Below, piece after piece: positions 1 to 64,000 of a stretch of 64,000 nucleotides of DNA. The notes under the pieces are model-generated. The model saw nothing but the letters and a program-made list of their open reading frames with translations. It was not told the origin of the DNA and ran no database searches. The DNA lies in the sequence record MT586120.1, one strand, 5' to 3'. The position numbers and the translations under genes were made by a program. How positions within the stretch are numbered: the first letter of the stretch is position 1; each line of letters opens with the position of its first letter.

Positions 1-2
1 GA

Positions 3-998
3 GAGGATGTTTTTGATATAGATCTTCCTGAAATAAATTATTCTTTCGATTCTGTTTTTGCAGAACTTAAGGGTGAGTTGAAGGAAGGTAGTATCAGAAA
101 CTCCAAAAAAATTAAAAAGCGGGCACCACCCAAGCCAAAGAAAACTGTAGTAGAGCAAAAACATACCTTACGTAGTGTAGAAGATATTGCATCTAAGTTG
201 GATAGGCTTGAAAGAACGCATCCAACTATAACTGAAAACACAAATGATCCATTAGCATTATCCAACACTCCCGAGTATATGACTCAAAGGGAGTTTCAGA
301 AGCATTATAAGTTACTATTAGATCGCGTACAGATACAGTTAGGTTCATTAGGTGGCGGTGGTGCTGTTGCTATCCGAGATATGGAGGATGTTGAAACAGC
401 TTTCATAACGGATCCAGCAACATTAGATGGCGCAACGATGAAGATGCGCTATAACTCAACTCAAAAAGTATTGGAGTTTTATGGTGATAATACTACATTA
501 TTAGATCAAAGAACTATATCTGGTACGGCAGATATTAATGTTAATTTCCTCAATAATAATTTTGAAATTTCATTGAGTGAGAGTATAACACTTCCAGGTA
601 CACTTAATACCATTGGAATCACCTCATTAGCTTCAAGTGGTGCAGATACTAATATTGGTGGAGATATTCTAGTAACAGGAATGGCAAAAGCTACTAAATT
701 TACTACAACTTCAGATGAAAGATTAAAAACTAATATTGCAAAGATTGAAGATCCACTTGAGGTTATTTCACATCTTGAGGGTGTTAAGTTTAACTGGATT
801 TCTGATGGTAGTGATGATGTTGGACTAATCGCTCAGGATGTTGAGAGGTGTTTACCTGAAGCTGTTACAGAACATAAAGATGTTAAGAGTGTTAATTACA
901 ATGGGGTAGTAGGATTGCTTGTGGAATCTGTTAAGGAGTTGTCGAAAGATAATCAATTACTGAGGATGGAGATTGAATCATTAAAGAGAAGACTCTGA
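3..998 (+). CDS. Virion/tail-fibre-associated protein with C-terminal S74 intramolecular chaperone domain; 5' truncated by the window edge
   Basis: Frame is open from base 3 (EDVFDIDLPE...). C-terminal TSDERLKTNI...LEGVKFNW...VGLIAQDVE...VNYNGVVGLLVESVKEL is the S74 chaperone signature. Confidence 0.75.
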   Translation, partial: EDVFDIDLPEINYSFDSVFAELKGELKEGSIRNSKKIKKRAPPKPKKTVVEQKHTLRSVEDIASKLDRLERTHPTITENTNDPLALSNTPEYMTQREFQKHYKLLLDRVQIQLGSLGGGGAVAIRDMEDVETAFITDPATLDGATMKMRYNSTQKVLEFYGDNTTLLDQRTISGTADINVNFLNNNFEISLSESITLPGTLNTIGITSLASSGADTNIGGDILVTGMAKATKFTTTSDERLKTNIAKIEDPLEVISHLEGVKFNWISDGSDDVGLIAQDVERCLPEAVTEHKDVKSVNYNGVVGLLVESVKELSKDNQLLRMEIESLKRRL

Positions 999-1010
999 TA
1001 TACATATTTT

Positions 1011-1018
1011 TATAAATA
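1011..1018 (+). promoter_or_regulatory. T4-type late promoter TATAAATA
   Basis: Exact gp55 late consensus upstream of the tail-fibre gene. Further exact copies at 7494, 7617, 22947, 24910, 25329, 31462, 54392, 55987 and 62045; relaxed CTAAATA copies at 3490, 33124 and 34798. Confidence 0.75.
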
Positions 1019-1100
1019 TTAACCGTATTCCCATGTTTAATTGGGGGGAATATGCTACATCATGTGTACGTACTCGTGTAGTGTATAAAAGAAGGTAAAG

Positions 1101-3440
1101 ATGTCATACGAAATTAACGAAGTCGTCATTATTGACGGAAGTCGTAATATTGTAAACGCTGGTGTTGGTACTTTTACTAAAGTTCACCCAGCAGAATTAG
1201 AAGTTGGAACCTCAGGACTAGCTATCTCTGATGTTCTAAACGAGACAGATCTAAGTAGTGATAGTGCATCAGCACTACCTACCCAACACGCCGTTAAGGC
1301 ATATGTTGATGCTGCAATCTCAACTGTTCAGTCAGATATAGATGCTAATGAACTAGCTTCCGACAACGCAGAATCTGCTTTGTCTGGTCGTCTAGACACT
1401 CTAGAAGCTGATCCAACAACAGCAACTGCTCTAGCAGCAGTTCAGGCTGATGTGGATGCCAATGAACTAGCTTCCGATAATGCTGAATCAGCATTGTCTG
1501 GTCGCCTAGACACCCTTGAGGCTGATCCAACAACTCAGACTCTATTGACTGCCGAGGCAAGTGCCCGCACTAGTGCGGATTCAGCATTGTCTGGTCGCCT
1601 AGACACCCTTGAGGCTGATCCAACAACTCAGACTCTATTGACTGCCGAGGCAACTACTAGAGCTTCTGCAGATGCGTCCGAGACTTCAGCTCGTCAAGTT
1701 GCAGATAATGCACTTTCTGGTCGCCTAGACACACTTGAGGCAGATCCAACAACCCAAACATTGTTGGATAGCGAAGCATCTACTCGCTCCGCTGCTGATG
1801 TTCTATTGAATGCGGCAGTTAGTAATGCTAATCTAGCTATTGCTGCTAACGAAGATCATATTGATAACCTAGCCACACTTTCTGGTGTTGCTAAAGATGC
1901 AGAAAATCTTGGTTCCTTCACTGGTTCCACGATTTCTGATAACATCACAATCAAAGCTGCTCTACAAGATCTAGAGACTGGTGTTGATAACGCTCTTGGT
2001 GGTGGCGCTGCTGCTTCTTCTGTAGAGACAGTCACACTATCTACTGATGCTACTCACTATCTAACGTTTGTTAACGCAGACAACGGTACAGGCACTCAGG
2101 AGAATCTCTATACCGATGCTGGTATCCAGTACAACCCATCATCCGACATTCTAACTGTTGGTGAAGTTGTTATCTCAGGTAACCTAACCGTTAATGGTAC
2201 TCAAACCATTTTCGATACTACGGTTATTCAGGCACAGGATAAGAACATCACTCTTGGTGTTACTACTGCTCCTACTGATGCTGGTGCAGACGGTGGTGGT
2301 TTGACCCTTATGGGAACCACTAACAAGACCTTTAACTGGATCAATGCAACTGATGCTTTCACAGCTTCAGAGCACATCAGCATTGCTGCTGGTAAGGAGT
2401 ATCGTATCGATGGCGTTAAAGTTATCGAGTCCGGCGCTCTAGGTGCATCCATTGTTAGTTCATCACTACAGACTGTTGGAACTCTTGCTAGTCTAACTGT
2501 TTCTGGTGATATTACAGCTAATGGAAACATCACTGGTGATAACTTTACAGATATCACTGGCATCAGAACGATGCACTCTCAGTTCATTACGATTGATAAT
2601 GTCAATCTAACTGCTAGTGCTACTGAGCTTAACTATCTAGATGGCTCCACTCCAGGTGCTGCAACTGCTGGTAATGCAGTAGTACTAGACTCTAGTAAAG
2701 ATGTAACTGGTATCAACCAGCTACAGGCTACTTCACTAGTTGGTGAGCTTACAGGTAATGCTGATTCTTCTGATCAGGTTAAGACAGTAAGAGTCACCAC
2801 AAATAGTGCTCACTATCTAACTTTCGTTGATGGTGATAATAGTAGTCAGACTAATGAGGAACTAAACACCTCACTACTAGCAACCTTCAATCCTTCTGAC
2901 GGTAGCCTAGTAGCTAACAAGCTAACTGCATCTAGCAACTTCTACCTAGGTCTAACCGAGGTTACTGCTAGCGGAACCGAGCTAAACTACCTAGATGGCT
3001 CACTAACCGGAACCGCAGTTGCTTCCAAGGCAGTTGTTCTAGATGCTAGCAAGGACATCGCAGGTATCAATAACATTGATATCGCTGGTGACCTAGTTGG
3101 TGATGGCGCATCTAACATCAGTGGTATCAACACAGTTACTGCTGCTGGTAAGATGTATGCTCTATCATACACCTCTACTTCTGACGCTTCCCTAAAGGAA
3201 AACGTTGAGAAGATTGAAGGTGCTGTTGAGAAAGTTGAAGCCATCCGTGGTGTAACTTTCGACTGGAAAGATGGTTCTGGCTCTACTGCTGGTATCATCG
3301 CTCAAGAAGTTGAAGCAGTAATGCCGATGCTAGTTGAGAGTGGCGAGATCAAGCGCGTTGATTACAACGGGTTAGTCGGTCTTCTTATTGAAGCCGTCAA
3401 GGAACTCTCTGCTGAAGTCAAAGAGCTAAAAGCTAACTGA
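1101..3440 (+). CDS. Tail fibre protein with S74 chaperone domain
   Basis: 779 aa, Ala/Thr/Ser/Gly-rich, with internal repeats; C-terminal TSDASLKENV...IRGVTFDW...GIIAQEVE...VDYNGLVGLLIEAVKEL. Confidence 0.8.
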   Translation: MSYEINEVVIIDGSRNIVNAGVGTFTKVHPAELEVGTSGLAISDVLNETDLSSDSASALPTQHAVKAYVDAAISTVQSDIDANELASDNAESALSGRLDTLEADPTTATALAAVQADVDANELASDNAESALSGRLDTLEADPTTQTLLTAEASARTSADSALSGRLDTLEADPTTQTLLTAEATTRASADASETSARQVADNALSGRLDTLEADPTTQTLLDSEASTRSAADVLLNAAVSNANLAIAANEDHIDNLATLSGVAKDAENLGSFTGSTISDNITIKAALQDLETGVDNALGGGAAASSVETVTLSTDATHYLTFVNADNGTGTQENLYTDAGIQYNPSSDILTVGEVVISGNLTVNGTQTIFDTTVIQAQDKNITLGVTTAPTDAGADGGGLTLMGTTNKTFNWINATDAFTASEHISIAAGKEYRIDGVKVIESGALGASIVSSSLQTVGTLASLTVSGDITANGNITGDNFTDITGIRTMHSQFITIDNVNLTASATELNYLDGSTPGAATAGNAVVLDSSKDVTGINQLQATSLVGELTGNADSSDQVKTVRVTTNSAHYLTFVDGDNSSQTNEELNTSLLATFNPSDGSLVANKLTASSNFYLGLTEVTASGTELNYLDGSLTGTAVASKAVVLDASKDIAGINNIDIAGDLVGDGASNISGINTVTAAGKMYALSYTSTSDASLKENVEKIEGAVEKVEAIRGVTFDWKDGSGSTAGIIAQEVEAVMPMLVESGEIKRVDYNGLVGLLIEAVKELSAEVKELKAN
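1341..1760 (+). repeat. Intragenic tandem repeats encoding LSGRLDTLEADPTT (four copies)
   Basis: About 70 nt identical at 1491-1560 and 1584-1653 (93-nt period); near-identical DANELASDNAESA unit at 1341 and 1455 (114-nt period). Confidence 0.9.
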
Positions 3441-3460
3441 TATTAGTTCAGTTTAATTCT

Positions 3461-3486
3461 AGACTCCCTTCGGGGGGTCTTTTTTT
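3461..3486 (+). terminator. Rho-independent terminator
   Basis: AGACTCCC-TTCG-GGGGGTCT followed by a T-tract. Confidence 0.85.
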
Positions 3487-3526
3487 ATGCTAAATAATAC
3501 TGTGAAGAAAATATAATTCTCTAAAA

Positions 3527-4579
3527 ATGACGATTGTAAATACAACTTTTCGAGCTTTTGTAGAAAAGCTTGGTGATACAGAAGCAGCTACTTTTATTGG
3601 TAATGAAGGTGACTTATTTTATGACCCTAATACAGCATCACTAAGAGTTTCTGATGGTACCACTCCTGGTGGAGTTGCTGTTACTGGAGTAACCACAGTT
3701 TCTGGTCCAATTCAATCCAGCCTTATTCCAGATTCTGACGGCACACTTGACCTTGGATCACCCACCAATCAGTGGAGAGATATCTACGCAACTGGAAATA
3801 CACTATATCTTGGCGGTACTGCGGTTTCTGCTAATGCTAGTACTCTAGCTGTTGATGGTGAAGATCTAGCAAAGACCAGCGAAGTCCAGGAGATTGCTTC
3901 TTCGGACGCTAGTGCTTCTAGACTAATCGTCAATACTGACCGTCGCGTATATACCGACGCAACTCCTGGAGCCATCAACCCCAACGCAAACTCTGGTGGT
4001 TGGTATCATAGAACTACTGCTGGTAGCTACATCCGTTGGAACTTCTGGACACCCAAGCCCAATGCTGAAGGTGAAGCAGTTGGTTTGCTAGGTAATCTAC
4101 AGAGTGGTTGGTGTCTATTTACTCCTTGGTCTGCTAATACAACATATCCATACTTCCAGTTCTACACTGCACCTAAAGCAGCTTTGGGTAATGAAGAGAC
4201 CTGGTACCGTTCTAAAGTCACATACTCTAGGGCACCTGAGGCACATACACCAGGCACACCCGTACTATTGTACTTTGGTGTAGATCCTACTGATGTATTC
4301 CCTGGTGTTCCTCGTAGAGAGATGACGCTTGATCCATTGAATACCGCAGGTCCACAGGCTGCTGATGAGTTTATCTATTCTTCATATCTCAGCACCTCAA
4401 CGGGACTACCTGATGGTGACCTAGACTTCTCAACAGTTGGCGTTGGATTTAGATATGATGGTAAGAACTTTGGTTACAGCTTGTATGCTGTTCCCGAAGA
4501 TACTGGTCTTACAGCAACAGAGGTTATTGCTGGCAGAACTTTAGAAATTGTTAACGGTCAAATCATTTCAGTTACCTGA
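3527..4579 (+). CDS. Putative tail-fibre/structural protein with Mtd_N-like N-terminus
   Basis: FIGNEGDLFYDPNTASLRVSDGTTPGG N-terminal motif; IPDSDGTLDLGSPTNQWRDIY fibre motif; late promoter upstream. Confidence 0.5.
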   Translation: MTIVNTTFRAFVEKLGDTEAATFIGNEGDLFYDPNTASLRVSDGTTPGGVAVTGVTTVSGPIQSSLIPDSDGTLDLGSPTNQWRDIYATGNTLYLGGTAVSANASTLAVDGEDLAKTSEVQEIASSDASASRLIVNTDRRVYTDATPGAINPNANSGGWYHRTTAGSYIRWNFWTPKPNAEGEAVGLLGNLQSGWCLFTPWSANTTYPYFQFYTAPKAALGNEETWYRSKVTYSRAPEAHTPGTPVLLYFGVDPTDVFPGVPRREMTLDPLNTAGPQAADEFIYSSYLSTSTGLPDGDLDFSTVGVGFRYDGKNFGYSLYAVPEDTGLTATEVIAGRTLEIVNGQIISVT

Positions 4580-4615
4580 TACTGTGCTATTATACGGGAA
4601 GCGAAAGCAACCCAT

Positions 4616-5140
4616 ATGAATATCTTTTGTACCGAACAGGATCCTAGGGGAAGTGCCCTAGTACTTCCAGACAAGCATATCGTCAAGATGCCTCTTGAAT
4701 GCTGTCAGATGGTATCTGTGATTTACTCACATTGGTACCGTGACTGCGGTCAAGTCTTCAAGGCTGATGGAACCCCATACAAAACAACGGGAGGTTTTCG
4801 TAACCACCCCTGTACTGTATGGGCTTCTTTATGCGATGAAAACCTAGCGTGGCTCATCGCACACGGTCACGCTCTATGTGCCGAGTATACCCACCGCTAC
4901 GGTAAGCATCACGCCTGTGAGAAGTCCCTGATCGGCGCAGAAGAAGTTTTTGTTAGGACCACAGGTAAGCCAATTACGTGCTATAATGGGGCACGTGGGT
5001 TCGCCCGTGCTATGCCTGATGAGTTCAAGCTAGACCAATCAATCTCTACCTTTGAGGCATACAAGATGTATATCTCCTCAAAGCCCTGGGTCTCAGCCAA
5101 CTATCTCCGCAAACCTGAACGCAAGCCCTCATGGGTTTGA
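4616..5140 (+). CDS. Pyrimidine-dimer DNA glycosylase (DenV)-like protein
   Basis: MNIF...LPDKHIVKMPLECCQM and HPCTVW motifs typical of this cyanophage family. Confidence 0.55.
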   Translation: MNIFCTEQDPRGSALVLPDKHIVKMPLECCQMVSVIYSHWYRDCGQVFKADGTPYKTTGGFRNHPCTVWASLCDENLAWLIAHGHALCAEYTHRYGKHHACEKSLIGAEEVFVRTTGKPITCYNGARGFARAMPDEFKLDQSISTFEAYKMYISSKPWVSANYLRKPERKPSWV

Positions 5141-5161
5141 TTACTTTATTATCTTTTTATT

Positions 5162-6112
5162 ATGAGAGAACGCACTGACTTCATTTGGACCGAAAAATAT
5201 CGCCCACAGAAGATCGATGACTGCATCCTCCCCGACAACATCAAAGCAACATTCAAGCAGTTTGTAGAGAAGGGAGAGATCCCTAACCTATTACTTGCTG
5301 GTCCTCCTGGTGTTGGTAAAACAACCATCGCCAAGGCACTTTGTAATGAGATTGGTGCTGATTATTATGTGATCAACGGCTCTGATGAAGGTCGCTTCCT
5401 TGATACTGTCCGCAACCAAGCCAAGAACTTCGCTTCCACTATGTCTTTGACTAGTGAAGCCAAGCACAAGGTCATCATCATTGATGAGGCAGACAATACG
5501 GGCAACGATGTTCAGCTCCTTCTACGTGCAAATATTGAGGCATTCCAAAAAAACTGTCGCTTTATCTTTACTTGTAACTACAAGAACAAGATTATTGAGC
5601 CCCTCCACAGTCGCTGTGCTGTCGTTGAGTTTAGCCTCAAGGGTAAAGACAAGCAGCAGGTTGCTGCTGCCTTCTTCAAGCGCCTCACAGGCATCTTAGA
5701 GCAGGAACGTATTGAGGCAGAGCCCAAGGTTCTAGCCGAGTTAGTCCAAAAGCACTTCCCAGACTTCCGCCGTGTCCTCAATGAGGTTCAGCGTTATTCT
5801 TCTGGCGGTAAGATTGACTCTGGTATTCTCGCTTCATTCTCCGAGATCAAGGTTGAGGATCTTATGCGGGATCTTAAGTCAAGTAACTTTACCGAAGTCC
5901 GTAAGTGGGTTGTCTCTAATCTAGACAACGATACAAATGCTATTCTCCGTAAGGTATATGATGCCTTGTATTCCCACCTTCAAGGACCATCTATCGCTGC
6001 TGCTGTTCTCATTATTGCGAAATATCAATATCAAAGTAGCTTTGTTGCTGACCAGGAAATCAACCTCCTAGCAGCTCTAACTGAAATTATGATCGAGTGT
6101 GAATTCTCATGA
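5162..6112 (+). CDS. g44: Clamp loader large subunit gp44
   Basis: WTEKYRPQ, Walker A GPPGVGKT, Walker B IIDEAD, and SRC motif. Confidence 0.97.
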   Translation: MRERTDFIWTEKYRPQKIDDCILPDNIKATFKQFVEKGEIPNLLLAGPPGVGKTTIAKALCNEIGADYYVINGSDEGRFLDTVRNQAKNFASTMSLTSEAKHKVIIIDEADNTGNDVQLLLRANIEAFQKNCRFIFTCNYKNKIIEPLHSRCAVVEFSLKGKDKQQVAAAFFKRLTGILEQERIEAEPKVLAELVQKHFPDFRRVLNEVQRYSSGGKIDSGILASFSEIKVEDLMRDLKSSNFTEVRKWVVSNLDNDTNAILRKVYDALYSHLQGPSIAAAVLIIAKYQYQSSFVADQEINLLAALTEIMIECEFS

Positions 6113-6345
6113 ATACTATTGTTTTATATACTAACGGTGGGCAAGAGTCTGACCGTTGCCGTGATCTACTTATCAGCCTTAATGGTGAGTTTCTAGAATA
6201 TCAACTAGATGAAGACTTCAATGATCGCCAATTCCGATCCGAGTTTGGTGAGAGGGCTGAATACCCACAGGTTGCCGTTGGCTATGAGCACATCGGCGGT
6301 CTAAAAGAAACATTACACTATCTAAAAGAAGAAGGACTTATTTAA
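6109..6345 (+). CDS. Glutaredoxin-like protein lacking CxxC
   Basis: YPQV...HIGGLKETL glutaredoxin C-terminal pattern; overlaps the g44 stop. Confidence 0.6.
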   Translation: MNTIVLYTNGGQESDRCRDLLISLNGEFLEYQLDEDFNDRQFRSEFGERAEYPQVAVGYEHIGGLKETLHYLKEEGLI

Positions 6346-6347
6346 TT

Positions 6348-6641
6348 ATGAACGTAAAACTTATCCGTATGCATTCTGGTGAGGATGTTATTGCCGATCT
6401 AATCAAAGAGCAGGCTGATGAATTGATCATAAACAATCCTATTGTGTTAGTCCCAGGACGAGATGGCACTGTTGGTTTTGCACCTTGGTCCCCAGTAATC
6501 TCCCCTGATGTAAAGGAACTCCGCATTAGGGCAAACTATGTCGTATATGTAACAGATCCAAACGAAGATGTAGTTAGAAACTATAATGAGATCTTCTCTA
6601 CTATTATCACCCCCCAAAACGCAGGTAAAATTATCACATGA
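6348..6641 (+). CDS. Conserved T4-like hypothetical protein
   Basis: VKLIRMHSGEDVIADL pattern; sits in the g44-g62 operon. Confidence 0.7.
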   Translation: MNVKLIRMHSGEDVIADLIKEQADELIINNPIVLVPGRDGTVGFAPWSPVISPDVKELRIRANYVVYVTDPNEDVVRNYNEIFSTIITPQNAGKIIT

Positions 6642-7048
6642 GCATTGATCTCAAAGATTGGCTAAACAGTATCAACCTCTCCAAGGAAAATCTTATTGAT
6701 GAGGATCCTGCTGTTGAGAAAGAGTATCCCCCCTTCATTATCAACAAATGCCTCTCTGGTCAAATGGATTCTCTCATGCAATCTAATGAGATGAATAAGT
6801 TCCCTAACCTAGATAAACGTCTCCAATATGACTTTTTTATAAATAGTCTTAGGAAGAGGAAGAGATTCTCTCCCTGGTTGAGGAAAGATAAGATAAAAAA
6901 CCTAGAAGCAGTGCGTAAGTACTACGGTTTCTCCACCGAAAAGGCAGAACAAGCTTTGAATATCTTATCTAATGAACAACTCGATTACATTTATGAAAAA
7001 CTTAACACAGGGGGATTAAATCCATGCAAACCGACGAGAGGGGGCTAG
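6638..7048 (+). CDS. g62: Clamp loader small subunit gp62
   Basis: LKDWLNSIN, YPPFIINKCLS, LQYDFFINSLRKRKRFSPW. Confidence 0.93.
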   Translation: MSIDLKDWLNSINLSKENLIDEDPAVEKEYPPFIINKCLSGQMDSLMQSNEMNKFPNLDKRLQYDFFINSLRKRKRFSPWLRKDKIKNLEAVRKYYGFSTEKAEQALNILSNEQLDYIYEKLNTGGLNPCKPTRGG

Positions 7049-7446
7049 TATTTTGGGAACCTTCCCAAATGGTAGAAATTTTTCTATCTGAGCCTGACGA
7101 TTTCTTAAAAGTAAGAGAGACACTTACTCGTATTGGTGTTGCTTCTCGTAAAGAGAAGAAAATCTATCAATCATGCCACATTCTACACAAGCAAGGTCGC
7201 TACTTTATTGTACACTTTAAAGAGCTATTTGCTCTTGACGGTAAGCATACCAATATCACTCAAAACGATATTCAAAGACGTAACCGCATCACTAAACTAC
7301 TTTCCGACTGGAACTTAGTTGGGATTGCTAACGAAGATGAGATTCGGGATATTGCACCCCTTAATCAAATCAAAGTTCTCTCATATAAGGAGAAGGGTGA
7401 ATGGATCTTGGAGCCAAAGTATAACATTGGCGGTCGTAGGTCTTGA
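7024..7446 (+). CDS. regA: RegA translational repressor
   Basis: DDFLKVRETLTRIGVASRKEKKIYQSCHILHKQGRYFIVHFKELFALDG. Confidence 0.96.
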   Translation: MQTDERGLVFWEPSQMVEIFLSEPDDFLKVRETLTRIGVASRKEKKIYQSCHILHKQGRYFIVHFKELFALDGKHTNITQNDIQRRNRITKLLSDWNLVGIANEDEIRDIAPLNQIKVLSYKEKGEWILEPKYNIGGRRS

Positions 7447-7574
7447 TACACTAACAAAATACACTAATATATGTAACAAAAAACAATTTCTCTTATAAAT
7501 AATAGTGAGTTTAGGCTCGTGTGTTAAGATAAGTAGAAGTAGGATACCTATATTATTGTTGTTTGTTATTGTGG

Positions 7575-7604
7575 GGGGGGTTCGGATTTCCGAGCCCCCT
7601 TTTT
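7575..7604 (+). terminator. Rho-independent terminator
   Basis: GGGGGGTTCGG-ATTT-CCGAGCCCCC followed by TTTTT. Confidence 0.8.
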
Positions 7605-7678
7605 GATGCTTTAAATTATAAATAGTGGTGGTTGCCTTCGGGGACCAAATACTATATCTCGCTTTCGAGGAGAAACAA

Positions 7679-8104
7679 ATGAAAATGTACGGAGCAGGTG
7701 ATCTCGACAAGTTCGTCAGAGACATCGAAAAATATACCATTGGTATGGATGAATGGCTACATCGAATGGGTGCCGTTCACGAATCAACCCAAAACTATCC
7801 ACCATACAACTTAATCAAAACAAGTAGCATTACTTTCAGATTAGAAGTTGCTTTGGCGGGATTCAAACAAGATGAAGTAAAGGTATTCACTGAAAACAAT
7901 AAGCTATTCGTTGAGGGGCATAGTACCCGCGATGATGAAGCAATTGAATATGTTCATAAAGGTTTAGCTTCTAGGGACTTCACCCGAGTATGGACTATTT
8001 CTGATGATGTTATTATTGAAAATGTAGATTATACGGATGGTGTATTGATTGTTGATTTGAGGAGAGTAATCCCAGATCATCAGAAGCGTAAAGATTGGTT
8101 ATAA
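7679..8104 (+). CDS. hsp20: Small heat-shock protein Hsp20
   Basis: NYPPYNL...LEVALAGF...HKGLASRDFTR...DGVL alpha-crystallin pattern; ATG 7679 follows GAGGAG. Confidence 0.93.
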   Translation: MKMYGAGDLDKFVRDIEKYTIGMDEWLHRMGAVHESTQNYPPYNLIKTSSITFRLEVALAGFKQDEVKVFTENNKLFVEGHSTRDDEAIEYVHKGLASRDFTRVWTISDDVIIENVDYTDGVLIVDLRRVIPDHQKRKDWL

Positions 8105-8129
8105 ATAAAGTATATCGTCGTCGCATAAC

Positions 8130-8179
8130 GGGGGGTCTTGGCAAAAACCAAGGTTGCCCCCTTTTTTATGTGCTATAAT
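8130..8179 (+). terminator. Terminator followed by an extended -10 promoter (TGCTATAAT, 8171-8179)
   Basis: GGGGG..CTTGG-AAAAA-CCAAGG..CCCCC then a T-tract. Confidence 0.7.
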
Positions 8180-8199
8180 GCTATGAGCCACAGAATTTT

Positions 8200-8559
8200 A
8201 TGAATAACGATTATGATAGAGGTGAAGAGCCTCGTTATACTATGACTAGCTTTAATAAGGAGATTTCCCCCATAGAAATTTCAGAACCCATCCCAACAGT
8301 AAGATTGTTACTATTGAAGAGTGGTGAGACTGTTATTAGTATAGTTGAGGAGAGTCTTTGTGGAACTAAACTTACTCTCGTAAATCCACGAATAGTCTTA
8401 ATTGAGTCTGCTGGTGATAATAATACCACTGTGATGTTTGGTGATTGGATGCCTCTAGCACAAAATAGGACTTTTGATATTAGGACGGACTATGTAGTCA
8501 CTTCTACATATCCCCTAGATAGTTTAATTGAAAGCTACTTGGAGAAAGATAATGGATGA
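8200..8559 (+). CDS. Hypothetical protein
   Basis: 119 aa; VRLLLLKSGETVIS pattern resembles the 6348 ORF. Confidence 0.65.
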   Translation: MNNDYDRGEEPRYTMTSFNKEISPIEISEPIPTVRLLLLKSGETVISIVEESLCGTKLTLVNPRIVLIESAGDNNTTVMFGDWMPLAQNRTFDIRTDYVVTSTYPLDSLIESYLEKDNG

Positions 8560-8833
8560 GATGATTAGAGTCCTCCTCTTGAAGGATGGTCGCACCATTG
8601 TGACAAAATTAGAAGAGGTCACAGACCACGACATTGGTGAGCCCGACTGTGTTATGATTGATCCAGTGATTTATGATACCTCTGTTGAGGAATATGTTGA
8701 TGCTCTATCACGCTTTCCTGGGGCAAAGATAACATCAGAAACTAAGATGGCTATCTTATCAGATAACATCCTTACTATGGTTACTCCCGCAACAGCACTC
8801 CTCGCAGAATACCTCGTTACTATTGGTGATTAA
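8552..8833 (+). CDS. Hypothetical protein (ORF track start 8528)
   Basis: IRVLLLKDGRTIVT pattern; stop codon abuts the g43 start. Confidence 0.6.
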   Translation: MDEMIRVLLLKDGRTIVTKLEEVTDHDIGEPDCVMIDPVIYDTSVEEYVDALSRFPGAKITSETKMAILSDNILTMVTPATALLAEYLVTIGD

Positions 8834-11436
8834 TGTCTAAGAACAAATTCTACACGAATGTCCAGATGTATGGAAACTCTATTCTCCTCCGAGGATATGA
8901 GGACGGTAAGCGTTTCAATGTTAGGCAGAATAACTTCCAGCCCACATTGTTTGCTACCAGTAAAAAAGCTAGTGATTGGAAGACATTAGATGGAGAATAT
9001 GTTAAGGAGATTCAGCCAGGTAGTATTAAGGAGTGTCGTGAGTTCATCAAAACCCACGAGAATATAGATAACTTCAATGTGTATGGTAATGAGAGATTTA
9101 TCTTTCAGTTTATTGCCGACACATATCCTGGTGAGATTAAGTTTGATACATCTTTAATGAAGATGATCACTGTTGATATTGAGGTTGAATCAGAGCACGG
9201 ATTCCCAGACCCAGAATCAGCAGCAGAAGAAGTCCTACTCATCACTGTACAGGACTACAACACCAAGAAAATCATCACTTGGGGTCAAACCAAGCACGGT
9301 GACTTTGAGAACAAGCAGGATAATGTAGACTTCCGCCCTTGTTATGATGAGCACCACCTTCTAAACTCATTTATTGATTGGTGGTCACGGGACACCCCAG
9401 ATGTTGTTACTGGTTGGAACTTGGAATATTATGATATTCCATACCTATGTAACCGTATTGAGCGCCTACTAGGCTCCAAGACAATGAAAACATTGTCCCC
9501 CTGGAAGCTAGTATCCGAAGAGAAGCACTTTATCAAGGGGCAGGAGAAGCTTTACTTTGATATTGCTGGTGTTACTCAACTTGATTACCTGAACCTCTAT
9601 AAGAAGTTCACATATACTAACCAAGAAAGCTATCGCCTAGATCACATTGCTGATGTGGAGCTAGGGCAGAAGAAGCTGGATCACAGTGAGTTTGAGACGT
9701 TCAAAGACTTCTATACAGATGGCTGGCAGAAGTTTGTTGAATACAACATCATTGACGTGGAACTAGTTGACCGTTTGGAAGATAAGATGAAACTTATCGA
9801 CCTCGCTCTAACTATGGCGTTTGACGCCAAGGTAAACTTCCGTGACGTATTCTATCAAGTACGTATGTGGGATACTATTATCTACAACTATCTCCGTGAG
9901 AAGAATATTGTTATTCCTCCCAAGGTAAAGATTGATAAGGACGCCAAGTATGCGGGTGCTTATGTTAAGGAGCCCAAGCCAGGTAAGTATGATTATGTTG
10001 TGAGTTTTGACCTTAACTCACTATATCCCCACTTGATTATGCAATATGCGATCTCGCCCGAGACGCTTATTACTATGGATGATCTAAACATTATGATCCA
10101 TAATGCACAGAATGATCCATCATATGACCAAGAGAAGCTAGAAGCTATGCTCCAAGTCAGGCAGCTATCAGGCAAGATTAATGTCTATAAGGTCCTGGAT
10201 ATGGAGCTAGACTTATCTCCATTGAAGGTTCTTGACTGGACTATGACTGCTAACGGTGCTATTTACCGTCGTGTTAAGGGAATGTTGCCCGAACTAATGG
10301 AGAAGATGTATGCAGAACGAGTTATCTTTAAGAAGCGAATGCTCGCAGCCAAACAGCTCAATGAGACGAAGCCTTCTAAAGCACTTGAAAAGGAGATCTC
10401 CCGCTGTAACAACATTCAAATGGCGAAGAAGATTTCTCTTAACAGTGCTTATGGTGCTATTGGTAATCAATACTTCAGGTATTTCAAACTAGCAAATGCT
10501 GAAGCCATCACACTATCAGGTCAGACTTCTATTCGCTGGATTGAGAACAAACTCAATGAGTATATGAATAAGACGCTAGGTACCGATAAGGTTGATTATG
10601 TTATTGCGTCAGACACTGACTCAATTTATCTACATATGGGACCAATTGTTGATAAGGTGTTTGGTGATAAGGATGTATCTAAAGAGAAGATTGTTGATGC
10701 ACTAGATGGCTTCTGTCAAGCTAAGATTGAGCCTTTTATTGATAATTCATATCAAGAGCTTGCTCACTATGTGAATGCATATGACCAGAAGATGCAGATG
10801 AAGCGAGAGAATATCGCAGACCGTGGTATTTGGACCGCTAAGAAGCGTTACATTCTGAATGTATGGGATAGTGAGGGTGTGCGCTATGCTCAACCTAAGC
10901 TCAAAATGATGGGCATTGAGGCAGTCAAATCATCCACTCCTGCCCCGTGTAGGTCAATGATTAAAGAGGCACTCAAGCTTGTTATGGTGGGCACTGAGGA
11001 TCAAGTTATTGACTATATTGATAGCTGTAGGCTTCAGTTTAAGATGCTTCCACCAGAGCAAATATCATTCCCAAGATCTGTTAGTGATGTTGTTAAATAC
11101 AAGTCACCCGTAAGCATTTACGCTAAGGGAACTCCCATCCATTGTCGCGGAGCACTTCTATTCAATCATCACATCAAAAAGAATGGGCTAGATAAGAAGT
11201 ACTCATTGATTAATAATGGGGAGAAGATCAAGTTCTGCTACTTAAAAGTTCCTAATAAGATTGGAGAGAATGTTATTTCATTCATTTCAGACTTCCCTAA
11301 GGAGCTAAATCTAGAGCGGTACATTGATTATGACTTACAGTTCAGCAAAAGTTTCTTGGAACCTCTAAAAATCATTCTTGATTCTATTGGCTGGCATTCT
11401 GAGAAAACAGTTACATTAGAATCGTTTTTTGGATAA
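8833..11436 (+). CDS. g43: Family B DNA polymerase gp43
   Basis: Exonuclease DIEVE and TGWN motifs; polymerase SFDLNSLYP, KISLNSAYG and SDTDS motifs. Confidence 0.98.
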   Translation: MSKNKFYTNVQMYGNSILLRGYEDGKRFNVRQNNFQPTLFATSKKASDWKTLDGEYVKEIQPGSIKECREFIKTHENIDNFNVYGNERFIFQFIADTYPGEIKFDTSLMKMITVDIEVESEHGFPDPESAAEEVLLITVQDYNTKKIITWGQTKHGDFENKQDNVDFRPCYDEHHLLNSFIDWWSRDTPDVVTGWNLEYYDIPYLCNRIERLLGSKTMKTLSPWKLVSEEKHFIKGQEKLYFDIAGVTQLDYLNLYKKFTYTNQESYRLDHIADVELGQKKLDHSEFETFKDFYTDGWQKFVEYNIIDVELVDRLEDKMKLIDLALTMAFDAKVNFRDVFYQVRMWDTIIYNYLREKNIVIPPKVKIDKDAKYAGAYVKEPKPGKYDYVVSFDLNSLYPHLIMQYAISPETLITMDDLNIMIHNAQNDPSYDQEKLEAMLQVRQLSGKINVYKVLDMELDLSPLKVLDWTMTANGAIYRRVKGMLPELMEKMYAERVIFKKRMLAAKQLNETKPSKALEKEISRCNNIQMAKKISLNSAYGAIGNQYFRYFKLANAEAITLSGQTSIRWIENKLNEYMNKTLGTDKVDYVIASDTDSIYLHMGPIVDKVFGDKDVSKEKIVDALDGFCQAKIEPFIDNSYQELAHYVNAYDQKMQMKRENIADRGIWTAKKRYILNVWDSEGVRYAQPKLKMMGIEAVKSSTPAPCRSMIKEALKLVMVGTEDQVIDYIDSCRLQFKMLPPEQISFPRSVSDVVKYKSPVSIYAKGTPIHCRGALLFNHHIKKNGLDKKYSLINNGEKIKFCYLKVPNKIGENVISFISDFPKELNLERYIDYDLQFSKSFLEPLKIILDSIGWHSEKTVTLESFFG

Positions 11437-11440
11437 TAAT

Positions 11441-11617
11441 ATGAATGATACAGAATTACTAGCTTTGGACCTCTTTATAGAATCCGTCATAAAGGTGGAC
11501 GAAGATCTGAGGTCCCAAGCTAGGGATCAAAAATGTTTGGATGAGTTGATCAATATCCGTGTAGATGTGCTAGAATACCTCTATGAACTTAGGAGAAAAT
11601 CTAATGGCACTGTCTAA
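11441..11617 (+). CDS. Hypothetical protein (ORF track start 11429)
   Basis: Small ORF in operon position. Confidence 0.55.
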   Translation: MNDTELLALDLFIESVIKVDEDLRSQARDQKCLDELINIRVDVLEYLYELRRKSNGTV

Positions 11618-11834
11618 GAGTGTGTTGGAGTCCTTAGAAGAGGCTCAAGGCGCACTCAGAAATGCCCTAGCATATGCTGCTAGGAATGAGCGTCCTATGA
11701 TATGCGAAAGCATTGCTAAGATTCTCAGTTCTATTGATACTATTGAGTCTAGTGAATCTATTATGGATACACTAGACAAATATAAGAACACGGGTGGAGA
11801 TGGTGAAAGCCCATTTGGTAAATTTGACTTTTAA
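11604..11834 (+). CDS. Conserved cyanophage hypothetical protein
   Basis: MALSKSVLESLEEAQGALRNALAYAARNERP. Confidence 0.65.
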   Translation: MALSKSVLESLEEAQGALRNALAYAARNERPMICESIAKILSSIDTIESSESIMDTLDKYKNTGGDGESPFGKFDF

Positions 11835-11842
11835 AACTAACT

Positions 11843-12850
11843 ATGGATTTTCTAAAGGATATTGTAAATGAAATTGGTGGCGACTACTCTAAGATTGCGT
11901 CAGACATTGACGAAACAGAAACATTCGTTGATACTGGTTCGTTCATCTTTAATGCTCTTGTATCTGGGTCTTTGTACGGTGGTGTTTCTGGCGATAAAAT
12001 TACTGCAATTGCTGGGGAAAGCTCTACTGGTAAGACTTTTTTCTCACTCGCCGTCGTCAAGAACTTTCTGGATTCTAATCCCGATGCATCTTGCATTTAT
12101 TTTGATACTGAAGCAGCAGTCAATAAGTCACTTCTATCATCACGTGGTATCGACCTCAACCGTTTGGCTGTCGTCAATGTCGTAACAATCGAAGAGTTCC
12201 GCACCAAGGCACTTAAGATTGTAGATATGTATCTAAAGACACCAGAGGCAGACCGCAAGCCTTGTATGTTTGTGCTAGACTCCCTCGGTATGCTCTCCAC
12301 TAATAAGGAGATCAACGATGCTCTAGATGATAAGCAGGTCCGCGATATGACCAAATCACAGCTAATCAAAGGAGCATTCCGTATGCTAACATTGAAGCTG
12401 GGTCAAGCTAAAATCCCAATGCTCGTTACTAATCACACATATGACGTTATCGGTGCTTATGTTCCTACAAAGGAAATGGGTGGTGGCTCTGGTCTTAAGT
12501 ATGCCGCTTCTACTATCATTCATCTCTCGAAGAAGAAAGAGAAGGATGGAACAGAGATTGTTGGAAACATTATCAAGGCAAAGACTGCTAAGTCGCGTTT
12601 AAGTAAAGAGAATATGGACGTAGGCGTCCGTTTGTATTATGATGAGCGAGGACTTGATAAGTACTTCGGTCTTCTAGAGCTAGGTGAAAAGGGTGGTATG
12701 TGGAAAAACGTTGCTGGTCGTTACGATCTAGGCGATGGTAAGAAGATCTACGCTAAAGCCATTCTCAAAGACCCCGAGCAATACTTCACACCAGAAGTTA
12801 TGGAAAAGCTAGAGGTAATTGCTAAAGGAACATTCTCATACGGAAACTAA
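11843..12850 (+). CDS. uvsX: UvsX RecA-like recombinase
   Basis: AGESSTGKT, YFDTE, LDSLGML and MGGGSGLKYAAS motifs. Confidence 0.96.
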   Translation: MDFLKDIVNEIGGDYSKIASDIDETETFVDTGSFIFNALVSGSLYGGVSGDKITAIAGESSTGKTFFSLAVVKNFLDSNPDASCIYFDTEAAVNKSLLSSRGIDLNRLAVVNVVTIEEFRTKALKIVDMYLKTPEADRKPCMFVLDSLGMLSTNKEINDALDDKQVRDMTKSQLIKGAFRMLTLKLGQAKIPMLVTNHTYDVIGAYVPTKEMGGGSGLKYAASTIIHLSKKKEKDGTEIVGNIIKAKTAKSRLSKENMDVGVRLYYDERGLDKYFGLLELGEKGGMWKNVAGRYDLGDGKKIYAKAILKDPEQYFTPEVMEKLEVIAKGTFSYGN

Positions 12851-12862
12851 TTAGGACATTTA

Positions 12863-14245
12863 ATGGAAAGAATTGAAAACCTTATTCTACGATCATTAGT
12901 ATATAATGAAAACTACTCACGCAAAGTCATTCCATTTATTGAACCTGACTATTTCCACGATTCATCAGAGCGAGTCCTCTTTGAGGAGATTGCCCAATAC
13001 ATGGTCAAGTACAACGCTCGCCCATCTAAAGAAGCACTTGGAATCGAGGTAGAGGCACGTAATAACCTCTCTGAAACTGATGTTCAAAACATCCGTACCA
13101 TCCTTACAACATTTGATGATGTAACAGGTACTGATGAGTGGATGCAAGATACCACCGAGAAGTGGTGTAAGAAGCAAGCCATCTACAATGCCCTTATGGA
13201 GTCCGTAGGTATTGCTAATGGAGACAGTAAGCAGAAGACCGAGGACGCTATTCCAAGCATCCTCTCAAGTGCTCTGGCTGTCTCATTTGATAGTAATGTA
13301 GGACACGACTACATTGAAGATGCCTCCGAACGTTTTGACTTCTATACACGTAAGGAAGACAAGATTCCATTTGATATTGAGCTACTCAATAAGATCACCA
13401 AGGGTGGTCTAACTAACAAGTCACTCAACATTGCCCTAGCTGGTACTGGTGTTGGTAAGTCACTCTTTATGTGTCACGTGGCTGCCGCGTCTCTAATGCA
13501 AGGCAAGAATGTTCTATACATTACTGCCGAGATGGCTGAGGAGAAGATTGCGGAACGTATTGACGCCAACCTACTCAATGTAAATATCCAAGATATTTCA
13601 AGCCTATCCAAGAAAATGTTTGAGGATAAGGTGACCAAGGTAGCCAAGAAGGTTCAAGGTTCCCTTATTATTAAGGAGTATCCAACAGCACAGGCACACT
13701 CAGGTCACTTCAAGGCACTTCTAAATGAGCTACAACTCAAGAAGAACTTCCGCCCAGACATCATCTTCATTGACTACCTAAACATCTGTGCTTCCAGCCG
13801 TATCAAGTCTGGCTCTAACGCCAACTCATACACCCTTGTGAAGAGTATTGCAGAGGAGTTGCGTGGTCTAGCGGTAGAGTTCAATCTACCCATCGTCAGC
13901 GCCACCCAGACGACCCGTAGCGGCTATGGAAACAGTGATGTGGATATCACAGATACTTCCGAGTCTTTCGGGCTTCCAGCCACTGCTGACCTTATGGTAG
14001 CGCTCATCTCAACAGAGGAGCTAGAAGGTCTAGGACAAATTATGGTAAAACAACTCAAGAACAGATACAATGATCCCACCATCCACAAGCGTTTTGTTGT
14101 CGGTATTGACCGCGCCAAGATGCGCCTTTATGACTGCGAGCAATCAGCTCAAGATGATATTATGGGAGGAGGGGAAGAAGAGTATGAGAACTCTGATGAC
14201 TCATCCAAACCATTTAAGGAAAAGTTCGCCAAACTAAACTTCTAA
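12863..14245 (+). CDS. g41: Replicative helicase gp41
   Basis: AGTGVGKS, IFIDYLN, SATQTTRSG and KQLKNRY motifs. Confidence 0.97.
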   Translation: MERIENLILRSLVYNENYSRKVIPFIEPDYFHDSSERVLFEEIAQYMVKYNARPSKEALGIEVEARNNLSETDVQNIRTILTTFDDVTGTDEWMQDTTEKWCKKQAIYNALMESVGIANGDSKQKTEDAIPSILSSALAVSFDSNVGHDYIEDASERFDFYTRKEDKIPFDIELLNKITKGGLTNKSLNIALAGTGVGKSLFMCHVAAASLMQGKNVLYITAEMAEEKIAERIDANLLNVNIQDISSLSKKMFEDKVTKVAKKVQGSLIIKEYPTAQAHSGHFKALLNELQLKKNFRPDIIFIDYLNICASSRIKSGSNANSYTLVKSIAEELRGLAVEFNLPIVSATQTTRSGYGNSDVDITDTSESFGLPATADLMVALISTEELEGLGQIMVKQLKNRYNDPTIHKRFVVGIDRAKMRLYDCEQSAQDDIMGGGEEEYENSDDSSKPFKEKFAKLNF

Positions 14246-14251
14246 TATTAT

Positions 14252-14274
14252 GGGGGCTCAATGCCCCCTTTTTT
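14252..14274 (+). terminator. Rho-independent terminator
   Basis: GGGGGC-TCAAT-GCCCCC-TTTTTT. Confidence 0.85.
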
Positions 14275-14307
14275 AATGATAAATATTATTAACTTGGTTA
14301 TATATTT

Positions 14308-15438
14308 GTGGCTTCTTTATCCGGCAACTCTACTAATGGTATCCCAAACTGGGACAAGTATGTAAAAAACCAGAATAGCTTGAGTAGTATTAAGTATGAT
14401 ATCGAAAAGCCAGCCTTTTTATATAAAGGAATTTCAAATACAAAGGAAAGTGATATTTTAGGTCTTCTTCCTGTAGGGACGCTGGTTAATATAGTATCCC
14501 CTACCATATATAATATTAGTGTATCTAAAGGTGCGGGAAAGGCATTCAGTAGTAAGCCAGCAGCTAAAGTTAGATATGATGGAAAATCTGGTTATGTCTT
14601 AATTACATTAATTAGAAAGCCTACAAAGGCTCCTGATTCCGTAGAAAAGAGGACGATTGATATAACACAAACAACTTTAAATTCATACAAGCAAGTTTCT
14701 GGTGTAGGTAGAGGTCCTAAAGCTGGTATTAATATTGAAGTTGAAGGTGTTGGTGTAATACAAAATGTATCTACAGTATCTAAAGTCCCCGAGAGAGTGA
14801 ATAATAGAGAAGCAAAAGCTGATATTGTTTTGAAGGATACGAAAGGTACACCATTATTCTACATATCACACAAGGCGGGTGGTGGTGCCAAGGCTTTCCA
14901 GCAGTATGGTGGTGTATCTAAAAAAGCAGGAAGTAGAAGCAATCCCGCATTGATATATAATGATCCAGAGACACAGCAATATTTGAACGACCTTTGGAAT
15001 TTTTACCAGGATGCCCTAGCAGGAGCACTACAATATGGAGAGGCTAATCCATTTAAGTCAGATGGTCTTCTAAAATACGGTAGGATATACAGGTTTGTAA
15101 AATCAGACGAACTTATTGGTAAGGCAGTATTTGGACCTGATTATGGTGGAGCATTTGGTATTGACAATGTAAACCTAATCGGTCAAGGTAATTTCCTATT
15201 CAAGCCATATATGAATTCCGAGGAAGACATTGCTATTAGACTTAGATTTGAAAACTTTGAAATTAACGGAGATATATCCGAGTTTAGAAAGGGTGACTAT
15301 AGGGCAATCTTTGTATCCAGGTCTTCCTCAGATAGGAAAACTGAAACACCGTCTGGTAATATTCCAAAACTTAGGACTGGTATATTCAATATGTCTTACC
15401 TATCTGGTCAGTCCGAAAACATTGACGCCCTACTCTAA
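14308..15438 (+). CDS. Putative PD-(D/E)xK (restriction-endonuclease-like) nuclease
   Basis: KADIVL...YISHK...FQQYGG motif; AT-rich codon style. Confidence 0.45.
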   Translation: MASLSGNSTNGIPNWDKYVKNQNSLSSIKYDIEKPAFLYKGISNTKESDILGLLPVGTLVNIVSPTIYNISVSKGAGKAFSSKPAAKVRYDGKSGYVLITLIRKPTKAPDSVEKRTIDITQTTLNSYKQVSGVGRGPKAGINIEVEGVGVIQNVSTVSKVPERVNNREAKADIVLKDTKGTPLFYISHKAGGGAKAFQQYGGVSKKAGSRSNPALIYNDPETQQYLNDLWNFYQDALAGALQYGEANPFKSDGLLKYGRIYRFVKSDELIGKAVFGPDYGGAFGIDNVNLIGQGNFLFKPYMNSEEDIAIRLRFENFEINGDISEFRKGDYRAIFVSRSSSDRKTETPSGNIPKLRTGIFNMSYLSGQSENIDALL

Positions 15439-15458
15439 ACCTGCTACAATAAGCAGGT
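15422..15458 (+). promoter_or_regulatory. Sigma70-type promoter with a palindrome over the -10 box
   Basis: TTGACG-17nt-TACAAT; ACCTG-N10-CAGGT at 15439-15458. Confidence 0.7.
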
Positions 15459-15480
15459 CTCAAGATAAAAAAAAAACATT

Positions 15481-15888
15481 ATGAGTCAAGTCGACTTCAA
15501 CCGCTATCTAGAGTTTGTAGATGGCGTAACCAGTGAGCCTTCAAAGGACACCGAAGCATTTGTCTACCGTGTACAAGAGCTAGCAGGACAAGATTGTGAT
15601 ATCCAACGCCTCCTAACCGCTTCCGTAGGTGTCTGTGCCGAGGGTGGTGAGTTTATGGAGATTGTAAAGAAGATGGCTTTCCAAGGTAAGCCTTACAACG
15701 AAGATAATGTATATCATATGAAGCGTGAGCTTGGTGATATTATGTGGTATATGGCTCAAGCCTGTATTGCCCTTGATGTGACATTTGAAGAACTGGTCGA
15801 AATGAACGTAGCAAAGCTAGAAGCACGCTATCCTGGTGGAAGCTTCAACGTTCATAGCAGTGAAGTACGTGTAGAGGGGGACATTTGA
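15481..15888 (+). CDS. mazG: MazG nucleoside triphosphate pyrophosphohydrolase
   Basis: AEGGEFMEIVKK...KRELGDIMWY...NVAKLEARYP. Confidence 0.93.
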   Translation: MSQVDFNRYLEFVDGVTSEPSKDTEAFVYRVQELAGQDCDIQRLLTASVGVCAEGGEFMEIVKKMAFQGKPYNEDNVYHMKRELGDIMWYMAQACIALDVTFEELVEMNVAKLEARYPGGSFNVHSSEVRVEGDI

Positions 15889-16121
15889 ACTTCCTAGAAA
15901 AGTGGTATGATACGTGGTGGTGGGCTATTTCTGAAAGGATGAATCCACTACACCCATTAGCAGATTGGGAACCAGACTTCTTTGAATACATCAATGAGGG
16001 CTGGTTAGATATGTACTACGAGCCACCAACAGACCAAGAGCGTAAGGATGCGTTCATCAAGTCTATCACCATCAACAGCAACCCGTACTACAACGAGAAG
16101 TACTACGACTATGAAGTTTGA
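15885..16121 (+). CDS. Hypothetical protein
   Basis: TTG start overlaps the mazG stop; Trp/Tyr-rich. Confidence 0.55.
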   Translation: MNFLEKWYDTWWWAISERMNPLHPLADWEPDFFEYINEGWLDMYYEPPTDQERKDAFIKSITINSNPYYNEKYYDYEV

Positions 16122-16269
16122 CCTAGACCTAGAAGACTTCACAATCATCCAAAATGCTCTACACTACTACAAACACGTAGAGAAACGAGGCAACTTCCAA
16201 CAATACGACATCCCTAGATGCGAAGCTCTTAGAGACAAACTATCACAACAACTAATGGAGAATGAATGA
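16111..16269 (+). CDS. Hypothetical protein
   Basis: MKFDLDLEDFTIIQNALHYYK; start refined from the ORF track. Confidence 0.6.
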   Translation: MKFDLDLEDFTIIQNALHYYKHVEKRGNFQQYDIPRCEALRDKLSQQLMENE

Positions 16270-16475
16270 GTAACCCAAAGCCAATCACACTTGAAGAATA
16301 CGCAGACGTAGGACCTGAGTTCTTTGCTAAATTTAACTATGTAAAGACACAACTACCTGCCGAGTCAGACGTAGAAGAAGTCCTAACTATTATGGAAACT
16401 CTTGCTGGTCTTGTATTGATTAAGCGAGATGAAGATGAAGAAGACGACCGCCCCGCTATTGGATTTAACAAATGA
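16266..16475 (+). CDS. Hypothetical protein
   Basis: ATGA-coupled ORF. Confidence 0.6.
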   Translation: MSNPKPITLEEYADVGPEFFAKFNYVKTQLPAESDVEEVLTIMETLAGLVLIKRDEDEEDDRPAIGFNK

Positions 16476-16672
16476 CAAACGAACAAGAAGTATTACAACA
16501 GTTCATCACCAAGCGCATTCAATTGTTGCGCTCTTCTGAGGAGTTGCGTCAGCAACTACAACAGCAGGCAGAGCTTCTGCTACGTGTAGAAGGAGCCATT
16601 GAGGCATTTGGTCTCATCGGTATTGAAATTACCCCAGCAGAGGGACCAGAGCCAGCAGAAAGCCCCGAATGA
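16472..16672 (+). CDS. Small coiled-coil hypothetical protein
   Basis: ATGA-coupled; Gln-rich helix. Confidence 0.6.
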   Translation: MTNEQEVLQQFITKRIQLLRSSEELRQQLQQQAELLLRVEGAIEAFGLIGIEITPAEGPEPAESPE

Positions 16673-17385
16673 TTATTGATATTAGAGACTTCCCTGTCTA
16701 TTATATAAACCTAGATTCACAACCAGACCGTAGAGAGTCTACGGTAAATACATTAACGAGTCTTGGGTTTAGTAGGATTCATAGAGTCTCTGGTATCCAA
16801 CACCAAAAGCCAGCGGTAGGATGTGCTCTATCCCATCTAAAAGTTATGGAGAACAAATCAATACAAGCCCCATTCCTTTTAGTTGAGGATGATATCCAAT
16901 ACACTGGAAATGAAAAACTAGTTTATGAAGTCCCCGAAGATGCCGATGCGCTATTTTTGGGGACTTCTATATGGGGTAGATTCCTAAACTTTAACGGGCA
17001 GTTTGTTCAGTATAGAAAAGTAAATGAAGATATTGTAAGAGTATACAATATGCTATCTGCCCACGCTATACTACATCTAAACAATGGGTATAAGGAGCAT
17101 CTCAGTAGAGTTGCTTACCATAGTGCCTACGAGATACAAGACCATATGGATGTTGGCTACGCAGAGACTCAAAAATACTATAATGTATACTCTGTGAATA
17201 GACCAGTATTCACTCAAAATACTCACCAGGAAGCTTCTACATCAACACCCATAACTGAAATGGGTATGGACCCAGAAGAATCCAAGAGGTTCTTTGAGTC
17301 TAAAAAGTGGAATCTACAACTGTCTGGTATCAAAACTATCTCTGGTTGGGATAGTAACTATGACCCAAAGCATTGGTTTAAATAA
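16669..17385 (+). CDS. Glycosyltransferase, GT25-like
   Basis: YYINLDSQPDRR, GCALSH and LLVEDD motifs. Confidence 0.8.
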   Translation: MIIDIRDFPVYYINLDSQPDRRESTVNTLTSLGFSRIHRVSGIQHQKPAVGCALSHLKVMENKSIQAPFLLVEDDIQYTGNEKLVYEVPEDADALFLGTSIWGRFLNFNGQFVQYRKVNEDIVRVYNMLSAHAILHLNNGYKEHLSRVAYHSAYEIQDHMDVGYAETQKYYNVYSVNRPVFTQNTHQEASTSTPITEMGMDPEESKRFFESKKWNLQLSGIKTISGWDSNYDPKHWFK

Positions 17386-17386
17386 T

Positions 17387-18304
17387 ATGAAAGTTCTATT
17401 CTATACAGATGTTACTTGGTCACTGGGTAATATCCACAACAACTTGGTAAAGGAGTTCTGTAAGAGGGGCATATACTCCAATATGCTTAACTGGGATTTT
17501 GATTACTCTGTTAGGGAGTTTGATTATCTCAATAAGATATATGATGTATTTGTAACTCTTCCAGGTCCTTGTGTGAATCTATTGATTAGTAAGGGTATTC
17601 CTGCTAATAAGATTATCTGTGTAGCTCATAGTCGCTTTGATGTGAAGCATGGTGTAGACTCCAATATTCCCTGGGCATCTCTACGCAGTGTTGTAGCAAT
17701 CTCACCAGACCTAGTGAAGACCCATAAGATTCTTGGGGTTGATGTGAATGTTAAGTTGGTCCAAAATGGTATAGACTTTGAGCTATTCCATAGAGAGCCA
17801 GCAACTGAACTAACCAGGCTTGGATACTTTGGTTCAGACTTTGCCCCAGATGTTCTTGCTGGAACAGGAGACTGTAAAAGGAAGCATCTAGCAGAGTCAA
17901 TCTCAACCATTACAGGACTACCTCTAATAGGCACAGGAAGCAAGCTAGTGAACCTGTGTATGCCTACGCTATATGAGACCATAGATAGTCTTATAATGCC
18001 TTCCAGCTCCCCAGAAGCCTGTGGGCTGCCTTATATGGAAGCAGCAGCGGCAGGTAGGCTCCCTATCAGCAGTTCTGTTGGAATCATTGACCATCTAGGT
18101 AAGCCTGCTGGTCTAGTTCTACGAATGGATGAAGAGTCTTTTGTAGAGCAAGCTGTATTCCAAATCAATGAACTGGTTGCCTCTCCTAAGAGGTTCCGCT
18201 CATTATGTGTAGAAGCGCAAGACTTCGCACGCCACTACTATGATTGGTCTGCCGTTATTGGTAGATGGATTGATGTTCTAACTAAACTTGATAACAACCT
18301 TTGA
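17387..18304 (+). CDS. Glycosyltransferase, GT4-like (GT-B fold)
   Basis: VKLVQNGID and EACGLPYMEA (E-x7-E) motifs; ATG 17387 follows the upstream stop. Confidence 0.75.
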   Translation: MKVLFYTDVTWSLGNIHNNLVKEFCKRGIYSNMLNWDFDYSVREFDYLNKIYDVFVTLPGPCVNLLISKGIPANKIICVAHSRFDVKHGVDSNIPWASLRSVVAISPDLVKTHKILGVDVNVKLVQNGIDFELFHREPATELTRLGYFGSDFAPDVLAGTGDCKRKHLAESISTITGLPLIGTGSKLVNLCMPTLYETIDSLIMPSSSPEACGLPYMEAAAAGRLPISSSVGIIDHLGKPAGLVLRMDEESFVEQAVFQINELVASPKRFRSLCVEAQDFARHYYDWSAVIGRWIDVLTKLDNNL

Positions 18305-18305
18305 T

Positions 18306-19106
18306 ATGTCTTTTTCATTCAACCATTTAGGTAATCACGGGCATTTGGGGAACCAGATGTTCCAATATGCTGCCCTAGTGGGCTTATCTATTAAGCACAA
18401 TAGACCTTTTTGTATTCCCCACGAAGGTGTATTTGGGAAGCATTATTACACAGAACTCCGTAGTAATATCTACGATGCTTTTGATATCAATCCTATCAAG
18501 GGTATTAGTTCTTATCCAACAGTAAATGAGCCAAGCTTTGAGTTTAGTCAGGCTTTCTTTGAGAACCCACCTACCCAGAATATCAATCTATTAGGTTTTT
18601 ATCAGAGTGAGAAGTGGTTTGCTCACGCATCAGATTTGGTCCGTAAGGAGTTTACTTTCAAGCAACAATACAGAGAGATTGCCGAAGAGATTGCCGAGGA
18701 GATGCGTAAGCATTTGAGTGGTGAAGTAATCTCACTTCACATCCGAAGGACTGACTATGTAAATAATGCTAACCACGATTGTGTTGGTTTGGATTATTAT
18801 GGAGAAGCATTGAAGCTTGTCCCAGAAGAATGTAAAGTAATCATCTTCACTGACGACCCAGAGTGGGCAAAGGCACAGGAACTATTCCCAGATGATAGGT
18901 TCTTTGTATCAGAAACCAATTGTCCATATATCGATATGTGCCTAATGACTTTGTGTGATTATCATATTGTCGCTAATAGTAGTTACAGCTGGTGGGGTGC
19001 CTGGTTGTCTAATAGTAAAAAGGTAATTACTCCAAAGACTTGGTTTGGTCCTGGACTAAATCATAATACAAAGGACATTTATTGTGATGGATGGGTTATA
19101 GTATGA
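18306..19106 (+). CDS. Alpha-1,2-fucosyltransferase-like GT11 (copy 1)
   Basis: GHLGNQMFQYA, GFYQSEKWF, SLHIRRTDY and ANSSYSWWGAWL motifs. Confidence 0.88.
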   Translation: MSFSFNHLGNHGHLGNQMFQYAALVGLSIKHNRPFCIPHEGVFGKHYYTELRSNIYDAFDINPIKGISSYPTVNEPSFEFSQAFFENPPTQNINLLGFYQSEKWFAHASDLVRKEFTFKQQYREIAEEIAEEMRKHLSGEVISLHIRRTDYVNNANHDCVGLDYYGEALKLVPEECKVIIFTDDPEWAKAQELFPDDRFFVSETNCPYIDMCLMTLCDYHIVANSSYSWWGAWLSNSKKVITPKTWFGPGLNHNTKDIYCDGWVIV

Positions 19107-19276
19107 TTGTTGCCGTTGATTATGCCCTCCTTCTAGGTGAGATTGAGGGTGTTTATGCTAAACTAAAACAGCTAGGGACCACCGAGGAACTAGCGTATGT
19201 TGAGGCTATGAAGAAGAAGTATTACAAAGAATACTTCGCACTACTCCGAGAAGAAAGGGCAGCCGAACAGGCTTGA
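19103..19276 (+). CDS. Hypothetical protein
   Basis: ATGA-coupled small ORF. Confidence 0.55.
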   Translation: MIVAVDYALLLGEIEGVYAKLKQLGTTEELAYVEAMKKKYYKEYFALLREERAAEQA

Positions 19277-19310
19277 CCTAATCACCAAGACCTGTTATAC
19301 TAAACAGGTC
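19273..19310 (+). promoter_or_regulatory. Sigma70-type promoter with a palindrome over the -10 box
   Basis: TTGACC-17nt-TATACT; GACCTGTT/AACAGGTC inverted repeat. Confidence 0.75.
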
Positions 19311-19315
19311 ACCAA

Positions 19316-19389
19316 GCCTCAGTAGCTCAGTGGAATAGAGCATCGCTCTTCTAAAGCGTGTTGCGCTGGTTCGAATCCAGCCTGAGGCG
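19316..19389 (+). tRNA. tRNA-Arg(TCT)
   Basis: GCCTCAG/CTGAGGC acceptor stem; loop CT-TCT-AA; GCTGG-TTCGAAT-CCAGC T arm. Confidence 0.9.
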
Positions 19390-19415
19390 TCGTCCAATTA
19401 CTAACATATATAACA

Positions 19416-19571
19416 ATGGGATTACTTTCAGAAAGCGATTACACTCACGCAATTCAAGCACTTGAATACTACCTTGAAGTTTGGGGTAGTCAGTTGAGTG
19501 ATGTTGAGTATATGGAAAAGGAAGCTCTTCTCCGTTGGCTCTACATCAGCAAATCAAAACTAAGTAGCTGA
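19416..19571 (+). CDS. Hypothetical 51-aa protein (not in ORF track)
   Basis: MGLLSESDYTHAIQALEYY...KLSS, read manually. Confidence 0.5.
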   Translation: MGLLSESDYTHAIQALEYYLEVWGSQLSDVEYMEKEALLRWLYISKSKLSS

Positions 19572-19629
19572 TTACACAAGACGATCATCCATATTTACGC
19601 TATACTATCCACATACACAACAAAGACAG

Positions 19630-19821
19630 ATGGCTAAGCAACTCCGTATGGATCTCATTGATGAGTATTACAAGCTATACCGTGAGCGGACTCTATGCCG
19701 TCACACCAAAGATTTTAGAGACAACTACGAAAAGATTAGTGAGCTGTGGGTAGATTTTTCAGAAGAAGAGCGTATCGCAATCAATATACGCTTCATCCAA
19801 GACAACTTGAATAAGTTCTAA
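19630..19821 (+). CDS. Hypothetical protein
   Basis: 63-aa ORF between tRNA genes. Confidence 0.55.
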   Translation: MAKQLRMDLIDEYYKLYRERTLCRHTKDFRDNYEKISELWVDFSEEERIAINIRFIQDNLNKF

Positions 19822-19850
19822 TCTTGTGATATAATACGGTCAACAGACCT

Positions 19851-19923
19851 GCTCCTTTAGCTCTCTGGTGAAAGCACTCCGCTCATAACGGAAGAAAGGT
19901 CAGTTCGATCCTGACAAGGAGCA
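19851..19923 (+). tRNA. tRNA with CAT anticodon (elongator Met or Ile2)
   Basis: GCTCCTT/AAGGAGC acceptor stem; loop CT-CAT-AA; lacks the three G-C pairs of initiator tRNA; own promoter TTGAAT-17-TATAAT at 19807-19835. Confidence 0.85.
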
Positions 19924-19964
19924 TTGACAATCATCACCTTCTCTGGTATGATTGTTTCATCTTC

Positions 19965-20037
19965 GGGGAATTAGCTCAGTTGGTAGAGCGCCTGCTTTGC
20001 AAGCAGGATGTCAACGGTTCGAGTCCGTTATTCTCCA
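19965..20037 (+). tRNA. tRNA-Ala(TGC)
   Basis: GGGGAAT/ATTCTCC acceptor with G3:U70; loop TT-TGC-AA. Confidence 0.95.
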
Positions 20038-20077
20038 TTGACAATCATCACCTTCTCTGGTATGATTGTCTCATCTT

Positions 20078-20149
20078 CGGGGTGTAGCGCAGCGGTAGCG
20101 CATCGCTTTTGGGAAGCGAGGGTCGCAGGTTCGATCCCTGCCACCCCGA
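20078..20149 (+). tRNA. tRNA-Pro(TGG)
   Basis: CGGGGTG/CACCCCG acceptor stem; loop TT-TGG-GA. Confidence 0.93.
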
Positions 20150-20187
20150 TTGACAATCATCACCTTCTCTGGTATGATTGTCGCATA

Positions 20188-20314
20188 AGAGAAGCACCTG
20201 TTAGGATGGTGGTCGCCTAGAATTCAAGGTGGCAGAGGCGGATTACCTCCCGTCCGAGACGAAGCGTTTAAGTTAGTCCTTTGGTAAATGGCAGTTCAAA
20301 TCTGCCCTTCTCTT
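20188..20314 (+). ncRNA. tRNA-like RNA with acceptor stem, T arm and expanded interior
   Basis: AGAGAAG/CTTCTCT stem and GGCAG-TTCAAAT-CTGCC T arm enclosing about 95 nt with at least four hairpins; no canonical anticodon loop. Confidence 0.7.
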
Positions 20315-20320
20315 AAAAAT

Positions 20321-20405
20321 GGAGAGGTGGTCGAGTGGTTTATGGCTCTGGTCTTGAAAACCAGCGAGGTGAAAGCCTCCGTGAGTTCAAATCTCACCCT
20401 CTCCG
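20321..20405 (+). tRNA. tRNA-Ser(TGA)
   Basis: GGAGAGG/CCTCTCC acceptor stem; loop CT-TGA-AA; long variable arm. Confidence 0.95.
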
Positions 20406-20409
20406 CTTT

Positions 20410-20482
20410 GCCTTTGTAGCTCAGTTGGTAGAGCGCGGCTTTTGTAAAGCCGATGTCGCAAGTTCAAATCTTGTCGAAGGCT
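20410..20482 (+). tRNA. tRNA-Thr(TGT)
   Basis: GCCTTTG/CGAAGGC acceptor stem; loop TT-TGT-AA. Confidence 0.93.
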
Positions 20483-20512
20483 TCTATGTATATCATATAC
20501 ATAGTTTTGAAT

Positions 20513-20586
20513 GGGGGATTAGTTCAGTGGCAAAACACCCGCCTCCGACGCGGGAGTCATCGGTTCGAGTCCGTTATTCTCCACCA
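20513..20586 (+). tRNA. tRNA with CCG (Arg) anticodon on an Ala-type body; CCA encoded
   Basis: GGGGGAT/ATTCTCC-A-CCA acceptor with G3:U70; CCCGC-CTCCGAC-GCGGG anticodon arm. Confidence 0.8.
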
Positions 20587-20591
20587 ACCAT

Positions 20592-20664
20592 TGCTCTGTA
20601 ATTCAATCGGTAGAATGCCAAGCTGTTAACTTGGAGGTTGCAGGTTCGAGTCCTGCCGGAGCAG
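20592..20664 (+). tRNA. tRNA-Asn(GTT)
   Basis: TGCTCTG/CGGAGCA acceptor stem; loop CT-GTT-AA. Confidence 0.93.
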
Positions 20665-20679
20665 TTTAAACTTAATATT

Positions 20680-21204
20680 ATGGTAAATTCACACTACGAA
20701 TCAATCCTTTCTAATAGAATCATATTAGACCTCCAAGGATATGCGTATGAAGCTGATTATCAGCCCATTCAGCAAGAGTATATGGGGGAAATTTATCAGA
20801 GTGTGAGTGCCCATAGATTACCCAAAGCTCATCCATTAGAGAAGCATATTGTTAAGTCTTTTCTTGCCTTCAATAAAGAATATTTTAATTATGATCTATG
20901 GGGTTCATTTGAGATTCAATTTTTAAAATATACCCCAGGTGGTCATTACAATTGGCATTGTGACTATGGTATTTCAGAAGTAGGTGCTAGAAAGTTAAGT
21001 ATGTCTATCCAGTTAAGTTGTGCCTGGGATTATACTGGCGGCGACCTTCTCGTTAGAGATTGGCATAACAGAAAACAATATATCAGTAAAGAAATAGGTA
21101 ATGTAGTTGTGTTCGATTCTCGCGTTCCACATAAGGTAGAACCCATTGTTGATGGGGAAAGATACGCAATTGTTGCCTGGGCTCACGGTCCAGAACTACG
21201 CTAA
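20680..21204 (+). CDS. 2OG-Fe(II) oxygenase (prolyl-hydroxylase-like)
   Basis: WHCD...RKLSMS...HKVEP..DGERYAIVAW (HxD..H..R). The ORF-track start overlaps tRNA-Asn, so ATG 20680 is used. Confidence 0.88.
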   Translation: MVNSHYESILSNRIILDLQGYAYEADYQPIQQEYMGEIYQSVSAHRLPKAHPLEKHIVKSFLAFNKEYFNYDLWGSFEIQFLKYTPGGHYNWHCDYGISEVGARKLSMSIQLSCAWDYTGGDLLVRDWHNRKQYISKEIGNVVVFDSRVPHKVEPIVDGERYAIVAWAHGPELR

Positions 21205-21220
21205 TTAATAAAAAAAAACT

Positions 21221-21667
21221 ATGCTTGACTTTGAGTATGCCCTCTTCACCAAAGAGGACCCAATTAAATTATTGAAAGACGCATCATCCAAACTTCCAAT
21301 TCATAGGAAATTTAAGATTGCTCCACATATTCGCAGAGCTAATGCTGCTGTTAATAAGTGTAAAAAATTCAGAGACATTGTTACTAGTGAAGATAATGTA
21401 GTCTGTATTGATATTGGTACAACCTTCGCATCCTATTTCGGTCGGAAAGTTGATAAAGGCATCTACTTGGCTATTCCAAAATCAGCAGCAAAGGAATATA
21501 TTGAATTTTTAGAAGACTCTTGTAAGGATACTATTAAGAGTGATAAATATATGGAGAGTATTACTAAACTACTTCTCTACCACTCTGATTATATTGATGC
21601 ATTTGTGAAAGCATTTTTAAGCATTCGATTAGCACAGGGCGAACTGGATAAATTAAAATCTAATTGA
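21221..21667 (+). CDS. Hypothetical protein
   Basis: 148-aa ORF. Confidence 0.6.
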   Translation: MLDFEYALFTKEDPIKLLKDASSKLPIHRKFKIAPHIRRANAAVNKCKKFRDIVTSEDNVVCIDIGTTFASYFGRKVDKGIYLAIPKSAAKEYIEFLEDSCKDTIKSDKYMESITKLLLYHSDYIDAFVKAFLSIRLAQGELDKLKSN

Positions 21668-21668
21668 G

Positions 21669-22934
21669 ATGAAATCCTTTTTAAATTTTCTATTTGAAGC
21701 CAAGCAATCCAAAGCCGTTCAGCAAGCCACTAAAATGGGTTTGCGAAGTGACGGTCACGGTGGCTGGTATGATGAGCGTGGTGAGTTTGTCGCCAAGACT
21801 GTTGGTGATGGTTTGGAGTTCTTCAACTCAAATCAAGCCACTGGCGAGAGAGACCCAAACCAGAGCGCAGCTGATAAAGCTACTTCAGGTAATGAAGCTG
21901 CTGGTGGTGCTGCCCTAGGGACCCGTGTAAAGGACACAGAAGGCGCTACACAAGCCCAAGCTAATAATGGAGCAGTAGCACCCGAAGCAACCGCACAGGA
22001 TGCTGCCGCTGCCCCAGCGCAAGCTCAGCAAGCAGCTGCCGCTGCTGCTCCCACAGAGCAACAGGCACCTGCTGATGTACCCAAAACGAAGGGCACACTC
22101 ACTCTTGCTTTTGGGCGCTTCAACCCACCTACCGTGGGACACCAGAAGCTTATGGATAAGGTCGCTTCTAGCTCTGATGATAATGACTATATGATTATCC
22201 CTTCTCGTTCCGAAGACAAGAAGAAAAATCCATTAGGAGTTGATCGTAAAGCTGCTCTAATGCGTCAGCTATACCCAGACCACGCAGAAAAGATTGTAAA
22301 TGATGCGGCAAACCGTACCATTTTTGATGTTATGCGTAAGGCACACAACGATGGCTATGCTAATGTTCGTGTTGTAGGTGGTGGAGATAGAGTAAAGGAA
22401 TATGAAAAGCTAATCAATAAGTACAACGGATCTACATATCAGTTTGATAATATTGAAGTTGTAAATGCTGGTGACCGCGATGCAGATTCAGATGATACTG
22501 ACGGTATGTCTGCTTCCAAGATGCGTAAAGCAGCCAAGGATAATGACTTCCGAGGCTTTATGAAGGGTATGCCTAAGGGTATGGACCCTGATGTTCTTAT
22601 GGGGATCTTCACGGAACTCCAAGACGCTATGGGCGTAAAGCCCAAAGAACCAGCAGTCGCTGAGAACTGGGAGGTTGCTCCTAGACTATATCTTAGAGAC
22701 CTACGAGAGGAGTATGTGAATGAGAATGTCTTCAATATCGGAGATATTATCACCCACGACCCCACTGGAATGGTTGCTGAGATTGTAAGAAAAGGTGCTA
22801 ATCACCTTATCTGCGTCACAGAAGACGATAAAATGTTTAAGACTTGGACTCAAGATGTTAGTTATAACAATCCAATCATTGAGCCCCCTGCTAAAATTAA
22901 TAGCTTTAAGCGATTTTTAAGGAATTTTTCCTAG
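21669..22934 (+). CDS. Cyanophage cytidyltransferase-like (HxGH nucleotidyltransferase) protein
   Basis: FGRFNPPTVGHQKL, VGGGDRV and GMSASKMR motifs. Confidence 0.85.
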   Translation: MKSFLNFLFEAKQSKAVQQATKMGLRSDGHGGWYDERGEFVAKTVGDGLEFFNSNQATGERDPNQSAADKATSGNEAAGGAALGTRVKDTEGATQAQANNGAVAPEATAQDAAAAPAQAQQAAAAAAPTEQQAPADVPKTKGTLTLAFGRFNPPTVGHQKLMDKVASSSDDNDYMIIPSRSEDKKKNPLGVDRKAALMRQLYPDHAEKIVNDAANRTIFDVMRKAHNDGYANVRVVGGGDRVKEYEKLINKYNGSTYQFDNIEVVNAGDRDADSDDTDGMSASKMRKAAKDNDFRGFMKGMPKGMDPDVLMGIFTELQDAMGVKPKEPAVAENWEVAPRLYLRDLREEYVNENVFNIGDIITHDPTGMVAEIVRKGANHLICVTEDDKMFKTWTQDVSYNNPIIEPPAKINSFKRFLRNFS

Positions 22935-22994
22935 ATCAATAACTATTATAAATAAAACTACGAAGAAACACCACGCCCTGTTTATTTTAGATAC

Positions 22995-24914
22995 ATGGAA
23001 TTCCAAATCACTGAGGCAATTGAGCTAGTAAAAACTCTTGCCGAGACTGAAAATCTAACTCATACTGAAGCATTGACTGCTTTCTTTTATGAAGCTGATA
23101 TGAGCATTGAGGATGCTGCTATGCTAAAGGCAGCATTCTTTGAGAGCTATACTCTACAGGAAATGGCTGTGGATTCCCTAACAAACGCACTACACAATGT
23201 ATTTGTTGGTGGTCTATCTGAGGAGTCAGAAGAACTATCAGAAGTTGATACTAAAGAAACTGGTGAAGGTACCAAGTATAAGGTTCGTGTAAAGGATCGC
23301 GCATCTAACTCAAGCTATGTTCGCTACGCTACTCGTGAGAAGATTGCCGAGCTTCGCGCTAATCCAAATATCTCTTCTGTTGAGTTGACCGACCACGGTA
23401 CAACTGGCGAGGACGATAGAGGTGAGCGCACATCAGCTGCTAAACGTGGTGATCGCGATGGTGATGGTAAGGTTGAGTCTGGTTCCAAAGAGCATGCTGG
23501 TGTAGTACACAATGCTATCCAACGCAAGACGGGCGGCACACCTGACGGACAGGACACCCGTAAGGAAGAGTTTGAGCTAGATGAGGCAGAAAAGCGCATC
23601 AAGAGTGGTAAGAGATATCACGATGGTAAAAGGAAGATGTCTGATGAAGGTGGACCAGCCAAAATTGTAGATCCAAAAAAAATGCATAGTGAGGACTATG
23701 AGCTAGAGGAAGGCAAAAAAGAAGCTGACCTAGGTAAGATGAGGCGTCAGTCAAACAAGCATATGAAAGATGCTGTTGGTAAGCGCACCAAGAGCGACAG
23801 CGACAGCAAGAATAAGTCCTTTAAGATGGACGGTATCCGCAGATCTATTGAGCGTGGTGAAGATCCCCGCCGCGATACTTATGGTGGTAAGAGGACTGGT
23901 AAGGACGGCACACATCCCCCAGAAGACCACAGATCCAATTTTTCATATAATATGAAGGACCGCCCTGCTAAGGAGCCTGGTGTTAAGAAGGAATCTGCTT
24001 GGGATGCTTACCTAGAACTCCGTGAGAACCGTCGTGCTGCTCGTGCTGCTGGTGGTTACAAGGATGACTCAAAGAAGCAAACCGATCCTTCTAAAGAAGG
24101 TTTCACTGGAATCTCCAACAGCATTGCTGATATTATGAAGCAAAACAAGGAGATTGAGGCTAAGAAAAAAAAAAGAGTAGCTGAAGACTTCCTACCTGAA
24201 GCTGGTAAGAGTGACGCTGGTGTCCGTAGTAGAATGAAAATTTCTGGCTATGAGCCACCTACCAACTGGGATCCCGAAGCAAACCAAGGTAAAGGTGCTA
24301 CTGTAAGCGCCAAGCAATCTGAAAAGCGTCGTCGTAAGGCACTCCGTAAAGAAGACTTCCTACCTGAAGCTGATCTAGTTGATGCTGGTCGCGAAAACCA
24401 AAGTCAGCGCGACAAGAAAAAGCTAACTGGTAAGGGTGTTGATAACAAGTCAAACATCAAGCTAATGCCTAGTATTAACGAGACTGTAGTAACAGAGCAT
24501 CCTAGCAAATCACTAGATTCTGTTTCTGCTGAAGCTAATGTAAACGAATCAATTCGCGCCAAGATCCAAGAAATGGGTCGTTTGGATGAAGAGTGTTGCC
24601 CTAAGTGTGGAACTCCCGAGTGTGTCTGTGAAGGCAAGAAAGAGGAGAAGCCTAAAAAGAAAAAGGCAAAGATTGATGAATCAGGTATGCCTATTCTAGA
24701 GTACAGTCGTAACAACGCACGTCCAGGTCCTAGCCCTGAGATGATTAACCCAGGTAAAGATCCTGAAGGTGACGTAGGGCATATGAATCCAAAGGGTAAG
24801 CCCAAGCGTTATAAGAACAAAGGTGAAGCTCCTGGAGACCGTAGACCTAATGACCCCAGTGGTCCTGACCTACCTCTAGAGAAAGGTGTGGTTCCTAACG
24901 GTTCTGGTGTATAA
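22995..24914 (+). CDS. Large charged low-complexity protein, probable head-internal/virion protein
   Basis: Late promoter at 22947; repeated EEFELDEA, EDYELEEG and EDFLPEA motifs. Confidence 0.6.
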   Translation: MEFQITEAIELVKTLAETENLTHTEALTAFFYEADMSIEDAAMLKAAFFESYTLQEMAVDSLTNALHNVFVGGLSEESEELSEVDTKETGEGTKYKVRVKDRASNSSYVRYATREKIAELRANPNISSVELTDHGTTGEDDRGERTSAAKRGDRDGDGKVESGSKEHAGVVHNAIQRKTGGTPDGQDTRKEEFELDEAEKRIKSGKRYHDGKRKMSDEGGPAKIVDPKKMHSEDYELEEGKKEADLGKMRRQSNKHMKDAVGKRTKSDSDSKNKSFKMDGIRRSIERGEDPRRDTYGGKRTGKDGTHPPEDHRSNFSYNMKDRPAKEPGVKKESAWDAYLELRENRRAARAAGGYKDDSKKQTDPSKEGFTGISNSIADIMKQNKEIEAKKKKRVAEDFLPEAGKSDAGVRSRMKISGYEPPTNWDPEANQGKGATVSAKQSEKRRRKALRKEDFLPEADLVDAGRENQSQRDKKKLTGKGVDNKSNIKLMPSINETVVTEHPSKSLDSVSAEANVNESIRAKIQEMGRLDEECCPKCGTPECVCEGKKEEKPKKKKAKIDESGMPILEYSRNNARPGPSPEMINPGKDPEGDVGHMNPKGKPKRYKNKGEAPGDRRPNDPSGPDLPLEKGVVPNGSGV

Positions 24915-24942
24915 ATAAAGGTGCAGTTTATAGGTAACCCCT

Positions 24943-25119
24943 ATGTCTAAGCTAGTAGAACTTTGTAAGCCCGTTCTAATGTGGTTGTATGAATCTGCTG
25001 AAGTTAAAAAGCTCGTAGTAGAATTACTTGAGCGTTATTCTGCCTCCACCGATAATACCGTTGATGACCTAATCGTCGCAACTGTACGCAAGGCACTTCT
25101 TCCTGAAGAGGCTAAGTGA
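24943..25119 (+). CDS. Hypothetical 58-aa protein (not in ORF track)
   Basis: MSKLVELCKPVLMWL...STDNTVDDLIV; late promoter at 24910. Confidence 0.65.
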   Translation: MSKLVELCKPVLMWLYESAEVKKLVVELLERYSASTDNTVDDLIVATVRKALLPEEAK

Positions 25120-25292
25120 TCGAATGTTTTGCCTCAACCCACGGGTTGTTCTGGATTCTCACCGGTCTTCTATTAATATCAGAAGCTCTTGGTGAGACTA
25201 AACTAGTAAAGGCAAATGGAGTACTATCCTTTCTATTCGAGATATTAGAGCAATTTTCTAAGCTTATTAGAAAAATAATGTTCGGTAGATAA
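25116..25292 (+). CDS. Small hydrophobic 58-aa protein (not in ORF track)
   Basis: GTGA-coupled; GLFWILTGLLLISEALG hydrophobic segment. Confidence 0.55.
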   Translation: MIECFASTHGLFWILTGLLLISEALGETKLVKANGVLSFLFEILEQFSKLIRKIMFGR

Positions 25293-25299
25293 CTTTAAA

Positions 25300-25326
25300 G
25301 GCTCAGCGAAAGCTGGGTCTTTTTTT
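25300..25326 (+). terminator. Rho-independent terminator
   Basis: GGCTCAGC-GAAA-GCTGGGTC followed by a T-tract. Confidence 0.8.
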
Positions 25327-25371
25327 ATTATAAATAAAGCTACGGTAATTAAATTACAAAAGGAATTACAA

Positions 25372-25938
25372 ATGGCACTCTGGGGAAATCAAGACAATTT
25401 AGTAGGAGGTGATTTTTCTCCTGCCGCTCCAACATCCGTAGTGGTTGTCGGTACTGCTAGCTCTGACTTCTGGACAGCAGAAGGAACAACCTTCGCTGGT
25501 GTATCAACTGGAACTACAATCCTACTAGGAACAGAGCCTGGTGAAGATGGCTTCCTAGTAATCGAATCACTATTGAGTGATGATCTAGCACGTTGTGGTA
25601 AGATGTCTGCTGTTGCTGCAGGCACATATGACGCAACATATTCCACTCAACCTATTAGTCTAAAGAACGATCCTGCATATGCTGAAAGTGCAGCAAATAC
25701 TCTAACTGGTATCTCAACAATTAGAACTCAGGTTATTGCTGGCATTTCTACAGCAGGTATTGATGCTATTGAGCCTACTGGTACTGCTGGAACTAGCACA
25801 ACAATTCCTGGTGGAATCCACGCTGGTTGGGTCGGCATTATGACCTACGTTGATATGCACGGTGAGCTTCGTACCAAGACTGAGACTTTTGTCGCAGCAT
25901 CTGGTATTGAGACTGGTAATCGCCCATTCCCTGCCTGA
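25372..25938 (+). CDS. Putative virion structural protein
   Basis: MALWGN start and HAGWVG...GELRTKTETFVA end, typical of cyanomyovirus late proteins; late promoter at 25329. Confidence 0.65.
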   Translation: MALWGNQDNLVGGDFSPAAPTSVVVVGTASSDFWTAEGTTFAGVSTGTTILLGTEPGEDGFLVIESLLSDDLARCGKMSAVAAGTYDATYSTQPISLKNDPAYAESAANTLTGISTIRTQVIAGISTAGIDAIEPTGTAGTSTTIPGGIHAGWVGIMTYVDMHGELRTKTETFVAASGIETGNRPFPA

Positions 25939-25968
25939 TAGGTAGCTTGGATATAATATAGGGGGATT

Positions 25969-26349
25969 ATGAGATTTAACGAACTGAATGATGATAATTA
26001 TCTCCTATTTGCGATCAAGTTTTACGATAATCCCCATGCGGTTACTCGTGAAGACTTTGATGACGATTTGAAAAAGATCAAATATGTGAAGCGTCTACTA
26101 AGGCGCTACATTAATACTAATACACTGAAGACACACTTGATTCTTAATCATCTGACAGTGCTCTTCAATGTATTTGGGGATGCTGCGGTTCCACTACTCT
26201 TCTATAACTTAGAAAGAGACTTGTGGTCATCTATAAAAAGCTTTCTTGTCTTCTTAAATAAACTCCCAGAGTTCCCTAGAAGCATGATTGACGATATAGA
26301 GCTGGATCAAAACTGCCTAGATCAACTGGAGATTATCGATGGAGAATAA
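25969..26349 (+). CDS. Conserved T4-like hypothetical protein
   Basis: ELNDDNYLLFAIKFYDNP...LILNHLTVLFNVFG. Confidence 0.75.
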   Translation: MRFNELNDDNYLLFAIKFYDNPHAVTREDFDDDLKKIKYVKRLLRRYINTNTLKTHLILNHLTVLFNVFGDAAVPLLFYNLERDLWSSIKSFLVFLNKLPEFPRSMIDDIELDQNCLDQLEIIDGE

Positions 26350-26605
26350 AGTAGACAAAATCCTAGAGTGCTATAGGCGTCTTAAGGAAGAGATGGGTGC
26401 TGGTGCTGCCGTTGGTGGTATGACTACCCAATCTTCTCCTGGGAAACCTGGTTTTTCTGGTGCTGCTGACTCCAAAGGTCCAGTTGCTGGCTATGATGCT
26501 CCAGTAGACTTCCGCAAACGCAAATACAAGAAGCTCAATATGTTTTACCGTCAAGCTGTAAAACCTACCAAAGGAGCAAAAAATGCTAGAAAGGGACCCC
26601 GATAA
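26339..26605 (+). CDS. Hypothetical protein
   Basis: Overlaps both neighbours; Gly-rich centre. Confidence 0.6.
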   Translation: MENKVDKILECYRRLKEEMGAGAAVGGMTTQSSPGKPGFSGAADSKGPVAGYDAPVDFRKRKYKKLNMFYRQAVKPTKGAKNARKGPR

Positions 26606-26969
26606 CATTAAGTTAGCAGTCCTTGAAGAAAAGTTGGGTAACATGGTAGAGGTTATCTCTCGCTTGGATGCTACAATTGAAAAATTGAGTGATCTAAGTG
26701 TAAACGTAAGTAGAATGCTTGCTGTCCACGAGGAAAAACTAGACTTCGCTCGCGAAACTGCCGCCGAAACGGCTAAGGATATCGATGAGTTAGAAGAACG
26801 GTTGGATGAGAAGATGGAAGCTTATTCCGTCAGACTCCGATCAGTAGAACGTCGAGTTTGGGTTGGGTTAGGTGTCGCTCTTGCTGTGACACTTATACTA
26901 CAGTCCCCCATCGTGTTCAATATGCTTCATCATACGGATAAATCTGCTATAATGGTTCCAAGGAACTAA
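26583..26969 (+). CDS. Coiled-coil protein with C-terminal transmembrane helix
   Basis: Heptad pattern followed by RVWVGLGVALAVTLIL. Confidence 0.65.
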   Translation: MLERDPDNIKLAVLEEKLGNMVEVISRLDATIEKLSDLSVNVSRMLAVHEEKLDFARETAAETAKDIDELEERLDEKMEAYSVRLRSVERRVWVGLGVALAVTLILQSPIVFNMLHHTDKSAIMVPRN

Positions 26970-26983
26970 GCTCTAACTTCATA

Positions 26984-27961
26984 ATGGATTTTGTTGATTC
27001 AAAATATGTGAACTTGGTCTCCTCTCGTTTGGAAAAGTTCAAAAGAACAAAGGCGGATCTTTTTAATTTCCGCTGCCCCATCTGTGGGGACTCTTCTAAG
27101 AACAAAACCAAAGCGAGAGGCTACCTCTACACAGTAAAAAACAATACTAATTTTAAGTGTCATAACTGTCAATCCAGTATGTCACTAAACAATTTCATTA
27201 AGAAGTTGGATCCAGTCCTTCATAAGCAATATGTTATGGAGAAGTTTAAGGAAGGTCACACAGGCAAAAACTTCTCTACACCAACTCCCAAACTTGACTT
27301 CAAGGCACCCACTTTCACTAGAAAGACAAAGATTAGATTACCTAAAGCATCCGAGAACGAGCAAGCTAAAGCCTATTTGGTAAATCGTAAGTTAGACCCA
27401 GACAAGTTTTACTATACCGCAGGATTTAAGAAGTGGGCAAACACACTTACCAAAGCATTTAGCAATACTCAATATGATGACGCACGTATTGTAATCCCTT
27501 TATATACAGCAGATGGAGACTTGTTTGGTTTCCAAGGAAGAGCCCTTGGTCCTAGTAAGGTTAAATACATTACTATCATGCTCAATGATGACCATCCCAA
27601 AGTGTATGGGATGGATACAGTAGACACGAACAAGACTGTCTACGTGGTAGAGGGACCATTTGACTCTACTTTTATCAATAACGGTATCGCAATGTGTGGT
27701 GCTGATGTTGACCTAGATACTCTACAAATAAAAGATCTAGTATACGTTTACGATAACGAACCAAGAAACAAAGAAATCTGTGCCCGTATTGAGAAGGCAA
27801 TTAAACAAGGTAAAAAGGTTGTTATTTTCCCGTCACGTATTATAGAAAAAGACTTAAACGATATGGTTCTACAAGGCATAGACGCTAATTCTATGCTAGA
27901 ATCAAATACATACCAATCACTCACAGCAACAATTAAGTATAACGAATGGAAACGATTATGA
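26984..27961 (+). CDS. g61: DNA primase gp61
   Basis: Zn ribbon CPICGDS...CHNC; VEGPFDS; YDNEPRN. Confidence 0.96.
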   Translation: MDFVDSKYVNLVSSRLEKFKRTKADLFNFRCPICGDSSKNKTKARGYLYTVKNNTNFKCHNCQSSMSLNNFIKKLDPVLHKQYVMEKFKEGHTGKNFSTPTPKLDFKAPTFTRKTKIRLPKASENEQAKAYLVNRKLDPDKFYYTAGFKKWANTLTKAFSNTQYDDARIVIPLYTADGDLFGFQGRALGPSKVKYITIMLNDDHPKVYGMDTVDTNKTVYVVEGPFDSTFINNGIAMCGADVDLDTLQIKDLVYVYDNEPRNKEICARIEKAIKQGKKVVIFPSRIIEKDLNDMVLQGIDANSMLESNTYQSLTATIKYNEWKRL

Positions 27962-30258
27962 ACAGCGACATCAAGGTAATCAAAAGATCTGGTGCTAGTG
28001 AGCCTCTTGATATCAATAAGCTACATGTAATGGTAGAAGCTGCCTGTGAAGGATTGGCTGGCGTATCTGTATCCCAAGTTGAAATGACTTCGGAGATTCA
28101 GTTCTTTGATGGTATTACTACTGATCAGATCCAACGTATTCTTGTTAGTTCTGCCTCCAATCTAATTGACTTGGAGCACCCAAACTATCAGTTCGTAGCT
28201 GCCCGTCTAATGCTGTTTGCTCTACGTAAGCAGGTTTATGGTAAGCTTCATGAATTGATCACTGTGAAGGAGCAGGTAGAGCGCTGTGTAGAGGCTGGTG
28301 TGTATGATGAGGAGATCCTATCTCTATATTCTGATGAAGAGTTCGCTGAGTTTGATCGCATCATCGACCATGATCGTGACTATATCTTTACCTTTGCTGG
28401 TCTTCGTCAAGTAGTTGACAAGTACCTAGTCCAAGATCGTACATTTGATAAGATGTATGAGACTCCACAATTTATGTACCTTTTGGTTGCGGCGACTATG
28501 TTCTCCCGCTATCCTAAGGCAACCCGCATGTCCTATGTAAAACGATATTATGACGCAACATCAAAGCACCGTATCAATATTCCAACGCCTATTATGGCAG
28601 GTGTTAGAACGCCCCTTAGGCAGTACGCTAGCTGCGTTCTTATTGATTCCGACGACAGTCTCGATTCTATCTTTAGCTCTGATATGGCTATTGGCAGATA
28701 CGTTGCGCAAAGAGCTGGAATCGGGATCAACGCTGGCAGAATCCGTGGACTCAACAGTTCGATCCGTGGTGGCGAGGTCAGCCATACCGGGGTAATTCCA
28801 TTCCTAAAGAAGTTTGAAGCTACTGTCCGCTGCTGTACCCAGAATGGTATTCGTGGTGGATCTGCTACAGTTCACTTCCCCATCTGGCACCAAGAGATCC
28901 ACGATATTATCGTTCTTAAGAACAATAAGGGTACTTCTGATAATAGAGTACGTAAGTTGGACTACTCTATTCAGTTCAGTAAGATCTTCTATGAGCGCTT
29001 TATTCAGAATGGAGATATCACATTGTTCTCTCCTCATGATGTTCCTGGTTTATATGAGGCATTTGGTACAGAGGATTTTGATACTCTATACAGAATGTAT
29101 GAACTCAATGATATGACCCCTAAGAAGACTGTTAAAGCACAGGAGCTTATCCTAGAGCTACTCAAAGAGAGGGCAGAGACAGGTCGTATCTACATCATGA
29201 ACATTGACCACTGTAATAGTCATAGTTCTTTCCTAGATAAGGTTGAGATGTCTAACCTCTGCCAAGAGATTACACTTCCCACTCGCCCTTTAGACCATAT
29301 TGATAGTACTGAAGGTGAGATTGCCCTCTGTATCCTCTCTGCCGTCAACGTAGGCAAGCTACGTAACTTGGAAGAGATGGAAGAGTTATGTGACCTAGCA
29401 GTCCGTGGACTCGATGAACTCATTGACTTTCAGGGATACCCAATCAAAGCAGCGGAGATTGCCACCAAGAACCGCCGTAGTCTCGGTATTGGTTACATTG
29501 GACTAGCACACTACCTAGCCAAGCACCACGCCAACTATGCCGACCCAGAAGCCTTACAGCTAGTCCACGATCTTACAGAGCACTTCCAGTACTACCTCAT
29601 CAAAGCTACAACTAATCTCGCTAAAGAGAAAGGAGCTTGTGGTTGGTCTCATCGCACCAAGTACCATCACGGTATTCTCCCCATCGACACATACAAGAGT
29701 GATGTTGATGGTCTAGTTCCTAACAATCTCTCACTGGACTGGGAAGCCCTACGAGCCGACTGTATCAAGTATGGGGTACGCAACTCCACATTAAGCGCAC
29801 AGATGCCCTCTGAAAGCTCTTCAGTGGTCTGTAACGCAACTAACGGTATCGAACCACCCCGTGGATATCTATCCGTTAAGAAGAGCAAGAAAGGACCTCT
29901 CACGCAGATCGTTCCTTCTTATCAAACTCTTAAGCAGTATTACACATTGTTGTGGGATATGAAGAGCAATGAAGGTTACATCAACATTGTAGCTGTTATG
30001 CAGAAGTTCTTCGATCAAGCTATCAGTGGGAACTGGAGCTATAACCCCAAGAACTATCCTGATGGTGAAGTTCCTGTATCTGTTATGGTAAATGATTGGC
30101 TGAATACATATAAGTATGGTTGGAAGACTTCTTATTACCAAAATACATACGATACATCTAACGACGGCACAGAAGAAGCTCCCAAAGAGGAGACTATGGA
30201 AGATATCCTAGCCGAAGCAGAGTATTCTGATGATGATTGCGACTCTTGCAAGATTTAG
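27958..30258 (+). CDS. nrdA: Class Ia ribonucleotide reductase alpha subunit
   Basis: ATP-cone N-terminus; QYASCVL, SNLCQEI and C-terminal CDSCKI motifs. Confidence 0.98.
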   Translation: MNSDIKVIKRSGASEPLDINKLHVMVEAACEGLAGVSVSQVEMTSEIQFFDGITTDQIQRILVSSASNLIDLEHPNYQFVAARLMLFALRKQVYGKLHELITVKEQVERCVEAGVYDEEILSLYSDEEFAEFDRIIDHDRDYIFTFAGLRQVVDKYLVQDRTFDKMYETPQFMYLLVAATMFSRYPKATRMSYVKRYYDATSKHRINIPTPIMAGVRTPLRQYASCVLIDSDDSLDSIFSSDMAIGRYVAQRAGIGINAGRIRGLNSSIRGGEVSHTGVIPFLKKFEATVRCCTQNGIRGGSATVHFPIWHQEIHDIIVLKNNKGTSDNRVRKLDYSIQFSKIFYERFIQNGDITLFSPHDVPGLYEAFGTEDFDTLYRMYELNDMTPKKTVKAQELILELLKERAETGRIYIMNIDHCNSHSSFLDKVEMSNLCQEITLPTRPLDHIDSTEGEIALCILSAVNVGKLRNLEEMEELCDLAVRGLDELIDFQGYPIKAAEIATKNRRSLGIGYIGLAHYLAKHHANYADPEALQLVHDLTEHFQYYLIKATTNLAKEKGACGWSHRTKYHHGILPIDTYKSDVDGLVPNNLSLDWEALRADCIKYGVRNSTLSAQMPSESSSVVCNATNGIEPPRGYLSVKKSKKGPLTQIVPSYQTLKQYYTLLWDMKSNEGYINIVAVMQKFFDQAISGNWSYNPKNYPDGEVPVSVMVNDWLNTYKYGWKTSYYQNTYDTSNDGTEEAPKEETMEDILAEAEYSDDDCDSCKI

Positions 30259-30311
30259 ATCTTGCGGGGTCTCCCCTTTCCTGCTATAATTAACACCTCT
30301 TGTAGAATCCT

Positions 30312-31466
30312 ATGACTGCCCATAACATCGATGGAATGACTGTATTTAATTCCAACGAAGTTGATACTAAAAAACAACCTATGTTCTTTGGACAACCTTT
30401 GGGTGTCCAAAGATATGATTCATATAAGTATCCTATTTTTGAGAAGCTAACACAGCAACAACTAGGATTCTTTTGGAAACCTGAAGAGGTTTCTCTCCAA
30501 AAAGATCGTTCTGATTACCAAAAGCTTCGCCCAGAACAGAAGCATATCTTTACATCTAACCTAAAATATCAAATCCTCCTTGATTCTGTTCAGGGTCGTG
30601 GTCCTAGTATGGCTTTTGCTCCATACTGTTCCCTACCTGAACTAGAAGGTTGTATGAAAGCGTGGGAGTTTATGGAGATGATCCATTCACGTTCCTACAC
30701 ATATATTATTAAGAACATCTATTCAGATCCTTCTGAAGTATTTGATACTATCCTTAAGGATGATCGTATCCTAGAACGTGCTACTGCCGTTACTGCTGCT
30801 TATAATGAGTTTATCAACGCAGCGCACGACTACGACTCCCGTAAAGTGTATGAGCAGGCACAGGAAGATGTGTCTGTTGCCCAGGAAGAGCGCCGTGAGC
30901 TTAAGCGTAAGCTCTATCGTGCTGTAGCAAATGTTAATATCCTAGAAGGTATTCGTTTTTACGTATCATTTGCTTGTAGTTTTGCCTTTGGTGAGCTAAA
31001 GCAGATGGAAGGTTCAGCTAAAATCATTAGTTTAATTGCTCGTGATGAGTCACAACACCTGGTAATCACCCAGAATATTCTAAAAAACTGGGAGAAGGGT
31101 GACGATCCCGAGATGGTTGATATTGCTCGGGAAGAGAAGGAGTGGGTCATCAACACATTCCGTGCTGCTGTTCAGCAAGAGAAAGAGTGGGCAGAGTACC
31201 TATTCAAAGATGGTTCTATGATTGGTCTCAATGAGAAGCTTCTAGCCAACTATGTTGAGTGGGTTGCTAATCGACGTATGAAGGCAATTGGTTTAGAGCC
31301 AATCTTTGATGTACCAGCCAAGAACAATCCTCTCCCTTGGACAGAGCACTGGCTCAACTCCAAGAGCGTACAGGTTGCTCCACAGGAAACAGAGATTACC
31401 TCATACATTGTTGGTGGTCTTAAACAGGATATGAAAGAAGATCAGTTCTCTGGATTCTCCTTATAA
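30312..31466 (+). CDS. nrdB: Ribonucleotide reductase beta subunit
   Basis: LLDSVQGR, MIHSRSY, ILEGIRFY, RDESQH and APQETE motifs. Confidence 0.98.
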   Translation: MTAHNIDGMTVFNSNEVDTKKQPMFFGQPLGVQRYDSYKYPIFEKLTQQQLGFFWKPEEVSLQKDRSDYQKLRPEQKHIFTSNLKYQILLDSVQGRGPSMAFAPYCSLPELEGCMKAWEFMEMIHSRSYTYIIKNIYSDPSEVFDTILKDDRILERATAVTAAYNEFINAAHDYDSRKVYEQAQEDVSVAQEERRELKRKLYRAVANVNILEGIRFYVSFACSFAFGELKQMEGSAKIISLIARDESQHLVITQNILKNWEKGDDPEMVDIAREEKEWVINTFRAAVQQEKEWAEYLFKDGSMIGLNEKLLANYVEWVANRRMKAIGLEPIFDVPAKNNPLPWTEHWLNSKSVQVAPQETEITSYIVGGLKQDMKEDQFSGFSL

Positions 31467-31470
31467 ATAC

Positions 31471-31495
31471 AGGCTCCCTCAGGGGAGCTTTTTTT
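31471..31495 (+). terminator. Rho-independent terminator
   Basis: GCTCCC-TCAG-GGGAGC followed by T7. Confidence 0.85.
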
Positions 31496-31531
31496 ATGTC
31501 TAAATAGTTTTATAAAGTATTCATTAAAATA

Positions 31532-31975
31532 ATGTCTAGGGAAGAACTTATTGAATTGGCACTACAAGGTTCTGTAATTGCAGAGCAAATCGAAGAATCT
31601 GCAGACATTTACATCGATATTGCAGAGCATCTACTAGCATCTGGTCACGCATCTACAATCGGAGAGATTGACGTAATCCTTAGGGGAATGACTGTTGAGT
31701 CTGCTTCTGGTATTTTGGATGCCGTAGAGGGCACTCGGACGCTCTCTGAGGGGCACAAAAAGATTGCTGCTGGATTGGAAGCTGACCCAGAGGGATATAT
31801 GGTACTGCGCCAGATAGCCACCGCAGAGAACGCTTGCCTGCGCATCAAGACTTACATTGGTGGAGACAAGATGCTCCAACTACCAGCGTGGGTTCAGGCT
31901 AAAATGTCTATCGCAGCTGCTGACCTAGATACTATTGCTGATTACTTACTATCAGATACAGAAGCTACTGAGTGA
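31532..31975 (+). CDS. Hypothetical late protein
   Basis: TAAATA upstream; LPAWVQAKM motif. Confidence 0.6.
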   Translation: MSREELIELALQGSVIAEQIEESADIYIDIAEHLLASGHASTIGEIDVILRGMTVESASGILDAVEGTRTLSEGHKKIAAGLEADPEGYMVLRQIATAENACLRIKTYIGGDKMLQLPAWVQAKMSIAAADLDTIADYLLSDTEATE

Positions 31976-31981
31976 TTTATT

Positions 31982-32425
31982 ATGAGCACTGTTATTGCTG
32001 AAAACTTTATAACACCTAATGGAACAGGACTAGTCCCTATAGGTACTGTTATTATGTACTATGGTGCTACTGCTCCCACTGGGTACTTGGAATGTGATGG
32101 ACAGTCTACAGCTGCCTATGAGGATTTATTAGCACTAATTGGTCCCAACACCCCAGACCTTCGCGGTGAATTCGTAAGAGGTTGGGATAACGGTAGAGGT
32201 GTTGATACTGGTCGTGCTTTAGGTAGTACTCAAGATGATGAGTTTAAAGAACATCAACATACGATTGATGGATATCTTCTCCAAGATGGAGCGAACTATT
32301 CTCAAGCAAAAATCATAGCTGATGACGATAGAACTGATAGTGCTATAAGCAAAACCACTAATAATGAAGGTGGGACCGAGACTCGCCCACGTAACGTAGC
32401 TCTGATGTACTGTATTAAGCATTGA
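31982..32425 (+). CDS. Phage tail collar domain protein
   Basis: PIGTVIMY..ATAPTGYLECDG...PDLRGEFVRGWDNGRGVD...ETRPRNVALMYCIK. Confidence 0.9.
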   Translation: MSTVIAENFITPNGTGLVPIGTVIMYYGATAPTGYLECDGQSTAAYEDLLALIGPNTPDLRGEFVRGWDNGRGVDTGRALGSTQDDEFKEHQHTIDGYLLQDGANYSQAKIIADDDRTDSAISKTTNNEGGTETRPRNVALMYCIKH

Positions 32426-32430
32426 TATAG

Positions 32431-32470
32431 GGACCTCTTACTTGACAAGAGGTCTTTTTTTGTGTATAAT
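32431..32470 (+). promoter_or_regulatory. Terminator hairpin with an embedded sigma70 promoter
   Basis: GACCTCTT/AAGAGGTC stem plus T-tract; TTGACA at 32442, 17-nt spacer, TATAAT at 32465. Confidence 0.8.
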
Positions 32471-32533
32471 CAGCCTTGTCGAGGGTGATAAGTGACTTTA
32501 AGTACTAAATAAATGATAATAGCTCTCAATAAT

Positions 32534-32689
32534 ATGGCTTTTAGAATATGGCATTCACCTGTAAAGAGTACTGTAGTTGAGACTTGGGAAGAAGTTTTTG
32601 TTTATTATCAGGTTCAACTAGCTACTGTAGGACATCAGCCAGATTATTGGGAAGAGATTTCAGAAGAAGAATATATAAAGAAGCGGTAA
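32534..32689 (+). CDS. Hypothetical 51-aa protein (not in ORF track)
   Basis: MAFRIWHSPVKSTVVETWEEV..., read manually. Confidence 0.45.
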   Translation: MAFRIWHSPVKSTVVETWEEVFVYYQVQLATVGHQPDYWEEISEEEYIKKR

Positions 32690-32698
32690 ACCACTTTA

Positions 32699-33127
32699 AT
32701 GGTAGATTACGAGAATCCCTGGATGTATAAAGGGAGACCTTTTACTACCGAAAAGATAAAAAATTATTATGGGTTCTTATACCTTATTGAGAATAAGCTC
32801 ACCGGTAGAAAGTATGTGGGTAGAAAGTATTTCGTTCAGAAGAGAAAACCAAAAGGTGGTAAGCGTAGAGTAACTTCTGAAAGTGATTGGAAAAAATATT
32901 ATGGTTCTAACGACCAGTTAAAAGCTGATGCGAAAGAGTTTGGTAAAGAGAACTTCAGTAGAAAGATATTATCCCTACACGAAACTGTAGGTAAAACTAA
33001 CTACGCAGAGACAGAAGCACTCTTTAAATACAATGTTTTAAGAGCCAAGATGAAGGATGGTACTCCTGCTTATTATAATATGAATATCTTATCAAGATAT
33101 TTTAAGAAGGACTATTGGGTGGACTAA
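32699..33127 (+). CDS. GIY-YIG-like nuclease family protein
   Basis: YGFLYLIENKLTGRKYVGRK and SDWKKYYGS motifs. Confidence 0.75.
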   Translation: MVDYENPWMYKGRPFTTEKIKNYYGFLYLIENKLTGRKYVGRKYFVQKRKPKGGKRRVTSESDWKKYYGSNDQLKADAKEFGKENFSRKILSLHETVGKTNYAETEALFKYNVLRAKMKDGTPAYYNMNILSRYFKKDYWVD

Positions 33128-33150
33128 ATAAACCACCTGGTCTTTTTATT

Positions 33151-33858
33151 ATGAAGATTGAACTTAAAAACTTTTTTAAGTATTACAATGATGGCTTACC
33201 CCACCACAAAAATTCTGTTGATAAACTAGCTGAAAAAATTGCTAAATTAGCACCAGAACTTTTGGAAGATGATGCCGAGTGGGTTTCTATCTACAGAAAT
33301 CAATCTGTTGATAACGATGGCGACCAAGAATTAGTATTACCTGTTCTCTACTACCCGCAGACAGACAACTACACACAGCCCGAGAGGACGTGTAATTCAT
33401 CCGCTTGTGCTATGGCTTTGGAATACTTCAAGCCAGGTACTCTACACGGTCCTAAAGGCGATGATGAGTATATTAGGGAGGTCTTCCAAGTAGGAGATAC
33501 TACCGACCATTGGGTACAGACAGAGATTTTAAGAAATCACGGCATTGAATCTACATTCAAATATGATTTAGATTTTGATGACCTTGATAAAGAATTAGAA
33601 AACCGTAGACCTGTTGTTATTGGTATCCTCCACAGGGGACCTCTATATGCCCCGTCAGGCGGTCATATGATTGTTGTGATTGGTAGAACCGAGAAAGGTG
33701 ACTACATCGTTCACGACCCATATGGAGACCTCTACGATGGATATACAAGCACCGTATATAATGGTAGCTCTGCTGTATACGAAAGAAGAGTATTAGAAAA
33801 GAGATGGACGTGCGACGGTAGTCGTTCAGGATGGGGTAGAGTTTTTTTTCCACAGTAG
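33151..33858 (+). CDS. C39-like cysteine peptidase (putative cell-wall peptidase); 0-frame product
   Basis: YYPQTDN...TCNSSACAM (Gln/Cys), GHMIVVIG (His), VHDPYG (Asp); CTAAATA at 33124. Confidence 0.8.
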   Translation: MKIELKNFFKYYNDGLPHHKNSVDKLAEKIAKLAPELLEDDAEWVSIYRNQSVDNDGDQELVLPVLYYPQTDNYTQPERTCNSSACAMALEYFKPGTLHGPKGDDEYIREVFQVGDTTDHWVQTEILRNHGIESTFKYDLDFDDLDKELENRRPVVIGILHRGPLYAPSGGHMIVVIGRTEKGDYIVHDPYGDLYDGYTSTVYNGSSAVYERRVLEKRWTCDGSRSGWGRVFFPQ

Positions 33859-33888
33859 AACCACCTAACTCTATCTTAGGGGTTCTAC
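33843..33888 (+). other. Candidate -1 programmed ribosomal frameshift signal
   Basis: T_TTT_TTT (33843-33849), spacer CCACA, hairpin GTAGAACC-a-CCTAA-ctctatc-TTAGG-GGTTCTAC. Confidence 0.7.
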
Positions 33889-34367
33889 CAAATTCAGGCA
33901 TACAACTAATCAAAGAATTTGAGGGGCTTCACGTCCTAAGAAACGATGGGTATATTCATGCCTATCCAGACCCACTCTCAGGAAATCTACCAATCACTAT
34001 TGGCTGGGGTTCCACTAGAAAGCTGAATGGTTATCCGTTCAAGCTTGGAGATAAAATAACCAGGTCTGATGCTGATGAATTACTAATAAATCAGTTGAAG
34101 GATGAATACTTATCTACTCTAGAAAGAGAAGTACCTTACTGGAGAGAAATGAACGACAACCAGAGAGGAGCTTTGTTGAGCTTCGCATATAATCTGGGAG
34201 CACATTTCTATGGTAGTGCTGGTTTCAGCACAATAAGCCGTGTTCTTCGGGAAAAGGAGTGGAATAAAGTCCCTGATGCGCTATACTTATACCGAAACCC
34301 AGGCACAAGCGTAGAGGCAGGCTTGACCCGCAGACGCATTGCCGAAGGTGATCTTTGGAAATCTTAA
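33849..34367 (+). CDS. GH24 lysozyme domain with no start codon, in the -1 frame of the peptidase
   Basis: Frame open 33840-34367: IKEFEG...AYPDP...ITIGWGST...ALLSFAYNLG...GLTRRRIAE. First ATG/GTG/TTG is at 34095, downstream of all catalytic residues. Confidence 0.85.
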   Translation, partial: STVEPPNSILGVLPNSGIQLIKEFEGLHVLRNDGYIHAYPDPLSGNLPITIGWGSTRKLNGYPFKLGDKITRSDADELLINQLKDEYLSTLEREVPYWREMNDNQRGALLSFAYNLGAHFYGSAGFSTISRVLREKEWNKVPDALYLYRNPGTSVEAGLTRRRIAEGDLWKS

Positions 34368-34368
34368 T

Positions 34369-34788
34369 ATGTTATTACCACTGTTTAAAGAAAGGTTCCA
34401 GGGCTTCTGGAACAACCAACGCCAAGCATACAATGACCCTCGGGGGCAGGCATTAGTTCATGTTATCCATGAGTTTGATGTTGATAGGTATCTATGTTCT
34501 TATAGGTATCGCCGTCAAAAAAATCCATACAGATATTTTGAAGCAACATTACACGATAACGATGGTCAGGTTATTTTAAAAAACCCCGTCCACGATATTA
34601 TGTTTTATGTTCAGAATGGATGTTTTGTAACCAAGTCTAATTTCATTAGCCGTGGTGTGCGTTATATCAATGAAGCCTATCTAGGTGAAAACTATTACCA
34701 CGTCAAAGACCAAGGTTTTGATTTAAAAACTGGGAAGCAAATTTGGGGTCTTGAAGGTGATAACTTCTATGAGTTTGATAGGACTTAA
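34369..34788 (+). CDS. cpeT: CpeT/CpcT-like bilin lyase
   Basis: FQGFWNNQRQAYNDP...NPYR...KDQGFD..TGKQIWG..YEFDR matches the T-type lyase pattern. Confidence 0.75.
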   Translation: MLLPLFKERFQGFWNNQRQAYNDPRGQALVHVIHEFDVDRYLCSYRYRRQKNPYRYFEATLHDNDGQVILKNPVHDIMFYVQNGCFVTKSNFISRGVRYINEAYLGENYYHVKDQGFDLKTGKQIWGLEGDNFYEFDRT

Positions 34789-34983
34789 TCCTCTCTTCTA
34801 AATATTTGATGCAGTCGTCTAAGTTGTTAATTCTTTTGTAATCCATAAGTAGACGCTTATAGTACTGTCACACATCGCATATTATATGCGAGTTCATATG
34901 CTATTATTTATATGTTCTTTAATTGAACCGTGGTGTGTTGAGGGGGTTGTTCCCCCATCAAATGTCGAATTCTATTACTTAAC

Positions 34984-35607
34984 TTGAAATTACTTACTCA
35001 ATTTGCAGCAGTTGCAACTTCACTAACTCTGTCTAGCCTAGCTACATCAACTGTCCCTCAGCTACCCGCTATGGCAGTTGAGACCGAAGAAAAGGCTACT
35101 GTTGTTGAAGCTGAGCCTGTTGTAGAAACTGAAACGCGGTGGGTTCTCCCTACAGCTAATCATGCAGAGACTAAAGTTCTCAATGCATTACAAGATCGTG
35201 GTATTGAAGACCGAAATGCTCTTGCTACTGTTATGGGAAACATCAAGCAAGAGTCAAAGTTTAACTCCAACATCTGTGAAGGTGGTGCTCGGGTGTCTTA
35301 TCATGGTTGCCGTAGTGGTGGTTATGGTCTAATTCAATGGACCAGCATTGGACGCTATCGTGGTTTAGGTAGTCACGCTTATCGTATTGGGATGGATCCG
35401 TCCACGGTAGATGCTCAAATTTCGTTTCTCTTTACCGAAAGGCAATGGAGAGGAATCGAGCCATCACTCAAAACCAATGGTCAAAGCATTGGTTTCTATA
35501 TGGGAAAAACATATTACTGGCTTGGCTGGGGTATACATGGTAATCGTACTACTTACGCTTATCAATATGCTTCAAGGCTTACTAGCATTGAGGTTCCCGT
35601 CACATAA
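34984..35607 (+). CDS. Phage tail-lysozyme-like (Phage_lysozyme2) cell-wall hydrolase with N-terminal signal-like segment
   Basis: ALATVMGNIKQES...GGYGLIQWT motif; TTG start. Confidence 0.7.
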   Translation: MKLLTQFAAVATSLTLSSLATSTVPQLPAMAVETEEKATVVEAEPVVETETRWVLPTANHAETKVLNALQDRGIEDRNALATVMGNIKQESKFNSNICEGGARVSYHGCRSGGYGLIQWTSIGRYRGLGSHAYRIGMDPSTVDAQISFLFTERQWRGIEPSLKTNGQSIGFYMGKTYYWLGWGIHGNRTTYAYQYASRLTSIEVPVT

Positions 35608-35629
35608 ATAATGCAGCTTATGCTTTTCT

Positions 35630-36016
35630 ATGGGACCTAAGTATGATGTCGAATTCTATTTTGGAGTTCGACCTGTAAGAACAATTCATTTATACATAAC
35701 TGCCATCTTTTTGAGCTTGGCAGTTAGTTTAATATCTCATTACACAAAAGCAGATAAAAAAAATCTCTGGCTTATTGTTGATGAGATAGGAAAAAAGTAT
35801 AACATTAGAGTTATTAACAAACTAATCCTTTCTGTTCCTGAACTTTTATCAGGACGTATTGACAATGAGATTGATAAAGCTATTGATGAATACAATAGTG
35901 TGCTAGAATTAGAAGAACCTCATAACACACCAATCTTTACAGAAGAAAGTGAAGGTGAAACTTCTCTTGGTGGTGAAATGAGACTTCGTTCTCCCTGGAA
36001 TACAACTGACGATTAA
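35630..36016 (+). CDS. Hypothetical protein with N-terminal transmembrane helix
   Basis: LYITAIFLSLAVSLI hydrophobic segment. Confidence 0.55.
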   Translation: MGPKYDVEFYFGVRPVRTIHLYITAIFLSLAVSLISHYTKADKKNLWLIVDEIGKKYNIRVINKLILSVPELLSGRIDNEIDKAIDEYNSVLELEEPHNTPIFTEESEGETSLGGEMRLRSPWNTTDD

Positions 36017-36021
36017 TTATT

Positions 36022-36183
36022 ATGTCACGCTACGATCAAATTTTAAAAAATCTAAAAGAAGCAATCTCCAATCCCCATCTATACAATGAGGAAGAGATTC
36101 GTTTTATGAAGACACAGCTTCGCGAACTAACAGAATCAAAGCAACAATTTCTAAGAGAAGATAAGAATGGATTTGGCTCTTAA
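36022..36183 (+). CDS. Hypothetical 53-aa protein (not in ORF track)
   Basis: MSRYDQILKNLKEAI...NGFGS; overlaps the def start. Confidence 0.55.
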   Translation: MSRYDQILKNLKEAISNPHLYNEEEIRFMKTQLRELTESKQQFLREDKNGFGS

Positions 36184-36604
36184 AATTGTAGGTGAAACTT
36201 GCCTTACTGAACCATCAATAGTAATTGATGAAATTACTGACGATATTATCAATCTCTCCAACAAAATGAAAGAGAAGATGGTTCAGTGGGACGGTATAGG
36301 ATTAGCTGCACCTCAAGTTGGACACAACATCCGTCTTATTGTTATTCGTTTCAGCAGCGGCAAAATACAGGAAATGATTAATCCTAGGATTAGTTGGACT
36401 TCTGAAGTGCGAAAGAAAAGCCAAGAGGGATGCCTAAGCATTCCAGGAGAAACTATTTGGGTTGAAAGACCATCTAAGGTCCGTGTGAAATTTCAGACTG
36501 CCGAAGGTGAGTTTAGATACTGGTGTCTCCATAAGATGGATGCCCGAGTATTCTTACACGAGTATGATCACCTTGAAGGTATTTTAATGACTGACCGACT
36601 ATGA
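36167..36604 (+). CDS. def: Peptide deformylase
   Basis: GIGLAAPQVG, EGCLSIP and HEYDHLEG motifs. Confidence 0.95.
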   Translation: MDLALKIVGETCLTEPSIVIDEITDDIINLSNKMKEKMVQWDGIGLAAPQVGHNIRLIVIRFSSGKIQEMINPRISWTSEVRKKSQEGCLSIPGETIWVERPSKVRVKFQTAEGEFRYWCLHKMDARVFLHEYDHLEGILMTDRL

Positions 36605-36744
36605 GTTACTGGGAATTAGAAACAGAAGAATGGGAAACTGTCCCTGATAATTATGATGGTGCCGAGAGTATCACAGTTCGTGGTAGGCTTGAGCACCTAG
36701 AAAGATCATATTGTATTGAGTTTCGTTACGAAGAGTATGAGTAG
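36601..36744 (+). CDS. Hypothetical acidic 47-aa protein (not in ORF track)
   Basis: MSYWELETEEWETVP..., read manually. Confidence 0.45.
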   Translation: MSYWELETEEWETVPDNYDGAESITVRGRLEHLERSYCIEFRYEEYE

Positions 36745-36799
36745 ATACAACATTATCTATACTATACTATATAATACATACACCATTATTATTAATTAA

Positions 36800-37123
36800 A
36801 TGGAAGAACGTGAATTTAGCGACCTGAAGATGGAACGTAAGGAGTGCGGCAAGTGCGGCGCTACTTGGATCAACGGTCAGCATATGTGGCATACCGGAAA
36901 CAAAGGAAGTGAAGCAGACCTTGCCGGTCTTGTCTGTAATAAACTAGGTGACTCTCAGTGTATCAACCCACTACGTGGCGATGAGAGTGGTGATACTTGG
37001 GAAGTCCGCGAAGGAGATCTTAGAGTTGGTTTCGATGCGAAGCGCGACCGTATGGAAGACCAGAGAGCACGTTTCAAGGAAGAGTATGGTGAAGACCCAC
37101 ACTTTGACGATCCACTTAAGTAA
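36800..37123 (+). CDS. Conserved cyanophage hypothetical protein
   Basis: ECGKCGATWINGQHMW...LAGLVCNKLG...CINP. Confidence 0.7.
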   Translation: MEEREFSDLKMERKECGKCGATWINGQHMWHTGNKGSEADLAGLVCNKLGDSQCINPLRGDESGDTWEVREGDLRVGFDAKRDRMEDQRARFKEEYGEDPHFDDPLK

Positions 37124-37204
37124 GTCTTAATTATGTGAAGCGATTAGCACACAGTAAACGCTTCATAAACTGGCACACCACTCTTTGCATGGGGTGGTTT
37201 TTTA

Positions 37205-37456
37205 TTGTATGATGACTACAGTTCAAACAAACTAATGACTAATTTTATCTTGGATAAAGTTGCACCACCTGTCTTTTTTTTGGTGGTTGGTTTTGCCGCT
37301 ATTTCTTCTTTATTGCACTGGATTATGGATCCTATTCAAGCTACTGATGAGTTACAAACCATTCTCAAGAATGAATGTGGTATGGAATACTCTACACAAG
37401 AGGTTAGGAGAAACGGTAAAAATCTTTCACGCATTTGTGGACTGAAAAAGAACTGA
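37205..37456 (+). CDS. Hypothetical membrane protein
   Basis: PPVFFLVVGFAAISSLL hydrophobic segment. Confidence 0.5.
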   Translation: MYDDYSSNKLMTNFILDKVAPPVFFLVVGFAAISSLLHWIMDPIQATDELQTILKNECGMEYSTQEVRRNGKNLSRICGLKKN

Positions 37457-37460
37457 CCCC

Positions 37461-37497
37461 TTCACAAACCCCCATTAACCTGCTATAATAACTAGGT
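37461..37497 (+). promoter_or_regulatory. Sigma70-type promoter with a palindrome over the -10 box
   Basis: TTCACA-17-TATAAT; ACCTG-N10-TAGGT. Confidence 0.65.
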
Positions 37498-37511
37498 AAT
37501 CAATCAAGGAT

Positions 37512-37727
37512 ATGAGCCAACTCAGAACCAAGTTTCGTAAGTCTATCGGAATCTTCCAAGATGCCGTTAACCGAACCATCGAGTTAGACTACTCTCAACC
37601 CAAGCTATATAAGAAGGTAAAGCGATTTTATGAAGAAGAAGGAGTTCGCTTCACAGGCGACTCCGTTGAAGACTACCAAATCATTTTAGATTGCATTCAA
37701 GAAGACCTTACCGTAGGTGCTGTTTAA
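37512..37727 (+). CDS. Conserved cyanophage hypothetical protein
   Basis: LDYSQPKLYKKVKRFYEEEGVRFTGD. Confidence 0.7.
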   Translation: MSQLRTKFRKSIGIFQDAVNRTIELDYSQPKLYKKVKRFYEEEGVRFTGDSVEDYQIILDCIQEDLTVGAV

Positions 37728-37966
37728 TGAAAACATTACTAGAACGCGAAGGTTACAGGTTTGTCGAAGCTGGTATTATCGAACTAAATGGTAAGCCAGA
37801 TTATCGTCTCCAAAAACAAGACTTCTATACGAAGCGTTGGAATGACGAGTATCTATTCGATAATCAAATGCAATGTAGTATTGCTATGGAAGATATAGAG
37901 TATGCAAAATGGCTCTGTGGTGATCCAGCATACGTGAGAGATGTAGTAGTTAGTCCATATAACTAG
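37727..37966 (+). CDS. Conserved cyanophage hypothetical protein
   Basis: MKTLLEREGYRFVEAGIIELNGKPDYRLQK. Confidence 0.7.
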   Translation: MKTLLEREGYRFVEAGIIELNGKPDYRLQKQDFYTKRWNDEYLFDNQMQCSIAMEDIEYAKWLCGDPAYVRDVVVSPYN

Positions 37967-38018
37967 TCTCGGTAAGACTATAAAAGAGACCTAACCGAGT
38001 CCTCTTACTTTTACTCCA

Positions 38019-38243
38019 ATGAAAGCCACATCTTTTTTACGCTACATCGGAAATACATTACTCGTAATAGGACATTTCACACTACTCTGGGGAAGCACAG
38101 AGCCTGCATTAATTATCAAAATCATTGGCGGTGCGCTTATTCTTCCCTTTGCCGTAGGTTTAGCTCTATGGGATGTAGTTGCCTTAGAGTTAGTCTTTGG
38201 TTCTATGGACGTTACTAAATTGTATCAAGTCCTAGTTTCTTAG
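38019..38243 (+). CDS. Small membrane protein
   Basis: Two to three hydrophobic helices. Confidence 0.6.
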   Translation: MKATSFLRYIGNTLLVIGHFTLLWGSTEPALIIKIIGGALILPFAVGLALWDVVALELVFGSMDVTKLYQVLVS

Positions 38244-38255
38244 TTCTATAAAAAC

Positions 38256-38422
38256 TAAGTGGTGGAGTCAACTTGACCCTTATGCCCTTGTCGGATGGGC
38301 TTTATAAATGCCGACTGGCGCGTCGTATGCAAAGGTTTCTCACTCTTCCTTAAAGAGTGAGTGGTGCGGATGATTTCATCGCATGGTTTTGCGATTCCAT
38401 TTAAAGATCGTATGGCGAGCAT
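38256..38422 (+). ncRNA. wcaG-RNA-like structured RNA in tandem form
   Basis: Four UGGYG motifs (38260, 38316, 38362, 38413) with intervening hairpins and pseudoknot pairings; lies upstream of the gmd/wcaG island. Identity with the wcaG motif is from recall. Confidence 0.6.
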
Positions 38423-38449
38423 GTTAATATACCCAATCATTTTTTGATG

Positions 38450-38473
38450 CCCCCTTCGGAAAGGGGTTTTTTT
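38450..38473 (+). terminator. Rho-independent terminator
   Basis: CCCC-TTCGGAAA-GGGG followed by T7. Confidence 0.7.
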
Positions 38474-38504
38474 ATGCTATAATATATAATGTATTATTTG
38501 TGTA

Positions 38505-39380
38505 ATGGTAATGTATCATGAACGTATGAAGTTACGAAAAGATGCTTATTCTAAAAAGTTAGACAATGTAACATCGAGGTGCTATTTTGCAAATGGATTT
38601 GCAACTAGGATTAAAAATATTGTAAGTTGCCACAGAATTGCAAATAACGTTCAAGTTTATTGGGATGCAAATTGTAAACCATTTTACTATAAAAAATTAA
38701 ATGAATACTTCCCTGATCTAGTGGAAACCGATGAGTATGTCTCAAAGACATGGAGACAAGGATGGAGATTAGCCACTTTTCCTGGAGAAATTGGGGAAGG
38801 TTTTTCAAATAAAGACGCAATTTTTGAAGAGTTTGATAGTCCAATTGTTATCCCATCTCATGGAAAGGGTCGTTGTATTGATTATGAATATCATAGAATT
38901 CCCCAACCAATTATCGATGACTATCTTAAAATATTCTCTGAGTTGAGAATTAAAGATTCTTTTCTTGAGACTGCGGATAAGTTTGCTAAGGAAAATTTTA
39001 ATTCTGAAACTGTTTCTGTGCATATTAGAAATTGGGTTGACTTTGCACCTAGAGGAAAAATGCACACCCTATCTCCCTTCATTGACTTGATGGCAGAGCA
39101 TCCAACATCAAAGTTTTTTGTTTCTACGGATAGTCCCAATAATATCAAAATCCTAAAAGAAACGTTTGGTGATGATCGCATTATTAGCTATTGTGGAACA
39201 GATCCATCATTTGATGTCTTTATTGATTTACTTCTCTTATCGAAGAATCGTAATTTAATTGGTTCTGTAATGAGCACTTTTAGTGAAGTTGCTTGGTGGT
39301 TAGGTGAAGCTACGGCAAAGGTTAAAATTGCTTATGGTCCCAAGACAATGAAGTATATGTACCCAAAACATCACATTTAA
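38505..39380 (+). CDS. Putative fucosyltransferase-like glycosyltransferase (GT23/O-FucT-like)
   Basis: VSVHIR, FFVSTDS, DLLLLSK and GSVMSTFS motifs. Confidence 0.55.
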   Translation: MVMYHERMKLRKDAYSKKLDNVTSRCYFANGFATRIKNIVSCHRIANNVQVYWDANCKPFYYKKLNEYFPDLVETDEYVSKTWRQGWRLATFPGEIGEGFSNKDAIFEEFDSPIVIPSHGKGRCIDYEYHRIPQPIIDDYLKIFSELRIKDSFLETADKFAKENFNSETVSVHIRNWVDFAPRGKMHTLSPFIDLMAEHPTSKFFVSTDSPNNIKILKETFGDDRIISYCGTDPSFDVFIDLLLLSKNRNLIGSVMSTFSEVAWWLGEATAKVKIAYGPKTMKYMYPKHHI

Positions 39381-39420
39381 ACCATTTGTGCTATAATGTA
39401 TTTGTAGCAATCCATTTGTA

Positions 39421-40422
39421 ATGAAAGTAGCACTTATTACTGGGATCACGGGGCAAGATGGATCTTACCTAGCTGAACTTCTCCTCCAAAAAGGATATAC
39501 AGTTCACGGTATTATCCGTCGTGCTTCTATGATTAACACCCACAGAATTGACCATATCTTTGACCGCATCACTCTCCATTATGGAGACCTTACCGATGCT
39601 TTGAGTATCGTATCTATTATTAAAACAGTTCAACCAGATGAAATCTATAACCTAGGGGCTCAGAGTCACGTTAAGGTTTCATTTGATCAGCCTGAATACA
39701 CAGCACAGACCGACGCATTGGGCACTCTAAGGGTGCTAGAAGCCGTCCGTCTTCTTGGTATGGAATCATACGTAAGAATCTACCAAGCGAGCACCAGTGA
39801 GCTTTATGGGCTAGTTCAGGAGACACCCCAGAAAGAAACCACTCCAATGTATCCACGATCCCCTTATGGAGTTGCTAAACTATATGGGTTCTGGATCATC
39901 AAAAACTACAGGGAAAGCTATGACATACATGCCTCTAGCGGTATTCTATTCAATCACGAAAGCTCACGCAGAGGAGAGACGTTCGTCACACGCAAGATCG
40001 TCCGAGCCTTGTCCCGAATTAGTGTGGGACTCCAAAGTGATCTACAGCTTGGAAACCTCAATGCCCGACGTGACTGGGGACACGCCAAAGACTACGTAGA
40101 GGCTATGTGGTTGATGCTTCAGCAAGAGAAGCCAGATGATTATGTGATCGCAACTGGTGAGCAGTATTCTGTAAAGGACTTTGTTAATGCTGCAGCACCA
40201 TACTTTGGGTTCAATATTGAATGGAGAGGTGAAGGTCTTGATGAGTTTGGATTCTGTCTCAATACTGGTAGAACAGTTGTAAAAGTCAATCCTAAATATT
40301 TCAGACCCGCAGAAGTAGAAACTCTTCTCGGTGATCCCACTAAAGCAAAGGAAGTTCTTGGATGGACTCCTACTTATACATTTAATGAACTAGTTGAAGA
40401 GATGGTACTTAATGGACAATAA
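39421..40422 (+). CDS. gmd: GDP-mannose 4,6-dehydratase
   Basis: [28 protein letters not shown] and RDWGHAKDY motifs. Confidence 0.97.
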
Positions 40423-41335
40423 TTCCACAGTTGCAATTTTTGGGTCTGGTGGTCTAGCTGGAGGAGCAATCACCAGACAGTTTATAAACAAAAGACATAA
40501 ACTACTACTACCCCGCAGTAAAGATTTAGATTTACGAGAACAAGCTGATGTTCGTGCTTGGTTCAAAGCCAATAAAGTTGATTATGTAATCCTAGCTGCT
40601 GCCCTAGTCGGCGGCATTATGGCTAACAAGACTCGCAAAGCGGAGTTCTTACACGACAATCTAATGATGCAGTGTAATGTAATTGACTCTGCTTACTATT
40701 CAGGTGTTAAGAAGCTCCTATTCCTAGGAACATCTTGCATCTATCCTGCTGGACGCCAACACCCACTAAAAGAAAATGAACTCCTTACGGGGGCTCTTGA
40801 GCCTACTAACGACGCTTACGCCATCGCAAAGATCGCAGGAATCAAACAATGTGACTTCTACAGGGAGCAATATGGATTTGATGCTATCTCTATTATGCCT
40901 CCTAATCTATATGGTCCTGGAGACAATTTCCACGAGGGATCAGGTCACGTCCTCGCATCGTTGATGAACCGCTTCCACAACGCCAAGGTGGCTGGTGAAG
41001 CCACTGTAGCTTGCTGGGGTGACGGAACACCTATGAGAGAGTTTCTCTTCTCTGAAGACCTAGCAGAAGCCTGTGCGTTCTTTATGGATAACTACAGTGA
41101 CTACGGTCACGTCAATGTTGGAACTGGTGAAGACATCACCATCAAACACCTAGCAGAGAGTATTGCAAAGGTTGTTGGTTTTGAAGGAGAGATCCTATGG
41201 GACACTTCAAAACCAAATGGAAATCCTCGCAAATTACTTGACAGCACTGTGGCTAATGAGTTAGGATGGAAGCCCAAGACCAGTTTTGAAGATGGTCTAC
41301 AGAAAACTTACAACTGGTATTTAAACAATGTATGA
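40412..41335 (+). CDS. fcl: GDP-L-fucose synthase / ColC-like epimerase-reductase
   Basis: [21 protein letters not shown] and [10 protein letters not shown] motifs. Confidence 0.93.
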
Positions 41336-42479
41336 TTGGAAATTAATGGATGATACGGTCACACTTCGTGATCGTATGAAGATGGCTAAGTTTGTTCTAA
41401 CTACTAGCCGACTAACACAAGGACCACAAGTTCGTAAATTTGAGGAGCATTGGAGTGACTGGCTTGGAGTTAAACATTCTCTTTTTGTTAGTAGTGGTAG
41501 TACTGCCAACAGTCTTTTGGTATCTGCTTGGAAAGATCTAAATGATATTCCAGATGGTGCAAAGGTTATTGTTCCTGCCTGCACTTGGGTGACTAACATT
41601 GCACCAATCATTCAAAACAATCTAACCCCAGTATTTTGTGATATCAATCTAAAGGACTTTAGCTTTGATATTAGTTCTCTTCAGACTATTGCATGTGAGC
41701 ATAAAGATATCCGGGCAATCTTCGTCACACACCTACTAGGTTTCCCTGCACGGGTAGAGGAGTTTCATAAGATCTTCCCTAACGCAGACATCCTAGAAGA
41801 CGTTTGCGAGAGCCACGGTGCCGTTATTGAAGGTGGGACTATGGCTGGTACATATGATGTAGGAGGGACATTCAGCTTCTACTTTGGTCATCATATGACT
41901 ACTGTTGAGGGTGGCATGGTATCCACTAACAATAGTGATATGTATGACTTGATGCGTATGAAGCGCTCTCACGGTTTATCTCGTGAGTCGGTTCATTCTA
42001 AAGAGTATGCGAAGATGTATCCCGAGATCAATCCACAGTTCCTCTTTATGACTGATGGTTATAACTTCCGTAATAATGAGATTGGTGCTGTATTGGGTCA
42101 GTCTCAACTAAAGCGTTTGGATAATATGATCGTCAAGCGTAATGATAATTATAAGACATACTTCGAGATTGTATCTCTATACTCCCATCTATTCCATGTT
42201 CCTGCTTACATTCCAAATCGTATTAGTAGCTTCTGCTTCCCTCTAATCTCTAGGGACAAAGCAACTCATCTAAGACTACAGGAGTTGTTGACTGAGTATC
42301 GTGTAGAGTATCGCCCAGTTGTAGGTGGAAACTTACTCAAGCAGCCTTTCTTATCTGCTTATCACGCAGACTGCCCTAACGCAGACATCCTCCACGACCG
42401 TGGATTGTATGTTGGAAACAGTCACTTTGTTGGTGTAAGCCACTTACTAATGCTTGAAGAAATTTTGGAGCAACTTTGA
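41328..42479 (+). CDS. PLP-dependent DegT-family enzyme of ColD type (His in place of catalytic Lys)
   Basis: VSSGSTAN, EDVCESHG and SFYFGHHMTTVEGG motifs; 383 aa. Confidence 0.85.
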   Translation: MYDWKLMDDTVTLRDRMKMAKFVLTTSRLTQGPQVRKFEEHWSDWLGVKHSLFVSSGSTANSLLVSAWKDLNDIPDGAKVIVPACTWVTNIAPIIQNNLTPVFCDINLKDFSFDISSLQTIACEHKDIRAIFVTHLLGFPARVEEFHKIFPNADILEDVCESHGAVIEGGTMAGTYDVGGTFSFYFGHHMTTVEGGMVSTNNSDMYDLMRMKRSHGLSRESVHSKEYAKMYPEINPQFLFMTDGYNFRNNEIGAVLGQSQLKRLDNMIVKRNDNYKTYFEIVSLYSHLFHVPAYIPNRISSFCFPLISRDKATHLRLQELLTEYRVEYRPVVGGNLLKQPFLSAYHADCPNADILHDRGLYVGNSHFVGVSHLLMLEEILEQL

Positions 42480-42480
42480 T

Positions 42481-43275
42481 ATGACTATTTCTTTTAATTA
42501 TTTGGGTAACCTGGGACACTTGGGAAACCAAATGTTTCAGTATGCCGCATTGATGGGTCTTAGCTCCAAGTATAATAGAACCTTTTGTATTCCACATCCC
42601 GATACATTTTCAACTGCGAGTTATCAAGAAAATAGAAGCAGTATCTATAGCGCCTTTGATATCAAACCTCCGCATGTTGGGATGAGTAAATTCAAACCAG
42701 TTTCAGAGGCACACTTTCATTTTGATAACAACTTATTTGAGAACCTTCCACCCCAAGATATTGATCTTCGTGGATACTTTCAATGTGAAAAGTGGTTTAA
42801 GCATATTGAAGATGATGTGAGAAAGGCATTCACATTCAAGCCCGAGTATATGGAAGTAGCTCAGTTGATGCGAGATCAGTTAGATGGTGAAGTAATTTCT
42901 CTTCATATTAGAAGAACAGATTACATCACCAACCCAAATCATTACTGTATGCATATGGGTTACTATTTGAAAGCATTAAAAGTTATGCCTTCTGAGCCAA
43001 AGGTAATCATTTTTAGTGATGATACTGAATGGGCAATGGATCAGAAAGAGTTTCCTGATGATAGGTTCCTTGTATCCGAGACAAATTGTCCATACACAGA
43101 TATGGCTCTGATGACTTTATGCGACTACCACATCAATGCAAACAGCTCCTTCTCTTGGTGGGGTTCTTGGCTATCTAACAGCAAGAAAGTAACAGCTCCA
43201 AGTGATTGGTTTTCTGGTCCACTAACTAGTAATAACTTATCTGATATTTATTGTGATGGATGGGAAGTAATCTAA
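42481..43275 (+). CDS. Alpha-1,2-fucosyltransferase-like GT11 (copy 2)
   Basis: GHLGNQMFQYA, SLHIRRTDY and ANSSFSWWG motifs. Confidence 0.88.
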   Translation: MTISFNYLGNLGHLGNQMFQYAALMGLSSKYNRTFCIPHPDTFSTASYQENRSSIYSAFDIKPPHVGMSKFKPVSEAHFHFDNNLFENLPPQDIDLRGYFQCEKWFKHIEDDVRKAFTFKPEYMEVAQLMRDQLDGEVISLHIRRTDYITNPNHYCMHMGYYLKALKVMPSEPKVIIFSDDTEWAMDQKEFPDDRFLVSETNCPYTDMALMTLCDYHINANSSFSWWGSWLSNSKKVTAPSDWFSGPLTSNNLSDIYCDGWEVI

Positions 43276-44045
43276 TGGGAAAAAATTTAGTATGTCAGAT
43301 CTTTTTTGATAAAAAATTGATTACTGATTATAAAGTTCATGAAAAAGATCAGACAAGAGGTGAGGTTGTAACATCTAAACATTTAGATAATGAGTTGTTT
43401 CAACATTCTCAAATACTTGCTAAAAGATACGCAGAGCGTGTAGGTGCGGATTACATCCTATTTGATAAACCACATATCAATTTTTATAATCCATCTCAAG
43501 AAAGATTTAGATTGATGGAAGAAGACCATTGGGCAGAGACATATGATAATATATTATATGTTGACTGTGATGCGTTTATCTACAACGAATGCCCCAATAT
43601 CTTTGAGGAGTATCCACAAGAAAATTTAAGGATTGCTAGGGATATGAACCCAGCTATTCCTAATCAGGAGAATGTAATTGTTAGTGAGGTTGGTCTTGAT
43701 AAAGTGCGCCAATCATATTTCAATGCTGGAATTCTATTGATGCACTCATCCACACTTAGGGAATTAAAAAAGGTCATCAAATATAAGGAAAGATTTTCTC
43801 TCTTACCTTATGGTGATCAGTCCGAGTTAAATTACTGCACATTGAAGTATGACATCCCCCATACAGTAATGGACCAAAGATTCAACTCATATGACAGAGA
43901 TGCATTTATCGGTCATCTATACGGTACGCAAAAGTTTGATGGACTATTCCATAGTGCATATCACCTGAAGAAAGCTAAAGAGCAAGCACTAGGTATCAAA
44001 CCGAAGAAAAAGAAGCTACCATTCACAGTAAAAACTAATTATTAA
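43275..44045 (+). CDS. Glycosyltransferase, GT8-like
   Basis: YVDCD (DxD), YFNAG and GDQSELN motifs. Confidence 0.75.
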   Translation: MGKNLVCQIFFDKKLITDYKVHEKDQTRGEVVTSKHLDNELFQHSQILAKRYAERVGADYILFDKPHINFYNPSQERFRLMEEDHWAETYDNILYVDCDAFIYNECPNIFEEYPQENLRIARDMNPAIPNQENVIVSEVGLDKVRQSYFNAGILLMHSSTLRELKKVIKYKERFSLLPYGDQSELNYCTLKYDIPHTVMDQRFNSYDRDAFIGHLYGTQKFDGLFHSAYHLKKAKEQALGIKPKKKKLPFTVKTNY

Positions 44046-44049
44046 ACCA

Positions 44050-44619
44050 ATGACTGTTGATGTAAACTATTGGAGTACTTTCTACTCATCAAATCACACT
44101 CTAGATTCCTCCAACTTCTGTAGGTTTGTATTAGAGTACTTTAAAAATCAGTCTTCACTACGCATCCTAGATGCTGGCTGTGGTAATGGTAGAGATAGCT
44201 ATGCCCTATCCAAATTACACATAGTAACTGGTATAGATACTGCCGACTATGTTCCTGAGTCAACAGAGACTTGCTCATTTGAGACTGGAGATTTCTGCAC
44301 ACATGATAAAGATTCTTACGATATTGTGTATTCTAGATTTACTCTACACTCAATTACAGATGAGCAACAGGTAGAATTCATCAAGTCTATTGTAAATGCT
44401 GGGACTTTCTTATGCATTGAGTGTAGAAGTGATGGAGACATTGATACTGTAAGGGAGCATGGTGATGACCACTATAGAAACTTTGTAAGCTTTGTTCGCC
44501 TTCAGAGTATATTGTTGGAGAATGGATTTATAGTGCATGTTGCTGAAGAAAGTAGGGGATTTGCACCATACAAAGCAGAAGATCCAGTTTGTGTACGATT
44601 CATTGCGGAGAAAAATTGA
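44050..44619 (+). CDS. Class I SAM-dependent methyltransferase
   Basis: ILDAGCGNGRD and YSRFTLHSI motifs. Confidence 0.88.
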   Translation: MTVDVNYWSTFYSSNHTLDSSNFCRFVLEYFKNQSSLRILDAGCGNGRDSYALSKLHIVTGIDTADYVPESTETCSFETGDFCTHDKDSYDIVYSRFTLHSITDEQQVEFIKSIVNAGTFLCIECRSDGDIDTVREHGDDHYRNFVSFVRLQSILLENGFIVHVAEESRGFAPYKAEDPVCVRFIAEKN

Positions 44620-45149
44620 TGGCAGGTTATCCTGAAAAAGCAGAAAAGCTAAACACCACACTACTCTGGACTCTCGATCTTCTTGAGACTAGAGGTATTG
44701 ATAAGTGGTTTGTATCTTATGGTACTTTATTGGGTTTGATTCGTGATGGATCATGTATTGATGGTGATGATGATGTAGACATCTGCATTGACAAAGATTG
44801 TTGGGATGATGTATATGATCCAATCAAAAAATTGAATAGACTCAATGAGCAGTATGTAAAAGAGAACATTATCATCACCAAAAGAACTGCGACATACTCA
44901 CAAGTAGATTTTTATTGCTGTGATGTAAATGAGCAAGGTGACTTCAATGATACATGGGAAGATGTTATTTGGAGTAGATGCTATAATGAGTCTGACAAAA
45001 TTCCAACCATTGAGTTTCAGGGAAGACATTTGAATGTTCCTCATAATGCAATTGAAAAACTTTCTAAGCGTTATGGTTCTACTTGGAATCAGAGAATCAA
45101 AAGAGGAACTGAAGCCGGAGATGGTTATCGTAAAATAAAAGTATTATGA
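44619..45149 (+). CDS. LicD-family nucleotidyltransferase-fold phosphotransferase
   Basis: YGTLLGLIRDG..IDGDDDVDI motif. Confidence 0.8.
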   Translation: MAGYPEKAEKLNTTLLWTLDLLETRGIDKWFVSYGTLLGLIRDGSCIDGDDDVDICIDKDCWDDVYDPIKKLNRLNEQYVKENIIITKRTATYSQVDFYCCDVNEQGDFNDTWEDVIWSRCYNESDKIPTIEFQGRHLNVPHNAIEKLSKRYGSTWNQRIKRGTEAGDGYRKIKVL

Positions 45150-45964
45150 AAAATGAAGTTATGAGACACGACCTAAAAGACACTACATTTATTATACCTC
45201 TACGCATTGAGAGTGGAGACAGAATGCGTAATGTAATTACTTCATTATGTTATATACTATCAAACTTTGATACTCATATCATTGTAAAGGAGGGTGATAC
45301 CTCTTCTATATTTCTTGAGGATGTTCTTCCACAAGTAAAAGATTTCCTGGAAGTAGATGAGATTCCTAATCTATTACATGTCTTTGAGGACACGAGTGCT
45401 TCTGAGTTCCATAGAACTAGGTATCTTAATGAGATGACTCATATGGCTACAACAAAGGTTGTGGTTAATTATGATTGTGATATCATCCTTCCCGTGGAGT
45501 CCTACATAAAAGCACAGGCAATGATTATTGATGGACCTTCTGATGTGGTCTATCCATATGGATTCGGTAACTATGCTAAAATGGTAACCGTAGATGATTC
45601 AATTGTCTCTGAATTCCTAACTGAAGGATTCAGTATTAATCTCCTAGAAAAAACTACAAAGCTAAACAATGCTCGTTTTGGTTTCTGTCAGTTCTTTGAT
45701 AGAGAGGTTTACATCAGTGGTGGCGGGGAAAACGAAAAGTTCATTGCATATGCTCCTGAAGATGAAGAGAGGGCATTTAGATTTATTACTTTGGGATATA
45801 AAGTAGATCGTATTGATCAATTTGTATATCACCTAGAGCATTCAAGGACACCCAATTCGTGGTATAATAATCCTCATATGCAGAACAATTTTGCCTTATG
45901 GGAAGTTTTACAGAAAATGGACAAGCATCAACTAATTGAGCACTACAACTTATACAATGGATAA
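45146..45964 (+). CDS. Glycosyltransferase (GT-A fold, GT2/GT7-like)
   Basis: VNYDCD, GGENEKFIAYAPEDEE and YHLEH motifs. Confidence 0.78.
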   Translation: MKNEVMRHDLKDTTFIIPLRIESGDRMRNVITSLCYILSNFDTHIIVKEGDTSSIFLEDVLPQVKDFLEVDEIPNLLHVFEDTSASEFHRTRYLNEMTHMATTKVVVNYDCDIILPVESYIKAQAMIIDGPSDVVYPYGFGNYAKMVTVDDSIVSEFLTEGFSINLLEKTTKLNNARFGFCQFFDREVYISGGGENEKFIAYAPEDEERAFRFITLGYKVDRIDQFVYHLEHSRTPNSWYNNPHMQNNFALWEVLQKMDKHQLIEHYNLYNG

Positions 45965-46784
45965 AAACAAAGCAATCGGAAAACTACGAGGAATCCCTAG
46001 GATCTTCTACATAAATCTGGACGACCATACAGAACGTCGTCAGTATATGGAAGACCAGTTTGAATACTGGGGTATTCCTGAGGACAACTATACGAGAGTT
46101 CCTGCCCACGATGGTAGGGGTGATAATGATTTGGGTGATGTCCTAAAAGGTAAGTATCCAGAGCTAATGACTTCCAGTGAAGTTGGATGTACCGTATCAC
46201 ACTTAAAGGCACTTAAGTACTGGGTTGATAACTATCCAGAGGAAGAGTATCTTGTGGTTATGGAAGATGATTGTGACATTTCAACAGCTGGCTACTGGGG
46301 CTTTACATGGAATGATTTTGCGCGTAAAGTACCTTATCACTTTGATGTAATTCAACTTGCCGTCATCAATCCCATTGAGATTAATGTTAAGCTTCATCTG
46401 AGATTCGTCAATGACTTCTCAACTGCCTGCTATATTATCCGTAAGCATCACGCAGAGAAGTTAGTCAAACTTCATTGTCGTGGTGATAAGTATAAGCTTG
46501 ACCAGAACGTTAAGCCTCGTGCTGTTGCTGATGACTTAATCTACAACTCTGGTTTATCCTTTGCTATCCCCCTGTTCTTATATAAGATTGCTTTGGGTTC
46601 TAGCATCCATGATATTCACGTGAATACATTCCACAAAAGTAGTCATGATGGTCTATGGCAGTTCTGGAAAGAACAAGCACCAACCATCCCAGATTGGTCA
46701 CAGTTCTTTGAGTATGATCCATACTATGGGACACTTCCACCCAGCCTAGTTGCTAAACAAGCTATCGAAGACCATAATAAATAA
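45957..46784 (+). CDS. Glycosyltransferase, GT25-like
   Basis: YINLDDHTERR, EVGCTVSH and VMEDD motifs. Confidence 0.8.
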   Translation: MDKNKAIGKLRGIPRIFYINLDDHTERRQYMEDQFEYWGIPEDNYTRVPAHDGRGDNDLGDVLKGKYPELMTSSEVGCTVSHLKALKYWVDNYPEEEYLVVMEDDCDISTAGYWGFTWNDFARKVPYHFDVIQLAVINPIEINVKLHLRFVNDFSTACYIIRKHHAEKLVKLHCRGDKYKLDQNVKPRAVADDLIYNSGLSFAIPLFLYKIALGSSIHDIHVNTFHKSSHDGLWQFWKEQAPTIPDWSQFFEYDPYYGTLPPSLVAKQAIEDHNK

Positions 46785-46822
46785 GGTAGCAGGAACTAAA
46801 AAAATACACTCTTCTTTATATT

Positions 46823-51022
<4,200 letters not shown>

Positions 51023-51056
51023 ATAAGATATATCAAAGTACTGATACCATTACATC

Positions 51057-53240
51057 ATGGCAGCCTTTAATTTTCCAGCAAACCCAAGTGTAGGGGACCA
51101 AGTAACCAATGGAGGAGTTACTTATACTTGGGATGGTTACAAATGGAACACCACAACCGCACCATTTAGTGTAGGTGCTACTGGTGCTACGGGTCCATTG
51201 GGGTTTGGTATCTATGCCTTTTGTAGGACTACATCTACTGGTGTCTTACTTCCAAATTATGGTAGTGGTATTTTAGGTGTAAACAGAGTATCAACGGGTG
51301 TTTATAGATATACACTTTCTCAACCATATAATAGCGCGGATTATATGGCTCAGGTTTCATTAGTATCCTCGGGTAATATTAATCCATCCGATTGGAATGT
51401 TATTGTTGAAAATATTACACCAACAACATTTGATGTATTCACATATAGAGCAAACAATACTCCAATCAACCTAGAACACGCCGTTACTGTATATGGTGTA
51501 GATGGTCCTACAGGTACTGGTAGTGCCTATCAGTCTTGGTTGGAAGTTGGTAACTTTGGAACAGAACAGGATTTCATCAATTCACTACAAGGTCCTACAG
51601 GAGGATCTGGTGGGCAAGGCAGCACTGGTGCTACTGGTCCCATTGGTCCCAATGGAGCCACTGGTCCCCAAGGTTTGGATGGAACATCCGTTGCTCTAAA
51701 AGGTACGGTTGATGATGCTAGTGACCTACCATCAATCCCAGGTACTGTTGAGGGTGATTTGTATGTTGTTCTTAATACTGGTGGTGGTTTTAATGCTGGT
51801 GATGGTGCTGTAAAAAATGACCTAACCACAGGCACTCTGGCTGATTGGAGTAATGTAGGTCCTCTACAAGGTCCTCAAGGAAATATCGGTCCAATAGGCG
51901 CAACTGGTCCCATAGGTTCTACTGGTCCCCAAGGTATTCCTTCTACTGATGGTGGCTTCTTTGTTCTTTCAGGTGAGAGAAGCGGACCTCCCGCTCTTAA
52001 TCAATTCTTTGCGTGGGGTAATGGAGACAGTGCTGATAATGGAGTTCAAATCCAGGAAGGATGTTTCCTTGATTATGTTTCTATAACAGCAGAAAGACCA
52101 TTTGGAACTATTCCAGTTGAAGTTACTGCCTATGTAAATGGATCTGCTACTATAGTTAAAGCTATTGGTACCACTGGATCAAAAACATCAACATCATCTG
52201 GTAGCCCTGTTGAGATTTTCCCAGGAGATTATGTAAATATTAGATGTTCTCAAACTGGTAACAACTCAACTGCTGGCGGAACTGTTGGTGGTTGTGTGGG
52301 TTCACTACTATTCTCTACCGCAGGTGCGCGTGGTGCTACTGGAGAGCAAGGTCCTCCTGGTCCCCCTGATGGCGCTACTGGTGATACTGGTCCTGTAGGT
52401 CCTCTTGGTCCTGTTGGTCCTACTGGTCCTCTTGGTGCTACTGGTCCCGTTGGTCCTACTGGTATTGGTGCTCCTGGTCCTGATGGTCCCACTGGAGCTA
52501 CTGGTCCTAATGGTCCTGCTGGTCCCGTTGGTACTGTTGTGTTGGGTACTGTTGCTGATATTGCTAGCCTGCCCCCATCTGCTAATGTTGGTGAAGGTTT
52601 TGTAGTAACTGCCGAAGCTAATGATGTATATGTTTGGAATGGTTCTTCCTGGAATAGTATTGGACCAGTTCAAGGTCCCGAAGGTCCTGCTGGTCCTGCT
52701 GGTCCTCAAGGTGCTACTGGTATTAAAGAGCAGTCTTATATCAAGTCAACATTCCTAACCGAGTCAACTGTAAACTCATCAACAACATTCCAGTCATTCA
52801 ACATACTCAATGATTCTGCTATCCTTGAAGCAGGTGGATATAGATATGCCGCAGAGATACCTGGAAGACAAGGTATTGGTGCTGGTGGTATTATTGTCCC
52901 AGAAACTGGGATCTATATGATTACTGCCTCACTATACTTCACAACACCTAGTGTGCAGAGAGCTAGTATTGGATTGAGATTTGCTATCGCAGAACTAGCA
53001 GATCCAGAAAATACAAATGCCGAGGGAGTTGCTTTACCAGAAACAGGAGCTATGGGATACATTAGATCTGGTTCAGGTCATAATGAAGCATCAGTCACCC
53101 TTACAACTATCGCTAGCTTGGAAGTAATTCCTGGTGTTAGGGAAGATCAGGTTCAAATACAGTTGGCTAGATTGGCTTCGAGTGGTACTGTTAGTGTAGA
53201 AGCTAATCGTAGTATTATTACCATTACAAAAATTGCCTAA
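51057..53240 (+). CDS. Collagen-like fibre protein with C1q-like C-terminus
   Basis: FPANPSVGD...YTWDG N-terminus; GATGP repeats; GIYMITASL motif. Confidence 0.78.
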
Positions 53241-53266
53241 ATATTTTATGAAGAATAAAGTATGAT

Positions 53267-53857
53267 ATGGCTATACAAATACACCGAGGGATATTGGGGT
53301 CACATTCTCCTTTGATTTTATTCACGGGAAGAGCATCAGATGGAACCACTTCCGCTAATGGGGCAAATAGAATAAATGGGATAAGCGTACAGTATAATAC
53401 TGATGATGCAGACTATGTTGATGTTATTGATGATAGTTTGACCACTTCAAACAATCATACAACATTTGATTTATATAAAGTTCATTATAGTGAATGGTTG
53501 GATATTGATGGTAATTCTTTTGGCTCTGCCGAGAATGTTGTTCAGTATATTGAGCAACAAATAACAGCATCCCAAGACCGGATATCATTTTCTCAAGCAA
53601 CAGCACACACACTTACTGGTATTCCAGAGACCGTCAGTGCTTCTGTTGGTGTTGCATTCACATATAATGCAAACTACTACAATGGCGTTTCATACTTCTG
53701 GGATGAGGAATCTTTCCCATCTGGTGTGGAAGTTTCTCGTTATGATCGGAGGAGGATTAGTGGTATCGTCACACAGACCGGTTCATATACAATCAACTTC
53801 CAAGTAGCAAATCACAATGGGACTATCCCAACTAGCGTGATTGTTGATGTAACCTAA
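53267..53857 (+). CDS. Hypothetical protein with Ig-like C-terminal domain
   Basis: FPSGV...ISGIVTQTGSYTINFQVANHNG resembles He_PIG-type Ig repeats. Confidence 0.55.
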   Translation: MAIQIHRGILGSHSPLILFTGRASDGTTSANGANRINGISVQYNTDDADYVDVIDDSLTTSNNHTTFDLYKVHYSEWLDIDGNSFGSAENVVQYIEQQITASQDRISFSQATAHTLTGIPETVSASVGVAFTYNANYYNGVSYFWDEESFPSGVEVSRYDRRRISGIVTQTGSYTINFQVANHNGTIPTSVIVDVT

Positions 53858-53900
53858 AAGATGTGCTATAATATCCAGGTACTTAACAAAAGATCATATT

Positions 53901-54017
53901 ATGTTCGGTTTTACTCCTGAAGCAGAAATCCTTAATGCTCGTCTAGCAATGCTAGGTTTCGTCATCGCAGTCGGAACCTACGCAACTACTGGTCAAATTA
54001 TCCCCGGCGTATTCTAG
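53901..54017 (+). CDS. hli: High-light inducible protein (not in ORF track)
   Basis: MFGFTPEAEILNARLAMLGFVIAVGTYATTGQIIPGVF; chlorophyll-binding ExxNxRxAM motif; TGCTATAAT upstream. Confidence 0.93.
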   Translation: MFGFTPEAEILNARLAMLGFVIAVGTYATTGQIIPGVF

Positions 54018-54050
54018 GATACAGTCTAAAAAAAACTAAATAGATATAAT

Positions 54051-54076
54051 AAGAGGGATGTATACCCTCTTTTTTT
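54051..54076 (+). terminator. Rho-independent terminator
   Basis: AAGAGGG-ATGTATA-CCCTCTT followed by a T-tract. Confidence 0.8.
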
Positions 54077-54183
54077 GTAGGGAAAAATAATGGTCTTATT
54101 GCTTTGCTTCTTACCCCTTATAATAATCTTTATATTAATGAAGTTTATTTTATTGGTAGAAGAGTCCCATAAAGAAATTACCT

Positions 54184-54390
54184 ATGTACGACAAGAACCA
54201 ACCAGAGAACGAACATTTTTGGAAAACGTCTATGAAGACCTTGATGGCGAGGAAGATTGTGATTGATATTGAGGAGAAACTCCCAGGTCTCCTTGATGAG
54301 TGGTACCGTGAGCACGGACTAGATACTCCACCGTGGAGACAAAATAAGCCATACTTTGATGATGATGGAAACATCATCAGACCTGATTAG
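54184..54390 (+). CDS. Hypothetical protein
   Basis: 68-aa ORF. Confidence 0.5.
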   Translation: MYDKNQPENEHFWKTSMKTLMARKIVIDIEEKLPGLLDEWYREHGLDTPPWRQNKPYFDDDGNIIRPD

Positions 54391-54426
54391 ATATAAATAT
54401 CTCTGAAGAGAAGATTATATCTTACA

Positions 54427-55980
54427 ATGTCTCAAATTATATTCCCGAGTAACCCATCAGTTGGTGAATTTTATAATGTGGGTGATGTTACATATAAGTG
54501 GGATGGATCTAAATGGATCTCTACCAGCGTAGCCCCAGTAAATATTGGAGCAACTGGACCATCTGGTCCTGCTGGACCTACTGGAGCTACAGGATCAACT
54601 GTTGTTGATGGTAGTGATATCTCTGCTGGTGTAGTGACCGCAACAGAATTTGACGGTAATCTCAGTGGAAATGTCGCTGGCGATACTACTGGTATCCATA
54701 ATGGGGATGTATATGCTAGAGATGGATCTAAAATTATATTAGAAACTGCTATTAATAATGGTGATACAGCACACTATACAGGCACAGTAACTGGCGACGT
54801 AACTGGAGATACAACAGGAACACATTACGGAACCAATACCGGTCAGCAGCACGGAGATGTGTACACCAATGACGGTGGTCAGCAAGTCATAGATACTGCT
54901 GCTATTCCATCTCCCCTATTCAAAGGTGATGCGGAAGGTTTAGATGGTGACCCAAATATACAAGTAACTAACCTAACAGTAGTTGGCTTAACTAATGTTG
55001 GCGTTGTAACTGCTGCCGAAATAACTACAGATGATCTTAATGCTGATAGTGTAATTGCTGGGTTTGTTACATCAGTAAACTCATATACTAGTGGAATCGC
55101 TACTGCTGGAAAGTTTTATGGTGATGGTTCAAACCTAACTGGAATAGCAACACAGTCTGGTGCTACTGGAGCCACTGGTCCCCAAGGTTCTCAAGGTGCT
55201 ACTGGTATTCCTGGTCCTTTTGGTCCATATGGAATCACAGGAGCTACTGGTGCAACTGGTGTTGATGGTCCTGTTGGTTCTACTGGAGCCACAGGTGATC
55301 CTGGTTTAGCTGCTATGTGCTTCACATATAGGTATGATAGTGATACTGATACTAACGATGAGCCATTGAGTGGTCGCATCAGCTTCAACAATTCAAACCC
55401 AGAAAATGCAACTGTTATTGCGATCAATGATACTAATGGAGATGCTGTTGATATCTCAAACTTCTTTGGTCTATTTGGTGCTGGATCTAAAGTTTATATT
55501 CAAGAGGAGAGAGATGCTAGTAGCTTTATTCTTCTCACACTAAACGCAGGAGCTTCTGATCAAGGTGGTTGGTATAAGTTCACCAACTTTACAGTCAACA
55601 TATCTGGTAATGTTACCTTTACTAACCTCAATAAGTTGATGGTTTGTGTTCAGCCACAAGGTCCAGCTGGTCCAACGGGCGCAACGGGTCTTACTGGAGC
55701 TGGAACTTCGGCAACATCATTCCAGTGGAACGATCATATCATCCCAGATTCAACGGAGTCTTATGATATAGGTTCAGCAGAATATAAAGTTCGCCACCTA
55801 TTTTTAAGTGATAACTCTGTTTATACTGATAGTGGGGAGGTTAGAGTTGGCTTCTCAACCCAAGTTGGAACATCAACCAAGATGCTAAAAGGAACAAAAC
55901 TACAAGAGATTGTGGCTAATTCTGTTGACTTCGCAGACTTTAAAGTTAAGATGGCTTCGGAGGATTTTGGTTCCTTATGA
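54427..55980 (+). CDS. Fibre-like structural protein with short collagen segments
   Basis: FPSNPSVGE...YKWDG N-terminus; GATG repeats; [14 protein letters not shown] motif; late promoter at 54392. Confidence 0.7.
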
Positions 55981-56024
55981 ATGGAGTATAAATAACCTTA
56001 GGGAATCCATAGTATTATTACAAG

Positions 56025-59000
56025 ATGGCTTACAAGATTAATGGCGTCATTCGCTTAGCAGATAACGGAGACGCAAATTTAGGTTTAGTAACCGCAACCA
56101 ATATTAACTCCACTGGTGTAGCCACGGCTACGGAGTTTGATGGTAAGGTATCAAAGAAGGCTATAACCGAGCAGACCGAAGGTGATGATTCTAATGTTAC
56201 TGGTGCCGATGAACTTCTAATTTATGATCAACAGACCGATTCCCTATTAAGAGTGTCTGTTGATGATTTTATTAGTGCGTCTGGTATTGGTACTTTAGTT
56301 AATGATTTTAATCATATTGATAGTGACTCACTAGTCGTAACTGGACTATCAACTATTGGTGGAGTTGAGATTGGTGCTGGTATTATTACAGCATCTGCAG
56401 GGGTTGGAGTTGTAACATTCTATGGTGATGGTAGTAATTTAGAAGGAGTTATTACTACACCTTCCATTGTTTCTACCACAGAGCCAACCACTAGACCCAA
56501 TGGTGATGACCTAGAACAGGGTGACCTATGGTTCTCTAGTGCTGCTGGCGAAGGGCAATTAAGACAATATACTTATTATAATGGTGCTTGGATTGATTCC
56601 AACCCAATGAATGGTGGTACTTCTGTATATGCTGCAGTAGCTGGTGTATCTACTAATGTAAATGGAACTGGAATTGTAACTGCTAGCCAAGGTAATTTTA
56701 GTGGTATTGTAACTGCAGGTTCTTTTATTGGCGATGGGTCAGGTCTAACTGGTTTAGGTGATTTGACTGGAGCCACTGGTGCAACTGGTGCAGATTCAAT
56801 TGTTCCAGGTCCCCAAGGTTCTACTGGTGCTACTGGTCCTAAAGGTGATCAAGGTGATGCAGTAATTGGAGCCACTGGATCCACTGGTCCCCAAGGAGAT
56901 ATTGGTGCTTCTGGTGCTACTGGTCCTAAAGGAGACCAAGGTGATGCCGTAATTGGTGCTACTGGCGCTACTGGTGACCAAGGTGATGAGGGTCCTGTAG
57001 GAGCTTCTGGTGCTACTGGTCCCAAAGGTGACCAAGGTGATGCAATTATTGGTGCTACTGGCGCTACTGGTGACCAAGGTGATGAGGGTCCTGTAGGAGC
57101 TTCTGGTGCTACTGGTCCCAAAGGTGACCAAGGTGATGCAGTAATCGGTGCTACCGGTCCTCAAGGTGATATTGGTGCCTCTGGTGCAACTGGTCCTCAA
57201 GGTGATATTGGTGCCTCTGGTGCTACTGGTCCTAAAGGAGACCCAGGTTCTGCTGGGGTTTCTGCTACATTAACAGCAGGTACATATCTATCCGGTGATT
57301 CATATAACGGCAGCACTAGTAGAACTTGGACAGTAGATGCTACTTCATCAAATACTGCGTCTAAAGTTGTTGCTAGAGATGCTAGTGGTAATTCTAGTTT
57401 TAAGAAAATAACAGTAGATACTGATTCCGATACTGATGGACAGGTAGCTGCACATTTCTATGGTGCGAATGGGTCTACGAATCGCGGTCTTGAAGTACGC
57501 CTTTCTTCGGCGGGTTCTATAGATAATGCTAAGGTTATTTTAGATGCCAAACAAGCTGCAGATGGTGAACTTTGGATTGCTACTAGGGGTGTAGAAAGAG
57601 CTGCATTTGATAGTGGATCTTTTAAAATGGGTGCGAATGTTGGCACTTCGCCAGAAGTTCTGATTAATAGCTCTGGTGATGCCACCTTCGCTGGCGATAT
57701 CACCGCAGCTAGTTTTAGTGGTGATGGTTCTGGTCTAACCAACCTACCTGGTGGTGGTAGTCCCGGAGATCCTTCTGCTGCTTCTGCTGATAAACTAACA
57801 ACATCTAGAACCTTATGGGGTCAAAGCTTTGATGGTACTGCTAATGTATCAGGTAATCTTACTGGTGTGACCAATATTACCTTATCAGGTACTGTTGATG
57901 GTCGTAATGTATTGGATGATGGTCAAGCTGGTGATAACCTAATAACATTAAGTGGTGTTGCTCGCGATGCTACTAATCTAGGAACCTTCACAGGCGCTAC
58001 TATTTCTGATAATGACACCATTAAAGGAGCTTTACAAGACCTAGAGACCGCATTGGAATCAACTCCAGGCTCTCCCAGCGGTCCTACTGGTGGTGAGGCA
58101 GATAGTCTATTGCTAGCAGCACGTAATAGTACCAATGCAACTCACTATCTAACATTCGCAACCGCACGGACTGGACAGCAGTCTCAATATACTGATACTG
58201 GATTAACATATAACCCAAGCACAAATACTCTTAGTGCAACATTTAGTGGTAATGGTTCTAGTCTAACTTCACTCAATGCATCTAATCTTGGTTCTGGAAC
58301 CATTCCCAACGATAGATTCCCTGCTGTATTACCAACAGTTAGTGGAGAAAATCTAACTAACTTACCTGGTAGTGGATCCCCAGGCGCTCCTGGTGCCGCT
58401 ACGATTGCAGTAACTGACGAATCATCTGACACAGAAAACTTCCTAGTATTCACTAATGATGCTGTAGGTAATGAGCTTCCAAAGACTGGAAGTAATTTAA
58501 CATTTAATGCATCTACAGGACGGCTAACAGCCACTAGCTTTAGTGGTAATGGTTCTAGTCTAACTTCACTCAATGCATCTAATCTTAGTTCTGGAACCAT
58601 TCCCAACGATAGATTCCCTGCTATATTACCAGTAGCTGATGGTTCTAACTTAACTAACATTAGTCGTTCTGACGTATCAACTAGTGTACAAGTAATTACA
58701 AATAATACTGCTAACGAAACTGTATTTATTACCTTTTCTGACGGTCAATCAGGAACCCAAAGAATAGAAACTGATGTCGATCTTACTTACAATCCTTCGA
58801 CAAATACTCTCAGTGCAACATTCTCTGGTAATGGTTCTAATCTAACTAACCTAACTTCAGGTAACCTAGTGGGTGCTTTGCCTGCTATTGATGGTTCTTC
58901 TCTTACTGGAATTAATGCAGCAAAGGATGGTATATTCTACGAAAACGGCACAAATGTTACGCAGAATTATACAATCACTTCAGGCAAAAATGCTATGAGT

Positions 59001-59072
59001 GCTGGTCCAATCACTATTAATACCGGAGTAACCGTAACAGTTCCTACTGGATCTGAGTGGACAGTTGTGTAA
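56025..59072 (+). CDS. Tail-fibre-like protein with collagen tract and repeated fibre modules
   Basis: GATG repeats; 96-nt tandem units at 56955 and 57051; F.GNGS.LT.L repeats; C-terminal [28 protein letters not shown]. Confidence 0.78.
58242..58622 (+). repeat. 84-nt direct repeat (58242-58325 and 58539-58622, one mismatch)
   Basis: Both copies encode [16 protein letters not shown](G/S)[11 protein letters not shown]. Confidence 0.9.
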
Positions 59073-59117
59073 TTTATGATATACTATATACTTTATAATT
59101 GAAGTATAATCATTACA

Positions 59118-59291
59118 ATGAACAAGGACAGACGATTTTTCGTCGAAATACAAGAAGACGTTGCCTCTGGTGACCTTATTGTTAGTATTCCCCCAGAAAT
59201 CCTCAACGAGTATTGCTGGTATGAGGGTGCTGAGTTAGAATGGGCACTGGAGGGTGACGAAGTGATCCTCCGCGAATCAACTAATGACTGA
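59118..59291 (+). CDS. AbrB/MazE-like small DNA-binding protein (not in ORF track)
   Basis: GDLIVSIPPEILNEYCWYEGAELEWALEGDEVIL swapped-hairpin pattern. Confidence 0.6.
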   Translation: MNKDRRFFVEIQEDVASGDLIVSIPPEILNEYCWYEGAELEWALEGDEVILRESTND

Positions 59292-59469
59292 TACAATCTA
59301 TCACATTTACATGAACAACACTTGTATTCGGGCTTGCCTAAGTGAGTCTGAATTCAAAAAGGAAATGGTCGGCATCAAAACATATTTGGAGTTGACCAAT
59401 CACAGTAAAGATGCTACACTTGAATACGTAGAGTGCGAAGCGCCTACTTATACAGATGCTTCGTACTAA
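59284..59469 (+). CDS. Hypothetical protein
   Basis: 61-aa ORF overlapping the upstream stop. Confidence 0.6.
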   Translation: MTDTIYHIYMNNTCIRACLSESEFKKEMVGIKTYLELTNHSKDATLEYVECEAPTYTDASY

Positions 59470-59515
59470 CTACAGTACTAGTATTAATTGAAACGTTTCA
59501 TTATTATCGAATATT

Positions 59516-60283
59516 ATGGCTAAAGGATTTACCGTCAAAGCAAAAGAACCACCCAAGGGTAAGGTTGCTGATCAAGTTGAAGAGTGGGATTATGCAAAGG
59601 CAAAGGAGATGCTCAGAGGTAAGAGCATTGTTTTCTGCCTCCCTGGTCGTGGCGTAAGCTATACCTACCTAAAGAACTTTGTTCAAATGTGTTTTGACCT
59701 AGTTCAAATGGGAGCATCTATTCAGATCTCTCAAGACTACAGTTCAATGGTCAACTTTGCACGTTGTAAGTGTCTTGGTGCTAACGTTCTACGTGGACCC
59801 GACCAGATTCCCTGGGACGGTAAGCTTAAGTATGACTACCAGCTCTGGATTGATAGCGACATCGTATTCAACACCCAGAAGCTACTCCAACTCGTTCTTA
59901 TGGACAAGGACATTGCTACTGGTTGGTACTCTACTGAAGATGGTCGCACCACTTCCGTAGCTCACTGGCTAGAAGAAGATGACTTCGCCAAGAACGGTGG
60001 TGTTATGAACCACGAAATGGTTGAAGGAATCTCCAAGCGTAAGAAGCCTTTCACTGTTGACTATGCTGGCTTCGGTTGGATCCTACTTAAGAACGGTGTG
60101 TTTGAGCACCCCGAGATGAAGTACCCCTGGTTCGCTCCCAAGATGCAAGTCTTTGATTCAGGCGCTGTACAAGATATGTGTGGTGAAGATGTTAGCTTCT
60201 GCCTAGATGCTATCGCTGCTGGCTTTGAGATCTGGTGTGATCCTCGCATCCGCGTAGGACACGAAAAGACCCGAGTCATCTGA
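59516..60283 (+). CDS. Conserved cyanophage glycosyltransferase-like protein (GT-A fold)
   Basis: LWIDSDIVF, GEDVSFC and CDPRIRVGH motifs. Confidence 0.75.
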   Translation: MAKGFTVKAKEPPKGKVADQVEEWDYAKAKEMLRGKSIVFCLPGRGVSYTYLKNFVQMCFDLVQMGASIQISQDYSSMVNFARCKCLGANVLRGPDQIPWDGKLKYDYQLWIDSDIVFNTQKLLQLVLMDKDIATGWYSTEDGRTTSVAHWLEEDDFAKNGGVMNHEMVEGISKRKKPFTVDYAGFGWILLKNGVFEHPEMKYPWFAPKMQVFDSGAVQDMCGEDVSFCLDAIAAGFEIWCDPRIRVGHEKTRVI

Positions 60284-60301
60284 TCACTTTATAAACTGTC
60301 C

Positions 60302-60328
60302 ACCACCTCCTACGGGGGGTGGTTTTTT
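60302..60328 (+). terminator. Rho-independent terminator
   Basis: ACCACCTCC-TAC-GGGGGGTGGT followed by a T-tract. Confidence 0.85.
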
Positions 60329-60360
60329 AATGTATAATAACTCTGTTCGAGTAAATTCCT

Positions 60361-60570
60361 ATGTCTAAAGGCATCACAAATCTATTAGTTCAAGTAGATC
60401 ATTCCGATGGTCATAAATATACCTTCACAAAAGATTTTCATGGCATCAAAATTAAATATACGTCTGATCTAATTTCTGAAGATTTGCCCCGAGAGGTATT
60501 CATCCCAGATAATTCTGTATCAGCTATTATTCATGCTTTGAGCCTCATCTCTCAAAATCCAGAATACTGA
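60361..60570 (+). CDS. Hypothetical protein
   Basis: TATAAT -10 box upstream. Confidence 0.55.
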   Translation: MSKGITNLLVQVDHSDGHKYTFTKDFHGIKIKYTSDLISEDLPREVFIPDNSVSAIIHALSLISQNPEY

Positions 60571-60578
60571 AAAATATT

Positions 60579-61073
60579 ATGTATACACACAACGAACATC
60601 CTGGGTTCTACGATAAGTGGTTTAAGATTTGGTCTGACTGCACCCCAGAAGTACTAGACGCCACTGCTATTATCCGTGTAATGGAATGCACTAATGGTTG
60701 CGTTCAGTATGGTTTTCGTGGAGAAAGCCCCAACGCACTATCGGTAGAACAGACCCGTGAGTGTATGAAGGTCTCTATGGGGGCTATAAAGAGCAAGAAG
60801 CTGCCTCTACCAACAGGGGAGGTAATCTATATGCCCGAAGAAGCAATCCCCCTTATGAACGAAGCTAGGGACCTCTACCAGAAAATGAAGGCAAGAGACA
60901 TTGATGCTTATGATGAGTTCTTTGCTCTATCCACAGCACACTTCCATGTCCTAGGCAAGAAGATTATTGACGAGAAGTTTGCATTCTTAACAGAACATTT
61001 TGGTGATGTCTTCACTGAGTATTGGATTGATAGGGGTAGGGAGTATATCTATGATGCTCTAAGTCCAGCCTAA
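60579..61073 (+). CDS. Hypothetical protein
   Basis: 164-aa ORF with the phage codon style. Confidence 0.65.
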   Translation: MYTHNEHPGFYDKWFKIWSDCTPEVLDATAIIRVMECTNGCVQYGFRGESPNALSVEQTRECMKVSMGAIKSKKLPLPTGEVIYMPEEAIPLMNEARDLYQKMKARDIDAYDEFFALSTAHFHVLGKKIIDEKFAFLTEHFGDVFTEYWIDRGREYIYDALSPA

Positions 61074-61097
61074 ATAACTATAACAGCCTGTATCATC

Positions 61098-61277
61098 ATG
61101 TCTGAATCTGCCTCACGTGTTTATGATGCCGTTACTCAGGCTGGTATGAGTATCACTCCCGAAGCCATTGCTGCTGCTATTAGGTGTGCCGCAATGGAAT
61201 GTCGGGATGATCAAGGCAACATTAGCCTAGCTAAGATGTACGAATTAACCTGTGAATTAGAAACTATTTTATTATGA
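61098..61277 (+). CDS. Hypothetical 59-aa protein (not in ORF track)
   Basis: MSESASRVYDAVTQAG...; stop overlaps the next ATG. Confidence 0.5.
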   Translation: MSESASRVYDAVTQAGMSITPEAIAAAIRCAAMECRDDQGNISLAKMYELTCELETILL

Positions 61278-61534
61278 ATCCAATTTATTATCTCGATGCC
61301 GTACTTGTTATCATTGTAGTTATTGCTATTATGGATGCTAATGTGGCTCCTTGGTTAGGGCTACAGTTTAAGGTATTGACTGTGGAATTACGTAGGCAGT
61401 GGCTTCTTCTTAAGATGAAGCCCGATCTATGGCTAATGAAGTGGAGAATGAAAAGAGTTCTTAAGAAACTACAGCAGGATGCAGAGCTTCAGGCTATAAT
61501 CAAAGAACATTATGAACAAGAGAAAAAAGAATGA
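61274..61534 (+). CDS. Hypothetical membrane-anchored protein
   Basis: N-terminal AVLVIIVVIAIM segment. Confidence 0.6.
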   Translation: MNPIYYLDAVLVIIVVIAIMDANVAPWLGLQFKVLTVELRRQWLLLKMKPDLWLMKWRMKRVLKKLQQDAELQAIIKEHYEQEKKE

Positions 61535-61710
61535 TACTTTTAGCGGCAGCAGCCACAACAATGCTCACTTGTGCCCAAGTGCAGCACGTTGAGAAGGGTG
61601 TTTTAGTACACCCTCTCCTCACATACACCCAAAGAGCAGAGATTATATTAGAGCTTGATATCGCAACAAACGAAGAATGTGATTTGGGTTATAACAATGG
61701 GGATGTTTGA
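61531..61710 (+). CDS. Hypothetical 59-aa protein (not in ORF track)
   Basis: ATGA-coupled; MILLAAAATTMLTCAQV. Confidence 0.45.
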   Translation: MILLAAAATTMLTCAQVQHVEKGVLVHPLLTYTQRAEIILELDIATNEECDLGYNNGDV

Positions 61711-62053
61711 TGAGGTAAAATGCTCTGCCCCCATTGGAGAGCTTACTAATGTCTTAACACAGACAAAGGATATATCAGATGATTACTGGGAGGGGGGCAC
61801 AATGTCCTTCTACTGGATTGACCCATCTGGTCATATGTGGGCAACCGATTACTCTGGTACATATGATTTTGTCTTTGATGGGACAAGATATACTACAGTA
61901 AGAACTAAAAATAGGGGTAAATTATTTCCAATGAGCATCACTCGAAGTATAGAAATATACAATTGTAAGATGCAAGCCGATGGGTATGTTGATACTACGC
62001 TGTGTGAGCTTAGGATATGCGAAGGGAAGCTAATAAATTACAAGTATAAATAA
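61697..62053 (+). CDS. Hypothetical protein
   Basis: MGMFDEVKCS...YWIDPSG. Confidence 0.6.
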   Translation: MGMFDEVKCSAPIGELTNVLTQTKDISDDYWEGGTMSFYWIDPSGHMWATDYSGTYDFVFDGTRYTTVRTKNRGKLFPMSITRSIEIYNCKMQADGYVDTTLCELRICEGKLINYKYK

Positions 62054-62077
62054 ACCATACGGATTTATTTTGTTACG

Positions 62078-63538
62078 ATGGACCTCAATTCTTATATTCA
62101 GCTCAAAGAGGCATACTCTCAGGTAGGTAAGCCACAACAACTAACCGAGAATGTTGACTCTATCTGGGAAGAAGTTGAAGCATTTGCTCACGCCCTAGTA
62201 GAAGAGGAGGGGCTTGACCTAAGTGATATGACTTGGGATGAGGTCCGTGATGCATATTTACAAGAGCAGGGTAGTGGTCAAAGAGGCAGCGCAAGAAGAA
62301 ATGCTGCGGCACGCGCAAACAGAGATCCAGAAGCTGGTAGGACGAGAAGCCAGCAGCAGATGGACGCCAAGATTGATAAAGAATTTGGTAGTAAGAATCC
62401 AAAAACAGGTCTAGCCAACTTAGGATCAAATTACGCTGCTCAAGAGAAAGCCGCAGCAAAAGCAGCAGAAGCATCTAGAGGATCAGGTGGATCAAGTCTT
62501 TCTTCTGCTGTTGCTGAAAAACAGGCTAAAGCTAAAGCTAAACTAGAAGCACAAAGGAATAGTGGCGGAACTGGTGCTACTAGTAATAGTAAGACAACAG
62601 CCAAGACAACAACCAAGCCAGAAACCAAGACAACAACTCAGACAACAACCAAGACATCTACTCCAGCAGCTAAGACCCAGCCTGCTGCTCCTGCTAAAGA
62701 TCGTATGGCTGGTGCTTCCAAGGCTGACCGTATGGGTGCTTGGGCGAAAGCTAATCCAAAACTAGCTGCTGCTCAAAAGCAAAGAGCTGCTACAAGAGGA
62801 ACTAGTGCGACAACTAACCCAATGATGAAGGACTTGGCTAAGCGTATGCCCAAGCCTGCTGCTCCTAATAAGCCTTCTGGTGGTGGATTGTCTGCAGTAA
62901 AACCACAGAGTTTCAATACTTCTGTTGCCGCAGGAAGCGCAATGAAGTCAGCTGCCTCTAAGCCAACACCAAAACCAGCTGCTCCTAGTTTCGGTGCTGG
63001 TATTAAGGCTGGGTCTATGCTTAAGAAAGAAGAGTTTAGTGATTTTGATATCATCCTAACCCACCTAATTGAGCAAGGTTTTGGTGATGACGAAGCTCTC
63101 ACTCTTATGGTCAATATGACCGAAGAGAAGCGTGAAGAGATCCTAGAGAACCGTCGTGCTGCTCGCGCTGCTGGTGGCTACAAAGATGACTCTAAGAAGC
63201 AAACTGATCCATCCAAGGATGGTTTCACTGGTATCTCTGGTTCTATCAAAGATATTATGAGGCAAAGTGCTGCTATGGATAAGAAGAAGAAGCAGAAAAC
63301 CCAAAAGGAAGAAACTGATTCTCTCTACCAGGCATATCTCTCTATGATGAGTGAGGAAGAGTCTGATAAGCGTAATGACAAGCACCTAGAAAGCGGCGGA
63401 CACGCAGCTAAGACCGACTACAGCAAGCCTCCTGCTACTGGTAACGACTTCGGTAAGAAGAAGCCTTTGAGTGATGAGGAGCGCAGTGCTGCTATGGCTA
63501 AGATTGTAGCTAAACTTAAAAAGCAAGGTGGTAAGTAG
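62078..63538 (+). CDS. Ala/Lys/Thr-rich low-complexity late protein, probable head-internal protein
   Basis: Late promoter at 62045; EEVEAF..LVEEEGLDLSDMTWDE module; shares a 31-aa block with ORF 22995. Confidence 0.6.
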   Translation: MDLNSYIQLKEAYSQVGKPQQLTENVDSIWEEVEAFAHALVEEEGLDLSDMTWDEVRDAYLQEQGSGQRGSARRNAAARANRDPEAGRTRSQQQMDAKIDKEFGSKNPKTGLANLGSNYAAQEKAAAKAAEASRGSGGSSLSSAVAEKQAKAKAKLEAQRNSGGTGATSNSKTTAKTTTKPETKTTTQTTTKTSTPAAKTQPAAPAKDRMAGASKADRMGAWAKANPKLAAAQKQRAATRGTSATTNPMMKDLAKRMPKPAAPNKPSGGGLSAVKPQSFNTSVAAGSAMKSAASKPTPKPAAPSFGAGIKAGSMLKKEEFSDFDIILTHLIEQGFGDDEALTLMVNMTEEKREEILENRRAARAAGGYKDDSKKQTDPSKDGFTGISGSIKDIMRQSAAMDKKKKQKTQKEETDSLYQAYLSMMSEEESDKRNDKHLESGGHAAKTDYSKPPATGNDFGKKKPLSDEERSAAMAKIVAKLKKQGGK

Positions 63539-63569
63539 GACTAAATAAACTGTCCAACTGGAGTGTCTT

Positions 63570-63728
63570 ATGACCGTTCCACGCAATTACTTAATGAGAT
63601 ATTGTGTGATAGGTTACAAAGACGATAAAAAACGCGAAGAGTTCTTTAATTCAGGTAGAGATGCCTGGATTATGGAGAGCTACTTAAAGCGGAATGGTTA
63701 CCGTGGTGTTAGAATCTCGGTCAAATAA
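63570..63728 (+). CDS. Hypothetical 52-aa protein (not in ORF track)
   Basis: MTVPRNYLMRYCVIGY..., read manually. Confidence 0.45.
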   Translation: MTVPRNYLMRYCVIGYKDDKKREEFFNSGRDAWIMESYLKRNGYRGVRISVK

Positions 63729-63733
63729 ATAGA

Positions 63734-63758
63734 GCCTCCCTATGTGGGAGGTTTTTTT
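63734..63758 (+). terminator. Rho-independent terminator
   Basis: GCCTCCC-TATGT-GGGAGGT followed by a T-tract. Confidence 0.8.
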
Positions 63759-63814
63759 ATGTGTTATAATGAACATAAGGGTATCCCTAAATAAAATATA
63801 CGCAAGTATAACTT

Positions 63815-64000
63815 ATGAATACTTATGGTTCTCCAGAAGGTTACCTATATAACCTTCATACCTGCTCCCCATCGGAAGCAAAGAGGATGTGGAAGAAAGC
63901 TATTAAAGAACAATGGGGTAATAAATGCGCTTACTGTGGCTCAGATACAAACCTAACATTAGATCATATAGTTCCACGTTCAAAAGGAGGTAGTAACCAT
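63815..64000 (+). CDS. HNH endonuclease, 3' truncated by the window edge
   Basis: KCAYCG...LTLDHIVPRSKGGSN. Confidence 0.88.
   Translation, partial: MNTYGSPEGYLYNLHTCSPSEAKRMWKKAIKEQWGNKCAYCGSDTNLTLDHIVPRSKGGSNH

What the first reader, a model, noticed from the sequence alone, without database searches (positions are those of the whole stretch)
39421..43275. Apparent GDP-colitose pathway: Gmd + Fcl/ColC + His-type ColD + GT11
Seen: gmd, an fcl-like gene, a 383-aa PLP enzyme with SFYFGHHMTTVEGG (His at 41889 where DegT-family aminotransferases have the Schiff-base Lys, as in SFHAIKN), and a GT11 gene, all translationally coupled. Established: this Lys-to-His change marks the 3-dehydratases ColD (GDP-4-keto-6-deoxymannose) and E1 (the larger Fe-S CDP-sugar enzyme); Gmd, ColD and ColC make GDP-colitose, and GT11 enzymes can transfer colitose in O-antigens. 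Inference: the phage encodes synthesis and transfer of a 3,6-dideoxyhexose rather than only fucose or perosamine.
Basis: partly seen in the sequence, partly recalled or inferred. Interest (0 to 1): 0.65.

Follow-up and report, generated by a model that had tools for sequence, protein, structure and literature searches.

The report
Cyanophage colitose (3-deoxy-fucose) sugar operon
The marine cyanophage S-CAM7 carries a tightly packed operon that most likely turns the host's GDP-mannose into GDP-colitose (3-deoxy-fucose) as well as GDP-fucose and attaches it to a glycan. The key enzyme, labelled 'aminotransferase' in databases, belongs to a large, mostly viral, uncharacterised branch of the ColD sugar 3-dehydratases.

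Summary
The window is Synechococcus phage S-CAM7. It encodes gmd (39421-40422), fcl (40412-41335), a 383-aa DegT-fold enzyme (41328-42479) and a GT11 transferase (42481-43275), overlapping or 1 nt apart. Codon 41889 is His, aligned to catalytic His188 of E. coli ColD and to the Schiff-base Lys of ArnB and WecE.

- The enzyme lacks the E1 iron-sulfur cysteine motif.
- Its best solved relative is ColD.
- It falls on the ColD side of the ColD/E1 split (99/93 support).
- It is only 34% identical to ColD and sits in a separate, mostly viral clade.
- In 82 IMG/VR viral contigs, 72 have a true gmd upstream and 67 have fcl directly upstream.

The Fcl-like gene is a canonical cyanophage Fcl, not a ColC orthologue. 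A relative of phage S-SKS1 differs from it by a clean colD insertion between gmd and fcl, and the two Fcl proteins are 90% identical. One Fcl therefore probably serves both branches, because colitose is 3-deoxy-fucose.

The product, the donor that GT11 uses and the acceptor are inferred, not shown. A wcaG RNA motif leads the operon. I found no paper on phage colitose synthesis.

The parts
38331..38426 (+). wcaG RNA motif (RF01761), a candidate cis-regulatory leader of the sugar operon. A weaker second copy lies at 38177-38274.
   Evidence: 77.1 bits against a gathering score of 42. The second copy scores 26.7 bits, E 0.023. A contig from a marine RNA library joins 38422 directly to 39385, placing the motif just before gmd in a relative.
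38505..39380 (+). 291-aa ORF of unknown function between the wcaG RNA and gmd.
   Evidence: No Pfam or NCBIfam hit. PHROG 32718, unknown function. Absent in a related contig (joint 38422 to 39385).
39421..40422 (+). GDP-mannose 4,6-dehydratase (Gmd).
   Evidence: TIGR01472, 539.7 bits (cut-off 415). PDB Gmd entries 7kf3 at 494 bits and E. coli 1db3 at 477 bits.
40412..41335 (+). Fcl-type GDP-4-keto-6-deoxymannose epimerase/reductase. It is the proposed terminal enzyme for both GDP-L-fucose and GDP-L-colitose.
   Evidence: 48% identical to E. coli Fcl and 39% to E. coli O55 ColC. PDB GDP-fucose synthetase 1bsv, 312 bits. Groups with cyanophage Fcl, not with ColC. It is the only Fcl-like gene in the phage record.
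41328..42479 (+). ColD-like PLP/PMP-dependent GDP-4-keto-6-deoxy-D-mannose 3-dehydratase (383 aa). The catalytic His188 codon is at 41889-41891.
   Evidence: Best PDB match is ColD 2gms, E 1.6e-49; E1 scores 117 bits. His at the Lys position. The E1 Cys motif is absent. Tree placement. Linkage to gmd and fcl in viral contigs.
42481..43275 (+). GT11 glycosyltransferase, candidate alpha-1,2-colitosyl/fucosyltransferase.
   Evidence: PF01531, 83.7 bits. 27% identical to E. coli O55 WbgN, E 2e-24, with the HxRRxD and SSFSWWG motifs aligned. Directly follows colD in ACG-2014f and in contigs L099, L101 and L103.
43275..46784 (+). Rest of the glycan island. It holds a GT8-like protein (43275-44045), a SAM methyltransferase (44050-44619), a LicD-like protein (44619-45149), a galactosyltransferase-like protein (45146-45964) and a GT25 protein (46047-46784).
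   Evidence: Pfam, NCBIfam and PHROG hits. GenBank gene starts.
46823..51022 (+). 1399-aa collagen-repeat tail-fibre protein directly downstream. It is a possible acceptor, not a shown one.
   Evidence: PF01391 Collagen, E 1.7e-50. Annotated as tail fiber protein in KU686212.

Best explanation
This is a phage-borne nucleotide-sugar branch pathway that draws on the host's GDP-mannose.

1. Gmd makes GDP-4-keto-6-deoxy-D-mannose.
2. The ColD-like enzyme uses PMP, with His188 as acid/base and no iron-sulfur cluster or reductase partner. It removes the C3 hydroxyl to give GDP-4-keto-3,6-dideoxy-D-mannose. PMP is regenerated from L-glutamate.
3. The single Fcl-type epimerase/reductase converts this product to GDP-L-colitose, which is 3-deoxy-L-fucose. 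It converts any substrate that escapes the dehydratase to GDP-L-fucose.
4. The GT11 enzyme transfers the L-sugar, probably alpha-1,2 to a galactose, onto a glycan built by the neighbouring transferases.

A wcaG RNA motif upstream probably regulates the operon.

Shown here: the gene identities, the His, the absent Fe-S motif, the tree position and the gene linkage. Inferred: substrate, product, donor used by GT11, acceptor and biological role.
For: - ColD is the best solved relative (172 bits, against 117 for E1 and 93 or less for aminotransferases), with His188 aligned.
- The E1 motif C-X57-C-X1-C-X7-C is present in two RfbH references. Only its first Cys is found in the phage protein.
- Residues shared with ColD but different in E1: R219, R248, E327, H215 and E161.
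- Careful tree: ColD plus clade A plus clade B are separated from E1 and the aminotransferases at 99/93. Clade A has 99/98 support.
- In 82 IMG/VR loci, 72 have a gmd of at least 50% identity upstream on the same strand, and 67 have fcl at most 50 nt upstream.
- The same cassette occurs in ACG-2014f, a different genus, at 66% amino-acid identity.
- The phage record has no NTP-transferase and only one Fcl.
- L010/L160 and phage S-SKS1 are 87-88% identical in DNA on both sides of a clean colD indel of about 1.17 kb. Their Fcl proteins are 90% identical.
- The GT11 enzymes WbgN and FUT2 both accept GDP-L-Col and GDP-L-Fuc (PMC11987014).
- ColD-family enzymes act on GDP-linked hexose or heptose 4-keto sugars, according to their 4,6-dehydratase partner (PMC10440746).
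Against: - The enzyme is only 34% identical to characterised ColD and lies outside its clade. No member of its clade has been assayed.
- ColD Ser187 is Gly here, although a preprint reports that Ser187 is not conserved among dehydratases.
- The Fcl-like protein is not in the ColC clade and scores below the NCBIfam Fcl cut-off. I have no data showing that a canonical Fcl accepts the 3-deoxy substrate.
- GT11 is detectably linked in only 29 of 82 viral loci.
- No chemical data exist for virions or infected cells.
- The AlphaFold model was poor (pLDDT 69.8) and adds little.
Confidence: 0.6

Rival explanations
1. The enzyme is a real GDP-sugar 3-dehydratase, but the 4-keto-3,6-dideoxy product is not finished by the phage Fcl. 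A host or other reductase would then make a different 3,6-dideoxyhexose, or the keto-sugar would be used as such, while Fcl makes only GDP-fucose.
For: The phage Fcl is of the canonical type and lies outside the ColC clade. ACG-2014f and contig L099 carry an extra SDR gene in the island. In C. jejuni, separate epimerases and reductases set the final configuration.
Against: S-CAM7 has no other SDR in the island and only one Fcl-like gene. In 67 of 82 viral loci fcl directly abuts colD. Chemically, Fcl acting on the 3-deoxy substrate gives exactly colitose (my inference from the known Fcl reaction).
Confidence: 0.15
2. The pathway works on GDP-heptose rather than GDP-mannose and makes a 3,6-dideoxy-heptose, as in Campylobacter jejuni HS:5.
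For: Two examined members of sister clade B (L034, L028) lie among HddA, HddC-GmhA and GmhB-like genes. Some clade-A contigs carry a GHMP kinase and a CTP_transf_like gene nearby. Phage S-SRM01 has SIS, NDP-sugar synthase and phosphatase genes after gmd-fcl. ColD-family enzymes accept heptose substrates.
Against: The S-CAM7 Gmd passes the Gmd equivalog cut-off (539.7 against 415). The heptose-context dehydratase of L028 scores only 175.8 on the same model. The S-CAM7 record has no nucleotidyltransferase, and its island shows no kinase or isomerase.
Confidence: 0.07
3. The enzyme is an E1-type CDP-4-keto-6-deoxy-D-glucose 3-dehydrase, as annotated in GenBank record KU686212.
For: The only NCBIfam model it hits best is RfbH (176 bits). 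The GenBank and JGI labels say so.
Against: 176 bits is far below the RfbH cut-off of 423. Three of the four Fe-S cysteines are missing. At 383 aa it is shorter than the E1 references (437-466 aa). The phage cassette has no rfbF, rfbG or E3 partner but has gmd. The tree separates it from E1.
Confidence: 0.03
4. The enzyme is a sugar aminotransferase, for example a GDP-perosamine synthase, as labelled in RefSeq and PHROGs.
For: DegT-family fold. The labels 'aminotransferase' in NC_031927 and PHROG 3139.
Against: The Schiff-base Lys is replaced by His in this protein and in every relative examined. The aminotransferases are the distant outgroup. According to the review, the His-for-Lys change is what marks the 3-dehydratases.
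Confidence: 0.03
5. The ColD-like gene is a recently acquired passenger with little or no flux, so the operon in effect makes only GDP-fucose.
For: Near-identical phages exist with and without it. Many cyanophages have gmd-fcl alone.
Against: It is conserved at 66% amino-acid identity across two phage genera, with all catalytic residues invariant. At least 579 viral stretches encode relatives. Its coding overlap with neighbours is maintained.
Confidence: 0.05

Closest known systems
ColD, GDP-4-keto-6-deoxy-D-mannose 3-dehydratase of E. coli O55:H7 (PDB 2GMS, 3B8X) and Yersinia pseudotuberculosis
   Same: DegT/fold-type-I scaffold, about 385 aa. His188 replaces the Schiff-base Lys. No Fe-S motif. 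It shares R219, N248, R250, E329 and R331 (ColD numbering). It sits next to an Fcl-like gene and in a cluster with gmd and a GT11 gene (WbgN).
   Different: Only 34% identical. It lies in a separate, strongly supported clade that is mostly viral. Gly replaces Ser187. Its partner reductase is a canonical Fcl, not a ColC-clade enzyme.
C3-dehydratases of Campylobacter jejuni HS:5 and HS:11 (GDP-6-deoxy-4-keto-heptose 3-dehydratase; PMC10440746)
   Same: PLP- and glutamate-dependent removal of the C3 hydroxyl from a GDP-linked 4-keto-6-deoxy sugar. The substrate is set by the partner 4,6-dehydratase.
   Different: Those enzymes are 62-67% identical to ColD, so they lie inside the characterised clade. 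They work on heptoses and use a separate C5-epimerase and C4-reductase.
E1 (RfbH/DdhC/AscC), CDP-6-deoxy-L-threo-D-glycero-4-hexulose 3-dehydrase
   Same: His-type 3-dehydratase of the same superfamily.
   Different: E1 has a [2Fe-2S] motif, needs the reductase E3, is 437-466 aa long and sits with rfbF and rfbG. None of this holds here.
ColC (GDP-L-colitose synthase) and Fcl/WcaG (GDP-L-fucose synthase)
   Same: The phage protein is a full-length homologue of both. The Ser-Cys, YxxxK and His stretches align with those of E. coli Fcl (that these are the catalytic residues is my recollection).
   Different: It clusters with the canonical Fcl of ColD-less cyanophages. E. coli O55 ColC and the Sulfitobacter plasmid homologue form their own clade.
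WbgN, GT11 alpha-1,2-colitosyltransferase of E. coli O55:H7
   Same: GT11 family with the HxRRxD and C-terminal SSFSWWG motifs, encoded in a colitose cluster. GT11 enzymes accept both GDP-Col and GDP-Fuc.
   Different: 27% identical. The acceptor is unknown. There is no solved GT11 relative by sequence.

Membership tests
ColD-type 3-dehydratase | DegT/DnrJ/EryC1 (fold-type I sugar aminotransferase) scaffold of about 390 aa | tested here: met
   PF01041, 192.8 bits. Aligned over residues 18-379 to ColD 2gms, E 1.6e-49. The top Foldseek hits are ColD entries, but the model is poor.
ColD-type 3-dehydratase | Catalytic His in place of the Schiff-base Lys | tested here: met
   His188 (codon 41889) aligns to ColD H188 and to the Lys of ArnB and WecE.
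ColD-type 3-dehydratase | No [2Fe-2S] cysteine motif and so no E3 reductase needed | tested here: met
   Of the E1 cysteines spaced C-X57-C-X1-C-X7-C in two RfbH references, only the first is present.
ColD-type 3-dehydratase | Orthology with biochemically characterised ColD (same clade) | tested here: not met
   34% identity. The characterised clade (E. coli O55 plus a Sulfitobacter plasmid gene) is sister to clades A+B. The phage enzyme is in clade A.
ColD-type 3-dehydratase | Ser187 next to the catalytic His | tested here: not met
   Gly187 in the phage clade and Ala in clade B and E1. A preprint reports that Ser187 is not conserved among dehydratases.
ColD-type 3-dehydratase | Encoded with gmd, which supplies GDP-4-keto-6-deoxymannose | tested here: met
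   gmd lies two genes upstream here. 72 of 82 viral loci have gmd upstream on the same strand.
ColD-type 3-dehydratase | Catalyses C3 deoxygenation of GDP-4-keto-6-deoxy-D-mannose with glutamate-driven PMP recycling | not testable with these tools
   Needs an enzyme assay.
E1 (RfbH) CDP-sugar 3-dehydrase | NCBIfam NF011936 equivalog score of at least 423, the Fe-S motif, and rfbF/rfbG/E3 neighbours | tested here: not met
   176.1 bits. Motif absent. The neighbours are gmd and fcl. True rfbH genes sit with rfbF and rfbG.
ColC (GDP-L-colitose synthase) | Member of the ColC clade that travels with characterised ColD | tested here: not met
   E. coli O55 ColC and the Sulfitobacter S223 homologue form a clade with 99 support. 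The phage protein groups with the Fcl of ColD-less cyanophages.
Fcl (GDP-L-fucose synthase) | NCBIfam NF047922 equivalog cut-off (500 bits) and conserved catalytic residues | tested here: inconclusive
   422.9 bits is below the cut-off. However, it is 48% identical to E. coli Fcl, the Ser-Cys, YxxxK and His stretches align, and it scores 312 bits to PDB 1bsv.
GT11 (alpha-1,2-fucosyl/colitosyltransferases) | PF01531 above the gathering score, and the HxRRxD donor-binding motif | tested here: met
   83.7 bits against 23.9. HIRRTDY aligns with HIRRGDY of WbgN.
Gmd (GDP-mannose 4,6-dehydratase) | TIGR01472 equivalog cut-off | tested here: met
   539.7 bits against 415. 477-494 bits to solved Gmd structures.
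wcaG RNA motif (RF01761) | Rfam gathering score | tested here: met
   77.1 bits against 42, matching the full-length model, at 38331-38426.

The most novel reading that the evidence does not exclude
The colD gene acts as a plug-in switch. It would convert a phage-made fucose cap into a colitose cap on a glycan that decorates the phage's own collagen-like tail fibres. In this reading the GT25 enzyme lays down galactose, GT11 caps it, and in relatives a GT6 enzyme extends it, giving a histo-blood-group-like epitope. Near-identical phages with and without colD would then be glycan serotypes of virions, selected by host receptors, lectins or grazers. This contrasts with a modification of host LPS.
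Probability: 0.15. Interest if true: 0.8.

Novelty: new member of a known kind. Interest (0 to 1): 0.5.

Why it matters
3,6-dideoxyhexoses such as colitose are known as rare bacterial O-antigen sugars. In the library I could search, no paper links colitose to cyanophages or to phage-encoded synthesis.

Here the key enzyme defines a large and mostly viral clade. At least 579 IMG/VR stretches encode relatives, and the gene occurs in at least two cyanomyovirus genera and in an S-SKS1-like phage. RefSeq and PHROGs label it 'aminotransferase', and GenBank labels it a CDP-sugar dehydrase.

Correcting this changes how a common 'auxiliary metabolic gene' island of marine phages is read. These phages appear to choose between fucose and 3-deoxy-fucose on some surface glycan. 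Natural with/without pairs offer a direct experimental handle. The finding also ties the orphan wcaG RNA motif to a defined nucleotide-sugar operon.

Tried and rejected
- Structure prediction. The 14-row alignment gave a poor model (pLDDT 69.8, TM about 0.5 to ColD), so no conclusions about the active site were drawn.
- Structural papers. The ColD and E1 structure papers (PMC2533848, PMC2242600, PMC2782820) are not held. The roles I recalled for ColD R219, N248, R250 and R331 in binding the GDP-sugar rest on memory. Only their conservation was tested.
- GT11 had no solved relative by sequence.
- The 256-aa protein after GT11 is not the GT6 enzyme seen in related contigs. It gives only a weak GT8 hit.
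- Reference genome. No whole genome is held for the window. References were taken from E. coli O55:H7 CB9615 and from two plasmids instead.
- Single-protein scan. A scan of IMG/VR with the single protein found only 3 loci. A scan with an alignment was needed.
- RNA libraries. Contigs from four marine RNA libraries cover parts of gmd, fcl, colD and the colD/GT11 junction. These are assembled contigs from libraries that may hold DNA, so I do not count them as proof of transcription.
- Literature. Searches for colitose plus cyanophage and for cyanophage plus 3-dehydrase found nothing. Twenty-three papers mention both colitose and phage; by title and abstract the 20 listed concern receptors, O-antigens or unrelated uses, none phage-encoded synthesis.
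- Not used. The large representative protein search and complex prediction were not run, because no claim here needs them.


Full report
**Identity of the window.** The stretch 39421-43275 is 100% identical to Synechococcus phage S-CAM7 (MT586120.1) and 99.2-99.5% identical to the other S-CAM7 isolates. S-CAM7 belongs to Kyanoviridae, genus Mazuvirus. GenBank record KU686212 annotates the four genes as GDP-mannose 4,6-dehydratase, GDP-L-fucose synthetase, 'putative CDP-4-keto-6-deoxy-D-glucose-3-dehydrase' and glycosyltransferase family 11. RefSeq calls the third gene 'aminotransferase', and so does PHROG 3139.

**Observation.** The ORFs are as described.
- Gmd passes its equivalog cut-off: TIGR01472, 539.7 bits against 415.
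- The second protein hits the Fcl model at 422.9 bits, below the cut-off of 500.
- The third protein is a DegT-family protein. Its only close NCBIfam model is RfbH, at 176 bits against a cut-off of 423.
- The fourth protein is GT11.
- The DNA at 41889 is CAT, within FSFYFGHHMTTVEGG.
- Gene junctions overlap by 11 and 8 nt, or are 1 nt apart.

**The PLP enzyme.** Against all PDB sequences the best matches are the four E. coli O55 ColD entries (168-172 bits, E about 1e-49). E1 follows at 113-117 bits, and sugar aminotransferases score 93 bits or less. The H188N and H188K ColD mutant entries differ from the query exactly at the first His of GHH. This fixes the alignment of the catalytic residue.

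I took reference genes from annotated records:
- ColD, ColC, WbgN, Gmd and Fcl from E. coli O55:H7 CB9615.
- Two PGAP-named rfbH genes that sit with rfbF and rfbG on plasmids.
- A gmd-fcl-DegT cassette on a Sulfitobacter plasmid.

In a joint alignment the two E1 references share cysteines spaced C-X57-C-X1-C-X7-C. As I recall it, this is the published E1 iron-sulfur motif; the review read confirms that E1 has a four-cysteine [2Fe-2S] motif and that ColD lacks one. The phage protein, ColD and all their relatives keep only the first cysteine. The phage protein shares R219, R248, E327, H215 and E161 with ColD, where E1 differs. ColD Ser187 is Gly in the phage protein.

**Phylogeny.** A 96-row quick tree and a 37-row careful tree agree. 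With E. coli ArnB and WecE as outgroup, E1 branches first. The remaining rows are held together at 99/93 support and form three groups:
- the characterised ColD clade (E. coli O55 plus the Sulfitobacter gene, 100/100);
- clade A, which holds the phage enzyme (99/98);
- clade B (100/99).

Clades A and B are sisters at 100/98. But the enzyme is not an orthologue of characterised ColD: it is 34% identical.

In the two clade B loci whose neighbours I scanned (L034 and L028), the genes alongside are HddA-like, HddC-GmhA-like, GmhB-like and a divergent Gmd-like gene. This points to heptose substrates. It fits the published finding that ColD-family enzymes of C. jejuni dehydrate GDP-6-deoxy-4-keto-heptose (PMC10440746). 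The whole non-E1 group therefore appears to use GDP-linked sugars, with the substrate set by the partner 4,6-dehydratase.

**Linkage.** I analysed 82 viral loci (the 80 kept from this scan plus two).
- 72 carry a gmd of at least 50% identity upstream on the same strand.
- 67 have fcl ending within 50 nt of the colD start.
- 29 have a recognisable GT11 downstream.
- Three of the ten loci without gmd are cut off by the contig end.

The same gmd-fcl-colD-GT11 order, after the peptide deformylase gene and before a tail-fibre gene, is found in ACG-2014f (genus Atlauavirus). There ColD is 66% and Fcl 79% identical. The same order occurs in long cyanophage-like metagenomic contigs. The closest 'bacterial' hit, a Crocinitomicaceae MAG contig (L010), has the same length and match coordinates as an IMG/VR viral contig (L160) and aligns to phage S-SKS1. 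It is therefore most likely a phage contig binned into a MAG. Genuinely cellular members of clade A seem few. One example is L013, on a 2.6-Mb chromosome, with GT11, fcl and gmd beside it.

**The Fcl question.** The phage protein is 48% identical to E. coli Fcl and 39% to E. coli O55 ColC. In a tree of Fcl-like proteins, ColC and the Sulfitobacter homologue next to a ColD-clade gene form their own clade (99 support). The S-CAM7 and ACG-2014f proteins instead sit among the Fcl of cyanophages that have gmd-fcl but no ColD: P-SSM2, S-SRM01, S-SCSM1 and S-SKS1. They do so on a rather long stem branch (0.74).

The most telling comparison is L010/L160 against S-SKS1. The DNA is 87-88% identical on both sides. 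L010 has about 1.17 kb, the colD gene, where S-SKS1 has about 10 nt between gmd and fcl. The two Fcl proteins are 90% identical. A canonical phage Fcl therefore works in both settings.

Colitose is 3-deoxy-L-fucose. The known Fcl chemistry is epimerisation next to the 4-keto group followed by 4-reduction to the L-galacto configuration. Applied to the 3-deoxy substrate it would give colitose. This step is inference.

The S-CAM7 record has one Fcl-like gene and no nucleotidyltransferase. GDP-mannose must therefore come from the host.

**The transferase.** The GT11 protein is 27% identical to WbgN, the O55 colitosyltransferase, with the HxRRxD and C-terminal motifs aligned. Published assays show that both WbgN and human FUT2 use GDP-L-Col and GDP-L-Fuc, so the donor pool decides what is transferred (PMC11987014). 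Adding ColD to a gmd-fcl-GT11 set would thus be enough to change the cap from fucose to colitose.

**Regulation and expression.** A full-length wcaG RNA motif (RF01761, 77 bits) lies at 38331-38426, with a weak second copy upstream. A contig from a marine RNA library joins the motif directly to the start of gmd and skips the 291-aa ORF, which shows the arrangement in a relative. Near-identical DNA occurs in marine viral and seawater metagenomes from at least 11 studies. Contigs from RNA libraries cover parts of gmd, fcl, colD and the colD/GT11 junction. I treat this only as a hint of expression.

**What is not known.** Still unknown are the product, the acceptor (host LPS or another envelope glycan, or the virion) and the benefit to the phage. 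The island continues with a GT8-like, a methyltransferase, a LicD-like, a galactosyltransferase-like and a GT25 gene. It ends at a 1399-aa collagen-repeat tail-fibre gene. Related contigs add GT6 and sulfotransferase genes. Earlier notes of this scan raised virion glycosylation (s1-414856) and a structured RNA array upstream of the cluster (s1-414855). I confirmed only the collagen repeats, the GT25 gene and the wcaG RNA.

**Verdict.** The reading 'GDP-colitose pathway' is the best-supported one, with about 0.8 probability for the 3-dehydratase step on the Gmd product and about 0.6 for the whole chain to transferred colitose. The enzyme belongs to an uncharacterised, mainly viral branch of the ColD family, and its partner is an ordinary Fcl rather than ColC.

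Noticed in passing
window 38177-38426: A full wcaG RNA motif (77 bits) is preceded by a weaker wcaG-like copy (26.7 bits, E 0.023), so the leader may be a tandem array. Another reader of this scan described tandem pseudoknot modules at 37964-38423.
   Followed up: partly
window 38422 to 39385 (run X17, record 10): A contig from a marine RNA library joins the 3' part of the wcaG RNA to the base just before gmd. It skips the 291-aa ORF (962 nt), with 48 other letters in between. This is a related phage that lacks the ORF.
   Followed up: no
L010 (PACT01000001.1) = L160 (IMGVR_UViG_2825980227_000005); L098 (S-SKS1): A contig filed as a Crocinitomicaceae MAG has the same length and match coordinates as an IMG/VR viral contig. 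It is 87-88% identical to cyanophage S-SKS1 apart from a clean colD insertion between gmd and fcl, so it is most likely a phage contig binned into a bacterial MAG.
   Followed up: yes
L096 4924-7336 (Synechococcus phage S-SRM01): In this phage gmd-fcl is followed by a SIS-domain protein, an NDP-sugar synthase and a phosphatase, a set that resembles heptose activation genes. Its 'gmd/fcl' may therefore act on a GDP-heptose.
   Followed up: no
L034 4151-11369; L028 10304-14223: In these two clade B loci the His-type 3-dehydratase sits with an HddA-like kinase, HddC-GmhA or HddC-GmhB fusions, a divergent Gmd-like dehydratase, an Fcl-like reductase and, in L034, a split transketolase. This is a widespread but uncharacterised dideoxy-heptose-like pathway.
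   Followed up: partly
window 45936-51022: A GT25 gene lies directly upstream of a 1399-aa tail-fibre protein with collagen triple-helix repeats (E 1.7e-50). From my own knowledge, animal collagen galactosyltransferases are GT25 enzymes, so fibre glycosylation is worth testing.
   Followed up: no
window 44050-44619: KU686212 annotates this gene as adenylylsulfate kinase. Pfam and NCBIfam hits are only to SAM-dependent methyltransferase domains.
   Followed up: partly
L099, L101, L103 (metagenomic cyanophage-like contigs): Related islands combine GT11 with GT6 and GT25 genes and with sulfotransferases. On known family specificities, these three transferase families could build a histo-blood-group-like Gal/Fuc(Col)/GalNAc epitope.
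   Followed up: no
window 19316-20664: An array of eight tRNA genes found by Rfam.
   Followed up: no
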